Shown piece after piece: positions 1 to 64,000 of a stretch of 64,000 bases of DNA. The stretch is from Candidatus Multivoradales bacterium (GTDB lineage Bacteria > Acidobacteriota > Thermoanaerobaculia > Multivoradales > Multivoraceae). Position numbers and translations under genes: made by a program. The notes under the pieces were generated by a model. That model was not told where the DNA came from, made no database searches, and worked only from the letters and a program-made list of their open reading frames with translations. The stretch is taken from NCBI GenBank assembly GCA_965223325.1, contig CBDCWI010000002.1, forward strand, positions 2,336,001 to 2,400,000, written 5' to 3'. Every line of letters begins with the position of its first letter. Positions within the stretch are counted from its first letter, which is position 1.

Positions 1-2
1 AA

Positions 3-92
3 CGCAACTACGTACAACGCCTGATCGAGATTGGCGAGCACGACGCCGAAGCAAGAATGACCGACCTGGTACGCCTGGTAGAAAGCGGGTGA
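3..92 (+). CDS. 3' end of a gene entering from the left, possibly a patatin-like phospholipase
   Basis: Open frame RNYVQRLIEIGEHDAEARMTDLVRLVESG* ends at TGA 90-92; resembles the C-terminal 'Y..RLIE.G..DA' of bacterial patatins. Only 29 aa visible. Confidence 0.4.
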   Translation, partial: RNYVQRLIEIGEHDAEARMTDLVRLVESG

Positions 93-117
93 GACCTCCG
101 TCCTTGCCGCTTTCTGA

Positions 118-330
118 TTGGTTGGTGCTCGTGGCTGTCGAGATGGGAGGACGGGGCCGCGCGTGGCGCCGGTGGGCGACGACCCAGGGCACGGCGGCGC
201 TTCTTCGGACTGCCATGGGTAGCCTCGCCTGCGCTCGCCGGCCGCAGGTCGGTCGCCGCCAGCGAAGGTGTTGCTAGTTCGGCCGGCGAGAGCACCCTGG
301 ATCGTCGCCCACGCGGCCCCCCGCGCTCTC
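118..330. repeat. Structured intergenic element, family A, copy 1 (candidate ncRNA or non-autonomous element)
   Basis: Nested stems gtgggcgacgacccaggg/ccctggatcgtcgcccac and ctcgccggccg/cggccggcgag; shares conserved blocks with the inverted copies at 32288-32907. Confidence 0.6.
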
Positions 331-579
331 GCGGTACTACGGCGGCAGAAAAGCGGCACCTAGACGGACGGGAGTCTCTGTTAGGACGGGGGATCGCGCA
401 GGCCGCTCCGACCGGGCGGCCTAACACGACAACTGACAGAGAATCGAGAGGCGCGCGACCCCAAGGGGCGCTTTCCAGGTTTCGTTGTAGACCAGACGGA
501 AACTAGGAACAGCTCGGTGATGCCACTCCGGCGACACCTCCCCAAAGCACCGACGAGCACCTGGAGAAGCTTCTGCGCC

Positions 580-975
580 AGCCGCCGGAGGCGCGGGCAT
601 GAAGGCGCGATGTGCGAAGCACGAGCGTGCACCCCCCCTCACCCCCACTTGAACGCGAGGTGTACTCCGAAAGGGCGGAGGGTGGAGCGAGGGACTGCCC
701 GTGTAGCAATCAGGCGGGAAGGGCGCAGGATCCAGCTTAGGTGTGCACGGGGTGCGTGGCGGATCAGGGCGGGCAAGTGTTTGAGCGGAGCATCGACACA
801 GAAACCAGGCCGCAGGTGACGCAACGGGCCCAACAAAACCACCACCACACGCACAGCGAAGCGCAGCGAGTTTTGCCCGCCCCCGCCACGTGCCTCGGGC
901 ACACCTTAGCTGGATGCGCCGGCCGTCGCGGAGCGGGCAGGCCCTCGCTCCACCCTCCGCCCGGCGACCCGGCAC
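580..975. repeat. ~400-bp long-hairpin repeat, family B, copy 1
   Basis: Near-identical to 1002-1395; internal inverted arms 673-962 (gggcggagggtggagcgaggg ... ccctcgctccaccctccgccc). Confidence 0.85.
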
Positions 976-1001
976 AACCCGCGAACAACACTCTCGACGC
1001 T

Positions 1002-1395
1002 AGCCGGAGAAGGCGCGCGCATGAAGGCGCGATGTGCGAAGCACGAGCGTGCACCCCCCCTCACCCCCACTTGAACGCGAGGTGTACTCCGAAAGGGCGG
1101 AGGGTGGAGCGAGGGACTGCCCGCGTAGCAATCAGGCGGGAAAGGCGCAGGATCCAGCTTAGGTGTGCACGGGGTGCGTGGCGGATCAGGGCGGGCAAGT
1201 GTTTGAGCGGAGCATCGACACAGAAACCAGGCCGCAGGTGACGCAACGGGCCCAACAAGTACCACCACACGCCCAGCGAAGCGCAGCGAGTTTTGCCCGC
1301 CCCCGCCACGTGCCTCGGGCACACCTTAGCTGGATGCGCCGGCCGTCGCGGAGCGGGCAGGCCCTCGCTCCACCCTCCGCCCGGCGACCCGGCAC
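1002..1395. repeat. ~400-bp long-hairpin repeat, family B, copy 2
   Basis: Direct repeat of 580-975 with a period of about 422 bp; inverted arms 1095-1382. Confidence 0.85.
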
Positions 1396-1479
1396 ATCCT
1401 CACAATCCCGAACCGATCATCCCAACCACGACCAACCACAAACGCAGCAGCCAAGACGCCGGCCTACAAGACGCCGAAA

Positions 1480-2559
<1,080 letters not shown>

Positions 2560-2701
2560 GCGATGGATCTCCTTCTGGGAAACGGGCACGGGCCACTGGA
2601 ACGGACCTCCAGTGGGCTCGCGCGATCCCCGCGGCGCCTCTAAAAATTGTTCCGCAGATGGTAACAGTCGAACCGGGCGTCTTCTTCGGTGTCTTCTGCT
2701 G

Positions 2702-3292
2702 TCAGGCCGGTGCGAGGCCTAGCCGTTCGAGCAGGTTGCGAAGGATCCAGGCCATCGGGCCGAAGATCCGGTGACGCCCGACATGCCAGACCTCTTCCTC
2801 GAAGGCCTGGCCCTCGTGCTCGAAGACCTGCTGCTCGACCAGACGCGGAGAAGCGACTGCCACCAGGGGCAAGCCAAGAACGAAAGAGCGCTCCAGTGGC
2901 GAGCCGTCGCCGCCTGGACTGGGAACCGCCGCCACGCAGGGCAACATGCTGGTGCCATCGGCGAGGCCGATCGCATCCAGTTCGCCAATCCGCAGGACCT
3001 CGTTGGACCCCAGGCCGAGTTCACCTTCGGCTGATCGCGCCGCGGCCTCCCAGGGGTTTTCTCCTTTGGCGTAGGCGCCGGCTGGGAAGGCAATGCCCGA
3101 GGCTGCCAGAGTTTCGATCTCGGGTCGCTCCGAGACGTAGACCCAGAGTTCTCCGGCCTCGACATAGAGCGGCACCAGAACGGCAAGAGAGTCGTCGGCA
3201 CCGGCGGCACTTGCGCCATTGCCAGACGGTAGAGGGTGCGGTGGCGGCTCGGCAAGGCGTTTCTTGAGTTCGAGAATCCAGGAAGAGGTCAT
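2702..3292 (-). CDS. Nudix-fold protein, CoA-pyrophosphatase (NudL)-like, with degenerate Nudix box
   Basis: AVLVPLY, IAFPAG...[18 protein letters not shown], and C-terminal [13 protein letters not shown] resembling IWGATA. Confidence 0.7.
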
Positions 3293-3302
3293 GGCGCTTG
3301 CA

Positions 3303-4823
3303 TCATAGAGCCTGCGGGCGCAACTCTTCATCGACGAGCTCGACCTCGAACCGTTCTCGGCCCTCTGGCGATGCGCCGGGCAAGAGGAGTCGGAGGCGAT
3401 AGAAGAACCAGTCGCCCCTTGCCCACCAAACGGCGTGGACCGCTTCGGGCCTGTCGAAGCCAATCTCGAAGCGCACGTCGCCGTCTGCTTCGAGCATCAA
3501 CTCGCGGACCTCAGCGCCTTCGAGACCGAGCGAACTGGGCACGTTGTCACCCCCAACCCGGGCGACGAGCCGGTCGAGTGCCCGCGGAGCTGCGACCAGG
3601 ACTGTCGCTGGTTCGTCAGCCTCGACTTCGAACACCCCGCGTGCTCCCGCCGTCGCACCGGCGCGGGTCCAGATGAAGAGACCGGCCGGGGTCAGCTGGC
3701 CTTCGTCAGCGAGCGCGAAACGTTGGCTTGTCGGGGCAGGCAAGCGGCTCTCGAGGAAGGTGCGACCGCGTTCGGCGTAACGCAGCTCGAGCACCCGGGC
3801 CGTGTCAGGAAGACGCGGGGCAACCCAGTCACCTGGAAGCTGCGGCGAAGCAACGACCAGGGCCAGGATCCCACTGGCCAGAACCAGACTGACGCGAATG
3901 TGGTTACCAGCCAGAAACCAGAAGGCCGGGAAGACAACCAGGAACGAACGCGGGAGGTGTGCGCCCGCCCCTTCGCCAAACCAGAAGTCGAACGGCCAGA
4001 GGGCGAGTGGCGCGAGCAGAATGACCGCCAGCGCCGCCAAGAGCGCCATGCGTGCGCGCGAGGCCTCGAGACCAAAGAGCGGCAACACGACGCCCGGAAA
4101 CGCAACCAGAAACCCGACCGTCGAGCCCAGAAAGAGGAGCAGCAGGTTGCGGCGCAGGAGAGCTCCGTCGAGCGATGCGCCACTGAAGGCTTCTTCGACC
4201 CCTGCCGCCACCATCCCGTCGAGGGAGGGCGTCGCATCACCTGTGACCGCACCAAACAGCACCGCACCCACGCCGATGCCCGTTACGACACCACCCAGGT
4301 ACGGCACCAGGGCACGGACCAGGCCCGTTCGCCTGAAGGGTAGAACCGCGATCGCCGCCAGGGCGAGGGCGAGATGAATTGGAAACGTGGTCGCCGAAAG
4401 GCCCAGGCCCACACCTGCTACTCCCCAACGCAGAGGTGTCCAGAGCGAGGCCGCGCCGTCCGAAGGGTCGTAGACATCGCGCACGACCACCTCACCCGGC
4501 CGTCGGTCGATGAAGATCAGGGCCAGCGCCAGCGCTGTCGAGGCGGAGAGGAGTACCAGGCGAGGTTCTTTCTGAAGGGCGTGGCCGTAGCGTGAGGCGA
4601 GGATGAGAATCGCAACCATCAACGGTGCTGCCGAACCCACCGATCGTGAAAGGGCGAAGGCGGCGAAGCCAGCGGCTACGACCAGCAACACACCTGCGGT
4701 CAAGCGCATCGCTGTGTCGGTCGCGCCCTCGGCTGAAGCAGACGGGAGCGCGGCAGCAAGCACCACCACACAAACCACCACCAGGACCGCCCAGCTGGCG
4801 TAGCGCGAGGATTCAGGATGCAT
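3303..4823 (-). CDS. Multi-pass membrane protein, possibly GT-C-like
   Basis: About 10 hydrophobic segments followed by a soluble C-terminal domain; overlaps the end of the upstream GT4 gene. Confidence 0.65.
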   Translation of the reverse strand: MHPESSRYASWAVLVVVCVVVLAAALPSASAEGATDTAMRLTAGVLLVVAAGFAAFALSRSVGSAAPLMVAILILASRYGHALQKEPRLVLLSASTALALALIFIDRRPGEVVVRDVYDPSDGAASLWTPLRWGVAGVGLGLSATTFPIHLALALAAIAVLPFRRTGLVRALVPYLGGVVTGIGVGAVLFGAVTGDATPSLDGMVAAGVEEAFSGASLDGALLRRNLLLLFLGSTVGFLVAFPGVVLPLFGLEASRARMALLAALAVILLAPLALWPFDFWFGEGAGAHLPRSFLVVFPAFWFLAGNHIRVSLVLASGILALVVASPQLPGDWVAPRLPDTARVLELRYAERGRTFLESRLPAPTSQRFALADEGQLTPAGLFIWTRAGATAGARGVFEVEADEPATVLVAAPRALDRLVARVGGDNVPSSLGLEGAEVRELMLEADGDVRFEIGFDRPEAVHAVWWARGDWFFYRLRLLLPGASPEGRERFEVELVDEELRPQAL

Positions 4824-6642
4824 GCCGCGCGCCCTCCCGAATTGCGGACCCGGCCGACCAGGCCCCTTCGAGCTGCGAAACCAACTGGGCTGGATCCTGG
4901 TCTTCGCTGGCAGTCGACGCAATGATCGGGGTGCGCGCATTCCCTGCTAGCAGCGCGCCCTCGACGACGTGCGCAGTGATCGACAATCGAACCGCCCCCA
5001 GCGGCCGCCGCAGCTCGATCTCGAAGTCGTAACTCTCACCCGGGTCGAGGTCGCGTGGCAGCCGCAGCCACGGTCGATGCTCGAGCTCGCAGCCGCTACC
5101 GTCAAGAAGGGCGATCGCGAGCGCGATTCCTCCCGCCCCTCGCCGACCGGCAAGCAGGCGGCAGAAGCCGGTGTTGGTGAGGCGAACGACGAACGTCCGT
5201 CGCGTACCGGGATCCCAACGGAGAGACACTTGCTCATCGCTCGAGTCGCTTGCCACAAAGCGGAGCTCCGCTGCCGGCCGCGTCCAGGTCAGCGACGTCG
5301 GTCGTCGTGGGGTGAAACCTCCTCGCCCGCCGGGCTCACCGTTACCGCCGGCTCTGTGCTCGCGCTCTTCATCCAAGAGCTCCTCGATGGCTTCCACCAT
5401 CGCCCTGGCGGCGGCATCCGGGTCGTGTTGGCGCTCGATCAACTCGCGCGCCGCGCGACCGGATGCTTCGATCCGGCCAGAATCTGCAAGCAGTTCCGCA
5501 ACCGCAGACGCCAGCGCCCGAACCTCTCCGCCCCCTCCGCCCTCTCCGCTCTCCACCTGCGCGACCGCTGGCAATGGGATCTTTACCACCGACCGGTCGT
5601 CGAGTTGGGCGAACTGGGCGTAGTCTGAAACCACAGCGCCCCGACCGAGCGCAAAGATTCGCAGCAACGAAGCCGACGTCTCGCCTGCTGTCGGGTAGCG
5701 CAGGTTGACGCACAGGTCAGTGGCGCGAATCGCCGGTGCAAAGTCTTCATCCGAGAGAAAGCCGGTGACCTGCACGCGTTCGGCAACGCCATGCTCGCGC
5801 GCCAACTCCATCAGGCCCTGACCCGGCGAAACCTCACCGCCGATCAACAACCAGACATCGGCGAGACGAGGGTCGGCAAGTGCTTCGACCACGACTCGGG
5901 TGCGCTTGATCGGAGTCTGGAAACCAAAGGAACCCAGCACCGTGGCACTCTGCGGGATGCCGTAGCGATCGCGGAGCCGAAGCGCCTTCTCATCCAGCGA
6001 AGCATCGAGGGCGGGCGCCGGCATCGGCATGGGCACCGGTCTGACACGTGCCGCCCCACCGAGCTCTTCTCTCACCGTCTCGGCTGCCCATTCGCTGTGC
6101 ACCAGGATCCCGGCCTGCCGCTCGAGCAGGACACGGTTGGCGGGCAGCGCGAACATCGGCGCATCTCCCCAGGCCGACCAGCGACGCGGCAGCGCAACCG
6201 CACCACCGACCCAGCCATGACAGGCGGTCAACTCCGCCACATAGGAGGTCATGTCGCCGCTCGCCAGGGTCCGTTCCACCAGGAGGTGATGTAGCCACAC
6301 GTCGTGCAGGGTCACGATTCCGGGGTGGGCGAGGGCGAGGTCACGAATCTCCTCGTGGTGACGGTTGTTCCCCATCTGGAAGAGCGGCACCGGCTTGCGG
6401 ACCCCGAGACGGCCGGCCTCCGACGGGTCGGCGGTGGCCTCCTTCCATAGGACCGGTCTGAAGCGCCGGCGCACCTCTAGTGAAACTTCTTGCCCGGGAA
6501 CTCTTACGACGGCCACCGAGGCGTAGTTCTCGAGCAATGGCAGAAGATCGACGCTGTAGTCGGAAATCCCCGAGCGCACCGGCGGCAGGGGGGAAACGTA
6601 GGCCAGGACCAGCCGCCCGCCTCGCGAATTGTCCTTCGCCAC
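4813..6642 (-). CDS. Glycosyltransferase family 4 (GT-B) with C-terminal extension
   Basis: AYVSPLPPVRSGISDYS, QMGNNRHH, VTLHD, LRYPTAGETSASLLR motifs; GTG start just after the prfB stop. Confidence 0.85.
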   Translation of the reverse strand: MAKDNSRGGRLVLAYVSPLPPVRSGISDYSVDLLPLLENYASVAVVRVPGQEVSLEVRRRFRPVLWKEATADPSEAGRLGVRKPVPLFQMGNNRHHEEIRDLALAHPGIVTLHDVWLHHLLVERTLASGDMTSYVAELTACHGWVGGAVALPRRWSAWGDAPMFALPANRVLLERQAGILVHSEWAAETVREELGGAARVRPVPMPMPAPALDASLDEKALRLRDRYGIPQSATVLGSFGFQTPIKRTRVVVEALADPRLADVWLLIGGEVSPGQGLMELAREHGVAERVQVTGFLSDEDFAPAIRATDLCVNLRYPTAGETSASLLRIFALGRGAVVSDYAQFAQLDDRSVVKIPLPAVAQVESGEGGGGGEVRALASAVAELLADSGRIEASGRAARELIERQHDPDAAARAMVEAIEELLDEEREHRAGGNGEPGGRGGFTPRRPTSLTWTRPAAELRFVASDSSDEQVSLRWDPGTRRTFVVRLTNTGFCRLLAGRRGAGGIALAIALLDGSGCELEHRPWLRLPRDLDPGESYDFEIELRRPLGAVRLSITAHVVEGALLAGNARTPIIASTASEDQDPAQLVSQLEGAWSAGSAIREGARHAS

Positions 6643-6653
6643 GCCCGGGACCT

Positions 6654-7767
6654 CTAAGGCCCTCTCTCGGCCGGCCCATTCATCTGCGTTTTGAGCCACT
6701 CTTCGATGAACGGGTCGACATCTCCGTCGAGGACGCGGTTGGCGTCGCCGACCTCGAAATTGGTGCGGTGGTCCTTGACGCGCTGCGACGGATGCAGGGT
6801 GTAGCTGCGTATCTGCGAGCCCCACCCGATCTCCATCTTCTCGCCCTCGCGCTGCGCCTGCTCTTCGGCACGCTTCTCGAGTTCGAGTTGGTAGAGGCGC
6901 GCCCGCAAGACCTTCATCGCGGTGGCTTTGTTCTTGTGCTGACTGCGCTCGTTCTGACAGCTGACGACGATGCCCGTTGGGTTGTGCGTAATGCGCACCG
7001 CCGAATCGGTGACGTTGACGTGCTGCCCGCCGGCGCCCGACGAGCGGTAGGTGTCGATGCGCAGGTCTTTCTCGTCGAGATCGATCTCGATCTCATCGTC
7101 GATGTCGGGATAGGTGTGCATCGACGCGAAGGCGGTGTGACGGCGCGCCGCAGCGTCGAAGGGACTGATGCGAACCAGGCGGTGAACGCCACTCTCACCT
7201 TTCAAGTAGCCGTAGGCATACTCACCCCGCACGGCACAGGTGGCGCTCTTGATGCCTGCCTCTTCTCCGTCTTGACGTTCGAGCAGCTCGACCTCGAAGC
7301 CACTACGCTCCGCCCAGCGCAAATACATGCGCAGCAGCATCTCGGCCCAGTCCTGGGAGTCTGTGCCGCCGGCACCAGGATGGATCTCGAAGATCGCATC
7401 GCGTTCATCGTCGGGCCCGGAGAGCTTGAACTCGAGCTCGAGTTTCTCAACCCGCGCGCCGACTGCCTTCAAGAATGAATCGAGCTCTGCCCCGGTTTCC
7501 CCTTCGCCGGCCAACTCCCGCCAGGCGCCGAGATCTTCGGCGTCACTCTCGAGCTGATCGATCGCACCAAGGCGTCGTTCGATGCTCTTGCGCTTGCGCA
7601 CCAGCGGCGCACTGGCCTGTGGGTCCTCCCAAAAGTCGGGGCGCTGCATCTCGTGGTCGAGAGATTTCAGCTCGTCTTCGAGGGGGGCGCGGTCAAAGAT
7701 ACCCCCGAAGGTGGAGTAGCCTTTCCGCAAGGTCATCGAAGCGTTGGGTCAGTTCATGTGAAAGCAC
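6654..7767 (-). CDS. prfB: Peptide chain release factor 2 with programmed +1 frameshift
   Basis: SPF anticodon motif (RISPFD) and GGQ (GAGGQHVN); first frame MLSHELTQRFDDLAERLLHLRGYL* ends at CGGGGG-TAT-CTT-TGA-C and continues +1 as DRAPLEDEL. Confidence 0.95.
7692..7707 (-). promoter_or_regulatory. prfB programmed frameshift cassette (internal SD + CTT TGA C)
   Basis: Minus strand cgggggtatctttgac matches the canonical RF2 autoregulatory site. Confidence 0.93.
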
Positions 7768-7800
7768 GATGTTCTCGAGGTTGCCAGCGTTCTCACCGGC

Positions 7801-9393
7801 TCAACTCGAACCAGGGCGCCGGATCGCTGTGAACCCTATCGCACCGAGGAGCACCAGAACGGCGATGCCGGGGACCAACCACGGCAGTCGTACGAACGGT
7901 GTCAGGCCCTCGCGCCCGGCAATCGGCGCCCGCAGAACACCGCGCTCGCCGACGCCGAGCTCGGCGGCAATCCGGCCGCGCGAATCGATCACCGCCGAAA
8001 CGCCGGTCAGGGCCGCCCGCAGGAGAGGACGACCATTCTCCGCAGCACGAAACTGTGCCGCCCGCAGGTGTTGCCGCGGAGCGAAGGTATCGCCGTACCA
8101 GGCGTCGTTGGTGATGGTGGCGAGAATCGTGGCACCAGAACGCGTTCGCTCCACGACCTCGGTCGGAAAGACGATTTCGAAGCAGATCGACATTCCGATC
8201 CGCGCGTCACCCCAGGGCAGGAGTGCGAGCTCCGTTCCCGGAGAAAAGTCTCCGGCCTCACGCGCCAGGCCCGAGATGAACGGCAGTAGATCGCCGAGCG
8301 GAACGTACTCGCCGAACGGCACCAGGTGCAGCTTCTCGTACCGCCCGCGCACACCGTTCTCGTCGATGGCAAACGCCGCGTTGCGCACGACTTCTTCATC
8401 CTGCCAGGCGGCGCTGTTGAAGATCGCCCAGCAACCGCCAGACACCGCATCGAGCAGGTTGCGGCGAACGACGGTGAACGTCTCCCAGCCGTAGGGGTAG
8501 AGCGCACTTTCAGGCAGGAGGAGGAGTGCACCGGGTTGGTCACAGAGCGGTTCGAGCTGCGCGATCAAGTTCTGGTAGTCCTTTTGACTTGCGACCTCGT
8601 TGAAGACCGGGCGAACGGGAATGTTTGGCTGGACAACGCGCACCGGGCCGCTCTCGCCAACCTGTCGCGTGCCGTTGTCGAGCCGCGAGGTGACGAAGAT
8701 CAAAGCCGCGACTGCAGTAACGACGCCCAACACTGCGGTCTGCACGCGGCGAACGGAATCCAACGCCTCCAGCCTCCAGGCGAGCCACAAGAACGCCAAC
8801 GCACCATTGACCGCCACCACGCACCACGAAAGACCCCAGCTGCCGATGAAAGCCGTCGCTTCCAGTGCACCCGGAACCGACACCGCACCGTAGGCGGCGA
8901 GATTCCAGGGAAAGCCACTGAACATGTACTGGCGCACGATCTCGAGGACGACCCAGAGGGCGGGCAGGGCGAGGATCACCATACTCAGCTGTGCGCTGAA
9001 GACGCTTGCTTTTGCGCTGGCGCTCCTCGCCAACCGGCGCGCGAGGGCATTGCCAAAGCCGGCGAAGAAAGCGTGGTAGCTCCCCAAATAGAGCCCCAGG
9101 ACCAGCACCAACAGCACGCCCACGACGACCGGCAGCCCGCCGTAGGTCACCAGGAAGCGGTACATCCACGACACCGAGACCAGCCAGGCGACCGCACCGT
9201 GCAACCAACCGAGTAGGAAGGCGCGCCGAGCCGAGACCCCGGAATCGAGCACTAAGACGACCAGCGGACTCAGTCCCACCCACACCAGGAACGGGTCTGG
9301 GTGCGACCGGAAGACCAACCCCCACAGGGCACCGAACAGCGCCATGATCAAAGGGAGCGCCACACCGCGCCTCTGTATGGGGCGAACCTTCAC
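7801..9393 (-). CDS. lnt: Apolipoprotein N-acyltransferase
   Basis: GFPW, VQPNIP, LPESA, YEKLHLVPFGEYVP, ICFEIVF, TNDAWYG, RAAENGR; start codon uncertain (9393 or 9432). Confidence 0.93.
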   Translation of the reverse strand: MKVRPIQRRGVALPLIMALFGALWGLVFRSHPDPFLVWVGLSPLVVLVLDSGVSARRAFLLGWLHGAVAWLVSVSWMYRFLVTYGGLPVVVGVLLVLVLGLYLGSYHAFFAGFGNALARRLARSASAKASVFSAQLSMVILALPALWVVLEIVRQYMFSGFPWNLAAYGAVSVPGALEATAFIGSWGLSWCVVAVNGALAFLWLAWRLEALDSVRRVQTAVLGVVTAVAALIFVTSRLDNGTRQVGESGPVRVVQPNIPVRPVFNEVASQKDYQNLIAQLEPLCDQPGALLLLPESALYPYGWETFTVVRRNLLDAVSGGCWAIFNSAAWQDEEVVRNAAFAIDENGVRGRYEKLHLVPFGEYVPLGDLLPFISGLAREAGDFSPGTELALLPWGDARIGMSICFEIVFPTEVVERTRSGATILATITNDAWYGDTFAPRQHLRAAQFRAAENGRPLLRAALTGVSAVIDSRGRIAAELGVGERGVLRAPIAGREGLTPFVRLPWLVPGIAVLVLLGAIGFTAIRRPGSS

Positions 9394-9441
9394 ACCGTCA
9401 CCCCAACGACTCGGAGCCGCTGCGGCGCCCACGGCGCCAGG

Positions 9442-10083
9442 TCATGGAGTGCGTGCGGTGATCCAGGTATCGAGGCGGTAGCCCTGACGAATCCTGGTGG
9501 CCTCACGATCGGCCACGTCGCGCTCGTCGAACGGGCCGACCCGCACGCGGTACATCGTACGACCGTCGACTTCGACGGGTGACAGGAAGGCGTTGAACCC
9601 GCCACCGCGCAGCCGGTCGACGACCGACTCCGCTTGCGGGGCGTCCTGGCTCGAGAAGACCTGGATGATCCACGGCCCCGTCGACGCGTCGTCGCTGGCC
9701 GACGCCGTTGCAGCGGGCGGACTCGCCGCCGGTTGGGCCGCCGGAGCCGTCGTCGTAGTGGAGGTCGCGGGGGCCGGTGCCGGCACGCTGGTGGTAGCGC
9801 GCGCCGGGGTAGATGGCTGACTGGCAGGCTGCGAGGCCGGCTCGGCGGCACCAGCGTTGTCACGCTCGCCATCCTCACCGAAGAACTCGAACGGATCTCC
9901 GCCGCCCTCGAGGCTCTCGTCGACCGAAGCATTGACCGCTGTTGGAGCGTCTGTCTGACGACCGAACCAGACTCCCGAAAGGAATGCCCCCACAAGGGCA
10001 GCGAGCGTCACGAAGAACACCAACAGAACCTGGCGGTTCGTCAGCGCAATCTCGTACCAGAGCCCCTCGTCCTGTTCACTCAT
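9442..10083 (-). CDS. SPOR-domain membrane protein (FtsN/DedD-like)
   Basis: N-terminal TM helix, Pro/Ala/Thr linker, C-terminal WIIQV..S...A...YRVRVGPF. Confidence 0.85.
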   Translation of the reverse strand: MSEQDEGLWYEIALTNRQVLLVFFVTLAALVGAFLSGVWFGRQTDAPTAVNASVDESLEGGGDPFEFFGEDGERDNAGAAEPASQPASQPSTPARATTSVPAPAPATSTTTTAPAAQPAASPPAATASASDDASTGPWIIQVFSSQDAPQAESVVDRLRGGGFNAFLSPVEVDGRTMYRVRVGPFDERDVADREATRIRQGYRLDTWITARTP

Positions 10084-10125
10084 GTTCTTCGCACGTGCTG
10101 TTCATCGATGGTGCGCGCTCCAACC

Positions 10126-10893
10126 TCAGCTTTGACCGCTCTTGCCGCGCTGGAACGCCTCCAGCAGGTCGATCGGCAGCGGGAAGAGGATCGTCGAGTT
10201 TCGTTCGGTCGCAATCTCGGCGAGCGTCTGCAGGTAGCGTAGCTGCAAGGTGGTGGGGTTGAGGCTCATCGCGTCAGCCGCCGCTGCCAGGGCCTGTGAA
10301 GCCTGCTGCTCACCGTCGGCATGAATGATCTTGGCGCGCTTCTCACGCTCGGCTTCGGCCTGCTTGGCCATTGCGCGCAGCATCTCCTGCGGAAGATCGG
10401 CGCTCTTGACCTCGACCATCGAGACCTTGATGCCCCAGGGGTCGGTCTGCTGGTCGATGACTTCCTGCAGCTGGTCGTTGAGGCGCTCGCGATCGGAGAG
10501 CAGCTCATCGAGCTCCGCCTGGCCGAGAATGGCGCGCAGAGTCGTCTGGGCGAGCTGACTGGTGGCGTAGAGGTAGTTCTCGACCTCGACGACCGCTTTG
10601 TTCGGGTCGACGACGCGGAAGTAGACCACCGCATTGACCTTCACCGACACATTGTCGCGCGTGATGACGTCCTGCGGCGGCACATCCAGAACGACGGTGC
10701 GGAGCGACACACGCACCAGACGATCGAGCGGCCAGAAGACGAACACCAGCCCCGGACCCTTGACGTCCTCGAGCAGGCGGCCGAGCCGGAAGACGACGGC
10801 GCGTTCGTACTCGGGAAGTACCTGAATCCAGCGGCTGAGAAAAATCAGGCCGCCAACAAAGAGCGCCATGATGAACGGCAAGAAGGCTGTCAT
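10126..10893 (-). CDS. Slipin / SPFH (band 7, stomatin-like) protein
   Basis: [51 protein letters not shown]. Confidence 0.93.
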
Positions 10894-10958
10894 TTCATTC
10901 TCCTGGTTCGAAAAAGAGCTTGGCCGGGACCTAGACCGTCGCTGCCGTACTGTCGGGA

Positions 10959-12380
10959 TCAACAGGCGGTAGACTCGACGCCCACCGCGCGCACGCGCAG
11001 CATGAGACCGTCGACGGCGATGACCTCTACCATCTGCCCGGCTGTGATCGGGGCGTCGGAGATGACGTTCCAGAGTTCTCCGTGAACCATCACTTTACCC
11101 CGCGGCGCAATGTCGGTTCGCGCTTCACCGCGCTTGCCCACCAGGCCTTCCTCGCCAGTTACCACGCGCCGGCGAAAGGCGCCGAATGCAAGCCGGCCGA
11201 GGAACACAACGAGGATCAAAGAAATCAGCGTCACCGCCGCGATCAGCCCGCGGCTGACCTGAAGAGCAGGATCGGCAGAGCGAAACAGGAGCAACGAACC
11301 AAGAACCATCGACACCAGCCCTCCCACGGTCAACATGCCGAAACTCTGTACTTTGATCTCGAGCACGAAGAGTATGACCGCCAGCCCGATCAGGCCGACC
11401 GCCGCCCAGTTGGTTGGCAGGACCGAAAGCGCGTAGAAACCGAGCAACAGGCAAAGCACACCCACCGCGCCGGGAAAGATCGACCCCGGGTTGGAGATTT
11501 CGGCGTAGATGCCGATCCAACCGATGCCGAGCAACAGGTAGGCGATGTTGGGGTCGGCGAGGACTCCGATGGCGCGCTGGAAAGGCGACAGTTCGCGGCG
11601 GCGTATCGATGCACGTGCCGTTTCAAGCGTGAGTACCTCGTCGTCGCGGGTGACCGTTTGCCCGTCGATGTCCTGGAGCAGGCTCTGTAGGTTGGGCGAG
11701 ACGAAATCGACCAGGCCATTCTCGAGCGCCTCGCTGGCGGTCCATGAACGACTCTCGAGTACCGCAGCCTCGGCCAGTGCCAGATCGCGGCCATTGCGCT
11801 CGGCGAGCGAACGAACGTAGGCCGCGGTGTCCTGCTCGACCTTCTCGCCCATCGACCCTTCGATGTCTTCGCCCTGGCCGCCGACCGGGTGCGCCGCGCC
11901 GGTGTTGCTACCCGGTGCCATCGCCGCAACATCAGCCGACATCAGCAGGATGAACCCGGCCGACGCCGCCTGGGCACCCGCGGGGCTTATGAAGATCACC
12001 ACTGGCGTCCTCGACTCGAGGATTGCGCTGGTCATCTTGCGGGTCGAGTTCAGTGCTCCACCAGGGGTCTCGAGCTCGATCACTAGCGCCTCGGCGCCCG
12101 CGGCGTCAGCATCTTCGATCGCCTCGAGCAGGAACTCTTCGGCGACCCGATGAATCGGCGAAGCGATGCGAATGACCACGACCTCGCCCACCGCCTGCCC
12201 GTCGCTGGGAGCACCGACAGCCCGATCGGTCGTACCGCTGCCTTCGGCCTCTCCTTCGGCCAGGACGATGCCGCTCACCCTTGGCGAAGAAACCAACAGC
12301 ATCACGAACACCACCAGCGCCAGTGCACCAGAAAGTGCCCGCACGTCGACTCCCAGAAGGTAGCGGCGAAGGCGAATCAC
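10959..12380 (-). CDS. NfeD family membrane-bound serine protease
   Basis: [25 protein letters not shown] block, C-terminal OB fold (G.V...GELW); paired with slipin; GTG overlaps the upstream stop. Confidence 0.9.
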
Positions 12381-13150
12381 GGCAGCTTCACATCTTCCGG
12401 ACTCTCGAAGACCGTGCGCGGGACGTCGTCCCACACCTTGATGTCGGCGATGGCAGTTGCAAAGCGACCCTCGGTGCCACGGCTGCCCGAAATTTTGACG
12501 TTCTTGTATTGCTTCCACTCAGCCCAGGGCGTCTTGAACTGCGGCGCCTCGTCGGCAGCGGTCGGAAAGTAGGCCCACTGCTCGACCAGGCCGCTCTCGC
12601 GCCCGACCCACACGTGGTACTTGTTCTGCGGGGTCACGCCGACACCCTTGAAGGTCATCTGAATCATGTCGGCGGCACTGCCTTCGTCGGTCTCTCCTTC
12701 GCCGACATACTTGAGGGTCACCCCCGAGTCCTTGAGCTTGTAGGGCATGACCAGCCAGTAGGAGTCATTGACCCAGGCCTCGTAGCCGTCCTTGAGGGCC
12801 TTGGCGAGCTCGTCACCCTCGAGGGCGGTACCGTTGTTCCAGGCGCGCCCCTCCTTCGTGTTGATGTTCATCAACACCAGACGCGGTCCCTGCTGAAAGC
12901 GAATGTCGCCGGTGTAGCGGTCCCAGACGTGGTCGCGAACACCGAAGAAGCGCCAGCCGATGTAACGCGTGCGATCCCAGGCATCGCGACCTCCCATCGC
13001 CTCCATCACGCGGTCGGCAAGCTCGATCGCCTGGGCATCAGACCCCTCGACGTCGAACCCGGGCGCCGGCGGGTTGTCCATCGCGCTTGCCGCACCAGCT
13101 GCGAAAGCGATTCCAAAACAAAGAGCTGCTATGCCTAGAAGTCGATTCAT
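12377..13150 (-). CDS. Secreted protein, LolA-like/DUF6503-like fold suspected
   Basis: Signal peptide ending AGAASA; AMGG..AW, WVNDSYWLVMPYKL and GVTPQNKY motifs. Confidence 0.7.
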   Translation of the reverse strand: MNRLLGIAALCFGIAFAAGAASAMDNPPAPGFDVEGSDAQAIELADRVMEAMGGRDAWDRTRYIGWRFFGVRDHVWDRYTGDIRFQQGPRLVLMNINTKEGRAWNNGTALEGDELAKALKDGYEAWVNDSYWLVMPYKLKDSGVTLKYVGEGETDEGSAADMIQMTFKGVGVTPQNKYHVWVGRESGLVEQWAYFPTAADEAPQFKTPWAEWKQYKNVKISGSRGTEGRFATAIADIKVWDDVPRTVFESPEDVKLP

Positions 13151-13246
13151 TGTGGTCTCCTGCCCACCGGCCACACTCGCCGCTGGAAAGGAGGGCGCTG
13201 TGGTCCGAGAGAAGCGGTCACTCGAGGAACGTGGCCCCAGTCTAGT

Positions 13247-13729
13247 TCACTGCCCAGGTGTCTTGACGTAGAAGAGCGTTTCCTGACCAGCCTCGAGGCG
13301 GCGCTCGCGAAACTGCATGCCAAGCCGTTCCATCACCGCAACCGACGCCACATTCGGGGCATCGGTAGCGGCAACGATCTCCCGCAGCTCCGCGAGCTCG
13401 AAGCCGAACGCGATCGCGGCTCGCGCCGCCTCGGTGGCATAACCACAACCCCAGGTTCGCGGGTCGAGGCCCCAGATCAGTTGCAGCTCGGGCGGCTCGA
13501 AGAAGTAGGCGAAGCCGACGAAACCGATCACCTCAGCCGGCGCGTCAATGAGGCGGATCGTCCACTGGCCGAGCCCATCGCTCGCCCACAGTTCCAGAGA
13601 CGCCCGCACCGCCTCCGCGACCTGCTCACGACTCCAGATCTCATCGTCGAAGAGGTACTTGCGTACTTCGGGTAGGCCCCAGAGCGCCTGCAGCGTGTCG
13701 ATGTCGGACGCGTCGTAGGGAACCAACTG
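13247..13729 (-). CDS. GNAT N-acetyltransferase (RimJ/RimL family), exon 2 downstream of the group II intron
   Basis: QLVPY...WGCGYATEAARA...NVASVAVMERLGM; 483 nt, in frame with exon 1 after intron removal. Confidence 0.85.
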   Translation of the reverse strand, partial: QLVPYDASDIDTLQALWGLPEVRKYLFDDEIWSREQVAEAVRASLELWASDGLGQWTIRLIDAPAEVIGFVGFAYFFEPPELQLIWGLDPRTWGCGYATEAARAAIAFGFELAELREIVAATDAPNVASVAVMERLGMQFRERRLEAGQETLFYVKTPGQ

Positions 13730-15639
13730 ATCGCGGTAGGAGCGCCGGTTGCCCGGCGCCCCCCGCACAGATCCCAGCGTGCACTGCTAATGCACTGGGC
13801 TCCTGCCTCAGGTATTGACGACAAGTCGCTCATCAGGCCAGGGATGTTGGACTCGGGCTTTGGGTAGGTAGTGGGCCACCAGGGCCCACATCCGTTTCCA
13901 GGACGTGCGGTCTTTGTCACTGCGTCGGCGCAGAGCGCGCATCCAGTGCCGAATGACCTCCTGTCGAAAGGCGTTCAACGCCGCTGAGTTGCCGGGTACG
14001 CCGTAGTAGGCATTGAAGCCTCGCACCACGGATCCCAGCCAGAGACCTTGCTCTGGTAGCGGCGAGTGTCGGTGTCCCAGAAGGGCCGTACCGACAGCCT
14101 TCAGTGTCCTGCGGATTCGGTGGCGGCTCGTGATGCGCTTCAGCAAGAACCTCCCTCGACTAGACTGCGCACAGCAGTGCGTAAAGCCTAGAAACTCGAA
14201 GGTCTCCGGCCGCCCGAGACCTCGCGCGCGTCGGTTGTAGGCCGCAAAGCGGCCAAACTCCAGCAGGCGCGTCTTCTCGGGTTGGATCTCCAACGAGAAG
14301 TCACGGAGTCGCAGGTTCAGTTCCTCGAGGAATCGTTCTGCCTCCTCCTGCCTCTCAAATCCAACGATGAAGTCATCCGCGTAGCGCACGAAGATCATGT
14401 CCCCAAGCGCGTTGCGTTTCCTCCACTGCTGGACCCAGAGATCGAGCACGTAGTGCAGGTACACGTTCCCGAGGAGAGGCGAAATCGTCGCCCCCTGAGG
14501 AGTCCCCCGCGTGCTCGCGTGCCACTTACCGTCTTCCATCACTCCGGACCTCAGCCATTTCTGGATGAGGCGAAGGATCCTACGGTCTCCGATACGGTGC
14601 TCGAGAAACTTCACCAGCCACTCGTGGTCCAGGGCATCGAAGAACCCACGAATGTCTGCGTCGAGCACCCAGTTCACCTTCCGCTTTGTGATTCCAACGA
14701 ATAGCGCATCCAAAGCATCGTGCTGGCTGCGGCCTCGCCTGAATCCGTATGAGTACCCGAGAAAGTCTTCCTCGTAGATCGCATCCAACACCGAGACGAC
14801 GGCGCGCTGAAGGATCTTGTCCTCCAACGTGGCGATGCCAAGCGGTCGGAACCGCCCATCCGATTTCTCGATGTAGACGCGACGAGTCGCACTCGCCCGG
14901 TAGCTCCCACGGTGGACACGAGAGTGCAGGTCCTCGAGATTGCTCAGCAAAGATTCTGCGTACTCGCTCCATGACACTCCGTCCACTCCTGCCGCTGCGT
15001 CTCGGTGCAACACGTCAAATGCGCTCCGGAGTCGCTCGACCGTGATGTGGTGAAGAAGCGCTGTGAACTTCACTTCCTTGCCCCTGCGGGCGGCTTCTCG
15101 TACACGGCCCAGCGCATTGCTCGCACTCTCCATCCGGCTCTGTGTCCGGGGTGCGTTTTGCTTGCCCGTGTTCCCCTTGGCCAGGCCCCTTCCCTCCACC
15201 GCCTCCGCCGCTGGTCTCCCACCGTTGTTCGACGACTTCGCAGGTACTACGGGCCTGTCTGACTTCCGCCATCCGTGCGTCATCGGCTTACGGCCTCTAG
15301 CCTTCCCGATGCGGACCAGATACCCAACTGGCCAGATCGCGGATCTCCCGGTTCTCGCGCATGGAGATTCCACACATGCACAGGGTCTACGACCGCGGGG
15401 AGTCGCCGCAGAGCTCGCGATAGCGCGCTACGGAGTCTCGCCTTCCGCTTCGCTTGACAGCGTCGGCACTCCCAAATTCTTATTTCGCGGCTCAATACCC
15501 GGCCTGTGTGTGCCCCTGTCAACGCTTCACCGCACCCTCGCGGGAGCCGGCGCATGACTCGGGGACCCTCTGGGTCGCTACCCCTTCGAGGGTGGGACTC
15601 TCTCATTCCTTTCTCCATGCCGGTTTATCCCGGCGTATC
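13730..15639 (-). mobile_element. Full-length group II intron (~1910 nt)
   Basis: D5 gAGCccagtgcattagcagtgcacgctgggatc; D6 ending cctaccgcgAT at 13730; 5' end gatacgccgggataaaccggc; EBS1 CAAGCG (15451-15456) complementary to exon end CGCTTG. Confidence 0.9.
13808..15283 (-). CDS. ltrA: Group II intron reverse transcriptase/maturase without endonuclease domain
   Basis: RPLGI, YGFR, DADIRGFFD, GTPQG, RYADD, FEFLGF; ends after domain X with no HNH. Confidence 0.95.
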   Translation of the reverse strand: MTHGWRKSDRPVVPAKSSNNGGRPAAEAVEGRGLAKGNTGKQNAPRTQSRMESASNALGRVREAARRGKEVKFTALLHHITVERLRSAFDVLHRDAAAGVDGVSWSEYAESLLSNLEDLHSRVHRGSYRASATRRVYIEKSDGRFRPLGIATLEDKILQRAVVSVLDAIYEEDFLGYSYGFRRGRSQHDALDALFVGITKRKVNWVLDADIRGFFDALDHEWLVKFLEHRIGDRRILRLIQKWLRSGVMEDGKWHASTRGTPQGATISPLLGNVYLHYVLDLWVQQWRKRNALGDMIFVRYADDFIVGFERQEEAERFLEELNLRLRDFSLEIQPEKTRLLEFGRFAAYNRRARGLGRPETFEFLGFTHCCAQSSRGRFLLKRITSRHRIRRTLKAVGTALLGHRHSPLPEQGLWLGSVVRGFNAYYGVPGNSAALNAFRQEVIRHWMRALRRRSDKDRTSWKRMWALVAHYLPKARVQHPWPDERLVVNT

Positions 15640-15678
15640 CAAGCGCTCGGTGCTCAGGCTGCCCTCACTCGGGATCAA
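15640..15678 (-). CDS. GNAT N-acetyltransferase, exon 1 (MIPSEGSLSTERL)
   Basis: TTG start with GAGGAG RBS; LSTERL joined to QLVP rebuilds the typical RimJ-family 'L.TERL.L.P' start. Confidence 0.75.
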
Positions 15679-16903
15679 AGCGGACGCTCTCCTCATGGAC
15701 GAGGTTCCCGGCCGGGTCGAAGACGCGCAGCATGACCTCGCGGTCGGCGTTTCTCGCGGCAAGAGACTCCAGCTCGGCCTCGGCGATGGCGAGCTCGAAA
15801 CGCCCGTCTGAAGCAAGTGGGATGGGGTTGCCATTGAACTCCAGGCGATAGCCATCGAACGTCAAGGGCACCGGCCGCTCGGGCGCTGGCCTCGCGGCCC
15901 TGGCGAAGTCACCATCCTGCCGTCTCTCGTCGCGTTGCCGAGACGAGCGCTCGGCGCGTACCTCCTCTGCCTCTGCGACGTCCTCTTTTGGCGTCTGCCG
16001 CAACAGCCCGATGATCCTTACTCCGGTTGCGAGTGCGCGGTCTTCGGGCGCCGCTTCGACCTCACCGCTCGTCGATTGCCGCAACGCATCCACCATGAAG
16101 GGCTCAAGCTCGTAGGTCATGTCATAGGTGACCTGCGGGCGCTCTCGAACAGCGGTGGCCAGCCGACCCACGCGTTCGCGTGGCGCAGGCGAAGATGGCG
16201 CCTCGGCAGAAGTAGCGGCGCTGGTTGGTGCGGGGGCTGCCGCCGGGCTCGGTGCCCGCGCATAATCTTCGCCGACCACACCGTCCTTGTGTTCGGAACC
16301 CTCCAGCGCGTCGGCTTCGACCGCCGCAGCTTGCGGCAATACCTTTCGCTTCGCCACCGCATCGCCCGTAGCCCCGGACGAGACCTTCAGGTCACCGACA
16401 ACGATGGCTTCGTCGGCAGGCTCGCTCGGCGGCGGCGCACTTCGGTCTGAGAACGAAACGCTCTCATCGGGGCGCACGTCCACCGTTTCCAGCTCGCTCG
16501 CATCATCCGATGAGACGGCTCCACCATCCGCAGCCTGGCTTTCTTCATCTCGGTCGAGCAGGCCAGCTTCGCCCTCAGCGACCTCCTGAGCAGCCACCAT
16601 CTCCTGTTCAGAGGGCGATGCCATGTCCGTCGCTCTCTCGAGACGCGCCGGGTCGAGGAGACCCGAGCGCGCCGCGATCCAGCCTGCGAAAGCCACCGCG
16701 ACCAACGAAGCGGCGAGCAACATCCAGGGCTGCACGCCCCCGCGCCGCGCCGGGTCCTCTTCCTCGCTCTCACCAACCGCAGCGCGCGGGAACCGATCGT
16801 CAGGGATCGCCTGCTCGAGCCGTGAGAGGAGTTCGGGACTCGGCCGCGTCTCCTGCTCGGGAACGGTGTTCCGCAGCTGCCTTTCGAGTTCTTGACGGTT
16901 CAT
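15665..16903 (-). CDS. Putative anti-sigma factor / single-pass membrane protein
   Basis: Overlaps the ECF sigma stop; WMLLAASLVAV TM segment followed by a long acidic low-complexity region. Confidence 0.65.
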   Translation of the reverse strand: MNRQELERQLRNTVPEQETRPSPELLSRLEQAIPDDRFPRAAVGESEEEDPARRGGVQPWMLLAASLVAVAFAGWIAARSGLLDPARLERATDMASPSEQEMVAAQEVAEGEAGLLDRDEESQAADGGAVSSDDASELETVDVRPDESVSFSDRSAPPPSEPADEAIVVGDLKVSSGATGDAVAKRKVLPQAAAVEADALEGSEHKDGVVGEDYARAPSPAAAPAPTSAATSAEAPSSPAPRERVGRLATAVRERPQVTYDMTYELEPFMVDALRQSTSGEVEAAPEDRALATGVRIIGLLRQTPKEDVAEAEEVRAERSSRQRDERRQDGDFARAARPAPERPVPLTFDGYRLEFNGNPIPLASDGRFELAIAEAELESLAARNADREVMLRVFDPAGNLVHEESVRFDPE

Positions 16904-17529
16904 GGCCTGCTCTCCTGCCCGCTCACATCATCGTCTTCGAGGTCGGCGCCCAGCAACTTGTAGGCCCGTCGCAGGCGCTTGCGAATCGCAACTGCACTGA
17001 TTCCTTCGAGCTTCGCGATCTCAGCGGCACTCAAGCCGCCCCAGAAGCGGGCGGTCACGGTGTAGCGCAGATCTTCGGGCAGAGCGAGGACAGCGGAACG
17101 CAGCTGCTGGCGTTCCTGGTGCTCAATAGCACTCGTCACTTGCCCGGGCTCGCCGCTACGGAGCGACTCCGCCTCACCCTCCTCGAAAGATCGAGTGCGA
17201 GCGGGCCGCCGAATGTGGTTGAGAAATGTGTTGTAGGCGATGCGATAGAGCCAGGTCGACAGCTTGGCCCGACCGTCGAAGCTCGAAAGAGACCGCCACG
17301 CCCGGGCATAGGTGTCCTGCGTCAGGTCCTCAGCCAGGGCACGATCTCCACCCGTCAGCTTGACCAGCGAAGCAAAAACCAGCTCATAAGTCCGCCCCAC
17401 CAGTTCTTCCGCCGCTCGCCGATCTCCCGCCAGCAAGGCCGCGAGCAGCTCCTCCTCCGACGCACCAACGTCAGAAAGAAGCGCCGGCCCATGAGCAGGC
17501 GAGCTGGGGTCGTGTTGCTGCGCCGTCAT
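16900..17529 (-). CDS. ECF RNA polymerase sigma-70 factor
   Basis: AEDLTQDTY.RAW, STWLYRIAYN, region 4 EIAKLEGISAVAIRKRLRRA. Confidence 0.88.
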   Translation of the reverse strand: MTAQQHDPSSPAHGPALLSDVGASEEELLAALLAGDRRAAEELVGRTYELVFASLVKLTGGDRALAEDLTQDTYARAWRSLSSFDGRAKLSTWLYRIAYNTFLNHIRRPARTRSFEEGEAESLRSGEPGQVTSAIEHQERQQLRSAVLALPEDLRYTVTARFWGGLSAAEIAKLEGISAVAIRKRLRRAYKLLGADLEDDDVSGQESRP

Positions 17530-17606
17530 CGGTATCACGAGGATAGGACACCCAGGCCCTGCAAAGCGAAACCATGGCCAAGCAGAAAGCAGGAATCTCG
17601 AAGCAG

Positions 17607-17795
17607 ACTCCGTGCGCCCCACAGAGTTCGTCCGCGAACGCTCCGGGCGCACTCCGTGCGCCCCACAGAGTTCGTCCGCGAACGCTCCGGGCGCACTCGG
17701 TGCGCCCCACAGAGTTCGTCCGCGAACGCTCCGGGCGCACTCGGTGCGCCCACAGAGTTCCTCTGCGAACGCTCCGAGCGCACTCCGTGCCCTAC
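17607..17795. repeat. 44-bp tandem repeat (~4.2 copies) of GTAG/GTGG-type REP-like hairpins
   Basis: Unit actccgtgcgccccacagagttcgtccgcgaacgctccgggcgc; palindrome gggcgcac-nnn-gtgcgccc preceded by GTRG on the minus strand. Confidence 0.85.
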
Positions 17796-18274
17796 CCGCT
17801 ACCCTCGTACATCGCCGGTAGCTCACGAACTTCGCTGCTCAAAGCCAAGAACGGGTTTACGACCCGAACCGAACCATAGTGACGACCGTGCTCGAAGTCT
17901 TCTGAGATGATCTCGGGAATCCCACCGACCTCAGCATAGGCCCAAAGATGGGCATCGAACCAGGAGAGCTGGTACGCCGAGACTCCACGCAAGGCAAAGA
18001 TCAAGACCTCTTCATCGGGATAGACAACCGGGAACTGCCGCATCCAGTCTTCAGCGGCTAGCAAGGCAGCCTCGAGCGGCAGCAGAGGCTCATCGCCCAG
18101 GTCGGGACGGGGTCTGATGACCGCGGCAACGAACTCGAGAATCGCCTGATGAGGCAACAAAAGGTCACCCGACACGAGACCGCGCCGCAAGATGCTAGTC
18201 GCCACCTCCTGCTTCGCCGCATCTCGTGGGTCGTGACGATAGACGAGAATATTGGTGTCAATCAGACTCGCCAC
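17792..18274 (-). CDS. vapC: PIN-domain toxin (VapC family)
   Basis: LIDTNILVY, QAILEF, SWFDAHLWA, SEDF: acidic PIN motifs. Confidence 0.88.
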   Translation of the reverse strand: MASLIDTNILVYRHDPRDAAKQEVATSILRRGLVSGDLLLPHQAILEFVAAVIRPRPDLGDEPLLPLEAALLAAEDWMRQFPVVYPDEEVLIFALRGVSAYQLSWFDAHLWAYAEVGGIPEIISEDFEHGRHYGSVRVVNPFLALSSEVRELPAMYEGSG

Positions 18275-18551
18275 GGCGATACAGATCCTCTCGGCTCCAG
18301 TCCCGCCTCGTCGTCAGCTGGGCTGGCAGCTTCAGCGTTTCCTGCCTTCTGCGCTGCCGTGCCGTCGCTTCGTCAAAGAGGCGTAAGCGTTCGGCCTGGC
18401 TGAGTTGGGTCTCGGTACAACGGCGGGGTGGCACGATCCGGATGAACTCCCCGGCCGCTTGGAAATCGATCTCGTCTCCAGGAACGATCCCGTACTCGTT
18501 GGCGAGGACCTTCGGAAGGGTGACCTGTAGTTTTGAAGTCACTTTTGCCAT
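18258..18551 (-). CDS. AbrB/MazE/SpoVT-family antitoxin (VapB-type)
   Basis: MAKVTSKLQVTLPK...GIVPGDEI; overlaps the PIN gene start. Confidence 0.88.
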   Translation of the reverse strand: MAKVTSKLQVTLPKVLANEYGIVPGDEIDFQAAGEFIRIVPPRRCTETQLSQAERLRLFDEATARQRRRQETLKLPAQLTTRRDWSREDLYRRGESD

Positions 18552-18591
18552 CTCCTTACTATAACAAGGACGCGATCCTTGACCAGCTCGC

Positions 18592-19987
18592 GCGCACGGC
18601 GATGCCGCGCACGGTAGGGGGTAAGTTTTGACGGCAACGCCGTACTGGGCGGCGCGCCGAGTTCCGGAGCACTCCGTCGGCCTCCTTTACGACCTCAGGG
18701 GGTTGTCGGGAGGGCTGAAACCTCGCTTTCACCACCCCTCCAACCGCGGCACTCCACCCGAAAGACGCAGCTCCGCCATTGCACCGGTAGGCGCGTTCCC
18801 CTCGAGCCGTCAACCACCTCTTCGTCGGCAGCCCGGACCGTCAGGGACCGTCGCGAGCACCCGGCCCAGGCACTTCCAGGGCCACAAACGGCAACGGGCT
18901 TGGGAAAGTCCCTGGCGGAAACTTCGCCTCCAGGTCACCACTCCACAGAAGATCGCGCGCCGTGCGATGCGCCCGCCTCACCGCATCGAATACCGAAAGT
19001 AGCCGATTACGCTCGTGCGAGTCCGACGCGATGACCCGGGGCCTCGGCCCCCAATCGAGCCTCCGCGGGCGGCGCATCGGACTCACTTGCGTCGTTTTGT
19101 AGGCACCGCGAGGCCTCGTGCCCTTTCGCTTGTGGCGCGCCCGGGTCTCGTCCTCGATCTCAACAATCATGCCGCGGGCCCAGTCGAAGTACTCCTCGTC
19201 AGGGAGGTCCTCGAAGCACGGAAGCTTCGATAACACGACCGTCTCGTGGCTCGAGAAGTCCTTATTCGCTCAAACGACGACCGGCTTTCGAAAAACGGGC
19301 ACGACGAAGCGCTGAACGATCGACCCAGGTGCCCTCGAGCTCGAAGGTCCCTGACCAGAGTGCCTCCCCTACCGACACGCCTGGCCACTTGCGAGGTGAA
19401 GACACCAACCCCGCCTTGCAACCCTGGGCAAGGATGTAGCGGAAACGACGGCAGAGGTCCTTCTTTGCGTGACCGGGAAACGACGTCTTGACGGCCCCTC
19501 CCACTTCGGCCCCTTGAACCCCCGCAGGATCCGCAGTTCCACACTCGTCTGGTGCTGAATGCGCCGCATGAAATCGGCCAGCTGCTGGGCGTCGCGAGCG
19601 CCCAGCAGAAGGTGAGCATGGTTGACCTGGTAGTCCAGGGCGTGGATCCGGATTTCGGTCTTTCGCTGCGCGCGGCCGATGATCCCGACCAGCAGATCGC
19701 GTAGGCGTGACGATGGCGCCAACAGGAAGAACCCGTTGACGATACGCCTTCGACGACTCCCCAACCACTTCCGTCGGTGGGGACATACCTCAGTTGATGG
19801 GCCATGACTCTTCGCACGGAACCATCGATGCCTTGCAGGGAGCCGAATCCTATCGGATGACCCTCGCCATCGACCAACTGTCATTTGTGAATCGGGCTAC
19901 ACGTCAGGTCGGTGGCGAGTCCCGGTCCTGCGCCACGACTTCGACTCAAAACTTACCCCCGACTGGGCGCGGCATCGCCGCGCGATC
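18592..19987. mobile_element. Y1/HUH transposase element bounded by ~42-bp hairpin-containing inverted ends
   Basis: Left 18592-18635 gcacggcgatgccgcgcacggtagggggtaagttttga; right 19946-19987 read inward gatcgcgcggcgatgccgcgcccagtcgggggtaagttttga. Confidence 0.7.
18841..19805 (-). pseudogene. Frameshifted Y1 (IS200/RAYT-like) transposase
   Basis: Pieces in different frames: MAHQLRY; FLL.P...GIIGRAQ...NHAHLL (HUH)...FM; RYILAQG.KAGLV..P..WPG; C-terminal FPPGTFP. Confidence 0.8.
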
Positions 19988-20142
19988 TCGTCCAGACCGT
20001 ATGGATCGACGAAACGGACTGGGTTGTTCAGAACGTAGGCGTACAGATTCCAACTCTGGGGCAGCGAGAGGTCGCCGCCAATGGGGTCAGTGGAGGTGAA
20101 TCGTGAGTAGGTTGGGTAGTAGTAGCGAGCATGCATGTAGTC
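19988..20142 (-). pseudogene. Orphan Rhs core-end fragment truncated just after DPxG
   Basis: DYMHARYY...TDP...PQSWNLYAYVLNNPVRFVDPYGLDE, then abuts the transposase right end. Confidence 0.85.
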
Positions 20143-20143
20143 G

Positions 20144-20719
20144 CTACTTGCCCACGGTTTCCAATCTGGCTGTGACCCTCTCCAGAATTCTCTCGTCGGA
20201 GACCTTCGAGCGGGATCCCGTACCCAATATCTCAGCCCACTCGAAGCCGACCGCCCGGGCTAGACCTTCCAGCGCGGTCTCGGCAATGACGCTGCCCTCG
20301 GGCGCGCTCACATAGGTCGAGTGCCCTTCGAGTTCGCGCAGCATCACGATGTCATTATTCAATCGGAGATGAGCACCAGCCACTGAGATAGCCGAGAGCC
20401 GGCAGTCATCTTCGGCATCCCACTCTCGCCCGCCAAGGTCCGCCATGATCTCGTCGCGATAGTCGGCTGACAGGCCCCAGTCGTTACAAAGCACAGATAG
20501 TGCTAGCGCGTGCGTCATCGGATCCGTTCGACAGCCGAGAAATCGCACCACCAGATCGCGATAGCGGATGGCCTGAGCTGCACCAAGGATATTGAGCAGT
20601 GTGTAGGCGTCGCCCTCGCCTCGCACGAGTCGTGCCGCGATCTCGTCAAGCTCATGCGCCGAGATGCGCCCGTCTTGGGCTCGCCGCAATGCGCCCGAAA
20701 GGTCCTCCGCGTTCATCAC
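20144..20719 (-). CDS. Putative immunity protein for the Ntox28-like toxin (helical, HEAT-like)
   Basis: Starts 3 nt after the toxin stop; all-alpha pattern DAYTLLNILG...LALSVLC..WGL. Confidence 0.7.
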   Translation of the reverse strand: MMNAEDLSGALRRAQDGRISAHELDEIAARLVRGEGDAYTLLNILGAAQAIRYRDLVVRFLGCRTDPMTHALALSVLCNDWGLSADYRDEIMADLGGREWDAEDDCRLSAISVAGAHLRLNNDIVMLRELEGHSTYVSAPEGSVIAETALEGLARAVGFEWAEILGTGSRSKVSDERILERVTARLETVGK

Positions 20720-20722
20720 TTG

Positions 20723-23134
20723 CTACTTGGGAACGAACTTCCTGGACTGATCTAGGAGCTTGCTGGCATCAGCAAGTTCTCTGGTTAGGGCTTCACGCTC
20801 CGCTCGTGGAAGATCGACTCCGCTCAGCTTGGTGTTGATCGCGGAGATTCGGTTCTGAAGCCCCCGCTGGGCGTTGCGAACCTTCTGGACGTGATCGAAC
20901 GGCGTCCCGTCTGGCTTCACGGAGACGACTTCGCCCGCTAGCTCTCTTCGAGCTGCGTCAAGGGTCTCTGGAGTTAGATGCTCTTTGAACCTATCAGTCT
21001 TTCGAACTGCGGTCCCGACGACCCGATTCCCGTCGAGTGCCTTGTCCGCAGCCTGAAGACCGTCGATGAACCGACCGCCAACCGACGGCACGAACGGTAG
21101 CGCCGCTCCGGCGACATCGAGTACGGCCCCGAGGATGTTGCCGAACGATGGATCGTTCCGTGCCTGGTTGATCGAGATCCCCGCCATCGCGACGTCAAAG
21201 ACGATCTCGGCGGCCTCTCCGTCGGGATCGACGTTGATGATCGGATTGTTCCGAACGTAGGCATAGCGGTTCCACGACTGCGGGAGCATCGGGTCGTAGC
21301 TCTCGCCGCTCGGGTCGGTGGAGGTGAATCGCGAGTACGTGGGGTAGTAGTAGCGAGCATGCATGTAGTCGAGGTCATCCTCAGCCGAGCCGGTGTGGTT
21401 GAAGTCACGCTCGTGGCCGGTGAATTTCCACTGCAGGCCGTCCTGGTCTGACGTCGTCGCTTCGCGTCCGTAGGGGTAGTAGACGTCGTAGGCGACTTCG
21501 TTTCCGCCTGCATCAGTGGTCTGGCGCACGGTGCCGAGATGGTCGGTGTGGAGGTAACGGCGGCCTTCTGAGGTTTCGGCAGCCAGGACCCTGCCGAGGC
21601 CGCGGATGGTGTCTTCGTAGGTGAAGACGCCGTTGTCGGTGGTGTACTCGCGTAGCACCTGGCCGCCCAGGTCGCGGATCGCCCACTGGCTGCGTGCGGC
21701 CAGGTCGTACTCCCAGATGCGCTCGCCCGAAGCGTCGTAGATGTAGACCGCTGAGGTCTGTTGGCTCGGTGGCGAGGTCGACCCGTCGTCTTGCACGCAC
21801 GGGTTGTCGGGGAAGACCGAGCTGGCGCAGAGGACCTCGCCGAAGGCGCCGTAGCGGAAGATGCGACCGTCGGCCTCGACGAGGCTTCCGTCCTGCTGGT
21901 AACTGGTGCCGGCGACGGTCAGTCGGTTGGTGTGTTGACTGGTTGGGGTCGCACGGCCTCCGCCACCTGCCGTCCTCTGGAGGTTGCCGAAGACGTCGTA
22001 GGTAAACACCTGGCGGCGCTCGATGCCGGCGCCGTTGCGGGCGAGGTGCACTCCCGCCTCGGCGAGGCGGTTGACGGCGTCGTAGCGGTACCAGGAACCG
22101 CCGATCGAGAGGATGTTGCCTGAGCCGTCGTAGGTGTAGGTGCCGGTGGACCAGTTGCGGTTGCTCCCTACACCGCTTGTCGAGATGCGCCGAGGGCGTC
22201 TCTTGCTGTAGGGGTCGAGGGTGTGGGTCTCGGTGACGCCGTTTCTAAACGCGATGCTTACGAGGGCCTGGTTCCGGTGGTAGCCGACGGAGTCGAGGTA
22301 GCCGGGCACCTTCCGCAGGAAGCCGCGGCCGTACTCGAAGCTCACGCTCCGTGACGGAGCGGGATCGTTGGTGCAGGGTGTCGCGTAGCCCCCTCCTTCA
22401 CACTTCGGGTAGTGGATTCTGGTGGTCGCTCCCAGGTCGTCGTACTCGAAGCCCTGGCTGAAGGCGTTCGACAGGTTGCCGTTGACGTAGACCCCGGTTC
22501 TTCGAGACGACGCGAGGCCGCCCCTGCCCCTGTACTCGAGCTCCTGCTCGACGCGCACGACGTGGTCTTCGCGGTCGGGCCGGTAGAGCGTCAGGTGGTT
22601 GTGGCGGACCAGGCGGGTGACTTTGCCGCCGCTGCGGTTGCTTCCCGAAGAGGCGTTCGACCACTGCCACTCTTTGAGTGGCAGGAAGGCAGCCTCCTCG
22701 TTCTGGCAGTCACCCGCGAAGCTGAAGTCGATGCGCACCGCCCGGCCCGCCCCGTCATAGCGGTGGCAGAGCTTGCGCCAGGCGTCGCGCACGAAGCCGA
22801 CGTTGCCGAGGGCGTCGTAGTCCGAGTACTGGATCTCTTTGGGTGCATGGCCCGCCGTGCGCTCGGGATGGTCTTCTCCGACCAGGAAGCCACGCAGGTC
22901 GTAGGAGAAGGTGCGCTTCTGGCTCACTCCGCCGTGGCTGGTGGTTACGGTGCGCAACCGATCGGCATGGTCGTAGCCGTAGGTTGTGTGGACGCGCGCC
23001 TTCGCGGCACCGGCTGAGTGCTCCTCCACCTTGTAGAGGCGACCGAACGCGTCGTAATGGAGGCGCTTGGGGATGCTTTCGAGCGTGACGTCGCTGCCGC
23101 TTCCTCCCCGGCGCACCACGGGCTGGCTGAACAC
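20723..23134 (-). CDS. Orphan (5'-truncated) Rhs with C-terminal Ntox28-like putative tRNase
   Basis: Core duplicates the main Rhs; PQSWNRYAYVRNNP..VDPDG; tip KEHL...AARREL.G......DG..FDH...V. Start is arbitrary, so it may not be translated. Confidence 0.8.
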   Translation of the reverse strand: MFSQPVVRRGGSGSDVTLESIPKRLHYDAFGRLYKVEEHSAGAAKARVHTTYGYDHADRLRTVTTSHGGVSQKRTFSYDLRGFLVGEDHPERTAGHAPKEIQYSDYDALGNVGFVRDAWRKLCHRYDGAGRAVRIDFSFAGDCQNEEAAFLPLKEWQWSNASSGSNRSGGKVTRLVRHNHLTLYRPDREDHVVRVEQELEYRGRGGLASSRRTGVYVNGNLSNAFSQGFEYDDLGATTRIHYPKCEGGGYATPCTNDPAPSRSVSFEYGRGFLRKVPGYLDSVGYHRNQALVSIAFRNGVTETHTLDPYSKRRPRRISTSGVGSNRNWSTGTYTYDGSGNILSIGGSWYRYDAVNRLAEAGVHLARNGAGIERRQVFTYDVFGNLQRTAGGGGRATPTSQHTNRLTVAGTSYQQDGSLVEADGRIFRYGAFGEVLCASSVFPDNPCVQDDGSTSPPSQQTSAVYIYDASGERIWEYDLAARSQWAIRDLGGQVLREYTTDNGVFTYEDTIRGLGRVLAAETSEGRRYLHTDHLGTVRQTTDAGGNEVAYDVYYPYGREATTSDQDGLQWKFTGHERDFNHTGSAEDDLDYMHARYYYPTYSRFTSTDPSGESYDPMLPQSWNRYAYVRNNPIINVDPDGEAAEIVFDVAMAGISINQARNDPSFGNILGAVLDVAGAALPFVPSVGGRFIDGLQAADKALDGNRVVGTAVRKTDRFKEHLTPETLDAARRELAGEVVSVKPDGTPFDHVQKVRNAQRGLQNRISAINTKLSGVDLPRAEREALTRELADASKLLDQSRKFVPK
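21347..23107. repeat. ~1.76-kb direct repeat of Rhs core (partner 24766-26526)
   Basis: Near-identical DNA and protein (GGSGSDVTLESIPKRL...DYMHARYY) at an offset of about 3419 bp. Confidence 0.9.
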
Positions 23135-23174
23135 CAGGTACGCGCGCCCGCCCGAGGCCGCATGCTCCTGGTGT

Positions 23175-23534
23175 CTACCCTTCTCTGAGATCTTCCAACA
23201 AGCATCCGAGCTCGTCGTCGCCGGTCAGTTCGACTGCACTCTCCAGCGCCTTCATCGCCTCGGTCTCCCTACCGAGAGACCAAAGCGAGTGGAAGAGTGC
23301 GCCGTGCGCCAGCAGCGAACTTGGATTCAGCGTCAGAGTCTCATCAAGTATTGGCACTGCTTCTGCTGGCCGTCCCGCTCGCCATAGTGTCGTGCCCAAG
23401 AGGCCCAGGACGACAGGGTCCTTTCCCGAGGATGATTTCAGGTCGAGAAGAATCTCAATCGCTCTCTCCGGGTCGGTTTCTTTGATTGCAATCGCCTCGG
23501 CGAGGCGATCGCAAACCGTCTTACTCCTCTTCAC
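23175..23534 (-). CDS. TPR-containing putative immunity protein, paralog 2
   Basis: AIAIKETDPERAIEILL...GLLGTTLW...AVP.L...LFHSLW aligns with 23796-24173; GTG overlaps the stop of the cryptic toxin tip. Confidence 0.75.
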   Translation of the reverse strand: MKRSKTVCDRLAEAIAIKETDPERAIEILLDLKSSSGKDPVVLGLLGTTLWRAGRPAEAVPILDETLTLNPSSLLAHGALFHSLWSLGRETEAMKALESAVELTGDDELGCLLEDLREG

Positions 23535-23670
23535 GATTCTCTCCTGGGTCGTCGAACTCCCGAATCGCATCGGCTGTGAGTCGATTCGGCTTGCTTACGT
23601 GGTCGAAGCAATCCTGTGACTTTGTTGGGCTGTCGATGATCACGCCCGTCGTCCTGCCCTGTCGAAGATC
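23521..23670 (-). pseudogene. Cryptic 49-codon toxin-tip remnant paralogous to the main Rhs C-terminus
   Basis: DLRQGRTTGVIIDSPTKS...EEE* versus the main Rhs DLRRGKTDGVIIDSIEKS...EDE*; not in the ORF track. Confidence 0.75.
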
Positions 23671-23712
23671 GCACGGCGATGCCGCGCACGGTAGGGGGTA
23701 GGTTCTGACGGC
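23667..23712. repeat. Solo copy of the Y1-element end motif
   Basis: gatcgcacggcgatgccgcgcacggtagggggtaggttctgacggc, nearly identical to 18594-18635. Confidence 0.85.
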
Positions 23713-23795
23713 GGGGGCAGGTTTTCACAGCGTCGCCGGGCCCCGACTGTGCGCAGCATCCTCCTACCCACCTCCGCGGGGCCGTAAGGATTACT

Positions 23796-24173
23796 TCAGC
23801 CCGAGAGGTTCTCCGAGGCTCCTTCAATGGAAACGAGGAGATCGGCGAACTCGCTAGAGCCGGTTCGACGCACCGCGTCCCGAAGAGCTGCAACTGCGTC
23901 TGCCTTTCTGCCCTGATCCCACAGTGCGTGGAACAGAACCCTGTGCGCGTTCTCCGAGTTCGGCGAGCTCTGCAAACAACTCCGAAGGTGCGGTACCGCT
24001 TCTCGAGGCCGCTTTCTGGACCACAACAGGCTCCCAAGAAGCCCAGCGATCACGGGATTGCCGCCGAACTCCTGCCGTACTGGCAAGAGAAGGTCAATCG
24101 CGGCGTCCGGATCGTCCGTCTTGAGCTCGATCGCGGCTTCCAGAACCTCGCGTTCTCGTTTACTCATCTTCAT
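23796..24173 (-). CDS. TPR-containing putative immunity protein, cognate to the main Rhs
   Basis: Overlaps the Rhs stop; MKMSKREREVLEAAIELKTDDPDAAIDLLL...AHRVLFHALWDQGRKADA TPR-like pattern. Confidence 0.78.
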   Translation of the reverse strand: MKMSKREREVLEAAIELKTDDPDAAIDLLLPVRQEFGGNPVIAGLLGSLLWSRKRPREAVPHLRSCLQSSPNSENAHRVLFHALWDQGRKADAVAALRDAVRRTGSSEFADLLVSIEGASENLSG

Positions 24174-27100
24174 CGCGAAGACCCCAATCTTCCAGGGCGT
24201 CGTCGAGAGTTCGGATCCTGTCGAGCGCGTTTTGAGCTCGCCGCTCCGATTTCTCGATACTGTCGATGATAACGCCATCTGTCTTCCCTCGCCGGAGATC
24301 CGACTGCTTCTTCTCGATGCTGTCGAGCTGATCCAGGGCGTCGCTACCTGTTTCGATGGTGCGGCTGTCCCTGCCGGTTTCCGAGGACTGACCTTCATCG
24401 TCGACATCTGTCGCGTCTTCGTCTGAACGGGAACTCCGAAAGATGTTCGCTATCGCATCCCGAGCTGCTCGTCCAAGGTCGATCAGAGCTTCAGCACCCT
24501 CACGCAGATCCTCTTGCACGACTTCCAGGTTTGTCATCTCAGGCTGTACCGGGTTGGGGCTGGATGCCCAAACGGCTACTGCTCCTGCAGCCGCAGCGGT
24601 AGCGCTGACCACAACAACAGTGCTCGAGACCGGCTCTCGCCCGTCAGGGTCGACCTTCGTCAGGGGGCTCGCAGTTGCGTACGTATATTTGTTCCAGGTC
24701 TGCGGAAACCCGGGCTTCCCCGAGTTGATCGGATCAGTTGTTGTAAACCGGCCCAGCCCCGGCGAGTAGTAGCGAGCATGCATGTAGTCGAGGTCATCCT
24801 CAGCCGAGCCGGTGTGGTTGAAGTCACGCTCGTGGCCGGTGAATTTCCACTGCAGGCCGTCCTGCTCTGACGTCGTCGCTTCGCGTCCGTAGGGGTAGTA
24901 GACGTCGTAGGCGACTTCGTTGCCTTCTCTATCGGTGGTCTGGCGCACGGTGCCGAGGTGGTCCGTGTGGAGGTAGCGGCGGCCTTCACTCGTTTCGGCT
25001 GCCAGGACCCTGCCGAGGCCACGGATGGTGTCTTCGTAGGTGAAGACGCCGTTGTCGGTGGTGTACTCGCGTAGCACCTGGCCGCCCAGGTCGCGGATCG
25101 CCCACTGGCTGCGCGCTGCCAGGTCGTACTCCCAGATGCGCTCGTCCGAAGCGTCGTAGATGTAGACCGCTGAGCTTTGTTGACTCGGTGGCGACGTCGA
25201 CCCGTCGTCTTGAACGCACGGGTTGTCAGGGAAGACCGAGCTGGCGCAGAGGACCTCGCCGAAGGCACCGTAGCGGAAGATGCGGCCGTCGGCCTCGATG
25301 AGGCTCCCATCTTGCTGGTACCGGGTGCCGGCGACGGTCAGGCGGTTGGTGTGTTGACTGGTCGGGGTCGCACGGCCTCCGCCACCTGCCGTCCTCTGGA
25401 GGTTGCCGAAAACGTCGTAGGTAAACACCTGCCGGCGTTCGCTGCCGGCGCCGCCGCGGGCGAGGTGGACTCCCGCCTCGGCGAGGCGGTGGACGGCGTC
25501 GTAGCGGTACCAGGAGCCGCCGATCGAGAGGACGTTGCCTGAGCCGTCGTAGGTGTAGGTGCCGGTGGACCAGTTGCGGTTGCTCCCAACACCGCTTGTC
25601 GAGATGCGCCGAGGGCGTCTCTTGCTGTAGGGGTCGAGGGTGTGGGTCTCGGTGACACCGTTTCTAAACACGATGCTTGCGAGGGCCTGGTTCCGGTGGT
25701 AGCCGACTGAGTTGATGTAGCCCGGGACTTTGCGCAGGAAGCCGCGGCCGTACTCGAAGCTCACGCTTCGTGACGGGGCGGGATCGTTGGTGCAGGGTGT
25801 CGCGTAGCCCCCTCCTTCACACCGCGGGTAGTGGATTCTGATGGTCGCTCCCAGGTCGTCGTACTCGAAGCCCTGGCTGAAGGCGTTCGACAGGTTGTCG
25901 TTGACGTAGATCCCGGTTCTTCGAGACGACGCGAGGCCGCCCCTGCCCCAGTACTCGAGCTCCTGCTCGACGCGCACGACGTGGTCTTCGCGGTCGGGCC
26001 GGTAGAGCGTCAGGTGGTTGTGGCGGACCAGGCGCGTGACTTTGCCGCCGCTTCGGTTGCTTCCCGAAGAGGCGTTCGACCACTGCCACTCCTTGAGCGG
26101 CAGGAAGCCGCCCTCCTCGTTCTGGCAGTCACCCGCGAAGCTGAAGTCGATGCGCACCGGCCGGCCCGCCCCGTCATAACGGTGGCAGAGCTGGCGCCAG
26201 GCGTTGCGCACGAAGCCGACGTTTCCGAGCGCGTCGTAGTCCGCGTACCGGGTCTCTTTGGGTGCATGGCCCGCCGTGCGCTCGGGACGATCCTCGGAAA
26301 CCAGAAAGCCGCGCAGGTCGTAGGAGAAGGTGCGCTTCTGGGTCACTCCGCCATGGCTGGTGCGCACCGTGCGCAGTCGATCGGCATGGTCGTAGGTGTA
26401 GGCCGTTTGCACACGACTCTTCGCGGCACCGGCTGAGTGTTCCTCCACCTTGGAGAGACGACCGAACGCGTCGTAGTGGAGGCGCTTGGGGATGCTTTCG
26501 AGCGTGACGTCGCTGCCGCTTCCTCCCGCGCCGACTTCGGACCATTCGGTGGTCAGCCGGATCCCGCGATAGACGAACCGTTTCTGGTGCACCTTCCCCT
26601 CAGGGGGACGAATCACCCGTGCGCGCCCGAACGGGTCGTAGGAGAGAAACTGGGTGCGTTTCGAGGTGTCGCCCCACTCGGAGACGAACCGGCGGTTGCC
26701 GCTCGGGTCGTAGCCGATGATCCGGTTGCTCCAGATGCCGCCCGGGAGCAACCGGCTCTCGAGGTTCAAGCGGCCCAGATTGTCAAAGCGCACCCGCTCC
26801 CGGGCGAGATCTCCACCGGTGCGCTTCCCGTTGGGGCGGTAGTGGGTATAGACCCAGCCACCGTCGTTTCCCTCGGGCCTCGTGTAGCGATACTCGAGCC
26901 AGGTCGTCTGGTCGGGTTCGAGACGACGGATGCGCCCCAGGCGATCGAAGCTGTAGTCGATACCGAGACCCGATCCATCGGTCGAGCGGCTCAGATACCC
27001 GGTACTCGGATCGACCGTTCCCGAGAGCTCGACCGGGTAGCCCACAAAACCCGCACGGCTGAGCGTGCCGTAGCGATAGCGCGCCTCGCGCACGTAGGCA

Positions 27101-29922
27101 GGAGCAGCGGCGTCGGCCGAGTGGAGGTCGCCACCGTAGATCCGCTCCGTGATGCGGCGCTCAGCAGCACCGAAGGCCTGGCGCGACCAGCGGGTGCGCA
27201 CATCGCCGGGGCTCGTTCCCGAAGCCTGCTCACGAACGCGCTTGTGGGAAAGAAAACCCGTTCTCGGATCGAAGCCGTAGTCGGTGCGTGCCTTGACACC
27301 ACCTTCCTCGATGGTCTTGTACGTGTAGGTCCCGAGAAGAAACGGCTGACCCGGATCGCCCTTGGGCCAGGGGCTCCAGGGAGAGAGCCCACAGGCACCA
27401 CCGGGGAGAGCCACTCCATCGTTGTCGACCCGCAGGACGCCGCGCGACGGGTGATGTTCGGTGCGGGCGATCTTGAAAAGACTCCCGGGAAGATTCCCGC
27501 CCGTCACCTGGCGACGGTAGTTCCCGTAGCCGTCAAAGCAGGTCTTCTCTTCGTAGGTGAAGCGGTTCCCGTCGTCGAGGTAGCGCGTGTGACTCGAGCG
27601 CTCCCGACGGTTGCCGCACGAGCTCAGCGGCTCGCACGACTCCTTGTTCCACTCCCAGCGGCTAAAGACCTGACGCACCACCGGGCAGTTGCCCTTCCCA
27701 TCGCAGTCGAGGATCTCGCGCGACAGGTAGCGTTTCTCGGTGGAGTTGGGGAGCGTGTCGCTCACGTGGCGTGAGAAGGGAAGCCCCTGCTCTTCGCTGC
27801 GGTAGCCGTCCCGCGACTGGATCCCCCTGCTCCCCGCCATCCAGCCCGAGAAGTAGTGCCGCTCCTTGTCGCCGAGCGGAGTGGTGACCGTGGTCGTCGT
27901 GTACTGCTCTTTTGTCTGGTCGCTGGGGTTGGAAGGAGAGCAGACGCTCTCCACCGAGGAGTGGGTTGCGTTCTCGTAGCGCCAGCGGCCGAGATCGGCT
28001 CCCGAATGAGCCCGGCGTTCTCTCGTTGCAACCCCCGGGGTCGTTGGCGGGGTGACATTCGGGGTTCCCGGGGGCGTGTCCTCACAGGAGACGATGACCG
28101 GGATCTTCCACTCCCGCCAGGTGTAGACCAGCTTCCCGAGGGTCGGAAGGGTGAGACTCGAGAGCATGCCACCAGTCGTTGCGTTCCCCGCCGGGCCGCC
28201 GGGGCCACCCCAGTAGCGCAGGGTGTAGGGCCGGGTCGTACCAGCCTCGGGAGAGGTCAAAGAACGCAGAAGCGGCACCGCGACGTGCCCGCCGCGGTAG
28301 TCGTTGATGGGCCGTGGAATCGAGGCCGCTCCCGGTTCGTAGCCGAAGACCCAGGTGGCTCGCTCGCCCCCGAATGCCGCCAGGTCAACCGTCTGTGGCA
28401 GATGACGAGTCACACCGTCCCAGGTGCGAGGAGCCCAGGTCGCCGTGTGCTCGCGGCCGACCGTGTCGGTGATCTTCGACCACTGGCGACCGCTCCCGTT
28501 GTAGTGCACGGTGAGCGCATTGCCGAAGCGGTCTTCGATGCGGGTCAGCCGATAGAGCGGCCGCGTGCTGCCGGCGACACTGAAGGCGGTGAAGGTGTGG
28601 AGCTCACCGCTCCCGAAGTGGATGCGCCGGGTGTTGTCGCCAATGAGCTCGAGGCGCAGGTAGCTTCCGTCCCTGGTTTCGTACCAATCACCGCCGATTC
28701 CGTAGAAGGAGTGGTCGGCGCCATCGGGACCGCTGTAGACCCAGAGAGGACCGGGGTTCCAGTGACCGCCCTCGTTCGGGGCGAAGAGCTCGCCCAGGGA
28801 GAAGCGCCAGCCGATCCCGGCGTTGAAGCGCGTCGACGCCGAGGCCTCGGCCCCGGCCGAGTTGCTCTCCCAGTCCCAGAGGCGGGAGTTATAGACCAGG
28901 CTGAAGCCGTACGAGAAGCCATCGCCCACCGGGTAGGTGATCCCGATCGGGATGGTGAGCGACAGGTTGCCGTTGAACAGGTTCACCTGGTCGAGGTCAT
29001 TCCACTCGTACAGCTGGTCGGCATCGAAGCCGCGCTCGAAGTTGGGGAGCTTGCCGCCCGTCTCGGTGTTTCGACCCTGAGCACGCGCTCTGGATGCGGC
29101 CTCGGTCGTCAAGTGAACGGAGCGTTCGAAGGCCTCTGCTGTTTCGGTGCTGTCGAGGGCACCGCCTCCAGCCAGCAGGACGGCGTTCAAACGCACCACG
29201 AAGAAGTCGAGCGCACGCGGGGCGAGACCCACCACCACGTCTCCTTCTTCGAGAGCCTCGGGCGGCGCTGTGCTCGAACCCCGGCCCACGAAGTCGGCCA
29301 GCTCGACGAGCGCTTCCCCGTTCTCTTCTTCGTCGCGGTCTGTTTCCTGCCCGTCGACCGCTTCGTGGGCCCAGACACCCCCGCCCGAGGAAGTGGAGTT
29401 CTCGGGCCGCACGACCCAGAACTGCATGCGCCCAGAGCGCGCGTGCAGCACATCCGCCAGGCCGTCGCTGGTGAAACCCGAAGAGCGCACCAGCTCCCGC
29501 GGAGACGGTATGGCGCGCGGCTTGGCACCGCCCAGCCCCGAGCCGATCGCAGCACCGGTCGACAGGTCGACGGCCATCCACACCGACTCTGGTGCCACGA
29601 TGTCGCCGTTCTCCGGCACAAAGCGCACGACACCGTCGCCGTCGCTGTCATCGAGAAGCTCTTCGGTTGTCGCGGTCTGCCAGAGCGAACCGTTGAAGAA
29701 CCGGCTATGGCCCACCAACAGAATGCGCTCGCCGGCCGCGACGCCCCGGACGACGACCGCATCGTCTTCGGCGTAGAGCGAAAGGCCGTCGTTCGTGGCG
29801 GCGATGGCGGGGCTCGGCAGGAGCCCGAGAAGCGCAAGCGCTGCTAGGGCGACCAGCCCTGTGAGCCGGCAAGGGCCAGAACTAAACCGAAACAGGGAAA
29901 CAAAGAGCGACGGACGATGCAT
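24160..29922 (-). CDS. Rhs/YD-repeat polymorphic toxin with N-terminal signal peptide (1920 aa)
   Basis: Signal-like LVALAALALLGLLPSPAIA; VNLFNGNL, YD repeats, HTDHLG, FTGHERD, ARYY, DPDG, then a ~160-aa variable tip. Confidence 0.92.
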   Translation of the reverse strand: MHRPSLFVSLFRFSSGPCRLTGLVALAALALLGLLPSPAIAATNDGLSLYAEDDAVVVRGVAAGERILLVGHSRFFNGSLWQTATTEELLDDSDGDGVVRFVPENGDIVAPESVWMAVDLSTGAAIGSGLGGAKPRAIPSPRELVRSSGFTSDGLADVLHARSGRMQFWVVRPENSTSSGGGVWAHEAVDGQETDRDEEENGEALVELADFVGRGSSTAPPEALEEGDVVVGLAPRALDFFVVRLNAVLLAGGGALDSTETAEAFERSVHLTTEAASRARAQGRNTETGGKLPNFERGFDADQLYEWNDLDQVNLFNGNLSLTIPIGITYPVGDGFSYGFSLVYNSRLWDWESNSAGAEASASTRFNAGIGWRFSLGELFAPNEGGHWNPGPLWVYSGPDGADHSFYGIGGDWYETRDGSYLRLELIGDNTRRIHFGSGELHTFTAFSVAGSTRPLYRLTRIEDRFGNALTVHYNGSGRQWSKITDTVGREHTATWAPRTWDGVTRHLPQTVDLAAFGGERATWVFGYEPGAASIPRPINDYRGGHVAVPLLRSLTSPEAGTTRPYTLRYWGGPGGPAGNATTGGMLSSLTLPTLGKLVYTWREWKIPVIVSCEDTPPGTPNVTPPTTPGVATRERRAHSGADLGRWRYENATHSSVESVCSPSNPSDQTKEQYTTTTVTTPLGDKERHYFSGWMAGSRGIQSRDGYRSEEQGLPFSRHVSDTLPNSTEKRYLSREILDCDGKGNCPVVRQVFSRWEWNKESCEPLSSCGNRRERSSHTRYLDDGNRFTYEEKTCFDGYGNYRRQVTGGNLPGSLFKIARTEHHPSRGVLRVDNDGVALPGGACGLSPWSPWPKGDPGQPFLLGTYTYKTIEEGGVKARTDYGFDPRTGFLSHKRVREQASGTSPGDVRTRWSRQAFGAAERRITERIYGGDLHSADAAAPAYVREARYRYGTLSRAGFVGYPVELSGTVDPSTGYLSRSTDGSGLGIDYSFDRLGRIRRLEPDQTTWLEYRYTRPEGNDGGWVYTHYRPNGKRTGGDLARERVRFDNLGRLNLESRLLPGGIWSNRIIGYDPSGNRRFVSEWGDTSKRTQFLSYDPFGRARVIRPPEGKVHQKRFVYRGIRLTTEWSEVGAGGSGSDVTLESIPKRLHYDAFGRLSKVEEHSAGAAKSRVQTAYTYDHADRLRTVRTSHGGVTQKRTFSYDLRGFLVSEDRPERTAGHAPKETRYADYDALGNVGFVRNAWRQLCHRYDGAGRPVRIDFSFAGDCQNEEGGFLPLKEWQWSNASSGSNRSGGKVTRLVRHNHLTLYRPDREDHVVRVEQELEYWGRGGLASSRRTGIYVNDNLSNAFSQGFEYDDLGATIRIHYPRCEGGGYATPCTNDPAPSRSVSFEYGRGFLRKVPGYINSVGYHRNQALASIVFRNGVTETHTLDPYSKRRPRRISTSGVGSNRNWSTGTYTYDGSGNVLSIGGSWYRYDAVHRLAEAGVHLARGGAGSERRQVFTYDVFGNLQRTAGGGGRATPTSQHTNRLTVAGTRYQQDGSLIEADGRIFRYGAFGEVLCASSVFPDNPCVQDDGSTSPPSQQSSAVYIYDASDERIWEYDLAARSQWAIRDLGGQVLREYTTDNGVFTYEDTIRGLGRVLAAETSEGRRYLHTDHLGTVRQTTDREGNEVAYDVYYPYGREATTSEQDGLQWKFTGHERDFNHTGSAEDDLDYMHARYYSPGLGRFTTTDPINSGKPGFPQTWNKYTYATASPLTKVDPDGREPVSSTVVVVSATAAAAGAVAVWASSPNPVQPEMTNLEVVQEDLREGAEALIDLGRAARDAIANIFRSSRSDEDATDVDDEGQSSETGRDSRTIETGSDALDQLDSIEKKQSDLRRGKTDGVIIDSIEKSERRAQNALDRIRTLDDALEDWGLRDEDE

Positions 29923-30395
29923 GGCGACTCCCGAGTCGCTCCCGCAACGCGAAGTCGCGGGAGAGCAGGAGTCGCTCTACTGCTAAGCCGGTTCGATCAA
30001 GGACCCCAGTAGGGCCCTCGTGCCGGAACCGACCGCGGAGCGTTCGTCACGGATGACGAGACGAGCGACTCCCGCCTGGTGGCAAGAGAACTCGCGAGTG
30101 TCCGTACATGAGTTTCAACGAAGACTCCACGCCCAAAAAGCGACCGCGGAGTCCAAACAAACAATAGAAGAGAGTCCGACAATACAACTTGAATGTTGAA
30201 TCGTCAACTGGCCCAGCGAACTTCACCCCCATCGGGGCCCACTGCGCCCGGCTCTGTAACGCCCAGACCCCGTTTCCGGAAAGCACTCATCAAGCGCACT
30301 ACAGCGCCCTCGTGAGTGAAGAAGCTCATGGGTCTCAACGCCGGGAGGTCCCCGCCTCCCGGCATTTCTGGTTGCCTTCGCTCCGGCGAACGCTC

Positions 30396-31910
30396 CTAGC
30401 GAACTCCGTGCGTCATCCTGTTGATCAGCGGAGAGAGAACCAGGAACACCAGGCCCGAAACGATCGCCACCATCGCAACGGTGCTAAAGAGCTGCGACAC
30501 CGGCATCGACTCGATCCGGGCACCGACCAGGCCAGCGATCAGGTTGCCCAGGGCGGCGCCCATGAACCAGGTCCCCATCATCTGGCCCACCAGGCGTTCC
30601 GGTGCCAACTTGGTCATCGAACTCAGTCCCACCGGGCTCAAACAAAGCTCGCCGACCGTGTGGAAGAAGTACGTCACCACCAACCACCTCATGCCGACCA
30701 GAGGAATCGAGCCGTCGGCGTTCGGAGTCGGTGCGCCCCAGGCGAGAACCAGGAAGCCAACGCCGAGCAGCACCAGTCCGAGAAAGAACTTCACCGGAAT
30801 CGAAGGGTTGCGCTTGCCGAGCCACACCCAGAGACTTCCGATCACCGGCGAGAGGAGAATGATCAGCATCGAGTTGACGTTCTGCACCGAGCCGGCCGGA
30901 ACTTCAAAGCTGCCCACCATACGATCGGTGAAGTCGCGCGCGAACAGAGTCATCGAGGAGCCGGCCTGCTCGAAGCCCGACCAGAACAGCGCCGCGCCGA
31001 GAAACAAGAGCGCACAGACCGCAACCCGACCGCGCTCCACCTTGTCGCGACACACGAAGGCGATCACATAGGCAAAGTAGACCAGCGACAGGGCCGTAAC
31101 GATGTAGCCCGTCAGGTCAACGAACCCCAGCGGCCCGCCCTCGGGCGCCTGCATGAAGAGCAACCGGCCACTCGAGACCAACCACCAAACAAGAGCCGCC
31201 AGCGCCACAAACACTCCAACACCAGCCATCAGCTGGCGCCAACCGGTCGCGATGCGCTGCGGGTCGTTCTCAGAGTCCGCCAGGTCACCGGCACCCTCCA
31301 GCTGGCGCTGCCCGTACCAGTACTGAATCACGCCCAGGGTCATACCAATCGCCGCCGCACCGAAGCCCAGGTGCCAGTCGTACTTCTCGCCCAGAAAAGG
31401 GCAGATCAACTGACCGAGGAACGCACCGAGGTTGATGCCCGAGTAGAAGATGCCAAACCCCGCGTCGCGCCGCGCGCCACCCTCGGGGTAGAGATCGCCA
31501 ACGATCGCACTGACGTTCGGCTTCAAGAGCCCGGTTCCCACCGTGACCAGAAACAAACCAGCGAAGAACGTCGACTGGCTGTTGATGAACAGGCAGTAGT
31601 GGCCCAGGGCGATGACGATTCCGCCCCACAGCACCGCCTTCTTCTTGCCGATCAAGCGATCCGCCACCCAGCCGCCAGGCAAAGCCAGGGCATAAACGCC
31701 AAAGGTATAGAGCCCATAAACCGCCGACGCCATCGGCACGCCCATGCCAAAGCCGCCGTTGGCGACCGCATCTGTCATGAAGAGCACCAGGAGCGCGCGC
31801 ATACCGTAGTAGCTGAAGCGCTCCCACATCTCAGTAAAGAAGAGTGTCGACAGCCCACGGGGATGCCCCATGAACTGTTGTCCAGACGGAATCGGATCAG
31901 CTGTGCTCAT
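30396..31910 (-). CDS. POT/PTR family di/tripeptide:H+ symporter (MFS)
   Basis: GHPRGL...EMWERFSYYGMRA, GTGLLKPN, FYSGINLG, GELCLSPVGLS. Confidence 0.93.
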   Translation of the reverse strand: MSTADPIPSGQQFMGHPRGLSTLFFTEMWERFSYYGMRALLVLFMTDAVANGGFGMGVPMASAVYGLYTFGVYALALPGGWVADRLIGKKKAVLWGGIVIALGHYCLFINSQSTFFAGLFLVTVGTGLLKPNVSAIVGDLYPEGGARRDAGFGIFYSGINLGAFLGQLICPFLGEKYDWHLGFGAAAIGMTLGVIQYWYGQRQLEGAGDLADSENDPQRIATGWRQLMAGVGVFVALAALVWWLVSSGRLLFMQAPEGGPLGFVDLTGYIVTALSLVYFAYVIAFVCRDKVERGRVAVCALLFLGAALFWSGFEQAGSSMTLFARDFTDRMVGSFEVPAGSVQNVNSMLIILLSPVIGSLWVWLGKRNPSIPVKFFLGLVLLGVGFLVLAWGAPTPNADGSIPLVGMRWLVVTYFFHTVGELCLSPVGLSSMTKLAPERLVGQMMGTWFMGAALGNLIAGLVGARIESMPVSQLFSTVAMVAIVSGLVFLVLSPLINRMTHGVR

Positions 31911-32091
31911 GACGGCTCCAAACTTCAGGTATTGGGCGGAAAGTCAGGCGATTCCAGAAGACCCGGCACCCACCAGGCCCTCGAGAGCAACCAGAACCCG
32001 CGTTCACAAATGGCTTCTGAGGATTCCGGCGAGTCTATCCCCCGCACTACCCAATCCCCCAAAACCCGCCCCAATCGACCCAGCCACCCGC

Positions 32092-32120
32092 TTGACCCCG
32101 GAACAGCCACGGGCTATGTT
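32092..32120 (+). promoter_or_regulatory. Probable sigma-70 promoter for tRNA-Pro
   Basis: TTGACC-17 nt-TATGTT, 27 nt upstream of the tRNA. Confidence 0.6.
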
Positions 32121-32147
32121 TCGCCATTCGCGATCCGCAGGAGAATT

Positions 32148-32225
<78 letters not shown>

Positions 32226-32287
32226 CAAACCCGTTGGCATCTCCCCAGGGCCCAAGAAGCCCTCCGCAAGTGACCTTCGGGCACAGA

Positions 32288-32587
32288 CCAATCCCGAAAA
32301 GATCGCCCCGACGAGCACCGCCCTACCCCCTCACCAAACGTCGACGGTCAACCCAGTCCCAAGCTGAGGAGCGGCGAGCGCAGGGCCGAGGGTGCTCTTT
32401 CCGGCCGCACTAGAAGGCCCACGGCAGTCAACAAAAGACAAGCGGCCGGAACGCTATGCCTCTATCGAGGCCAGCGGGCGGCGCCACCCAGCCGCAGGAA
32501 CAAGAAGCGACGCCGTGCCCGGAGGCCGGGCGCCCGCCGTTCACCAGCGGCGCCGTCCCCAACCTCAACAGTCCAGCAAGGCCACCA
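32288..32587. repeat. Structured intergenic element, family A, copy 2
   Basis: Direct repeat with 32609-32907; stem ttccggccgc/gcggccggaa; inverted, diverged homolog of 118-330. Confidence 0.85.
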
Positions 32588-32608
32588 ACCAACGCACGCA
32601 CTGACACT

Positions 32609-32907
32609 CCAATCCCGAAAAGATCGCAACGACAAGCACCGCCCCACCCCCTCACCAAACGTCGACGGTCAACCGGTCCCAAGCTGGGGAGCGGCGGGCG
32701 CAGGGCCGAGGGTGCTCTTTCCGGCCGCACTAGAAGAACCAAGGCAGTCAAACAACGATAGGCGGCCGGAAAGCTATGCCTCTATCGAGGCCAGCGGGCG
32801 GCGCCAGCCAGCCGCAGGAACAAGAAGCGACGCCGTGCCCGGAGGCCAGGCGCCCGTCGTTCACCAGCGGCGCCGTCCCCAACCTCAACAGTCCAGCAAG
32901 GCCACCA
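32609..32907. repeat. Structured intergenic element, family A, copy 3
   Basis: Tandem copy of 32288-32587, period about 321 bp. Confidence 0.85.
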
Positions 32908-32929
32908 CCAAGCCGCGAAGAAAGGAAAG

Positions 32930-33805
32930 CTACTCCGCTTCCGACTCGGGCGCTTCCGACTCGGACGCTTCCGAATCGGACACCTCCGAAGACTCCGAAG
33001 AAGCACCATCACCACAGCCATCAAGCTCATCCCCAGCCTTGACCTCAACCAAAACGACCGTCACGTTATCCAACCCTCCGCGGTCGTTCGCGGCATCAAT
33101 CAACTCCTGGCAGATCTGATCAAGCGGCAAGTCCTTCTTCATGTAGCGCTCGATCTCATCGTCTTCGAGCATCGTCGTCAGACCATCGCTACACACCAGG
33201 TACACATCACCGGCCCGCAGCTCGAGCTCGGCAAGGTCGACCAGGACCTCCTTCTCGCTGCCCAGCGCCCGCGTCACGACGTTCTTGAGCGGGTGTACGC
33301 GAGCCTGCTCAGCGGACAGGTAACCCGCCACCACCTGCTCGTTGACCCAGGTGTGGTCCTGGGTGAGCAACTCAAACGCACCGTCGCGGAGGCGGTAGGC
33401 ACGGCTGTCGCCAACATGCGCTAGCGCCGCGATGTCACCGTCGACATAGAGACCCACCACCGTCGTCCCCATGCCGTGCAGCTCGTGATCCTGGATGATC
33501 GCCTGCAGGACCTGCTGATGGGCAGTGCGCACCGCGTTACGCAGGCGGTTCGAGTGCTTCTGAAACTCCGGTTCGCTGCGGTACTTGTCGTATCGCGGGT
33601 CGTCTGCCGTCTCGCTGATGAAGTCGCGAATCGCGTCGACGGCGATCCGCGAAGCGACCTCACCATGGCTGTGACCGCCCATGCCGTCAGCGACGATAAA
33701 GAGCTGCGCCTCCGAGTCGATCTCGAAGCAGTCTTCATTGTGCTTGCGAGTCATTCCCGTATGGGTCAGACCCGAAGACTCTACGATGATCCCATTCTTC
33801 GCCAC
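32930..33805 (-). CDS. PP2C/Stp1-family Ser/Thr phosphatase
   Basis: RKHNED, VADGMGGH, GMGTT, HVGDSRAY, CSDGL, GGLDNVT. Confidence 0.93.
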   Translation of the reverse strand: MAKNGIIVESSGLTHTGMTRKHNEDCFEIDSEAQLFIVADGMGGHSHGEVASRIAVDAIRDFISETADDPRYDKYRSEPEFQKHSNRLRNAVRTAHQQVLQAIIQDHELHGMGTTVVGLYVDGDIAALAHVGDSRAYRLRDGAFELLTQDHTWVNEQVVAGYLSAEQARVHPLKNVVTRALGSEKEVLVDLAELELRAGDVYLVCSDGLTTMLEDDEIERYMKKDLPLDQICQELIDAANDRGGLDNVTVVLVEVKAGDELDGCGDGASSESSEVSDSEASESEAPESEAE

Positions 33806-33809
33806 TTCT

Positions 33810-34424
33810 CTACCTATCCTTCTCGAGCTGCTGGAGCGCTTCTTCGACCTTCGGGTCTGGATCGCCCCACTGCAAGGCAGTCCGATAGTAGCGCTCCGCA
33901 CGAATCGACATACCGGCGGCTGCGAACATCCGGCCGGCGAGCTTGTTGTAATCGGGGTTCATCGTCTCGATCTCGCAGGCTTCGGCGATCGCCTTCAGGC
34001 CGCGGCTGCGCCAACGAGGATTCTGTGAACAGGTCAAGGCGAGGTAGTACCAGGCCTGCGCGTTCTTGGCGTCCTGTTGGGTTGCGCGGTCGAAGTTCTC
34101 AGCCGCCTGGACGAACTGGCGCTGCTTGTACGCCTTGACGCCACGCGACAGGTAGACCTTGGCGAGCTCCTCGGGCACTGGGCCCTGCGTCGGCCCGGAG
34201 TCGGGTGACTGCAGCTCCATATCGTGCAGGCGCCGGCGCTCGGGATTGAAGAGCACATTGAAGGCCTCGGTGATCCCCTGGAAGACTTCCTCGGCCTCGG
34301 CCTTGTCTTCGCCCTGGAAAAGATCGGGGTGGCGCTCGCGCGCCAACTGCAGAAAACGCGCGCGAATGTCTGCTCGTGAGGCGTTGCGATCGACCTCGAG
34401 TACCGAGTAGTAGTCACGCGGCAT
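33810..34424 (-). CDS. DnaJ-domain plus TPR protein
   Basis: DYYSVL...HPD...EAFNVL J domain followed by TPR helices. Confidence 0.85.
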   Translation of the reverse strand: MPRDYYSVLEVDRNASRADIRARFLQLARERHPDLFQGEDKAEAEEVFQGITEAFNVLFNPERRRLHDMELQSPDSGPTQGPVPEELAKVYLSRGVKAYKQRQFVQAAENFDRATQQDAKNAQAWYYLALTCSQNPRWRSRGLKAIAEACEIETMNPDYNKLAGRMFAAAGMSIRAERYYRTALQWGDPDPKVEEALQQLEKDR

Positions 34425-34486
34425 GGCTCAACCCGCGCCTCCGCAAGAAGGACTGTCGTCCGCAGTCGTTGTCGCTCAACACGTCG

Positions 34487-35620
34487 CTAGCCTCGCTTTG
34501 CCGTTGCGAGTCGTTTGGCCTGCTTACGTACCGCGTCGGCCACGTTGCGATCACGCGTCAGCTGCGTGAGATCTCGCATCGACAGTCGTGGAATCTGGCG
34601 CATGGCAATCGGAATCGGGGTTCGTGGGTTGCGAACCAGGTTGTGCATCACCGAGTACTTACGAATCCACTCACGGTTCTGGGAGATCTTCATCAACACT
34701 TCTTCACACACCGTGCGACTCGCAGACACCTTCTCGATCTCGGACTCGGTCACTGCAGAGGCTCCGAGCACTGCAACTGCAACGTTCGGGTTGGGGTCTC
34801 GCAGGAGGATCCCACGAAGTGAGCGGCCAGCGCCACGGGCGAGCTTTTGCCGCAGCGGCGGCGGCAGTGCCTTGATCTGCGCCTCAGTGAGCGACGCCAC
34901 GTCGAGTTCCGCCTCCTCGCCCTCTTCGACGTCCGAAGCGATCGCCGCCTCGATGTCGGCCTGCTCCATTGGGGTCCCGGCAGCAGCCAGCGCCGCTGCC
35001 ACTTCGGCGACAACCGAATCGTCTCCCTCGCCGGCGGCCTCGACTTCGGCGGGGGCGTCACCGTCGGCATCGGGTGCGACCTGCTCCTTGGACTCGAGGG
35101 GGTCATCGACGCGGACCAGGTGGCGCCGGTACTCCGCCACGCGACGCACGGCAAACGAACTGAGCGAGGGGTTCTCCTCGATCGCGTCGAGCAGCTCCGG
35201 GTTCTCGACGATCAGGTCCTGGCGCAGCAGGAGGATCTCCTGCATGGCCTCAGAAAGGGTCGGCGCGATCTCTGCCGCCAGTTCAACTGGAAAATCGCGA
35301 CGCTGGATGAGGATCTCGAGAAGGGTTGGGTCTTTTGAGTTGCGCGCAAACCACGAAACCGTTCCGATGCTCGCGTCCTTCCTGAAGAAGCCTTGCATCG
35401 AAAGAGCATCGACGCCCGCGAGTGACGTCGACGCGGCTTCCGCCACGCTTTCGTCCTCGTGCGTCGTGAGCTGGACCTGCAGGTTGATCAGCTCGTCCTG
35501 GGGCAACGGCAGGATCCCCTGCGCCGCCAGGTGCACCAGGCGGGGCTTGGCGCCGCTCAACACCTGGGCAACCAGCGGGTGAACTGCGGGGCCGGTCTCG
35601 GTGGGTGAGGTCGACTCCAT
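34487..35620 (-). CDS. Conserved hypothetical helical-repeat protein
   Basis: Long ORF in operon; C-terminal KLA..G....R.IL.RD...LVRNPRTP pattern. Confidence 0.7.
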   Translation of the reverse strand: MESTSPTETGPAVHPLVAQVLSGAKPRLVHLAAQGILPLPQDELINLQVQLTTHEDESVAEAASTSLAGVDALSMQGFFRKDASIGTVSWFARNSKDPTLLEILIQRRDFPVELAAEIAPTLSEAMQEILLLRQDLIVENPELLDAIEENPSLSSFAVRRVAEYRRHLVRVDDPLESKEQVAPDADGDAPAEVEAAGEGDDSVVAEVAAALAAAGTPMEQADIEAAIASDVEEGEEAELDVASLTEAQIKALPPPLRQKLARGAGRSLRGILLRDPNPNVAVAVLGASAVTESEIEKVSASRTVCEEVLMKISQNREWIRKYSVMHNLVRNPRTPIPIAMRQIPRLSMRDLTQLTRDRNVADAVRKQAKRLATAKRG

Positions 35621-36474
35621 CAGGAAGGACCGTCCGGCGCTCTGACCGCAGCCTGCTCGAGCTGGCTCAACAGCTCCCGGTTGACGATGAACTCTTCACC
35701 GTTCTTGACCGGCGGCCGATAGGCGACGCCGTTGATCTCGACCGCCGCGCCGGCGAGATTCTGCAGCGCCAGGCGAACCTCGTTCTGCGCCTCGAAGCGC
35801 AGCGACTCACCCTGTACGCGCAGTTCAGAGCGCACCCGCTCGCCATCGACATACGCCTCTACCCAGCAACTCTGCGTGAAGTCGACTGTGACGGCGATCG
35901 GCAAGGGCGCGGCAACGTCCGCCGGCTCGGCGGCGGCGCCGGTCGTCGCATTAGCGGCAGTCGCAGTCGCTTCTCCGGAAAGGGCTTCTCCGCCGAGGGC
36001 ACTTTGCCTGGCGGGTGGGGCCATCGGCGGCACGGATGCCGCATCATCCTGAGAGCGATCGAGGTACCAGTTCAAGCCACCCACGGCGGCAAAAACCACG
36101 ATCGCCAGACCGGTCAGAATCAGCGCCCAGGGCGGCGACGGGACCGGCGGTGCTTCGGGAACCTGGTCGACTTCCGTCTCGCCGGCCTCACCGGCAACCG
36201 CGGCCAAGTAGTAGTTGACCACCTCGTCGGTATCGAGGCCAACAAAGCTCGCGTACTCACGCAGAAAGCCCTTGGCAAAAACCGGCGCCGGCAAGACCTC
36301 GAAGCGGTCCTGCTCCAGAGCCTCGAGGTAGCGCAGGCTGATCTTCGTCGAGTCGGCGATCTCACGCAGACCGATCTCACGAATCTCCCTCTGCCGCCGC
36401 AACCAGATACCGAAGGAATCGTCTGGATTGATGGCGTTGGGGAATGGGCGGGATGGTTTCAACACTTCAGCCAA
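35620..36474 (-). CDS. RodZ-like HTH membrane protein
   Basis: FG.WLRRQRE...TKISLRYLEALE...FAKGFLREYA, a TM helix, and a C-terminal CWVE..VDG (DUF4115-like) domain. Confidence 0.85.
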   Translation of the reverse strand: MAEVLKPSRPFPNAINPDDSFGIWLRRQREIREIGLREIADSTKISLRYLEALEQDRFEVLPAPVFAKGFLREYASFVGLDTDEVVNYYLAAVAGEAGETEVDQVPEAPPVPSPPWALILTGLAIVVFAAVGGLNWYLDRSQDDAASVPPMAPPARQSALGGEALSGEATATAANATTGAAAEPADVAAPLPIAVTVDFTQSCWVEAYVDGERVRSELRVQGESLRFEAQNEVRLALQNLAGAAVEINGVAYRPPVKNGEEFIVNRELLSQLEQAAVRAPDGPS

Positions 36475-36557
36475 GGCAATCTCCGAGCCACAGTAGTGTA
36501 CCTAGAGAGGGTGGAGATTTTCTAGTTTCGGGCCCTGAAATCCTTGATTTCTCGCGT

Positions 36558-37334
36558 TCAGCTTCCGCTCCGCGGCGGTCGCGCCAGTTGGGCCGCGCGC
36601 TGCTTCACCGGGGTGCGTAGAGTTCGGTCACGCGCCAGGGACTCGAGGTCGCCCCGGCGGAGGCCGCTCAAGAGATAGAGCGCGTTGTGAATGGGAGTCC
36701 TGGGGTTCCGACACAGTTGCAGCTTCAGATCGTACCGGACCCCCCACTTCGATGACGATGCCAACATCCCGAGGAGTTCGCTGGCCGTCGACGTGCTGCG
36801 AGCAACCGGCATCAACAGACCCACCGTCAAGCGTGGGTTCTGGAGCAGGGCCTCGAAGACGCGCGGGTGCGGCTCGTGACGCAGGTAGCGCAACGCCGCA
36901 TCGCCAGCGCTGCGCGCGAGGGTGATCTTCTCGCCCAGACTCAGCCCCGGCAGGCGATTGCAGAGCGCGTTCTCGGCATGCCGTCGAATGAGTGGTGGCA
37001 CCGAGACGTCGCGACCGAGGCGGGCGAGATCAGTCCAGCGGAGTGTCGCCAGAAAGCGCATCGCCACCGCCTGCGGCGCCAGTCGATGGGCGGCGACATC
37101 GCGCCGCCACTCATAGTCCGTCGCCAGGCGCTCCTCGGCGATCAGGAGTCGTAGCGTCTCGAGCGTCAGATAGGGATGGCGCAGCACCTGACGCGCCAGG
37201 CCCGCGTCGATCCGCTCGAGCTCCTCCTCGACCAGACTCGGGAGCTCCTCCGGCCCCGCCTCGAGGAGCGCGCGCGCCAGACCGTCCCGTCCTTCTCCAG
37301 GCGGTTCTGCTCCCGGTGGTGTTGGTGTCGTCAT
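36558..37334 (-). CDS. Conserved hypothetical helical-repeat protein
   Basis: LSLGEKITLAR, ALLQNPRLT, LCRNPRTP; similar to the C-terminal half of 34487-35620. Confidence 0.7.
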   Translation of the reverse strand: MTTPTPPGAEPPGEGRDGLARALLEAGPEELPSLVEEELERIDAGLARQVLRHPYLTLETLRLLIAEERLATDYEWRRDVAAHRLAPQAVAMRFLATLRWTDLARLGRDVSVPPLIRRHAENALCNRLPGLSLGEKITLARSAGDAALRYLRHEPHPRVFEALLQNPRLTVGLLMPVARSTSTASELLGMLASSSKWGVRYDLKLQLCRNPRTPIHNALYLLSGLRRGDLESLARDRTLRTPVKQRAAQLARPPRSGS

Positions 37335-37488
37335 CTGCAGTCTCAGGGCGTCTCAGAAGGCCGAACTCTCCGGCACCGAAGAATTCTCTGCTATCTTGCC
37401 TGCTCGCCCAACTGAATCGCGGCCCTCGGGCCGTTCGCATCGTGCCCGCCTGGGACAGAAGGCCGGCGGACCCCTTTTGGAGAGATGA

Positions 37489-39555
37489 ATGAGGCTTCCG
37501 ACAGAGATACGGGAGGCGCTCGCCGATGGCGAGATCGACCTGGTCGAGTCGGCCTGGATTGAACGCGCCGAGATCAAACCCTACGATCTGCAGTGGTTCA
37601 ACCCAGTCGCCAAAGCGTTGATTGACCGCAACGAGGAGCCTCTCGCGCGCACGCTGCTCGAACTGCTCGACGATCAGCTGCAGACGGGGCGCTACTGGAA
37701 CGAGCGTCTCGACCTCATCCGCGAACACGGCAAGCACTGGATCAAGACCGGCCACATCTTCGAAACGGTGATGGAGTCGGTTCGCAACCTCTACTCCGAA
37801 CAACCCGAGAAGCTCGACCAGGTTCTTGGCATCGTTGGACTCGACGGCGAACGAGACGACACACCCAAGCTCTGGGACAAGATCGAGCGCACCCGCAACC
37901 TTTTCGCCTACACGCCCGGCACCATCGTCTATATGGAAGGCAAGGGCGTTGGCCGCGTCGAATCCGTCAACCTCGCCCTGGCAACCCTCAAGGTCGACTT
38001 CGAAAAGGTCAAGAACCTCTCCGTCGGCTTCCGCGCTGCCGGAACCATGCTCGAGCCGCTGCCGGAGGGTCACGTCCTGCGACGCAAGATCGAGGAGCCC
38101 GAGACCCTCTCGTCCCTCGACCCGGCGGAGCTCCTGCGCACCGTCATGGCGAGCTACGAACGGGCGCTAACAGCCGCCGAGGTGCGTGAAGCGGTCTCTG
38201 GCCTGGTCCCCGAGAAGAAATGGAGCAGTTGGTGGACGGCAGCCCGCAAGCACCCACAGGTCGTCGTCGAGAGTGGGAAGAAGCAGGCGTACCGCTGGGC
38301 CGAATCGGCAACCCATGCCGAAGACGCTCTCTGGGCTGAGTTCGAGAAGGCCAAGCCCAAGACCCGCCTCGACCTACTGCGTCGCGCCAGCAATCAAGAT
38401 GCAGAGCTGCGCGCCCGCATGGCTGGCGTCATGGAGCAGGACGGCAAGAAACTGGCGACCAGCGACCCGGCCCTGGCGTTCGAAACCTGGCAGGCACTCG
38501 ACCGCATCGGTCACTCCCCCAGCGAGTGGACGCCTGCCACCCTGGTCAAACAGAAGGGCAAACCGCCGCACCTGTGGATCTCTAGACTCGGAACGCGCTC
38601 GCTGCGCGAGCTGGCCTACCGCGAAACGCGCAACGAGCGCGAGGACTGGGCCAACAGCCTCGAGTCAGCGTTCCTGCGCGAGGAAGACCCCAAGGCTCTG
38701 GAAGTCCTACTCGACCTGCTCGCCGAGGACAGTCCCGAGGCACGTCAGCGCGTTCTCGATCAAGCGGTGAGTCAACCGCGCAAGACGCCGGCACAGTTCA
38801 CCTTCGTCGCCGAACGAGCGGCGAACGATGAGGAGTTACGTGACCGCCGCGGGTTGCGCCTGCTCAAGCAGATCCTCACCTCGCTGTCTGATCCCAACTT
38901 CGACTCGTTTCACGGCCGGCTGGGGGTCCTCTGCGATACCGGAGGCACCGTTCCGCGCCTCCTCGGTCACCTCACACCCGAACAGGCTGCCGACGCCGAG
39001 AAGGCCTTCGAAGAGGCCAACGGCCTCGAGGACTACCGGCGGGCGCCGCTGCTCGAGGCGATTCGCCTGCGCTTCCCGACCCTGCGGCGACAGGAAGAGT
39101 CGCCGCTCTATACGACCCAGGCCAACCTGGAAGCCAAACATGCAGAGCTCCAGGATCTGGCTGAGAAGGAGATTCCGGCCAACCGCAAAGCCATCGAGGT
39201 GGCGCGCGAAATGGGCGACCTGCGCGAGAACTTCGAATACAAAGCCGCCCGCCAGCGCCATGAGTACCTCACCGCACGCGCCACCGAACTTGCGCAGCAG
39301 ATCGAACGGGCGCTGGCCCTCGATCCCGAAACGATCGATACCGACCAGGTGCGGCCCGGGACCCGGGTGGACCTTTCTGCCGGCGACGAAACGCGCACGA
39401 TCACCATCCTCGGCCCGTGGGAGAGCGATCCCGAAAACGGCGTGATCTCTTTCGAGTCCGAGCTCGCCGAGGCGCTGATTGGCGGCAAGGTCGGCGACCA
39501 GGTCTCGGTCTCCGGAACCGAGATGACGATCGACTCGATCGAAGCCTGGGAATAG
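37489..39555 (+). CDS. GreA/GreB-family elongation factor with a ~530-aa N-terminal extension
   Basis: C-terminal AREMGDLRENFEYKAA...TILGPWESDP..GVISFES.LA.ALIG. Confidence 0.85.
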   Translation: MRLPTEIREALADGEIDLVESAWIERAEIKPYDLQWFNPVAKALIDRNEEPLARTLLELLDDQLQTGRYWNERLDLIREHGKHWIKTGHIFETVMESVRNLYSEQPEKLDQVLGIVGLDGERDDTPKLWDKIERTRNLFAYTPGTIVYMEGKGVGRVESVNLALATLKVDFEKVKNLSVGFRAAGTMLEPLPEGHVLRRKIEEPETLSSLDPAELLRTVMASYERALTAAEVREAVSGLVPEKKWSSWWTAARKHPQVVVESGKKQAYRWAESATHAEDALWAEFEKAKPKTRLDLLRRASNQDAELRARMAGVMEQDGKKLATSDPALAFETWQALDRIGHSPSEWTPATLVKQKGKPPHLWISRLGTRSLRELAYRETRNEREDWANSLESAFLREEDPKALEVLLDLLAEDSPEARQRVLDQAVSQPRKTPAQFTFVAERAANDEELRDRRGLRLLKQILTSLSDPNFDSFHGRLGVLCDTGGTVPRLLGHLTPEQAADAEKAFEEANGLEDYRRAPLLEAIRLRFPTLRRQEESPLYTTQANLEAKHAELQDLAEKEIPANRKAIEVAREMGDLRENFEYKAARQRHEYLTARATELAQQIERALALDPETIDTDQVRPGTRVDLSAGDETRTITILGPWESDPENGVISFESELAEALIGGKVGDQVSVSGTEMTIDSIEAWE

Positions 39556-39558
39556 GCC

Positions 39559-39990
39559 TCAGGGTTCGTCAGCCGGCGACGGCGTCACCACCGGAATGAT
39601 CTGGGGTTCGCCATCGGCGGGCGGAGCCTTGGTGCGGCTCATGGCGTGCGACACCAGGAAGACGATGGCCGCGAGCGCCAGGATGACTGCCAGCAGGCTC
39701 CATACCGCGGTCGTGCTGCCGAGGTAGCGGTTGCGCCGCTCCTCGAGCTTGCCGGCCAGACCTCGGTCCGGATCGTCGAGGCGGATCTGGCGTGCGACGC
39801 GACTGCGTAGTTCTTCGGGGAGCGGTGGACGGTCGAGGCCGCGTAGGCCTTCGACGACCGCGCGCAGCTCCTCGAGCCGGGCACGCGACTCCGGTGATCG
39901 CTCGAGTCGCTGTTCGAGGTCACGGCGGGCTGCCGGCGGCAGCTCGCGATCGAGATAAGCGGATAGTTCTTCGACTGTGATCGGCTTCAT
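39559..39990 (-). CDS. Anti-sigma factor (zf-HC2-like, metal ligands lost)
   Basis: LSAYLDREL...LE..L..S..SR..LEEL followed by a TM helix; downstream of an ECF sigma; alternative start at 40035. Confidence 0.75.
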   Translation of the reverse strand: MKPITVEELSAYLDRELPPAARRDLEQRLERSPESRARLEELRAVVEGLRGLDRPPLPEELRSRVARQIRLDDPDRGLAGKLEERRNRYLGSTTAVWSLLAVILALAAIVFLVSHAMSRTKAPPADGEPQIIPVVTPSPADEP

Positions 39991-40031
39991 GGTTCGAATG
40001 GTCTTGGGTTTACACGACGCGGAGCGCGCGC

Positions 40032-40655
40032 TCAAACGTCTCCTTGGGGCGAAGATGGCGACTCGCTTTGCTGTGCAATCAGGGCCTTCCTCAACTGCTC
40101 GCGACCGCGTGCAATGCGGCTACGCACGGTTCCGATACGGACCCGCAAAACCTCAGCGATCTCCTGATACGAGAGCTCATCGAGATCTCTCAGAATGACA
40201 GCTTCCCTGAAGACCCGGTCGACGCCGAGAAGAGCATGCGCCACCCGTGCCTTCGCATCCTGCGCCAGCACGCGCTCTTCGGGATCGCGACGCTCGTCGA
40301 CTGGAACCGCCGCCGCCTCGCGATCGAGCGAGTCGACATCGAGACGCTTGCGCGACAATCGCGTTCGACAGTGGTTGACACACACTCTGTAGACCCAGGT
40401 CTTGAGTTTGGAGCGACCCTGGAACTTCCCCAGGCTTTTGTGAATGCGAAGGAAGACTTCCTGGCTCAGGTCTTCGGCGCGTTCGGGTTTGCCCGACATG
40501 CGCAACGCAAGGTGGTACACCATCGGGGCGAACTCTTCGTAGACCTCGTCAAAAGCAGCCTGATCCCCGTACCGATGCCGCATCGCGACATCGCGTTCCC
40601 ACTCTTCGCTCGAGCGTTCGACGGTCGCACCGGCGACATGGGGCGCAGTTGTCAT
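40032..40655 (-). CDS. ECF RNA polymerase sigma-70 factor
   Basis: AEDLSQEVFLR, KTWVYR, LSYQEIAEVL....GTVRSRIARGR. Confidence 0.93.
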   Translation of the reverse strand: MTTAPHVAGATVERSSEEWERDVAMRHRYGDQAAFDEVYEEFAPMVYHLALRMSGKPERAEDLSQEVFLRIHKSLGKFQGRSKLKTWVYRVCVNHCRTRLSRKRLDVDSLDREAAAVPVDERRDPEERVLAQDAKARVAHALLGVDRVFREAVILRDLDELSYQEIAEVLRVRIGTVRSRIARGREQLRKALIAQQSESPSSPQGDV

Positions 40656-40790
40656 CTCAACGATTCGGTCATGGGTGGCTTCTCGGTCCTTCGCCCTCTA
40701 GTCGACTTCCGGAAACCGCCATTGGTTCCCGACATTCTCGCGAGAGCGCGTAAACCTCGATAGAAGGAACGATTTGGGGCCCCAGCCCCT

Positions 40791-42509
40791 TCAAGGGGCG
40801 CCGCCCGAGGCCTGCTGCACCCGTCCCGCGGCCAGCGGATCGAGGTCGTAGTAGCCGAACAGGCCGTCGACGATCGCAGTCGCCACCCGATGGCGGTGGG
40901 CGCGAGTTTGAATGAGTCGGCGATCTTCGGCATTCGCCAGGTTGCCGACCTCGAGCAGAATCTTCGCTGGCACCTGGTTGTACCGCAGCACCGCCGGCAC
41001 CCACGGCCGACCACGACGGCGAATGATGCGATCGCGAACCGGTAGGTTGGGATGTACCGCGAGGCCATGGCGTCGGAAGCCATGGATCATGTTGTCGGCG
41101 AGGTCGAGCGAAAGACCCTTGTGACGTTGCCGGTCGCTGTTGGAAATCGTCACCGACGGCTGCTCCCTGACCTCCGCCCGGCTGGCGTAGACAGAGTCAC
41201 TCTTGCCGCCCGAGGCCGTTCCGACGACGCCGGGAACGTAGACCATGGCTCCACGCAGCGAAGGATGCAGCGAGTCCGCGTGGATCGACAGAAAAACCAC
41301 CTTGCCAGGCTCACTGTCGCGGCCGAGGGCGTCACGCAGGTGGCTGTTGGCGAGGTAGTAGCGCAGGTTGGTACTGATCTTTCCGACTTCGATCTTGTAG
41401 GGCGGCGTCGTCAAGACCGCGTGCCCGCGCGACTGCGGCAGAACATCGCGATTCACCACGGCCCAGGCGCTGCCGTCGCGAGTTGTCATCAGGACTCGGG
41501 CTGCGGTGTTGGCCGCCAGGATCTCGCGCACCCTTACTGCAATGTCGTAGACGTAGGAACTCTCCCAGACGCCGCCAACCGTCGCTCCGACATCGCGACC
41601 TCCGTGCCCCGGATCGAGAATCACCGTCACACCCGCAAGATCGAGGGCCCGCACTTCGTTGGTAAACCGCGCCGTCGCCGAGCGCGTCGACTCCCACTGC
41701 CTACGCTCGGGACTGTCCGGCGGCAAGAACTCCGGCAGGAGGTGTTCGAAGGGCACCTTGACCTCGTAGCCCACTGGAATATCGGTGACGTCAGAGATGC
41801 CACTGCGTGTGGCGATCTCACCCGCGAGGCGGTTGACGTCGCTGGCAAAGACTTCGCCCGTAAAGCGCACCACGACGCTCGAGTAGAGCGCCTCGCCCGC
41901 GCGCAAGCGATACGAGGCGTAGTCGCCGAGGGCATCACGCCCGTAGCGGAGGTCTGGCGTCTGGCGGGCCGTCTGCAGAACCTGAGAGCGCAGCGCCGGG
42001 CGCAAGATGGCGACTGGAATCAGGATCTCCTGCCCAACCCGTAGCTCTTCGTCGAACAACGTGTTGGCCTCGCGCAAGCTGCGGTAGCTCTCGCCGGTAC
42101 CGGTAAACCAACGCGCCAGCTGCCACAACCCACCGGCGGCTTCGGAGGGACTCTGCACGCGGTGGATCCAACCGCGAACATCGGTACGGTCGCCGGGGAA
42201 CAGAGCGCGCAAAGCCTCGCTTCGATGCTCGGGGCGCAAGCAATCGAAAGCGACTTTGTAGCGCGTGTCGAAACGCGGCGCGCGGTGGTTGCGGTTGGCG
42301 CGCGAGATCTCTCGCCAGGCACTCGCGCGCCCACAGAGCCGGCGGGCGAAGTCGTTCGCTCCTTCGCCGCGACGGGGACCGGCCTCGATCCACGGGTCGC
42401 CGGTCGGGCCCAGAACTGCGCTCATCCCGTCGGAGAGCGCGGCGCGGCGGGTCTCGGAGCCGGTGCCTTGTGCGTAGGACAAGGTGGCGAAGAAAAGGCC
42501 GATGAGCAT
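40791..42509 (-). CDS. N-acetylmuramoyl-L-alanine amidase (Amidase_3) with LysM-like N-terminal region
   Basis: VILDPGHGGRD.G, E, FLSIHADS, ILLEVGNL.N..D; signal peptide; start uncertain. Confidence 0.85.
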   Translation of the reverse strand: MLIGLFFATLSYAQGTGSETRRAALSDGMSAVLGPTGDPWIEAGPRRGEGANDFARRLCGRASAWREISRANRNHRAPRFDTRYKVAFDCLRPEHRSEALRALFPGDRTDVRGWIHRVQSPSEAAGGLWQLARWFTGTGESYRSLREANTLFDEELRVGQEILIPVAILRPALRSQVLQTARQTPDLRYGRDALGDYASYRLRAGEALYSSVVVRFTGEVFASDVNRLAGEIATRSGISDVTDIPVGYEVKVPFEHLLPEFLPPDSPERRQWESTRSATARFTNEVRALDLAGVTVILDPGHGGRDVGATVGGVWESSYVYDIAVRVREILAANTAARVLMTTRDGSAWAVVNRDVLPQSRGHAVLTTPPYKIEVGKISTNLRYYLANSHLRDALGRDSEPGKVVFLSIHADSLHPSLRGAMVYVPGVVGTASGGKSDSVYASRAEVREQPSVTISNSDRQRHKGLSLDLADNMIHGFRRHGLAVHPNLPVRDRIIRRRGRPWVPAVLRYNQVPAKILLEVGNLANAEDRRLIQTRAHRHRVATAIVDGLFGYYDLDPLAAGRVQQASGGAP

Positions 42510-42630
42510 CGCCACGGCTCCGCGGCAAGAAGACGCACTAGCGAAACCAACAGCACGAAGCTCCTTGCTGCGCTCGCAACCGTTACAGCGGGGCGAGCTT
42601 GGACTGATGCGTTGCAAGAGCACCGGCTCG

Positions 42631-44127
42631 TCAAGCGGCCTCGTCGGCGGGTCGGAAGTCGGGGCGGGCCTGGAAAGAGATCTCGCGTTCGACAACGCTT
42701 GCATGGCGCAGCAGTGTCGCTTCGGCAAAGGCCGGTGCGATCAGTTGCAGTGAGAGCGGAAGCCCACGTTCATCGAGCCCAGTGGGTAGGGCAATCGACG
42801 GCAGCCCGGTCAGGCTCGACGGCGTCGTGAAGACGTCGGACAGATACATCGCAACCGGGTCCTGAAGGCGCTCCCCGAGCCCGAAGGCTCCACCCGGCGT
42901 GGTTGGGGTTGCCAGAACATCGACCCGTTCGAAGGCTTCTGCAAACTGCGCCGTGAGCGCTCGCGAGACGCCGCGCGCGCGGGCGTAGTAGGCGTCGTAA
43001 TAGCCAGAGGAAAGCGCGAACGTGCCCAGCATGATGCGCCGTTTGACTTCCGCTCCAAAGCCCTGGCTGCGGGTTCGCACGTACATATCGCGCAAGTTGG
43101 CGCCGCCCGCGGCGCGCAAGCCATAGCGCGCTCCGTCGAAGCGAGCCAGGTTTGCACTCGCTTCACTGTTGGCCATCACGTAGTAGGCCGATACGGCGCC
43201 GGGAAGGTTGGGAACTGAAACGGCTTCGACTTTCGCTCCCGCCGCCTCGAGAACGGACAGGGTGCGCTCCCACTCTGCCAGCGCGTCGGTGGGCAAGGCA
43301 CTCGTGTCAACTTCATCGAGCACGCCAATGCGCACCCCGTCGAGGGAGCCTTCGGCCTGCGCAGAAAGGGCGGCGTCGCTGTACGACGGCACCGACTGGC
43401 GCGCCGACGTCGCGTCGCGGGCGTCGGCGCCCGCCATGACTTCGAGGGCCAGCGCCGTATCGGCGACGTTGCGGGTCAAGGGACCGATCTGATCGAGCGA
43501 CGAGCCAAACGCCACCAGACCCCAACGCGAGATCCGCCCCCAGGTCGGCTTGAGACCGACCAGGCCACAAAGTGCAGCCGGCTGGCGAATCGAACCACCC
43601 GTGTCAGAGCCCAGGGCCAGCGGAACCGACCCAGCAGCGACCGCGGCCGCCGAACCACCGCTCGAACCGCCCGGCACCATGCCGAGATGCCAGGGATTGT
43701 GGGTCGGATGAAAAGCCGAGTTCTCGCACGACGACCCCATCGCGAACTCGTCCTGGTTGACGCGACCGATCACCAGCGCATCTTCTTTCACCAGCCGGTC
43801 GACTGCGGTGGCGGTGAACGGGGCGCGGTAGCCGGCGAGGATTCTGGAACCGCAGGTCAGTGCGTGCCCGGCGTAGTTCAGGTTGTCTTTGATCGCCACC
43901 GGCACGCCGGCGAGGCGGCCGAGCGGTTCCCCGGCCGCCTGCCGTTGATCGAGCGCGCCGGCCTGTTCGCACACCGAGTCGTCGAAGAGCTCGAGGTAGG
44001 CGCGCACCGATGTGTCGGTCGTGCGCACCCGCTCGAGCGCCTGCTCGACCGTGTCGATGGCCCGAACCGCGCCCGCGCGAGTGTCAGAGGCCAGCTGGTG
44101 TGCAGTCGTCTCCCAGGTGTCAGTCAT
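42631..44127 (-). CDS. gatA: Asp/Glu-tRNA amidotransferase subunit A
   Basis: AIKDN, DEFAMGSS, PGGSSGGSAA, GSDTGGSIRQPA, EVKRRIMLG. Confidence 0.95.
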   Translation of the reverse strand: MTDTWETTAHQLASDTRAGAVRAIDTVEQALERVRTTDTSVRAYLELFDDSVCEQAGALDQRQAAGEPLGRLAGVPVAIKDNLNYAGHALTCGSRILAGYRAPFTATAVDRLVKEDALVIGRVNQDEFAMGSSCENSAFHPTHNPWHLGMVPGGSSGGSAAAVAAGSVPLALGSDTGGSIRQPAALCGLVGLKPTWGRISRWGLVAFGSSLDQIGPLTRNVADTALALEVMAGADARDATSARQSVPSYSDAALSAQAEGSLDGVRIGVLDEVDTSALPTDALAEWERTLSVLEAAGAKVEAVSVPNLPGAVSAYYVMANSEASANLARFDGARYGLRAAGGANLRDMYVRTRSQGFGAEVKRRIMLGTFALSSGYYDAYYARARGVSRALTAQFAEAFERVDVLATPTTPGGAFGLGERLQDPVAMYLSDVFTTPSSLTGLPSIALPTGLDERGLPLSLQLIAPAFAEATLLRHASVVEREISFQARPDFRPADEAA

Positions 44128-44440
44128 CACCGACCACCTTGACCTGCGGCACCAGCAACAGAGTGTCGAGCGCCTCCGGAGCGTTGTAGAGAAAGTCCGC
44201 TGGGCTGACGACATCATCGCCCCCGACCTGCTCTTGGTCTTCGGCCCGCGGTACGTCCCTACGCTCCAGCGAATCGAGCTCTCGGTAGTGTCCCTCGTCG
44301 CTACCCTCGAAGGCCGTCAACTGGTCGACCCAGTCGATGATTCGAGAGAGCTGCTCGGCGTGCAGCTCTTCCTCCTCTGGAGACAGCTCGAGGCGAGCCA
44401 GGGAAGCAATGTTGCGCACGTCATCACGGGAGATGGCCAT
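44120..44440 (-). CDS. gatC: Asp/Glu-tRNA amidotransferase subunit C
   Basis: MAISRDDVRNIASLARLEL...NAPE...VPQV, directly upstream of gatA. Confidence 0.92.
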   Translation of the reverse strand: MAISRDDVRNIASLARLELSPEEEELHAEQLSRIIDWVDQLTAFEGSDEGHYRELDSLERRDVPRAEDQEQVGGDDVVSPADFLYNAPEALDTLLLVPQVKVVGDD

Positions 44441-44786
44441 GGGCGGATTCTAGCCAGCTCCAGGCCGCGCCCGGCACGTCAGGACCACAAACCCAGCCGC
44501 GCAAGAGCGACCGATGAAAGCAAGCGGAACCACCGTAATTGCAACCGACCCGCCCCGGACGCACCGCTTTTTCGACACGGTCCACCGATTCTTGAGACTC
44601 CGATTCACAGCCCGTCACGCAAGACGCCTAGTTTTGAAAGAAATATGGCGTTTCGGGCCCAAAAACCGACCAGAAGTGACGAATTTGCTCTCGTCTATAA
44701 GTTGGCACCGAACATGAAGAAGGGGGGTGTACAGGCCGCGACTCCACGCGCTCCCTTGCCATTCAATCCAAGAGGTTCTGCCCACC

Positions 44787-46940
44787 ATGTTCAACACCCT
44801 CCCCACCCTTCACTCCCTGCGCGCCGCACTGTTTGTCGCGGCCTGTCTCCTCTTCTCTGCTTCCGCGCAGGCCGCGGACGTCGCGATCGACATGCGCGCC
44901 GCAGCTCCTGACAGCTACGACCACACGGTCGGTGGCGGCGCCTGGAACGATGGCTCAGCTAGCGACGTCGTCGGCGCTCTCGTTGGCGGCGACTACTTCT
45001 GCGGCGACATCGTCTCGTTCTTTCTCCGACTCGATGTCGCTGCCGCACCGTCTGTCGATCGCCAGGGTGCACAGATCGTCCTGCTACTCGGTCCCGGCTC
45101 GAGCGGTGCGTCCGGCATCACCTTCTCAGAAATCGTTGGCGTTTCGATCAACGACGGCGACGTCGGTGGCGCTGGTCCGAACGGCGAAGACACCGCCAAC
45201 CAGCACAACCACAACAGCGCGATCTCCATCTACAGCCAAGAGCTCACCGGACCGCTTTATGACCCCTCAACCTATCTTCAGACCATCCTCCGGGTGACTG
45301 CCCTCGAAGCCGGCGAGCAGGTCGTTGCCAGAGTCGACGCCCGCCTTTCCTGCCAGAACAACGCTTCACGGAGCGGCTCGCTCTCGATCGAGTTTGTCCA
45401 GGCCCTCCTACCCAAGACAGGGACGACGGTGCGCCCCCTCAACCCACTGGTCATCGAGATGCATGCCGCCGAAGACGTCGCAACCCCGACGCTAGACATC
45501 AGCGTCGAGAAGCGCGACACCAAAGACCTGGTTGCGGTTGGCGAGAACGTCAACTACATCATCGAGGTCAGCAACTCCTCGTCGACCTTCGCCGCTGAGA
45601 ACGTCAAGCTCACCGATCATCTCGACGCCAACACATCCTTCGCTGAGGTCTTCTCGAGCTTCCCCTGCAGCCATAGCGGCGGCGTACTCACTTGCGACCT
45701 GGGGACACTCGAGCCGATGGAAACGGTCTCGATCGAGGTACACGCCAAGGTCCTCAGCACCGCCCCGCGGAACAAGCTCGGCGGCACCAGCTGCAACGGC
45801 GGCGAAGATCTCTGCAACCGGGTTTCGGTCACCACGACGACTCCTCAGACTGACTACACGAACGACCGCGACACCGAGCCCACCGGCGTCGGCTCCCCGG
45901 CGCCGCGCGGCGAGCTCTCGATCGACCTCAGCCCTGACCTGGCGTGCGTCAACGAGAACCGCAAGATCACGCTGTTCTACGACGTCTCCAACACCGGAGC
46001 CGGCGAGGTCGCTGACGTCGTCGTCACCGATACCGCCTGCTCACCAATCACCCCGGTTGTTGCCAATGGCAGTTCCTCGAACGTCGGCGACCTCGACCAT
46101 GACAACAAGGTCGACGTCGGCGAAGTCTGGAGCTTCACCTGCACGACCTTCGGTTCCGCCGTCACCCACGTAGCGACTGCGACTGGCGTCGACGCGGCAA
46201 CGGCACTCGAGCTCAAGAGCCAGGATTCCGGCACCTTCGACCTTTGCGGCGGCGACATCGCGATCCAGAAGTCAGTGGACAAGCCGGTCATCAATCCCGG
46301 CGAGACCGTCACCTTCACCATCAAGGTCACCAACACCGGCAGCTCGGTCCTCTCTGACGTGCTCGTCGAAGACATCGACGTTCCGTCTTGCCGCTGGACC
46401 TTCGCCAGCCTGGCGGTCGGCGAGAGCAAGACGATGACCTGCGTGGTCTCTGACCTGCGCGCCGACATGACCAATGTCGCAGTCGCCTCGGGCTACGATC
46501 CCACCGGCGACGTGGTTGGACCGAAGGAAGACGACGCCACTGTTGTGGTGGTCACGCCAACAGCCGCCGACGGCACCGGAACGCCTGGCTACTGGAAAAC
46601 CCATCCCGAGGCCTGGCCGGTCGATAGCATCACCATCGGTGGCGTGACCTACTCGAAGGCCACCGCCCTCGACCTGATGTGGGCCAACGTCTCGAAGGAC
46701 AAGACCTACGTCCTCTTCCGCTCCCTGGTGTCGGCGAAGCTCAACCTGCTGATCGGCAACGAGAGTGGCTGCATCGACGGGACGGTTGCCAAAGGCGACG
46801 CCTGGATGGCGCAGTACGGCCCGGTTGGCAGCGGCGTCAAGGCCGGTGGCAAGAAGTCCCCCTGGGTTTCTGGCAACCAGATCCACAAGAAGCTCGACGA
46901 CTACAACAACGGTCGCCTCTGCGCTCCTCACCGCGGATAA
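44787..46940 (+). CDS. Secreted DUF11/DUF7507 Ig-like repeat surface protein
   Basis: Signal peptide (ASAQA); repeats SVEK...VGENVNYIIEVSN and IQKS...PGETVTFTIKVTNTG; C-terminal TPGYWKTH domain. Confidence 0.8.
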   Translation: MFNTLPTLHSLRAALFVAACLLFSASAQAADVAIDMRAAAPDSYDHTVGGGAWNDGSASDVVGALVGGDYFCGDIVSFFLRLDVAAAPSVDRQGAQIVLLLGPGSSGASGITFSEIVGVSINDGDVGGAGPNGEDTANQHNHNSAISIYSQELTGPLYDPSTYLQTILRVTALEAGEQVVARVDARLSCQNNASRSGSLSIEFVQALLPKTGTTVRPLNPLVIEMHAAEDVATPTLDISVEKRDTKDLVAVGENVNYIIEVSNSSSTFAAENVKLTDHLDANTSFAEVFSSFPCSHSGGVLTCDLGTLEPMETVSIEVHAKVLSTAPRNKLGGTSCNGGEDLCNRVSVTTTTPQTDYTNDRDTEPTGVGSPAPRGELSIDLSPDLACVNENRKITLFYDVSNTGAGEVADVVVTDTACSPITPVVANGSSSNVGDLDHDNKVDVGEVWSFTCTTFGSAVTHVATATGVDAATALELKSQDSGTFDLCGGDIAIQKSVDKPVINPGETVTFTIKVTNTGSSVLSDVLVEDIDVPSCRWTFASLAVGESKTMTCVVSDLRADMTNVAVASGYDPTGDVVGPKEDDATVVVVTPTAADGTGTPGYWKTHPEAWPVDSITIGGVTYSKATALDLMWANVSKDKTYVLFRSLVSAKLNLLIGNESGCIDGTVAKGDAWMAQYGPVGSGVKAGGKKSPWVSGNQIHKKLDDYNNGRLCAPHRG

Positions 46941-46962
46941 GACCTCTACGTCAGCAATACAG

Positions 46963-46994
46963 AAAGGGCCGACCTCACAAGAGGTCGGCCCTTT
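46963..46994. terminator. Bidirectional intrinsic terminator
   Basis: aaagggccgacctc-acaa-gaggtcggcccttt between convergent genes. Confidence 0.8.
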
Positions 46995-47042
46995 GCCGGT
47001 TCAGGTGCCTACGTCTTTCATGGCACTAGGCACTGGCGCGGC

Positions 47043-49313
47043 TCACTCAGGATCCGGCTCACACACCGGGTCTTCCGGTGGCTCTTCCGAACAGTGGCCC
47101 GGTCCGAGGTCGCCGTTGTTGTAGAGGTCGAGGAGTGCCGCGAGCTTGATCCACTCGTTCTTCTCATCGCCTTTGATGCGCACCTTCTTGGGGTCGTCGA
47201 CCGTCCATAGGAGCGCCTCGGCTTCCGCCAGCTCCTCGGCGATGATGCCGCTGTCGGCACCGGCGAGGACGTTCAGTGACGCCGCGATGTACTGGTGCGC
47301 CAGGATGTAGAAGACGTTGCCACCCTTGGGCGGAGTCTCGAGAACCTGCAGCCAGGTTTCGCCGCTCGCCAGGAACAGCGAATCCGGACCTGCCGGCATG
47401 ACCTCGCCCCAGGTCGAGTCGTACTGCTTGCGACTCGGGTCGGCGTGCGTCTTCCAGTAGCCCTGGGTGAGAGTGCAGCCGTCTTCACACGCGACCTGAA
47501 CGTTGACCGCCCAGGTGGAGACCTCGGTGGTCGCACTGTCGCCGGTGGTGAGACGCGCAGTGTTCATGAGAGCTCCGAGTAGGCCGCCGTTGTCGGCGCA
47601 GCTGGCCACGCCGAACGGCCCCACGGGAACCTCGTAGCTGGTCGTCCAGCCGTCCGGGCCGAGGCTCGCGCCACAAACGTCTTCTGCCAGCGTATCCACC
47701 TGCAGATCGGCACCATCGAGGTACTCATCGGTGATATCGACGCACGAGTCGATCTCGCTTCCGGGGTCGGTCGCGTGGTCGATCGCCACCGGCGCCGACT
47801 CGAAGGACTGTCGGCTGGCAAGTACTACCGGGTCGGCGCCTGGCGCGAAGAGCCGGTTGACCAGGGTTGCCTCGGCAACGTTCTGGACCGCAGCATTGAG
47901 TTCATCTGCGGTGAGACTCTGGTCGTAGTCGCAAGTGACGCTGCCCATCGCCGGTACTACCGCCGCTGTGCAGTTGGCGAGCGGAATATCGAACGCGATG
48001 GAACCGGTGCTCGGGAGCGTGTAGTCGCGCACACTGTCCAGAGGTGCAGCCAACGTCGGATGTGGGTTGCCAACGGTAACGGTACCCGTCATATGGTGGT
48101 CGACGTTCGCTGGTGTCGCTGTCACATCCACCGTGTAGACCACCGTCGCCGACTGGTTCGGGCTGAGCAGTAGATCCTCGTGGTCTGCGGTCTTCGAGAT
48201 CGTCCAATCCCACGCGCGATCGAAACCGCTGGCAGCCGTCTTCGTGACGGTCAGCTGGCGACACGTCACGGGAACTGTGGTCTGGGCGGTCTGACCGGTC
48301 TCGACGATCGTGGCGGTGTTGACGTAGGTCTTGGACGACTCAGCGCAGCGATAGGTGGCCGAGTACGACTGGGATCCGTCGTTGCTGAACATCCACGAAC
48401 GGGACTCGTCGACTGACTCGTCGACTACCGTGATCGAGGCGTTGGTTTCGACCGTCGGTGCCCCGAAAGCCACCGCCTCCTCGGCTGTCGAACCCGACAC
48501 AGGTGAACCTGCCGCAGTCGCCACGGTTGCCACGTTGGTGCGCGGGGTGCTGCCCGGCAGCATAGAGGCGTATGAGCATTCCCATGATTGGCCGGCACCC
48601 AGATCAGCCGGTAGCGCAACCGGGCAGGTCACGTCGGCTACGATCCCGCCGGTCATCTCATCAGTCACGGTGACGCCGGTGGCGTCGAACGGCGTGTCGT
48701 TGCTGATGGTGATGGTGCCAGACACCGCAAAGTCGGAGTCCTGCGGATCGCCACGGTCGACAGAAACCACATACCGCAATTGAAACCAGTCGCCGAGGAA
48801 CAGGTCAATGGTTTCGGGAGTGACTGTTTTGTCGATCGACCACGGCCAGCTGCGGGTGTAGGTCGTCGTGGCGGTCTTCGACACCGAGAGCTCGAAGTCG
48901 TAGCAGAACTCGATATGACTGATTGCCGCTGCGCCACCACTCGCGTTGTCCGGTGAGCTGAGGTTCACCCCGGAGAAAGCTTCCGGATCGTAGGCGTAGA
49001 CATGGGCGTCAGAGCCGCCTTTGACGATCACAGCGTCGACCCCGAGCGTTGACGTCCAGTCGAAGGTGACGCCGTCGCTGGTGATCGTGACCGTGTCGTC
49101 AACACCGGGGAAAGAGTAGGTGCCACTGGGTGGCGGTTCGGGCTGTGGCTTGAAACCGTAGTCGTAGCCAAGCTCCTGACAGCTCGGGTTTCCACTGACG
49201 ACCTCCTGGGCAGCGGCAGGCGCCGCGACGACAAGCAGGACCACTAAGAGACTGAGACCGCACGCGGCCAACAGCGGGGCCGATCGTCTCGGCGCACGAC
49301 GAGTAAGGGACAT
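47043..49313 (-). CDS. Secreted Ig-like repeat surface protein
   Basis: Signal peptide (PAAAQ); repeated LSVSKTA...W.W.I.KT modules; C-terminal GCTLTQGYWKTH domain. Confidence 0.8.
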   Translation of the reverse strand: MSLTRRAPRRSAPLLAACGLSLLVVLLVVAAPAAAQEVVSGNPSCQELGYDYGFKPQPEPPPSGTYSFPGVDDTVTITSDGVTFDWTSTLGVDAVIVKGGSDAHVYAYDPEAFSGVNLSSPDNASGGAAAISHIEFCYDFELSVSKTATTTYTRSWPWSIDKTVTPETIDLFLGDWFQLRYVVSVDRGDPQDSDFAVSGTITISNDTPFDATGVTVTDEMTGGIVADVTCPVALPADLGAGQSWECSYASMLPGSTPRTNVATVATAAGSPVSGSTAEEAVAFGAPTVETNASITVVDESVDESRSWMFSNDGSQSYSATYRCAESSKTYVNTATIVETGQTAQTTVPVTCRQLTVTKTAASGFDRAWDWTISKTADHEDLLLSPNQSATVVYTVDVTATPANVDHHMTGTVTVGNPHPTLAAPLDSVRDYTLPSTGSIAFDIPLANCTAAVVPAMGSVTCDYDQSLTADELNAAVQNVAEATLVNRLFAPGADPVVLASRQSFESAPVAIDHATDPGSEIDSCVDITDEYLDGADLQVDTLAEDVCGASLGPDGWTTSYEVPVGPFGVASCADNGGLLGALMNTARLTTGDSATTEVSTWAVNVQVACEDGCTLTQGYWKTHADPSRKQYDSTWGEVMPAGPDSLFLASGETWLQVLETPPKGGNVFYILAHQYIAASLNVLAGADSGIIAEELAEAEALLWTVDDPKKVRIKGDEKNEWIKLAALLDLYNNGDLGPGHCSEEPPEDPVCEPDPE

Positions 49314-49555
49314 GGAGAATCTCCTTCCATCAGATGGCTGGCTAAAACGTAGAACTTGTATCGTGTTATAGGAGAGACCTTTCCAGCGCTCAACAGATCA
49401 GAAACAGTATTTACATTGTTGAATATTGGATCTTCTCACCAGGGTGCGCGGGGCCACACCCCGGCGGGGCTTTCCTCCTCATCGCTCGGAGCCGTGCTGG
49501 ATACGACCCGAAACAGCGTTTCAGGCAGGGAAGCTCAACCGTGGAGAGCGGCGGA

Positions 49556-51763
49556 TCAAGGCCGGCGGGTGCGCTCGACGCCGGTGATCTCACTTTCGGG
49601 AGGAAGCGTGATCCGCAGGATGTAGAACCCGGCGCGAGGGACCACGACGTCAATCCCGGCTCCCAACACCGAGACCTCAGCCTGCCCACCGCCCGCTGTT
49701 CGCCGCAGCACTGGCTCGACGCTGAATGGCGGCGGTCCATCGCCATCCAGAGGAGCATTCAACCCGTCGACCCCGACGCCAATGAAGTGGAAAGAACGCT
49801 TGGCCGGGGTGAGCCAGGCCCGCAACCCCACCCACTGACCGGGGCGGAAGAAGCGCACCGCCCGCGTCTGCCCGCGGGCATTCAAGACCCGCATCGCTCC
49901 GTCGGGAACGAACACCTCGTCGAGAGCAACAGCCTCGGACTCGTCGGCCGCCATCGCCCCGCCGGTTGGCTCGAGGGGGCTCCGGACTTCGAGCAGCGGT
50001 CCGCGCCGGAAACGCGTCGGTGCGAACACCGCAAGGGGCTTCCCCCGCGGACCCGCCGCTTCGAAGAGCTCCTCGTAGAGCCGCCGGGCGTCGACCTGAT
50101 GTTCCTCCGTGGCGTCGTCGCTGAAGAAGCGCTGCCAGGCACTCGACGACGAAACCACGACGTCGGCGTGTTCTGCGGTCAACGCCTTGCGACCGAGCCG
50201 CGGCAGGAAGCGCGACCGGACGACGGCGTACTCCTCGGGGGGCATCTTCGGGGTGTACGACTCGGCGACGATGGCGCCACCGGGAGCCACGTGCGCCCTG
50301 AGCCAGTCCCTTGCGAGGGTGAGGGTCGACGGACGTGCCAGGCCCACGCTCTGTTCGAAAGTCTTCTCAGCCGGTACCGCCAGCAGCGCGACAAGCGCGG
50401 CGGCCACCAACATCGACTGCCGGCGGCCGGCCCACGGCGGACCGACCCGTGCCGCGTTTGCCCTGGCAAGCACCGCCTGGAGTGCTAAAGCGAGCGGTAC
50501 GGCGACGAGCACAAGGAGCGTCGGTAGGACCGGTAGCAGGTTGCGCTTGACCACCATGTTCATCGACAGAATGAGCGCCAGATAGACGGTGGGGAACGGC
50601 AGCATCCAGAGCAGCCGCCGCCACTCCGGGCGTCGCACACCAAGGAGCGCCAATGGAGCGACGAGCAGCATCGGGCCGGTGGAAGCCAACAGTTCGCGCA
50701 AGTACCAGCCTGCATTCGACGATGGCTGAACACCGAGCCAGCCGCCGCCGCTGTACTGCCGCACTCCGAAGAACATCCCCTGGCCACTCCAGATCGCCTC
50801 CCAGGGATAGCGCAAGAGCCCGGGCATGGCAGCGACAAACGCCCCGATGGCGGTGGCGGTCGCGACGGCCAGTCCGAGAGTGCCCGACCGCGCCCCTGGT
50901 CTCGGCCCGCGCTCCCGGCCTCGCCGGGAGCTGAGGCGACACCACGACCAGGCCGCAAAGATCCCGACCGCCACGACACCGGCCGGGTACTTGGTGGCCG
51001 CTGCGAGCCCGGCAAACAGTCCGGCCAGAGCATAGGTGCGGTTGGACTCCCGGTCGAAAAGGCGCACTACCTGCCACATAGAAAAGGTGGCAAACACCGC
51101 CGACGGCGCGTCGCTGATCGCAAGGTGCGAGATCTCATTGAACAGCGGCGAAGCCACGAAGGCGGCCCCAGCGAACAGGCCAGCGACCGTTCGTCCAATC
51201 GCCTGCGCCATACGAAAGACCGGCACGACACACAAAGAGGACAGAAGTGCCACGACCGCGCGCATCCACACCCAGTCCACCGCCAGGCTCTCGGTCTCGC
51301 CGTAGAACAGTTGCACGCCGCCGTCGAGAACCGCAGGAAAGAGCTCGCGCAGCCAGAACAGGATGGCGTAGGTGTAGTACAGGAAGTGCGGGTAGGCGAA
51401 ACGTCCGCGCAACACTTCGCCGTCGTTGATCTCGGTCGCGTGGTGGTGGTAGGTCCCCTCGTCGAGATAGGGGCGCTGTTCGACCTCGTGGTCGATCCCG
51501 ACAAATCGGACAGCGAGCGCAACGACCACGAGCGCCAAGAGAACGCGGTCGGCGTTGCCACCACGGAGCCACTCGATGCCGATTCCGACCGCGAGCGAGA
51601 AGACGCAGACAAGCGTCCCCAGAACCACTAGCCGAGAAAACCAGAGCGGCGGCGGGTGGCCCGTCGCCGAGAACCCCCACGCGAGCACCATCAGCGAACC
51701 GAAGCCAACGGCTCCGATTGCCGCCCAGTGGCTCGAACGCGCGCTCACACAGAGGGGGGACAC
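49556..51763 (-). CDS. Glycosyltransferase family 39 / ArnT-PMT-like (GT-C) membrane protein
   Basis: AVRFVGI....Y.DE, YP.F, GLAAATKY, RNLLP; many TM helices. Confidence 0.82.
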   Translation of the reverse strand: MSPLCVSARSSHWAAIGAVGFGSLMVLAWGFSATGHPPPLWFSRLVVLGTLVCVFSLAVGIGIEWLRGGNADRVLLALVVVALAVRFVGIDHEVEQRPYLDEGTYHHHATEINDGEVLRGRFAYPHFLYYTYAILFWLRELFPAVLDGGVQLFYGETESLAVDWVWMRAVVALLSSLCVVPVFRMAQAIGRTVAGLFAGAAFVASPLFNEISHLAISDAPSAVFATFSMWQVVRLFDRESNRTYALAGLFAGLAAATKYPAGVVAVGIFAAWSWCRLSSRRGRERGPRPGARSGTLGLAVATATAIGAFVAAMPGLLRYPWEAIWSGQGMFFGVRQYSGGGWLGVQPSSNAGWYLRELLASTGPMLLVAPLALLGVRRPEWRRLLWMLPFPTVYLALILSMNMVVKRNLLPVLPTLLVLVAVPLALALQAVLARANAARVGPPWAGRRQSMLVAAALVALLAVPAEKTFEQSVGLARPSTLTLARDWLRAHVAPGGAIVAESYTPKMPPEEYAVVRSRFLPRLGRKALTAEHADVVVSSSSAWQRFFSDDATEEHQVDARRLYEELFEAAGPRGKPLAVFAPTRFRRGPLLEVRSPLEPTGGAMAADESEAVALDEVFVPDGAMRVLNARGQTRAVRFFRPGQWVGLRAWLTPAKRSFHFIGVGVDGLNAPLDGDGPPPFSVEPVLRRTAGGGQAEVSVLGAGIDVVVPRAGFYILRITLPPESEITGVERTRRP

Positions 51764-51861
51764 GTCGTCAGGTTAGCGCGAACCTTTCGAGTTTTCGCAC
51801 CGCTGACGGCCGCGTCCCCTTCCTCTACGGACAGCCCATAGAGGCATTTCGAGACCCTCGG

Positions 51862-52419
51862 CTAATCCTCGGCAGACAGCAGCTCATCAAGACGCGCCCT
51901 CAGAGCAACCAGCTTGGCGTCGAAATGCGCGGAGTCCAAGAGTGAGAAGAAGCGAATCGCCCCGCTCCGGTCGATGATGAGGTTCGAGGCGATCGGCACC
52001 TGATTGCGCGGCAGATCAGCAAGCACATCAGTCGGCGCAAACTCTTCGGTGACCACGCCGTCCTGGTCGAGGAGAACCGGAAACTCGAACTTCATCTTCT
52101 TCGCCCAACCGGCGACCAGATCGGCGTTCTCCATGACGTCGATGATCAGGACCTGCACATCCTCATCGTCGTAGTTTTCGTGCAGTTGGTTGAGATGCGG
52201 AGCCTCCGCATTACAGAACGGTCACCAGGTGGTCGCAAAGTGCAGAACGATGTAGCGGCCGCGAAAGTCGGCCAGCGCCATCGTCTGGTCGCTGCCAACA
52301 ACGGGCATGCGCACCTCGGCGGCCGGCGCAAGGGTGTTTTCGAGAGTCTCCTCGGCGTGCACCGGCATGAAGGCCGCAGCCATCAAGAGGCCGGCAGCAA
52401 AGGTAGTGGGTCGTAACAT
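51862..52419 (-). CDS. TlpA/peroxiredoxin-like thioredoxin-fold selenoprotein (UxxC)
   Basis: In-frame TGA at 52222-52224 within LHFATTW-U-PFCNAEAPHL; frame continues to FPVLLDQDG...IIDRSGAIRF; signal peptide. Confidence 0.85.
52195..52211 (-). promoter_or_regulatory. Candidate bacterial SECIS hairpin
   Basis: atgcgga-ggc-tccgcat, 10 nt 3' of the UGA. Confidence 0.6.
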
Positions 52420-52504
52420 TTCGTCTCCTCCTTGTGGTTTCAGTGAGGTCCTACCCCACCCACGCAAAGGACAGCCGAATCCCGCCACCACGGCCGACGC
52501 CGCG

Positions 52505-55500
52505 TCATCGAGTGCCGCGGGAAGCGCCTCCCGTAGAACTCCATAGCGCCGTGCTACCAAACTCGAAATCGTCGGCAAACAAGGGAAAGCCACCGTGCAG
52601 ACCAGGCCCGGCACCGCCGTCGCCCGGCGCGGCCGGGGCAGGCTCACCAGGTGGTGGCCCCAGCAGGGTCGCAGGGTCGCCCAGCAGCACCTCGGTCTCG
52701 CGAACCGAGGCGATCACTCCGGCCGACTCCGCGCGCTCGAGACTCTCGAGGAGCACGTCGCCAACCCGGAGCGAAGTGTGGTCGAGGTCGCTCCACGCCT
52801 GGACCACCAGGCGCTGATACCGCGCCCCGTCGACATGCCAGCTCGGAGCGGTGCTACCCAGAACGGCCACTGCACCGCCGCCCTTCTCGGTCAGCAACGC
52901 CTCGCCAAGCGAGCGATAGAAGGGCAGCTCACTGCGCGCCAGGAGGCAGCTCTGCGCACTGAGCAGGAAGGGGTGCTCGGCGAGGGCCGCTGTCAGTGCC
53001 TCGTCGGGCAGAGCCAGCTCCTCGACAGTCAACAGGTTCTGCCAACTCAGCATGCCCACACCGCTGTGGCCGACGAAGTGAACCCAGTCGACGCCACCCT
53101 CGAGCGCCGCGAGAAAACTGGACCGCGCCGAAGAGAAGTCGGTCTCGCCGAGGTCGAGGAAGTTGAAGGCCTGGGGCCCGAACGGCATCAACGTCGAGGC
53201 TGCCTGGGCGGCGAAGCCCTCGGCATCGCGATCGCGATCGACCAGCATCAGGGCAGGCGGGCGATACGACGCGCGCTGGGCGAGACCGCGGGCCTCGAAG
53301 GCTTCGATCTTGTCGATGACCCGGGCGAGCTCGGCGGCGTCATCCACTGGAATACGCCCCACAGCGGTCGCGGCAGTCGTGGCAAGCGTCGCGGAAGCGT
53401 AGAGCCGGTCGTTGGAATAGAGCCCGTGCTCCGTCGCCACCAGAGGCGCCGGAAGCGAAATCCAGCCTTGCCCCGAGGCATTGCGCTGATCGAAGGAACC
53501 TTGACCCACCAACACCAGGTAGCGCGGGGAGCGCGCGCTCAACCAGTTGCGCAAGAGCTCGATATCGAACTCACCGTTGCCGAGGTTGCGCAGCACATCG
53601 ACCGCGAGGACCACATCGGTTGTAAGGCCCTGGCTTTCGCGAAGTAGAGCGAGCCGCAGGGCGCCGTCGAGAAGCTCGGCATCGGAAACCAGCGCCAGCC
53701 AATCGACCGGCCCCTCGAGCACCGTCGTCGCGGCAACCGCTTCGAGCTCGGGCTCGGCAAGGTGCTGAGGGCGTGCCACCCACAGAGACGTGGCACCGAT
53801 CCCGGCCGGCAGCGTCGCCTCGAGGGCACCCGAGGAACCCATCGCGAGGGTGGTCTGTAGGGGACGAGGAGCGAGAGCATTCGTGGTAGCGACAACCAGC
53901 AGATCCGGAGCATCGGAGAGCACTGCGATCGGCTCGTCGTTTTCATTGTCGATCGCCAGTTGCGAGTCGAACAAACGATGGCCCCGCATATAGCGCACCT
54001 CGACCGCGTCGAGGAAGAGCACGCTCTCACTCCGACTGGTGAGCTCGAAGATGAAGTCGACCTCGAGCTCGGAGCTCTCGGGCTGCCACGGGAAAGCCAG
54101 CGTGGCAGGACCACTGCCGCTCCATGAAAGCACCGCGGGCTCGGAAGCTCCGCCCGACCTCCGCACCTCGAGGGTGTGGTCGCCGGCAGCAACGCTGTGA
54201 ACGAAGAGCTTCAACTCGGCGGCCTGCGCGCGAGGTGCCTCGAGCGACAGTGAGACATCGACCGCTTCATCGGTCGGCAAGAGCTGCTGGAACCAGAATT
54301 CCTGTTCGCTATCCCGGACGGCAGCGGTGGCTGCAATGTTGTCTTCTTCGAAACGCTGTACAACCAGCGACTGGGCACGTCCCGGAACCGCGGCCGGACC
54401 TGGTGAGACGCCAGAGGCCTTGTTACCGAAGCCGTAGCGGAGACGGTAGGCGCGCCGCGTCCCCGGTCGTGGAAAAAGATCGTCGGGGGCGAAGAAGACC
54501 AGGCCTCCACCTGGCGCTTCGAACCAGCCGACCTCCTGGTCGTTGCGAGTGAGCGAGAACTGGCCAGCAGAGATGACGTTGTTGATGATTTCGCTGTCGG
54601 CATCGAACGCCACCGCAAGGGCCGCGCTCGAAAGGCGCTGCAAACCCGGCTCGGTAACCAAAACCTCGACAAAAGCCGCTTCGCTAGCCCTCACCGGAAG
54701 GGTCGTTGCGGCTTCGCGCGAGCTGCCATGGGCAGGCCGGTTCGGCGAACGGAGCGCCGCCTTCGGCTGGCCTGAAGCCAGGGTCGGCGACCGCTCCGCG
54801 CGATCGCCCTCGGTGAATGCCTCGACAATGCCGAGCTCGGTGCGCTTGCCAGAATAGTCCTCTTCGACGATGCGGTAGCGATCGCTGACGTGACCAGCCG
54901 GGTCGAGAAGCTGGTAGTGCGCTCCCCCGGCCGCACCAGGAAGGGCCGACAGGGGCTGCGCAACCGCCTCGTAACCGTCGCCCACGAGGCGTTCCAGATG
55001 GAAACGACGACTGCCAACCTCCGCGTCGGTGCTGAACGTGATCTCGACGCCCTCGGGCACGCGCACCGCCTGCGCCTCGCGCACCAGGGCCAGAGTCGTA
55101 ACGGCCGGGGTAATGGTGAGACCGCAGAGACTGTGAGTAGTGAAGGTGGCGTTGGCAAGCTGCGTCCCCGCGCATGTCGCGCCGGCGCAGGTCTCATCGA
55201 CCCACTGCGCAAAGGTCCCATTGGTGGTGCGGGGACCTCCCCCAGTGAGGAGCACGGGATTGGTGGCATGAGATGGAACGGCCATCACGTAGTAGGAGGC
55301 CCAGGCTGAAGTTCCAGCAGCCACCGTTCCCGGGTTCCACACCACACTCCCCGAGCCGCCGGAGGCTGGCTGAGTCGTGAAACTGCCCTGGGAAGTCGGG
55401 CCGGCGAAGAGATAGGTCACCGCACCGCCCGGTACGTAGGCCGTGACAACGTCGTTGGGAAGAGAGAACGCGATCGGATGCGGAGTAGGGTTGGTGACCT

Positions 55501-56566
55501 CGAGGGTGATCGCCACCACCGAACCTTGACTCTGTACCGGCGGGTTGACCCCGGAATCGAAGCGTGCCCGCTGCTCGACGTAGGGCTTCGAGGGCTTGCC
55601 GCCGCCGTCGCGCTCCAAGTACGAACGAATCCGGTATGCAGGCCCGAGGAACCCATTGACATGGCCGTCGACGGTCATGACCACATCCTGATCCCCAGTC
55701 ACCAGGGTCGCCCAGTTGTTGTCTCCGCCACCATCGGTCTCGGGCGGCGCCGGTAGGTTGGCGGCCATGGTGAAGAGACCGTAGCCCACCGCATCCTGGT
55801 TGGTGAAGTTCGAGGTACTGAACGGTAGCCACGGTTGTAGGACCCCGACGCTGTTCGTACCGATCCCGGCGACATAGTTCCAGGCACCATCCCGGCTGGT
55901 GTAGGTCACGGTGCCGCCTAGCCCGTCCCACACCGAGAAGCTGGCATAGCAGCCGCTGGTCACATAGGGATAGACGGTGAGGTTCTGGTGTTGGTTGATC
56001 GACTCGCCCGATCCGAACCAGTTGCGGGCGTACATGTTGAGCTCGGTACCGCCGGCGCCAGGATTCCCGTCGTGAGCCCGCAGACCGTAGCTGTGCATGA
56101 AATTGTCCGTAATGGCAGTTGCCGAGGTGTCGACCTCGACCCGCCAGTGACCATGCATCGGGGTGAGAACCGAGTAGAGGTTGATCCAGGCGTTGTCACA
56201 CGCGCCGCACAGAAGGCCATCGTTGGTGTTGAGCACCAGGTTACCCATCGGGTTGTAAACCCGATAGTCGACCCGAGCCGCTCCCCCGGTCACGTAGTCC
56301 CAGGTCGCTCCCGCCGGATCGGCGTCGAAGACATCAATGTCGAGACGAGCCGTGGCGGGCGGCACCTCGACCCAGAAGTCGAAGTTCTTGCCGTAGTAGG
56401 AAACCCGGTCGCCCTGCGTGGCGAAGAAGCCCCTTCCGGTCTGCATGAAGTGCTGGGCAAAAACGGCCCCGCCACCGTTGAGACCGCCGGCAAGGGCCGG
56501 TGCACCCAACAGGGTGGTCCCCAGGGCGAAGAGAGCGATGACCTTCCTGGTGTGGCTTTCCCACAT
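52505..56566 (-). CDS. Secreted C25 (gingipain-family) cysteine peptidase domain protein
   Basis: Signal peptide; YLVLVG, AVGRIPV, FVGHSG (His), AQSC (Cys), GGAVA, LLGDP; C-terminal LFADDFEFG...W. Confidence 0.8.
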   Translation of the reverse strand: MWESHTRKVIALFALGTTLLGAPALAGGLNGGGAVFAQHFMQTGRGFFATQGDRVSYYGKNFDFWVEVPPATARLDIDVFDADPAGATWDYVTGGAARVDYRVYNPMGNLVLNTNDGLLCGACDNAWINLYSVLTPMHGHWRVEVDTSATAITDNFMHSYGLRAHDGNPGAGGTELNMYARNWFGSGESINQHQNLTVYPYVTSGCYASFSVWDGLGGTVTYTSRDGAWNYVAGIGTNSVGVLQPWLPFSTSNFTNQDAVGYGLFTMAANLPAPPETDGGGDNNWATLVTGDQDVVMTVDGHVNGFLGPAYRIRSYLERDGGGKPSKPYVEQRARFDSGVNPPVQSQGSVVAITLEVTNPTPHPIAFSLPNDVVTAYVPGGAVTYLFAGPTSQGSFTTQPASGGSGSVVWNPGTVAAGTSAWASYYVMAVPSHATNPVLLTGGGPRTTNGTFAQWVDETCAGATCAGTQLANATFTTHSLCGLTITPAVTTLALVREAQAVRVPEGVEITFSTDAEVGSRRFHLERLVGDGYEAVAQPLSALPGAAGGAHYQLLDPAGHVSDRYRIVEEDYSGKRTELGIVEAFTEGDRAERSPTLASGQPKAALRSPNRPAHGSSREAATTLPVRASEAAFVEVLVTEPGLQRLSSAALAVAFDADSEIINNVISAGQFSLTRNDQEVGWFEAPGGGLVFFAPDDLFPRPGTRRAYRLRYGFGNKASGVSPGPAAVPGRAQSLVVQRFEEDNIAATAAVRDSEQEFWFQQLLPTDEAVDVSLSLEAPRAQAAELKLFVHSVAAGDHTLEVRRSGGASEPAVLSWSGSGPATLAFPWQPESSELEVDFIFELTSRSESVLFLDAVEVRYMRGHRLFDSQLAIDNENDEPIAVLSDAPDLLVVATTNALAPRPLQTTLAMGSSGALEATLPAGIGATSLWVARPQHLAEPELEAVAATTVLEGPVDWLALVSDAELLDGALRLALLRESQGLTTDVVLAVDVLRNLGNGEFDIELLRNWLSARSPRYLVLVGQGSFDQRNASGQGWISLPAPLVATEHGLYSNDRLYASATLATTAATAVGRIPVDDAAELARVIDKIEAFEARGLAQRASYRPPALMLVDRDRDAEGFAAQAASTLMPFGPQAFNFLDLGETDFSSARSSFLAALEGGVDWVHFVGHSGVGMLSWQNLLTVEELALPDEALTAALAEHPFLLSAQSCLLARSELPFYRSLGEALLTEKGGGAVAVLGSTAPSWHVDGARYQRLVVQAWSDLDHTSLRVGDVLLESLERAESAGVIASVRETEVLLGDPATLLGPPPGEPAPAAPGDGGAGPGLHGGFPLFADDFEFGSTALWSSTGGASRGTR

Positions 56567-56658
56567 ATCATAAGAATAACAGAAATATGTCTATTTTTCG
56601 ATATCAGTTAGCCGCAGCTGTGACGAACCCTGACTACAACGGTGCGCGTGAGCGACCC

Positions 56659-59399
56659 TCAGGGCTCGGGCGGAATCTCCAGGTCGACCACCCACAGGTT
56701 CGCCTCCCAGCCCAGTTGCGAATAGTAGAGGTGCGACCGCGAGGCTGGAGTCGAGAGCGCCGGGAAACTCCAGAAGGATTGGTTCCCGAACGCCTGCGGT
56801 CCCATGAGTGCGCCACTCTCGAGGTCGACCCGCCAGAGCTTTCCACGCCCCTGCCAGAGAAGTTCGCCAGGGTTGGCCGCGGGAGCCGTCTGGCCGTGAA
56901 AAAGGTCGGGCGGCAGGCCATCGATCACTGTCAGTCCCCGGCCGATCTCATACACCGCCCGCTGTGCGCCCGGGAGACAGTGCCCAAACAGGCGCCCGTC
57001 GAGCAGCCAGGTATCACTAAAGAAGTTGCCGTCCTCGCAGGGGATCACATCAACTTCGAGCTCGACCTTCGACCAGGGGCTGGGTTCGGATGTCGGGGTG
57101 CGGCCGTAGATCCAAGTTTGAACCGGGGTGCCGGCCTCGGCGACCACCAGGTGCTTCCCGTCTGGTGCCCAGCGAGACCGTTGCGGCGCGCCTCGTATCC
57201 CTTCGGGGCGATGCAGGTCGGTGCCATCACGACGAATCAGCCAGGGAGCGTAGTCACCCGTGCGATTGGATTGAAAAAGGATCCACTCCGAATCCGGTGT
57301 TCAACGCGGATAACGCTTCGCTGAATCGTCGTCGACGAGGCGCGTCACGACGCGGCTTAGGACGGCCTGGACGAGGACCGACTGCGGCGGAAAGAAATCT
57401 CGAAAGCTCACGTAGCGGCCATCTGGTGAAACGTCTGGGTCGACGAACTGGTGATCGCCTTCGGTCAGCGCCTCGGGCGTCGAGGGCCAACCATCGCTAC
57501 CGATCTCCATACGACCGATGTTGCCGGTCAGGCGATCGCTGGTGTAGAGCAGCCGCGATGCCGCTCGGGCGAAGACCGGTGACGTCGCCCTCTCTGCTGG
57601 AACTGGAAGCGGCCGCGGCTCTGAGGCGGCGCGGCCGGCCTCGTCGAGCTCGAGCGTCATGAGGGTCATCACCCCGGTGCGATCACTCGGGAAAACCAGG
57701 CGGGTTTCCCCGAGCCAGTCGGGGGCTCCTTCGATCGCAGGATCGTCGGTAACCAACCATCCCTCTCCCGAGCTGGGATCGAAGATCGCGATGTCGCGAA
57801 TGCCACCACGCTGGACCCAACCGGCGAGAAAACGCCCATGAGGTGACCACGACGGGTCGGCGACGTCGAAGGCCTCGTTGAGAAGGGTGACCTCACCCGT
57901 TTCGAGGTCGAGAAGATGTAGGTAGCCCGGGCCATAGCGAACTTCGGGCAAATGCGTCGCGGTTGTCGAAAACGCAATGGTGCGCCCATCTGGTGACCAG
58001 TCCGGGCCGTAACCGTAGTCGAGCAGCTTGCGCCGCGACTCGCCGGTGGTTCCGACGCGGTAGAGGCCGCCCGGTTGACTGAGTGCCCGGGCTCCCTCGC
58101 TGAAGACGATTTCCCGGCCATCAGGTGAGAAGTCGGGCCCGGTGAACAAGCCGTCGAGACCCGCAGTGAGCTCGATGCGACGCGTTCCCCCGATACGTTG
58201 CAGAAACAGTCCCTGGCGAAAGCCAGCCACTCCGTCTGGCCCGGCGTAGACGGCAAAGGCGGCGAACTCTCCATCGGGTGAGATGGCAGGCAGGTACTCG
58301 AGCCCGGCGGTCGCAGTGACCCGATGGCTGCGCACGACACGCCGAGTTGTAGCGGCATCGCTTGCCGTCACTCCGGGCGCAGTCCCCGGCGCACGACTGC
58401 CTAGCCAGAACGCCAGCGGAACGAGCGGGGCGAGAAGTGCCATCGCAGCCAGCGCGCCCCGAGGCAAGCCCGAAGGCCTCCTCGGTGCCTCGTCGACCGA
58501 CACGCCAGCTTTCACTTCATCGGCAACCTCAAGCAGGTCGAGGCGAAGATCACCGACATGCTGGTAGCGCTCCGCCGGGTCCTGCCGCAGACAGCGCCGC
58601 AAGATCTTGACCAGCCCCACAGGGGCACCGGCGAGTTCCTCCCATGGCGGCTCGCTGCGCAGAATGTCGGCCAGGATCTCGGTGACCGAGGCGCCGCTGA
58701 AGAGGCGTTTCCCCGTGACCATCTCCCAGAGCACACAGCCCAGTCACCAGAGATCGCTCCGCTCGTCGATCGGAGCACTCGTCGCCTGCTCAGGGCTCAT
58801 GTAGGGCGCCGTGCCGAGCACTACGCCAGCCGCAGTCTCCTGCGTCAGGGTGGGCGAATGCGTCGCGCCCTCGCCACCCGATCGGAACCTCCGCCTGGAA
58901 CTGCCTTGGCGAGACCGAAGTCGACGATCTCGAGATGTCCGGCGCTGCCGTAGCCCTCAGGCACAACAATGAGATTGGCCGGTTTGAGATCGCGATGAAT
59001 CACCCCGGCTCGATGTGCCGCCTCGAGCCCGGCTGCCGCCTGTGTGGCCAGCTCGAAAGCTGCCGAAACGGGCAGCGGACCAGTACGGAGCTTCTCTGCC
59101 AGGGTCTCCCCGGCCACCAACTCCATCACCAGGAAAGCAGGAGCACCGTCATCCCCGGGACGGTGGAACTCGAGAACGCGCGCGACATGGTCGTGTTTGA
59201 GCGATGCCAGAAGCGTCGCTTCGCGCTCGAAGCGCAGCAACCGCTCCGGCTTGGCGGCTACATCGTCAGGCAGAACCTTGACCGCGACCTCGCGCTCCAG
59301 AAGCCGATGTCGCGCCCGGTGGACCTCTCCCATACCGCCCGCACCGAGCGGCGCGAGAATCTCGTACTGGCCGATGGTGCTTCCGGCAGTGAGCCCCAC
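56659..59399 (-). pseudogene. Ser/Thr kinase plus TolB-like beta-propeller, disrupted
   Basis: GAGGMGEV, HRDLKPAN, DFGLAK; frameshift near 58880; in-frame TGA at 58744-58746 (SDLW*LG) and 57301-57303 (RYPR*TPD); SPDG repeats. Confidence 0.85.
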
Positions 59400-59481
59400 A
59401 GAGTCGCCCCCAACAACTTCCTAGATTTGCGACTCGAAGGCTAGCACCGGGGTCATACCGCGCTACGCAGGGCACTTCAAT

Positions 59482-60522
59482 TCAGGGCACTTCGTTCGAC
59501 CACGCCCCACTGTCGCCCAGCTCCCAGCCATCCCCCCAGATGACGCGCGAGCGCGCGGAGTCAGGATCGATGGAGACTCCATCCATGGCGACGACCTCGA
59601 GGTCGGAGCCTGTCACTTGCCCGAGTTCCTGCAGGTTGTCGTTGTCCCAGCGCTCATCGGGAACACCGGAGATGAACCAGCGCGAGCCGTTGTCGGCCAG
59701 CACCATGCCGTACTTCTTGAGCGCCCGCAGGAGCACCTGGTTCGCGGCTGAGTAAGACGAAATGTCGAAGTCAGAGCGCAGCCGCACGCGAATTCCCATC
59801 GGCGGATAGTCAGGGTCGGTGATCGGCGACGCGAAGTGGCGGGCCGGCCAGACGTAGGCCCTTTGCGTCTCGGGAACGGTAAAACGCAATGCGTGCCGCA
59901 CCGCTCCCGCGGCTACCTCTTCGTAGCGCGCCAGACCCGGCAGGATCGGCAGCCCCGCCGCGTCGGCCGAGGTCCAGCCGTCGGGCCGCAGCGCGTTCGA
60001 GCTCAGGTCGTAGATGGCGCCCGAACCAGCCGTCCAGGAAGCGCCGCCATTCTGAGGAAACGAGTAGAACGTCTCGTAGAGAACGCAATTGTCGCGATCA
60101 ACCACCAGAACGTGTCGGTCACCGTCCGCATTTGCGCCCCCTTCGATCGGCGCGTCGGGTGGAATCGGGTACGGCCCCGCGTCGCTTTCGTCGGCGTAGT
60201 CGAAGCTGACCGGAACACGCGTCTGGTTGCCCGGTACGTCGACCCAGGGAATCCCAATCGGCCCACCTGACTCAGGCGGCCAGATGCCCGAACCAAAGTC
60301 CGCCTTGAGCCCCGCGGTGGCACCGATGGTGCTGATCCAGGTCGTCGAGCTCGGGTGGACCGGCAGGTGGTCGACCGGAACGTTCCACACATTGTCGGCC
60401 GGCAGCACCTCGCAGCCGGCCAGCGTAGGCGTCTGCGCCGCGCTCGGGCCGGCGAGAAAGAGAAGACCCACCAGGGAGACGACGTAGAGAGCCGGAACAG
60501 AGAAACGGCAACTAATCTGCAT
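59482..60522 (-). CDS. Secreted conserved hypothetical protein
   Basis: Signal peptide; WN..VD.LPV, GDRHVLVVD, SADAAGLPILPGL, ADNGS; C-terminal IWGDGWELGDSGAWS. Confidence 0.8.
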   Translation of the reverse strand: MQISCRFSVPALYVVSLVGLLFLAGPSAAQTPTLAGCEVLPADNVWNVPVDHLPVHPSSTTWISTIGATAGLKADFGSGIWPPESGGPIGIPWVDVPGNQTRVPVSFDYADESDAGPYPIPPDAPIEGGANADGDRHVLVVDRDNCVLYETFYSFPQNGGASWTAGSGAIYDLSSNALRPDGWTSADAAGLPILPGLARYEEVAAGAVRHALRFTVPETQRAYVWPARHFASPITDPDYPPMGIRVRLRSDFDISSYSAANQVLLRALKKYGMVLADNGSRWFISGVPDERWDNDNLQELGQVTGSDLEVVAMDGVSIDPDSARSRVIWGDGWELGDSGAWSNEVP

Positions 60523-60623
60523 ATTCGAATTTTATCGAACGAGCGCCACTCTTGCTGATGTCGTACGGACCCACTCTCGGCGAGCTCTCGGCAGACGTGA
60601 GTGGCAGCGCTGGCCTCTAAACC

Positions 60624-61883
60624 CTACCTTGCTCCGCGACCCGGTTCCCCCGTGACTGGCGCCTGCCCAGCAATCACCCGACGCTTCATGGCCGCTCGAA
60701 CGAATCCGCTGGTCAGGCGACGAAACCAGCTCGACCTCTGGGTGTTCGCGGCGCCGTGAAAGGCCTCGACGCCGAGACCTGGCCGAATGTCCTCGGTGAG
60801 CTGCAAGACGACATCGTCGAGGGGAATTCCGGTGGCGTCGGCAATCCGAACCATGCGCTGGAAGTTGCCAACGACACACACCGCGTCGACCATGGCTTCG
60901 ACCCCAAGGTCCTCGACGACGCGCTGCCGCGCCTTCTCGATTCGGCATCGCTCGGCTCCGACCACTGCCTCGGCGAGCTCAATAAGCGCCTCTCCATGTG
61001 CGACGCCGCTTCCGACTTCGTTGCCTCTGGAAACGGCCGTCACATCAACTGCAGTGTCGCCGCCTTGCGGAACCGGAGTGCCTTCCGAGCCGGGGGTGAA
61101 GGTGCTCGCACGGAGCATCATGGCGTGTGAAGTCGTTCAGTAGAAGCACTCGTTGAGAGCCGATACCCTGCCCGCAATCAGTTCGATCTGGCTGCGATCA
61201 ATCGCGCGATACTTTCCGGCAAAGTCCATCATCTGAACCGGCGTCAGGTAGTGCGCCGCGCTCAGATCGAGCAACGCCCGCACCTCGTCGGGAACCAGGC
61301 TCAAGGCTCGAAGCACATTGCCGGTACGCCGCCCGCCGTACAGGTCGCGGTTCTCCTCGTCCAGGTTCTCGGGCCGAATCATCGGGACCCAGGCTTGCTC
61401 CATCTTCGCCCCTGGCGGCGGCACGCGACGCGGCTCGCCAGCTTGTGGCACTGGCAAAGGCTCGAGCTCGGCCCCGAGGCCGATGTGGACGAAATCAATC
61501 GAGATCGTCTGCGTGGCGACTCCGATGAGCTCGACGTACTGCTCCACCGAGAAGTCGCTGCTCGAAGTCAGCTCCTCGACCCACTCTCGCGACAGGCGTG
61601 CCGTATCCGTCGTGATGCGATGGACTGCTTCGACCGCCTCTTCAGGCAGCACGCCCGTCGTCTGGTGGGTACCTTCGACACCGAAGGGCGACAGCGCCCC
61701 CTTCCGGCGTTGGCAGAACTCACAACCGCGCGCCAATCTCGTCTCGGCCGCAATCGCAACCCTCTCGGCGCCAGTCCACCAGCCGCCAGGCCGCGCGATC
61801 CGCTCAAAGGCGCGCCGATGCCCCTCAACCAGGTCGTCACGCAAACCATGCGTCAGAGTCGCGTACCGAAAGGCAGGCGTCAT
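60624..61883 (-). CDS. Alkylhydroperoxidase (AhpD-like) selenoprotein, CxxU
   Basis: ORF 61137-61883 ends SALNECFY-TGA and the frame continues TTSHA into ORF 60624-61121, giving CFY-U-TTSH (AhpD CxxC..H equivalent). Confidence 0.82.
61103..61117 (-). promoter_or_regulatory. Candidate bacterial SECIS hairpin
   Basis: tgctc-cgtgc-gagca, 19 nt 3' of the UGA. Confidence 0.45.
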
Positions 61884-61951
61884 CCGCGCACCCTACTACG
61901 AGCACAACCACGATCTCTTCTCATCGAGCCACCACCACTCGGCCCGATCCT

Positions 61952-64000
61952 CTACGGCAGACCGAGATCTCGACGGATCGCAGAAAAGTCAAACCGGGTC
62001 CCCTCGGGCTGGCTGGCCTCGTCGAACTCCATCTGCTGGAGTAGGCGGTCAACCTTCTCTCTACCGCCCGGTTGGGCGACGGCCTCACGCGCCGACCGCC
62101 CGCCAAGCGCCGGCAAGGCTGCGTCCGCCCAGCCGGCGTAGAGTTCTGACTTCGTGTCGCGCAGGGTTTTCTGAAGCTCCGGCGTGAGCTCCGCCGGCTC
62201 CGGGATTCCGCTGGGTGCTCCGCGTGCCCCGCTAGCTAGCGGACCGACTTCCGAGAGTGGATCGGCGAGCTCGCGCATGCGATGGCGAATCAGCTCCCCG
62301 CACGCCGCCTCGACGCGGCTCCTCAGTGCATCGGCGCGTTCCACCGCATGGGACTCGACGGTGAGCGTGCGCGCACCGAGGCGCGCCGAGCCGATGAACC
62401 GTCTCCCAAGCGGCGGATTCTTTCCTTCGGCCGGCTCGAGGAACACGAAGTGGCTGTCGCCCTTGTCTTCTGCCGAGTCCGTGTCGTCGGCTATCGAACG
62501 AACGGCAAGAGCGACCTTCTCGCGCTGCCTGGCCTTGAAATCGAAGTGGTCCGAGACGAACAGCATCTCCTGGCCATCCATGGTCTGAAGCGACTCCGGG
62601 CGCCAGGCCAGTGCCTCCTCCACCCCTTCCAGCCATAGCTCGACCAGGCGGCGGGAAACGCGTGCGTCGCGGAGGCGCTCAATCGGAACCTGGCGCTTTC
62701 TTCGCAGGTACTTCCTGGCGCGCGCAACGACCTCCTGGCCACGATCGGGCCCGAGCGGCTGTGGATGTGCTCCACACAGAAGCGACATCCCTTCGTAATC
62801 GACGATGCGCCCGAGAAGGATCGCATGGCGATCGACGCCCCTGGACGCTTCCTTGTCGCGCACTCGGCGCGACTCGCCAGTGAGTAGGTCCGTCATCTCG
62901 AGCCACTCTCCGGCCTCGGTGCCCGTGACTTGCCACAGCGAAAGCCAGGCCCTCGTCTGCGCTTCTAGCCAACTGCGATCGGCCGGCTCGATGTCCTGGA
63001 CCTCATCCAGGTAGTGCTCAACGACTCGCTTCTGACCGACAACACACTCGTAGACCATCCAGGGCCGCGCAAGAGCAACCATTTCGGCCGGACTAGCCGA
63101 GAATAGGCGCAGCTGCTTCGACCAGCGCCGACCGAACCGTTCTTCGGCAAACATCAGCATCTCATCAACGATGAGCCGGTCCAGGTGGTGGCGCACGATC
63201 GCCTCATCTTCTTCGAAGAGAATGAAGGATTCATACGGCATGGTGACGCGCACCACGCGATCCTGGTCGTCAGCGATCGACATCGAAACGGGCTCGCCGT
63301 CTTTCTCGACCCGCTGCGCCCCCGCCTGGACAAAGAACCCGGCCAGGGCATAGGCGCAGCGCGTGACCAGCTCCAGCGCTTCACGGGCGACGGGAGCGTA
63401 GCCAGCCGGGCTCTTCGTCAGAGCGAGCGGGTACGCACCGGCACTGGCGACCGCCCAGCCGTGGCTCGCCACCTCCCGGCGCATCGACGCCGGAAGCTCC
63501 TTGCCCTCCTGAAACAGCACGCAGAAATGCGAAGCCGCAAAATCCTCGAGTTCCGGCTCGTTCTGCGCGTCGAGCACACTCTCGTAGTCCAGGTCCGATC
63601 GAAAGAGCAGAAAACCAGCCCGCGGATCACCGGTGAGAACCAGGGCACAGAGCCCCTCGAGTTCCAGATCGTCGATGTCGAGACGTAGAGTCTCACCAGG
63701 CTGCGGAATGTCCCAGGGCGCAACAGTGTGCAGGTAGTGCATGGCGTCGAAAAAGTCGGCCAGGTGCGAAGCCTCGATGTCGGCAAAAAGGTAGGTGTCA
63801 GGAAGACGACCTCCACCGACCCCTTCTTCGCTGAACCTCTCCGCCATCAACTGCAGAATGTCGTCGATCTCGGGCGTTGGGGCCACGACAACCGTTACAT
63901 TCGGCCCCAGTACTTCTTGCACCGTGTTCTGGATCGAAGGGCTCTGGACGCGCACCACGCTGGGCCGATGGCGCATCCCTCCCGCGGTACTCGTTCTGGC
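61952..64000 (-). CDS. Large hypothetical protein with a C-terminal MbcA/ParS/Xre-like domain; start probably beyond the window
   Basis: Long ORF running to the window edge; C-terminal W...ALPALGGRSAREA. Confidence 0.65.
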   Translation of the reverse strand, partial: ARTSTAGGMRHRPSVVRVQSPSIQNTVQEVLGPNVTVVVAPTPEIDDILQLMAERFSEEGVGGGRLPDTYLFADIEASHLADFFDAMHYLHTVAPWDIPQPGETLRLDIDDLELEGLCALVLTGDPRAGFLLFRSDLDYESVLDAQNEPELEDFAASHFCVLFQEGKELPASMRREVASHGWAVASAGAYPLALTKSPAGYAPVAREALELVTRCAYALAGFFVQAGAQRVEKDGEPVSMSIADDQDRVVRVTMPYESFILFEEDEAIVRHHLDRLIVDEMLMFAEERFGRRWSKQLRLFSASPAEMVALARPWMVYECVVGQKRVVEHYLDEVQDIEPADRSWLEAQTRAWLSLWQVTGTEAGEWLEMTDLLTGESRRVRDKEASRGVDRHAILLGRIVDYEGMSLLCGAHPQPLGPDRGQEVVARARKYLRRKRQVPIERLRDARVSRRLVELWLEGVEEALAWRPESLQTMDGQEMLFVSDHFDFKARQREKVALAVRSIADDTDSAEDKGDSHFVFLEPAEGKNPPLGRRFIGSARLGARTLTVESHAVERADALRSRVEAACGELIRHRMRELADPLSEVGPLASGARGAPSGIPEPAELTPELQKTLRDTKSELYAGWADAALPALGGRSAREAVAQPGGREKVDRLLQQMEFDEASQPEGTRFDFSAIRRDLGLP

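Follow-up and report, generated by a model that had tools for sequence, protein, structure and literature searches.

A family of branched palindromic intergenic repeats with a conserved three-way junction at gene ends in an acidobacterial order

Two sites in a 64,000-nt stretch of an acidobacterial genome, one at 86-392 on the plus strand and the other a pair of tandem units at 32288-32911 on the minus strand, are divergent members of one dispersed repeat family. The whole stretch, called the window here, corresponds to C2:2336001-2400000 of a 6.69-Mb, 64% GC assembly made up of two contigs, C1 and C2. The family is an uncatalogued, non-coding group of branched palindromic intergenic repeats, in which a three-armed hairpin of ~300 bases is positioned at gene ends and present in dozens of copies. 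Its appearance is that of a selfish or domesticated DNA repeat of a well-known type, not of a dedicated RNA gene, and we consider it somewhat probable that it belongs, as a structured and non-autonomous DNA repeat, to the REP/BIME/MITE kind, proliferating behind stop codons and constrained in its fold rather than in its sequence.

The plus-strand member, copy A, had been given an extent of 118-330 in an earlier note on this DNA and is in fact larger, at ~86-392. The left arm of its imperfect closing inverted repeat (86-112, +) is conserved in the 12 A-type copies of the genome, pairs with 349-385 in folds of 78-392, and overlaps the TGA stop (89-91) of the upstream plus-strand gene, whose end was called from codon-position GC. 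It is followed by a T/G-rich tract (113-154, +) of TTGGTTG-type, microsatellite-like units, seen in alignments, which is short in this copy and ranges from ~10 to ~120 nt among copies; 5' of the core, GC and TA skew are both positive in the copies of this genome. The core (155-337, +) is a three-way junction of 184 model positions, matched by the covariance model R1 at 167 bits and having an RNAalifold consensus of 56 pairs, with stems P1a (159-171/314-326), P1b (172-189/295-312), P2 (193-201/221-229) and P3 (230-244/280-294), all on the plus strand. Its junction motifs, GGGCACGGCG... and ...GAGAGCACCC, are invariant. The right arm of the closing repeat and its G-rich tail (349-392, +), conserved in A-type copies, pair with the left arm, and the plus strand of window 78-392 folded as DNA reaches -88.7 kcal/mol (z -3.06), with the arms closing the element. 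The modules of an A-type copy follow the order left extension, left arm, T/G-rich tract, core of ~184 nt, variable spacer, right arm and G-rich tail. The left extension, of ~60 nt, occurs in 7 of the 12 copies and begins 0-25 nt past the upstream stop codon, the closing inverted repeats are imperfect and ~25-35 nt long, and the arm-to-arm length is 279-423 nt.

The tandem region at 32288-32911 (-) consists of two units of a second subtype, B, with cores at 32363-32548 and 32683-32868, delimited by Tandem Repeats Finder, model R1, alignments and folds. Tandem Repeats Finder resolves it into a 320-nt unit present 2.0 times (93% matches), and each unit contains an extra small hairpin between P2 and P3. 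When window 100-345 (+) was aligned by MAFFT with the reverse complements of 32270-32600 and 32590-32915, the mean column identity was 77%, which bears out the earlier claim that 118-330 (+) runs collinearly with the reverse-complemented tandem repeats behind tRNA-Pro, and all the shared blocks then named are present in this alignment. The stems said to differ in sequence and still pair were also recovered, with both P1b and P3 of copy A replaced by other complementary sequences in the tandem copies. A single-sequence nhmmer query with copy A returned 21 matches in the genome, the tandem region among them (E 4.6e-4), and in a genome-wide search, a covariance model trained solely on the 12 A-type copies gave one tandem unit 48.4 bits (E 5.6e-6) and the other 30.4 bits (E 0.017); the similarity between copy A and the tandem units is therefore beyond chance.

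The window holds other repeats and frames as well. A 15-nt tandem repeat (32936-32989, 3.6 copies) lies in the 3' end of the minus-strand gene at 32930-33958, where it encodes an acidic, Ser/Asp/Glu-rich C-terminal tail, and a 44-nt unit is repeated in tandem at 17607-17790 (4.2 copies, 95% matches). At 20144-23134 (-), an 803-aa frame resembling, by eye, an RHS/YD-repeat protein with a variable C-terminal end is followed by a 191-aa frame in a layout like that of a polymorphic toxin and its immunity gene.

Three copies had been counted previously; iterated nhmmer found 27 matches at ~20 loci of this genome, a count that was stable from iteration 2 to iteration 5. These matches comprise 12 full A-type copies, mutually 70-82% alike, three divergent subtypes (B, C and D) and fragments. 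By nhmmer, subtype B includes the window units at 32288-32911, C2:2430330 and C1:1590640, subtype C is the tandem pair C1:1198904/1199177, and subtype D is the single copy C2:1420344. Partial tandem duplications are frequent in the family, as are solo arms, fragments, mosaic modules and tracts of variable length, and the right arm is found in a four-fold tandem array at C1:857 kb. Copies are built up in "nests" with other repeat families between convergent genes.

A second, unrelated repeat family occupies window 590-1480, where a very long nested hairpin arises from two tandem units, each of ~420 nt and 97.7% alike. These units abut the stop of the minus-strand gene at 1480 and, like copy A, have a T/G-rich tract on the gene-proximal side. 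The second family has ~12 full copies genome-wide, at 70-83% identity, together with a 38-50-nt module in tandem arrays, and a fragment of it again adjoins an A-type copy at C2:1345.8 kb.

Folding revealed the same overall shape in all four subtypes, A to D, in which P1a and P1b together make an outer stem of ~31 bp around a three-way junction from which P2 and P3 extend. Almost no variation is seen in P2 and in the strands of the junction, and the sequence of P1 is entirely different in A, B, C and D, yet paired in each. Among the 12 A-type cores, 94.5% of the pairing cells pair, against 87.6% in shuffled alignments; both partners have changed in 16 pairs, where shuffles give 8.0; and covariation scores 0.216, against 0.090, with none of 500 shuffles as high on any of these measures. 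This alignment came from MAFFT on sequence only. Sliding the partners by 1-3 columns lowered the score to 0.008-0.052, a control that is flattered because the structure was taken from the same alignment. In a set of 33 copies drawn from six genomes, 87.6% of the cells are paired, the corresponding values being 61.0% for shuffles and 37-48% for slid partners, both-side changes occur in 50 of the 56 pairs, and the covariation score is 0.54, against 0.14 in shuffles and 0.06-0.09 with slid partners; again, none of 500 shuffles equals the observed pairing, both-side changes or score. The 33-copy alignment was fitted to the model and is thus biased towards the model's own structure. Since pairing and both-side changes exceed the shuffles in the 12-copy and the 33-copy alignments alike, the structure is kept by Watson-Crick changes. 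The conserved junctions and covarying helices pointed out from the window alone accordingly hold, and they extend to other genera.

Such invariant junctions and strongly covarying stems across six genomes also speak for the main rival reading, rather unlikely in our judgement, that the family is a functional structured RNA at gene 3' ends whose copies spread secondarily. In one form, it would be part of the 3' UTR of the upstream gene, as a putative stabiliser or terminator; in another, it would be a transcript of the complementary strand, serving as a putative Rho-loading insulator that keeps convergent transcription out of the adjacent gene. Folded as RNA, the minus strand of window 78-392 reaches -155.9 kcal/mol, well below shuffles (z -4.99), in agreement with this reading, and the minimum free energies of the two strands are alike in most subtypes. 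The nature of the base pairs also bears on the question, as a transcribed strand would be marked by an excess of G·U over A·C. Among the consensus-pair cells of 19 copies are 832 with Watson-Crick pairs, 47 with G·U, 45 with A·C and 120 with other pairs. In 53 distinct copies from several genomes, which remained after 13 of 68 rows were dropped (12 reverse-strand duplicates and one truncated match) and identical rows were merged, they comprise 2328 Watson-Crick, 83 G·U, 109 A·C and 180 others. No G·U excess was thus present in either set, let alone one of the size usual in RNA helices, and because G·U pairs are no commoner than A·C, the helices give no pointer to one transcribed strand. The slight surplus of A·C in the larger set (109 vs 83) would read as G·U on the complementary strand.

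The unpaired parts, in turn, are strand-asymmetric. The flanks are G- and T-rich on the strand of copy A, GC skew is positive downstream in 43 of 51 copies and upstream in 36 of 51, and T exceeds A in the core loops (mean TA skew 0.16), such that the complementary strand has A-rich loops and C-rich, G-poor tails. This asymmetry counts against the DNA-repeat reading, as it could reflect an RNA made from the complementary strand, with its C/A-rich flanks. Against an RNA stand the signals in window 1-1600, where a scan limited to the sigma-70 consensus found 0 promoter-like sites, the 3 terminator-like sites (1.5 expected) all lie outside the element, and no T-run follows the main stems as read from the window sequence.

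Rfam's structured non-coding RNA families include the Acido-1 and Acido-Lenti-1 motifs and self-cleaving ribozymes. The element resembles such RNAs in its multi-stem fold, covariation and conserved junction nucleotides, and differs from them in having neither a family match nor a wobble excess and in being multi-copy, rich in fragments and patchily distributed. At gathering scores, the window has just two kinds of Rfam 15 match, to tRNA and to a group II intron domain, and no family at the element. A more permissive comparison covered both strands of 1-520 and 32100-33000 at E<=10 and again matched no family, the ribozymes considered in the earlier note included, with no row overlapping copy A and only chance-level rows at the tandem copies. 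The intron match, at 15383-15601 (-), covers group II intron domains D1-D4 (RF02005, 180.6 bits, E 9e-53).

The position of the element relative to genes is a further constraint on its interpretation. Both window loci lie between convergent 3' ends, as first described: copy A between a plus-strand gene ending at 91 and a minus-strand gene ending at 1480, and the tandem copies between tRNA-Pro(CGG) at 32148-32224 (+) and a minus-strand gene ending at 32930. Only 1 of the 12 A-type copies lies in a spacer between divergent genes. The left end, including the 60-nt extension, is within ~70 nt of the stop of a co-oriented gene in 9 of the 12, a count in which the C1:620346 copy is entered from the gene-context survey, and the right arm is never <95 nt from a gene. 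Of the 24 copies elsewhere that have a gene called on their 5' side, 21 face its 3' end, an outcome that follows automatically in convergent spacers. In tandem gene contexts, co-oriented and anti-oriented copies number 5 vs 3 in other genomes and about 4 vs 3 in this one, so that an orientation relative to transcription is not established, a point against an RNA. What stands on polarity is the asymmetry of the two element ends. That the left end abuts a co-oriented stop in 9 of the 12 A-type copies and the right end in none favours an RNA, and this polarity is left unexplained by symmetric DNA insertion.

An empty orthologous site was found at the copy A locus. Both flanking genes are adjacent as orthologues in the same-genus genome G001 (66% and 79% identity), where a stop-to-stop spacer of ~25 nt contains a small GC hairpin; in our genome, the spacer measures ~1390 nt and is made up of the family element and two copies of the second repeat family. 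The upstream gene ends ~11 codons earlier here than in G001, its TGA lying inside the left arm. This is a single empty-site comparison, as the flanks of two other loci map to different G001 contigs and synteny is broken there. No direct repeat is evident next to the arms as a target-site duplication, judged from one empty site with flanks of 66-79% identity and from element ends that are not defined to the base.

A comparison of 9 x 8 sampled loci of G123 and G028, congeners that belong to another genus, showed the element to be common to both and the flanks not. At one locus, L081, the element lies behind the same gene in both genomes, and the G028 contig ends within the element. Here identity is 80.7% in the core, much as in the neighbouring coding DNA (80.5%), and 63.7% in the non-core extension, and judged by these identities, selection or gene conversion would fit this single case better than neutral decay. 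A core conserved like coding DNA in an orthologous copy is again in line with a functional RNA and counts against the DNA-repeat reading.

The distribution of the family among genomes was followed with R1 (184 positions, 56 pairs, built from the 12 A-type cores). On its own genome, R1 found again the copies already known, among them those of subtypes B, C and D, on which it was not trained, and no additional copy. A search of relatives, as the earlier note had suggested, disclosed multi-copy relatives in other genomes of the same order: at E<=0.01, R1 matched 9 of 150 other relatives, all of the same order, 4 of them among 56 genomes of the same family and the rest in other families. These matches have the same junction and P2 motifs and number at least 35 in G123, 11 in G028, 6 in G010, 6 in G133 and 1 in G015. 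In the same-genus genome G001, neither R1 nor BLAST with the element gave a match. Among 150 genomes sampled evenly from the phylum and searched with R1 under stricter filters, the sole match was G028, which is inside the order; as no match fell outside the order, this search also serves as a control of specificity. BLAST with the element gave no convincing match among 40 relatives, picking up stretches of just 27-56 nt in 6 of them, and a G123 element produced 59-66 matches in its congener G028. A strict three-block pattern had 0 matches in one genome per species from 185,579 species, a set from which our own genome is possibly left out, and the plasmid and phage collections had no match to the element.

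Copy number is therefore patchy and lineage-specific, the family having multiplied within few genera of one acidobacterial order. The variable copy number (0 in G001, 27 here and at least 35 in another genus), the empty site, the mosaic modules and the lack of a G·U excess favour a proliferating DNA repeat, and the failure to find the family in a genome of the same genus and the common fragments and partial tandem copies weigh against a dedicated RNA.

A search of the genome for a mobilising partner found none, which counts against the structured DNA repeat that we favour. For each arm motif, 13 of 16 matches lie near a family match, and a 14th right-arm match continues the tandem array at C1:857 kb; no arm-motif match in this genome borders a transposase-sized unit, and no longer element has the same arms. 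This result bears on a reading that we consider very unlikely, in which the element is a classical MITE, an internally deleted IS derivative whose terminal inverted repeats are bound by a DDE transposase and whose inner stems are incidental. The imperfect ~25-35 nt inverted repeats that close the A-type element would suit it, and a size of ~280-420 nt and an intergenic position are typical of MITEs. However, apart from the missing longer relative, similarity goes on beyond the arms, so that the arms are subterminal; subtypes B, C and D and the copies of other genera retain the core and not the A-type arms; no target duplication was seen at ends that are not base-defined; and compensatory changes in nested inner stems are unexpected for mere transposase-binding sites. 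Two 439-aa frames overlapping copies were considered as transposases and rejected, being unrelated frames, one of them a TetR-type gene.

A 1.7-kb segment triplicated in G123 was likewise rejected as a transposase carrier, since it holds a TPR gene and an element copy. The three occurrences (L063, L066 and L070, on G123 contigs C13, C14 and C16) are 99% identical, each with a TPR-repeat gene and one element copy, and lie at contig ends; the segment is a segmental duplication carrying the element along.

The HUH/Y1 (RAYT/TIRYT-like) genes of the genome are the sole named candidates for the mobilising enzyme, and we hold them to be such with low confidence. The Y1_Tnp domain (PF01797) has 29 matches here (27 at E<=0.001); no other of the 151 genomes searched has as many, and G001 has 6. 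A specific version of our preferred explanation, overlapping with it, would have the element move as single-stranded DNA in the manner of a REPIN or PATE, through an HUH/Y1 transposase (RAYT, TIRYT or IS200/IS605 TnpA) encoded elsewhere in the genome. Pairing that is Watson-Crick-only and hairpin-centred, with an invariant junction, would agree with it, and acidobacterial TIRYTs with repeated TIR families are described in the accessible text of a published survey (PMC3733652). Against it, no copy lies beside any of the 29 Y1_Tnp matches, and no Y1 gene is flanked by the element; the element library had no blastn-short match at E<=1e-3 to 16 Y1 loci with 2.5-kb flanks; and no inverted repeats flank the best RAYT-like gene (C1:1305963-1306784) out to 1.5 kb. 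Many Y1 matches belong to repeated units of 1.37 kb or are clustered at the two contig ends, and the ends of the 1.37-kb unit have no similarity to the element. Only 4 of the 12 A-type copies have GTAG immediately before the left arm on its 5' side, and that of the window copy belongs to codons present in G001 too. Nor do Y1 counts follow element counts, G010 having 1 Y1 for 6 elements and G123 having 4 for 35. Finally, the sense of replication, taken from cumulative GC skew, divides the loci 12 vs 9 by hand count, and this lack of strand bias argues against an IS608-like mechanism. The HUH/Y1 version is thus a named but unsupported candidate, which we think unlikely. Of the earlier proposal of a functional RNA or a single-stranded DNA mobile element, the conserved junctions and covarying helices stand, and the specific IS200/IS605-like mechanism is not supported, given the unbiased replication strands, the dissimilar ends of the Y1 units and the lack of a copy beside a transposase gene.

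A degraded, frame-shifted example of the 1.37-kb unit, encoding a Y1/HUH transposase-like protein, lies in the window at ~19170-19890 (-), with a PF01797 match at 19531-19698. The clusters of Y1 matches, at C2:4455-4487 kb and C1:2126-2144 kb, are near both contig ends. Cumulative GC skew falls along all of C1 and on C2 only from 0.35 to 3.5 Mb. Joining C1 in reverse to C2 would yield one balanced replicon of ~6.7 Mb, and the assembly may thus be one chromosome broken at Y1-gene clusters and not two replicons.

Several known systems share features with the family. Neisseria Correia elements and enterobacterial ERIC/RU elements are a few hundred bases long, with terminal inverted repeats and long hairpins, and occupy transcribed intergenic regions near gene ends. 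Our element is similar to them in length, inverted repeats, long-hairpin fold and gene-end position, and it differs in that its branched core is conserved across genera, its outer arms are subtype-specific and no parent IS was found. The RU elements RU-1 to RU-3 figure in the accessible part of PMC2759123. REPs lie mostly between convergent or unidirectional ORFs, according to the portion available of PMC3733652, and the element likewise lies behind genes, with 1 of 12 A-type copies in a divergent spacer. As far as REP, REPIN and BIME sequences are described in the accessible parts of PMC3733652, PMC3116915 and PMC3337134, the element resembles them in being non-coding, GC-rich, hairpin-forming and multi-copy, in its clusters and mosaics, in its persistence within lineages and in its complementary changes. 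In contrast to their hairpin of 20-40 nt or doublet of ~100 nt, the element is 280-420 nt long with a 184-nt three-way junction; it has no conserved GTAG or CGTC tag and no RAYT flanked by element copies (no REPtron), and its copy number is in the tens, not hundreds.

In Acidobacteria, a distinct group of TIR-flanked Y1 transposases (TIRYT) has been described, some of whose TIRs form repeated families and some of which are self-complementary, according to the part available of Di Nocera et al. 2013 (PMC3733652). These TIR families share with the element the phylum, a Y1-rich genome and repeated inverted-repeat families; unlike them, the element has no Y1 gene flanked by its arms, a distinction drawn on the description in the portion at hand (PMC3733652), and the element may yet prove to be one of the published TIR families. 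From the IS200/IS605-derived PATE, it is set apart by ends unlike those of Y1 ISs and by an orientation without replication bias. In the portions of the literature available to us on acidobacterial intergenic palindromes, REPIN/RAYT hairpins and three-way-junction repeats, no description of the family was found.

On the reading we prefer, of a proliferating structured DNA repeat, the unit would spread as DNA. A folded single-stranded form would probably be recognised, through the invariant junction, by a trans-acting, structure-specific enzyme, and the unit would land a few bases behind stop codons, at small terminator-type hairpins. Copies would afterwards decay, partially duplicate in tandem and gather into "nests" together with repeats of other families. 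What the data show is that the copies form one family, share a covarying structure, are patchily distributed, sit at gene 3' ends and are missing from one orthologous site; that the unit moves at all, passes through a single-stranded intermediate and is served by an enzyme is what we infer.

A bolder proposal, which we rate as distinctly improbable, is that the invariant junction, kept across genera while every stem changes, is an undescribed working part. It would belong either to a mobile element that is recognised by structure and targets gene ends or to a domesticated complementary-strand RNA that shields genes from convergent antisense transcription, and function rather than chance would then account for the stop-codon polarity and for the orthologous copy whose conservation matches that of coding DNA.

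If the family is what it seems, it would add a large branched member to the REP/BIME/MITE world, from a poorly studied soil phylum. With its 184 positions and 56 pairs, R1 is a calibrated structural model able to pick up relatives that BLAST misses. For annotation, the long "empty" convergent spacers of these genomes can be read as repeat nests, at which draft contigs break. The textbook picture of selfish palindromic repeats does not account for the stop-codon polarity, the strand asymmetry of the flanks or the single orthologous copy that is as conserved as coding DNA. The family thereby offers a test case for whether such elements insulate or terminate transcription, and for what recognises a folded junction and not a sequence.

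Follow-up and report, generated by a model that had tools for sequence, protein, structure and literature searches.

Probable remnants of two copies of a TIRtron-like Y1 element among orphan Rhs toxin tips in a Multivoradales bacterium

Several described arrangements of mobile-element genes bear on the locus considered here. TIRtrons, as treated in the relevant sections of PMC3733652 and PMC6006769, are Y1 transposase genes flanked by terminal inverted repeats (TIRs), most of which share the sequence GGGGWSAS, and include an Acidobacteria group; the same sections describe TIR copies that occur alone or as dimers. Their enzymes, the TIR-associated tyrosine transposases (TIRYT; Di Nocera et al. 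2013, PMC3733652), correspond to subclass 2.1 of Quentin et al. 2018 (PMC6006769), for which the classification given there has a median length of 238 aa. Class 2 REP-associated enzymes carry a Y---NP motif according to the same classification (PMC6006769). Elements of the IS200/IS605 kind (IS608, ISDra2) lack terminal inverted repeats, have dissimilar subterminal hairpins and a Y---Q signature, and insert 3′ of a given tetra- or pentanucleotide that is present only at the left end. Mobile sequences described in Rhs loci are of another type: H-rpt elements belong to the DDE-type ISAs1 family. These IS-like H-repeats sit among the orphan C-terminal tips downstream of E. coli rhs genes, as set out in the account of those loci in PMC3032704.

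The 64,000-nt stretch analyzed here (the window), from a Candidatus Multivoradales bacterium, probably holds two decayed copies of a single Y1 (HUH, single-tyrosine) element, TIRtron/TIRYT-like in its arrangement, which lie within orphan Rhs toxin tips and have been followed by deletions. The putative full copy (18594-19983, ~1.39 kb) would carry a 323-codon transposase gene, now broken by three frame changes; the second (23671-23760) appears to be a ~90-bp miniature composed of end sequences only, with one end broken in its hairpin. Damage to the toxin array would then consist of ordinary mobile-element scars, and a dedicated cassette-editing role, which a preliminary description of this region had proposed, is unsupported.

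The element ends appear to share one layout, in which a GC hairpin at the very tip (7-bp stem, 3-nt loop) is separated by a 6-nt spacer from a 15-nt G-box. The motif of hairpin and G-box is present at 18604-18631 (plus strand), 19946-19973 (minus), and 23681-23708 (plus), the three positions already given in the preliminary description; the 64-kb window has these three matches at ≤3 mismatches, and 100 shuffles had none. The 17-nt hairpin gives three matches as well (18594-18610, 19967-19983, and 23671-23687; 0.33 expected, with 1 of 100 shuffles reaching three), and the G-box gives four (0.17 expected). The first two copies form inverted ends, 39 nt long, 90% complementary and 1314 nt apart, and they do flank the transposase gene as had been claimed. 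Both were delimited by motif scan and inverted-repeat search. End A, distal to the transposase gene (18594..18635, plus strand), is made up of a hairpin at 18594-18610 (GCACGGC-GAT-GCCGCGC, with one A.C mismatch), the 6-nt spacer, and a G-box at 18617-18631. End B, proximal to the gene (19946..19983, minus strand), has its G-box at 19946-19960, then the spacer and a perfect 7-bp hairpin at 19967-19983. Single-strand folding of the ends was not better than that of shuffled sequences (z = +0.23, +0.56, -0.51, -1.23, -0.51, and -0.90), nor was that of the 146-nt miniature region (z = -0.90), so the case for the hairpin is made solely by its conservation in three copies. No terminator-like site was found at any element end.

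A scan of genome-collection contigs with a degenerate 28-nt motif returned six loci, none of which has the hairpin within 2 mismatches or a Y1 gene (best tblastn E 0.57). They were taken as chance matches rather than real motif copies; three of the six share one sequence.

The third copy in the window had been described as solo. It is accompanied by a 20-nt core of the opposite end at 23741-23760 (1 mismatch; this core has four matches in the window, and none in 100 shuffles), and because this piece is inverted and lies 30 nt away, the two together constitute a ~90-bp miniature derivative of the element rather than a solo end (23671..23760, plus strand; motif scans and end alignment). Its type-A end is complete (23671-23712), with the hairpin at 23671-23687 and a G-box at 23694-23708, and is followed by a second, direct G-box at 23713-23727. 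The inverted type-B end is partial, consisting of CCCC, the spacer, the inner hairpin arm, and the loop; its outer 7-nt hairpin arm is absent, so the unit is incomplete. As a short non-coding unit with both parental ends in inverted orientation it is MITE/REPIN-like, though incomplete.

The transposase locus (18844..19805, minus strand), enclosed by the inverted ends, is the only Y1 locus of the window. It was recognized by a PF01797 match (24.5 bits, cut-off 23) and by alignment to P0001, the closest intact relative, a 323-aa protein from another contig that is 94% identical over a 131-aa C-terminal piece. Of P0001, the first 19 residues match one frame (19805->19749), residues 23-323 for the most part another, and 98-183 a third (19522->19265), with frame changes near 19749, 19480-19520, and 19262; since three frames are required to cover P0001, the resident gene is a pseudogene. 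Among the listed relatives, the only intact family member that might share the window's genome has 50% identity.

The assignment to the Y1 (HUH single-tyrosine) superfamily, also made in the preliminary description, is borne out. The intact P0001 matches PF01797 (25.6 bits, cut-off 23); the HUH and tyrosine residues are conserved among 54 aligned relatives (H65 in all 54, H67 in 51, Y126 in all 54); and the PDB fold matches of the AlphaFold model (pLDDT 93.9) are headed by 4er8_A (E 8e-6, TM on target 0.70), a REP-associated tyrosine transposase of E. coli, with the enzymes of ISDra2 and IS608 (2xqc, 2vjv) next. The C-terminal half is covered by no PDB fold match. The family is sizable, with 145 clusters at E<=1e-30, mostly matched over near-full length (~310 aa); look-alikes of P0001 in the Atlas are commonest in Acidobacteriota, Myxococcota, and Bdellovibrionota. 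The 90% cluster of P0001 has nine member sequences, and there are paralogues P0002, P0003, and P0006 (4 members); from these counts the close relative looks multi-copy, which is insertion-sequence behavior. A tblastn search of P0001 against a plasmid collection gave no match.

As a TIR-flanked Y1 element, the one described here resembles an already known kind, and the TIRtron/TIRYT arrangement is closer than that of REPtrons. Its Y1 gene lies between long terminal inverted repeats, there is no GT[AG]G at the hairpin foot, and each end has a GGGG-led box, although GGGGTAAG of copies 1 and 2 agrees with GGGGWSAS at only 7 of 8 positions and GGGGTAGG of copy 3 at only 6 of 8. There are differences as well. 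At 323 aa, P0001 is longer than the subclass 2.1 median; its family lacks NP in the Y motif; and residues 145-323 of P0001 and P0002 have no Pfam match at E<=1, including the HTH-like Bac_DnaA_C, HTH_23, and HTH_28. The hairpin is at the very tip of each TIR, and the close relative looks multi-copy. Finally, a tetranucleotide-adjacent joint (GATC, discussed below) and a miniature are present here, neither of which was found in the descriptions of TIRtrons in the sections cited above (PMC3733652, PMC6006769).

One alternative is a domesticated REPtron/REPIN-type system, in which the motif copies would be members of a genome-wide repeat family of a RAYT-like enzyme, a population with host-level roles whose Rhs copies are incidental. 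In such systems a single-copy gene is accompanied by tens to hundreds of cognate REP or REPIN copies in extragenic DNA. The core fold is indeed closest to that of a REP-associated (RAYT/TnpA-REP) enzyme (4er8), among NCBIfam models P0001 matches REP_Tyr_transpos best (E 5.8e-8), relatives are called RayT in two JGI records, and both the position of the gene between inverted, hairpin-bearing repeats and the inverted doublet of the miniature recall REPtrons and REPINs. The NCBIfam score, however, is 32.7 bits, far under the 80-bit cut-off, and the family has Y[LIV]L[AS][QHN]G as its tyrosine motif in place of the Y---NP given for class 2 in the classification cited above (PMC6006769). The hairpin foot carries GATC or GCGC rather than GT[AG]G; the gene copy here is decaying while its close relative is multi-copy, as for an insertion sequence; and the window has just two elements in 64 kb, both in coding DNA and none extragenic. 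A domesticated system therefore seems unlikely.

The inverted, hairpin-bearing ends had earlier been called atypical of IS200/IS605 and more like a REPtron, which holds, with the TIRtron arrangement closer still. IS200/IS605 elements do share the HUH motif and single catalytic tyrosine, hairpin-bearing ends, and a joint beside a specific tetranucleotide, with longer target duplication not evident here. The residue four after the tyrosine is Q, H, or N (27, 14, and 13 of 54 relatives; compare the Y---Q signature), followed by G in 45 of 54. Here, in contrast, the ends are inverted repeats of 39-43 nt that carry the hairpin at their very tip, the protein has twice the length, NCBIfam transpos_IS200 matches P0001 weakly (E 0.006; 16.8 bits against an equivalog cut-off of 55), and GATC is not limited to one end type.

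Both elements lie in what is, by its RHS repeats, DPxG core end, variable tip, immunity gene, and 5′-truncated repeats, an Rhs/YD-repeat array with orphan cassettes (all genes on the minus strand). The main Rhs gene (24160..29922, 1920 aa; profile searches) has a tip without a Pfam family match, and is accompanied by a TPR immunity gene, I1 (23796..24176; profile search), whose stop codon lies 35 nt from where the miniature is broken. On the other side of the miniature is a toxin-tip remnant (23521..23670), identified by homology to the end of the main tip and consisting of the last 49 codons and the stop; in alignment with the final 160 residues of the main protein, its first residue falls on residue 115 (15 of 29 identical, E 8e-7). 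An intact TPR paralogue of I1, here called I1′ (23175..23570; 131 aa, 45% identical to I1, 51/113), comes next, then a 5′-truncated orphan Rhs gene that has kept a whole Ntox28 toxin tip (20723..23134; PF15605, 91.2 bits), in which homology to the main gene begins near 23108. A 191-aa ORF after this tip (20144..20719), without a Pfam family match, is presumed from its position alone to be the immunity gene, I2. Last is an orphan Rhs core-end fragment without a toxin tip (19984..20136; TIGR03696, 51.6 bits, profile positions 33-76 of 76), which reads ...VDPYGLDEI and then runs into the hairpin of end B.

The truncations claimed in the preliminary description are thus present: the third copy cuts off a toxin tip and leaves its immunity gene whole, and the right copy truncates an orphan Rhs gene, although four codons after DPYG rather than three codons after DPxG, the last codon being the ATC of GATC. 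An origin of the core-end fragment and the tip remnant from one gene split by a single insertion was considered and rejected: ~114 residues are missing between the two, which have the same orientation, with the remnant upstream. With a main rhs gene and, after it, 5′-truncated core pieces that have a tip and an immunity gene each, the locus is like other Rhs arrays with orphan cassettes. It differs in that two of its three orphan units have lost the toxin part at a mobile-element end, where such arrays otherwise keep a whole, silent tip. The H-repeats are a likeness in so far as they too are mobile-element sequence in Rhs tip regions, but their transposase class is unrelated, and no hairpin ends or GATC joint are reported in the account of them in PMC3032704.

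In copies 2 and 3 the hairpin is immediately flanked on its outer side by AGATC (GATC at 19984-19987, the last four bases of the core-end fragment, and at 23667-23670, the start of the tip remnant), as previously described. A conserved junction tetranucleotide is accordingly found at the two ends that touch Rhs DNA, but not at end A, which has GCGC in the same place (18590-18593). GATC therefore abuts the foot at two of three complete ends, one of each end type, with only two elements available; from its frequency in the window (431 sites per 64000 positions, about one per 150 bases, twice the prediction from base composition) the chance of two such coincidences is ~1e-4. At the tip remnant, GATC was in the target beforehand, since the uninterrupted main gene has it at the aligned S-D-L-R codons (TCG GAT CTC CGG..., against GAT CTT CGA... 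in the remnant, where protein homology begins at the first residue). The GAGATC of the Ntox28 orphan was rejected as a second sign of a target-derived GATC; in the alignment it is shifted by 5 nt and belongs to a variable stretch. In the full copy GATC is at the type-B end, with GCGC at type A; in the miniature it is at the type-A end. Its presence at either end type means that the left-end target rule of IS200/IS605 would need extra assumptions, for example that either end leads on its own strand, or that the element carries its own terminal GATC.

The preliminary description went further, proposing that Rhs cassettes are edited or shuffled by an HUH enzyme cutting beside the hairpin at GATC, which removes toxins while keeping immunity, alongside homologous exchange. 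Some observations are in keeping with this: AGATC joins truncated Rhs coding DNA to both elements, at two of the three complete ends; both immunity genes beside the truncated tips are whole; and if GATC sites were chosen uniformly, the probability of both elements landing among the 31 of 424 sites that belong to the orphan part is only ~0.005. More speculatively, the miniature breaks off immediately behind the loop of its incomplete end, at ...CATC, which resembles a ...GATC cut site. Set against these are the dead local transposase gene and the lack of a second Y1 locus in the window; the joints, which are at non-equivalent cassette positions, one four codons into a toxin tip and the other 49 codons before a tip's end; and the other end of the full copy, which abuts the putative promoter of an antitoxin gene rather than a cassette. 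GATC, at twice the base-composition expectation, is common enough in the window that it confers no Rhs specificity. No published case was found in the literature searched on Rhs toxins with IS200 or GATC-hairpin tyrosine transposases. Cassette editing is thus very unlikely to be what the locus records. There is some clustering in the orphan part beyond what GATC explains, and selection, together with the way in which the window was noticed, is assumed to be its cause.

As another possibility, the full copy and the miniature, which have the same orientation, might form a composite transposon, bracketing 3.7 kb (the Rhs fragment, I2, the orphan Rhs gene with Ntox28, I1′, and the tip remnant) and moved as a unit by an enzyme acting in trans. 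The order of ends is the same from left to right (A...B, A...B), only cassette DNA is enclosed, and GATC is present at both inner ends. On the other hand, the terminal hairpin arm is absent from the miniature's outer end, the segment is known in one copy only, at this locus in one genome, and it starts and finishes in truncated genes. These genes keep array order and homology to the main gene, which fits decay in place and does not fit arrival from elsewhere, and a composite origin appears very unlikely. A broader form of the idea, to which we give about as little credence as to cassette editing, is that either hairpin end leads at GATC, and that pairs of elements, or an element with a miniature, bracket orphan Rhs cassettes, which would move from one locus or genome to another as circles of single-stranded DNA. 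If so, elements of this ~310-residue Y1 family would be a vehicle spreading immunity genes without their toxins.

For the favored reading, two decayed copies of a TIRtron-like element, the following course of events can be suggested. By analogy with other Y1 enzymes, the transposase would cut and rejoin single-stranded DNA at a tetranucleotide beside the recognized hairpin, provided that an intact enzyme is available, which for the miniature could act in trans; the G-box may be read by the conserved ~170-residue C-terminal domain. The proposed transposition is known here from sequence alone, and target choice, end definition, and deletion history are all drawn from the two elements seen (n = 2). 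Toxin sequence beyond each element would have been lost through later deletions at or between element copies: the entire tip after DPYGLDEI in one case, and in the other ~114 residues plus the core ahead of the tip remnant. Sequence is lacking on one side of each element: end A is 40 nt from the antitoxin start, and the miniature, at its broken side, only 35 nt from the stop of I1. The downstream immunity genes presumably persist because they are still protective at low cost, and the presence of the elements in orphan cassettes would reflect the dispensability of that DNA rather than any service of the enzyme to the toxin system. Under ordinary selection, insertion and deletion in dispensable orphan cassettes are expected to remove toxins and leave immunity in place.

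On this account two truncated Rhs toxin genes are explained as mobile-element scars, and a speculative "editing system" is kept out of the annotation. The locus also offers a handle on the poorly studied TIR-flanked Y1 transposases, with a defined end (terminal hairpin, spacer, and G-box), a candidate joint tetranucleotide in GATC, a natural miniature, and a C-terminal domain unmatched by Pfam or PDB fold searches. These could guide biochemistry on the use of inverted ends by such enzymes.

Outside the array, the full copy borders a toxin-antitoxin pair, both genes on the minus strand and identified by profile search: the antitoxin (18258-18551) is of the MazE/AbrB type and the toxin (17792-18274) of the PIN type. 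End A and the start codon of the antitoxin are 40 nt apart, and this interval contains a promoter-like site (18585->18558), which lies 7 nt from the end of the element.

The preliminary description proposed that an HUH nuclease cutting at GATC edits or shuffles Rhs toxin/immunity cassettes, removing toxins while keeping immunity. Its REPtron-like architecture and junction tetranucleotide hold up, while a cassette-editing system is unsupported on present evidence; most likely, the locus carries a TIR-flanked Y1 insertion sequence in decay, together with its miniature, both left as scars in dispensable orphan toxin genes.

The ~42-nt motif reported at three sites is real. A 28-nt search pattern (3′ hairpin arm, 6-nt spacer, and a 15-nt G-rich block, the G-box; GGGGGTARGTTYTGA) matches at 18604-18631 (+), 19946-19973 (-), and 23681-23708 (+), with no further matches in the window even at 3 mismatches, and none in 100 shuffles. 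The 17-nt putative hairpin, GCRCGGC-GAT-GCCGCGC, lies at 18594-18610, 19967-19983, and 23671-23687. Copies 1 and 2 form inverted arms (39 nt, 90% complementary) bounding a full element at 18594-19983, with copy 1 (end A) distal and copy 2 (end B) proximal to the transposase gene; copies 1 and 3 are in direct orientation and 95% alike across 43 nt. Copy 2 has a perfect stem, and copies 1 and 3 each have one A·C mismatch in it (G·T on the other strand). Predicted single-strand folding energies of the ends are no better than those of shuffles, so that it is conservation in three copies, not thermodynamics, that argues for the hairpin.

The third copy (23671-23712), first taken to be solo, has a partner: CCCCGACTGTGCGCAGCATC at 23741-23760, within 88 nt to its right, is the opposite-end core in inverted orientation with 1 mismatch (four matches to this core in the whole window, none in 100 shuffles), giving a miniature pair, and a second G-box is found at 23713-23727. 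The partial end retains the CCCC, spacer, inner hairpin arm, and loop; similarity stops directly after ...GCATC, and the outer hairpin arm is missing. The segment 23671-23760 is thus a ~90-bp REPIN-like or internally deleted form of the element, damaged at one end.

The full element contains a broken Y1/HUH transposase locus (19805->18844, -; PF01797, 24.5 bits, cut-off 23), the only one in the window. An intact relative, P0001 (323 aa), aligns to it in three frames, which cover residues 1-19, part of 23-323, and 98-183, so the gene carries three frame changes; identity within in-frame stretches is 91-95%. Across an alignment of 54 relatives, H65 and Y126 never vary and H67 is kept in 51; the tyrosine motif reads Y[LIV]L[AS][QHN]G. 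AlphaFold gave a high-confidence model for P0001 (pLDDT 93.9); its N-terminal half best matches 4er8, the E. coli REP-associated tyrosine transposase (E 8e-6), followed by the ISDra2 and IS608 transposases, and its C-terminal half found no PDB fold in the structure search and no Pfam family in the profile search. At E<=0.001 the family counts 2077 representatives, and at the stricter E<=1e-30 it counts 145, the latter mostly aligned over near-full length (~310 residues); Atlas look-alikes of P0001 are most frequent in Acidobacteriota, Bdellovibrionota, and Myxococcota.

Several categories of Y1 system can be compared. In classical IS200/IS605 elements (PMC6006769) the transposases are short, and the hairpins are subterminal and unlike each other, with no inverted repeats; the window element differs in both respects, and falls short of the IS200 equivalog. 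REP-associated enzymes are described in the same text as having a Y---NP motif and lying amid numerous REPs whose foot is GT[AG]G, whereas the window family lacks the NP, scores 32.7 bits where 80 are required, and seems to exist in several copies in a relative. The closest published counterpart is the TIRtron/TIRYT (PMC3733652): Y1 genes between long TIRs, many with a common GGGGWSAS (matched at 7 of 8 positions by the element's box, GGGGTAAG), with TIRs also single or dimeric; one sharply delimited group is from Acidobacteria. Pfam search of the window family did not detect the C-terminal HTH that subclass 2.1 is reported to have.

On the minus strand, the array begins with the main Rhs gene (29922->24160), which has RHS repeats and an Rhs-associated core; its 160-residue tip matches no Pfam family. 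Its N-terminus reads in translation as hydrophobic and signal-peptide-like, the first gene upstream of it encodes a POT-family transporter, and a Pfam scan of large flanking ORFs recognised no type VI secretion genes. After the main gene come I1, a TPR immunity gene that runs to 23796, a 35-nt spacer, the miniature, a 49-codon toxin-tip remnant (23670->23521), and I1′ (23570->23175), a paralogue 45% identical to I1 that matched only itself in a word-based search of 5.8 billion clustered proteins. The main tip (24160-24642) and I1′-type TPR immunity appear to be an undescribed toxin/immunity pair. Next are an orphan Rhs gene with an intact Ntox28 tip (23134->20723; 91.2 bits; homology to the main gene begins near 23108), its presumed immunity gene I2 (191 aa), and a 50-codon Rhs core end (...VDPYGLDEI) abutting the full element. 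Past the element and a further 40 nt lie genes for a MazE-type antitoxin and then a PIN toxin, also on the minus strand. A promoter-like site for the antitoxin (TGGTCA, 16 nt, TG-TATAGT) lies in 18552-18593, 7 nt from end A, so the insertion/deletion joint there may alter toxin-antitoxin expression.

As first described, AGATC lies directly outside the hairpin foot at both Rhs-facing ends (copies 2 and 3); copy 1 has GCGC there, not GATC. Residue 1 of the remnant aligns to residue 115 of the main protein's last 160 (DLRQGRTTGVIIDS vs. DLRRGKTDGVIIDS, E 8e-7), and the main gene has GATC at exactly the codons aligned with the remnant start, so GATC was present in the target before the element came; the element may in addition carry a terminal GATC of its own or recreate one. 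For the Rhs fragment's junction, a GAGATC in the Ntox28 orphan was not counted because it is 5 nt off register. With 431 occurrences in 64 kb against 210 expected from composition (twofold), GATC is a frequent target, and alone cannot confer a preference for Rhs DNA. If each of the 424 GATC sites lying outside the elements were equally likely to be hit, p would be ~0.005 for both events falling in the orphan part (31 sites) and ~0.02 for the whole array (63 sites); these values take no account of selection against disrupting needed genes, or of the window having been flagged because of these hits.

On the far side of the full element is the antitoxin promoter, not the remaining toxin tip; the miniature's broken end is followed by the 3′ flank of I1, not by the tip's first ~114 residues and core piece. 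Neither junction is a simple insertion with the other gene half beyond it. Insertion beside GATC, after which we infer that deletion at or between element copies would follow, accounts for both. The breaks are at non-equivalent positions in the cassette plan (4 codons into a tip vs. 49 codons before a stop), so that the exact coincidence with cassette breakpoints holds only in the sense that the elements made those breakpoints. E. coli H-repeats are a precedent for mobile-element sequences among Rhs tips (available text of PMC3032704); no literature linking Y1 elements to Rhs cassettes or a GATC joint was found among the records searched, some by title only.

The 90% cluster of P0001 has 9 member sequences, and its paralogues P0002, P0003, and P0006 share a longest listed contig of 2,144,090 bases; we take this to mean that an insertion sequence is present there in multiple copies. 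I1′, the window's own protein, is listed with a 4,546,094-base contig, as is just one family member, P0010 (intact, 319 aa, 50% identical to P0001). There is therefore no evidence for a close intact copy in the window's genome, where P0010 may be the family's sole working enzyme. Scanning a genome collection for the element motif gave chance matches only, and a plasmid collection held no relatives of the transposase.

A second mobile element, a group II intron (13808-15601, -), lies 3 kb from the Y1 element: Rfam RF02005 (domains D1-D4; 15383-15601, 180.6 bits) adjoins a 521-aa reverse-transcriptase ORF (13808-15373; RVT_1, E 9e-39). Between the PIN toxin and ECF sigma-factor genes is a 44-nt tandem repeat (17607-17790; 4.2 copies, 95% matches), unrelated in sequence to the element ends, with an 8-bp GC palindrome in each unit (GGGCGCAC...GTGCGCCC, by eye). 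A tRNA gene (32148-32221), some 2 kb upstream of the main Rhs gene, has immediately behind it a tandem duplication of 320 nt (32288-32911; 2.0 copies, 93% matches); this stretch (32148-32911) could be the edge of an integrated island with the Rhs array, toxin-antitoxin pair, and mobile elements. Finally, a ~420-nt duplication at 576-1399 consists of 261-nt and 139-nt blocks, 97-99% alike, and includes four 29-30-nt arms arranged as inverted pairs, 97% complementary.
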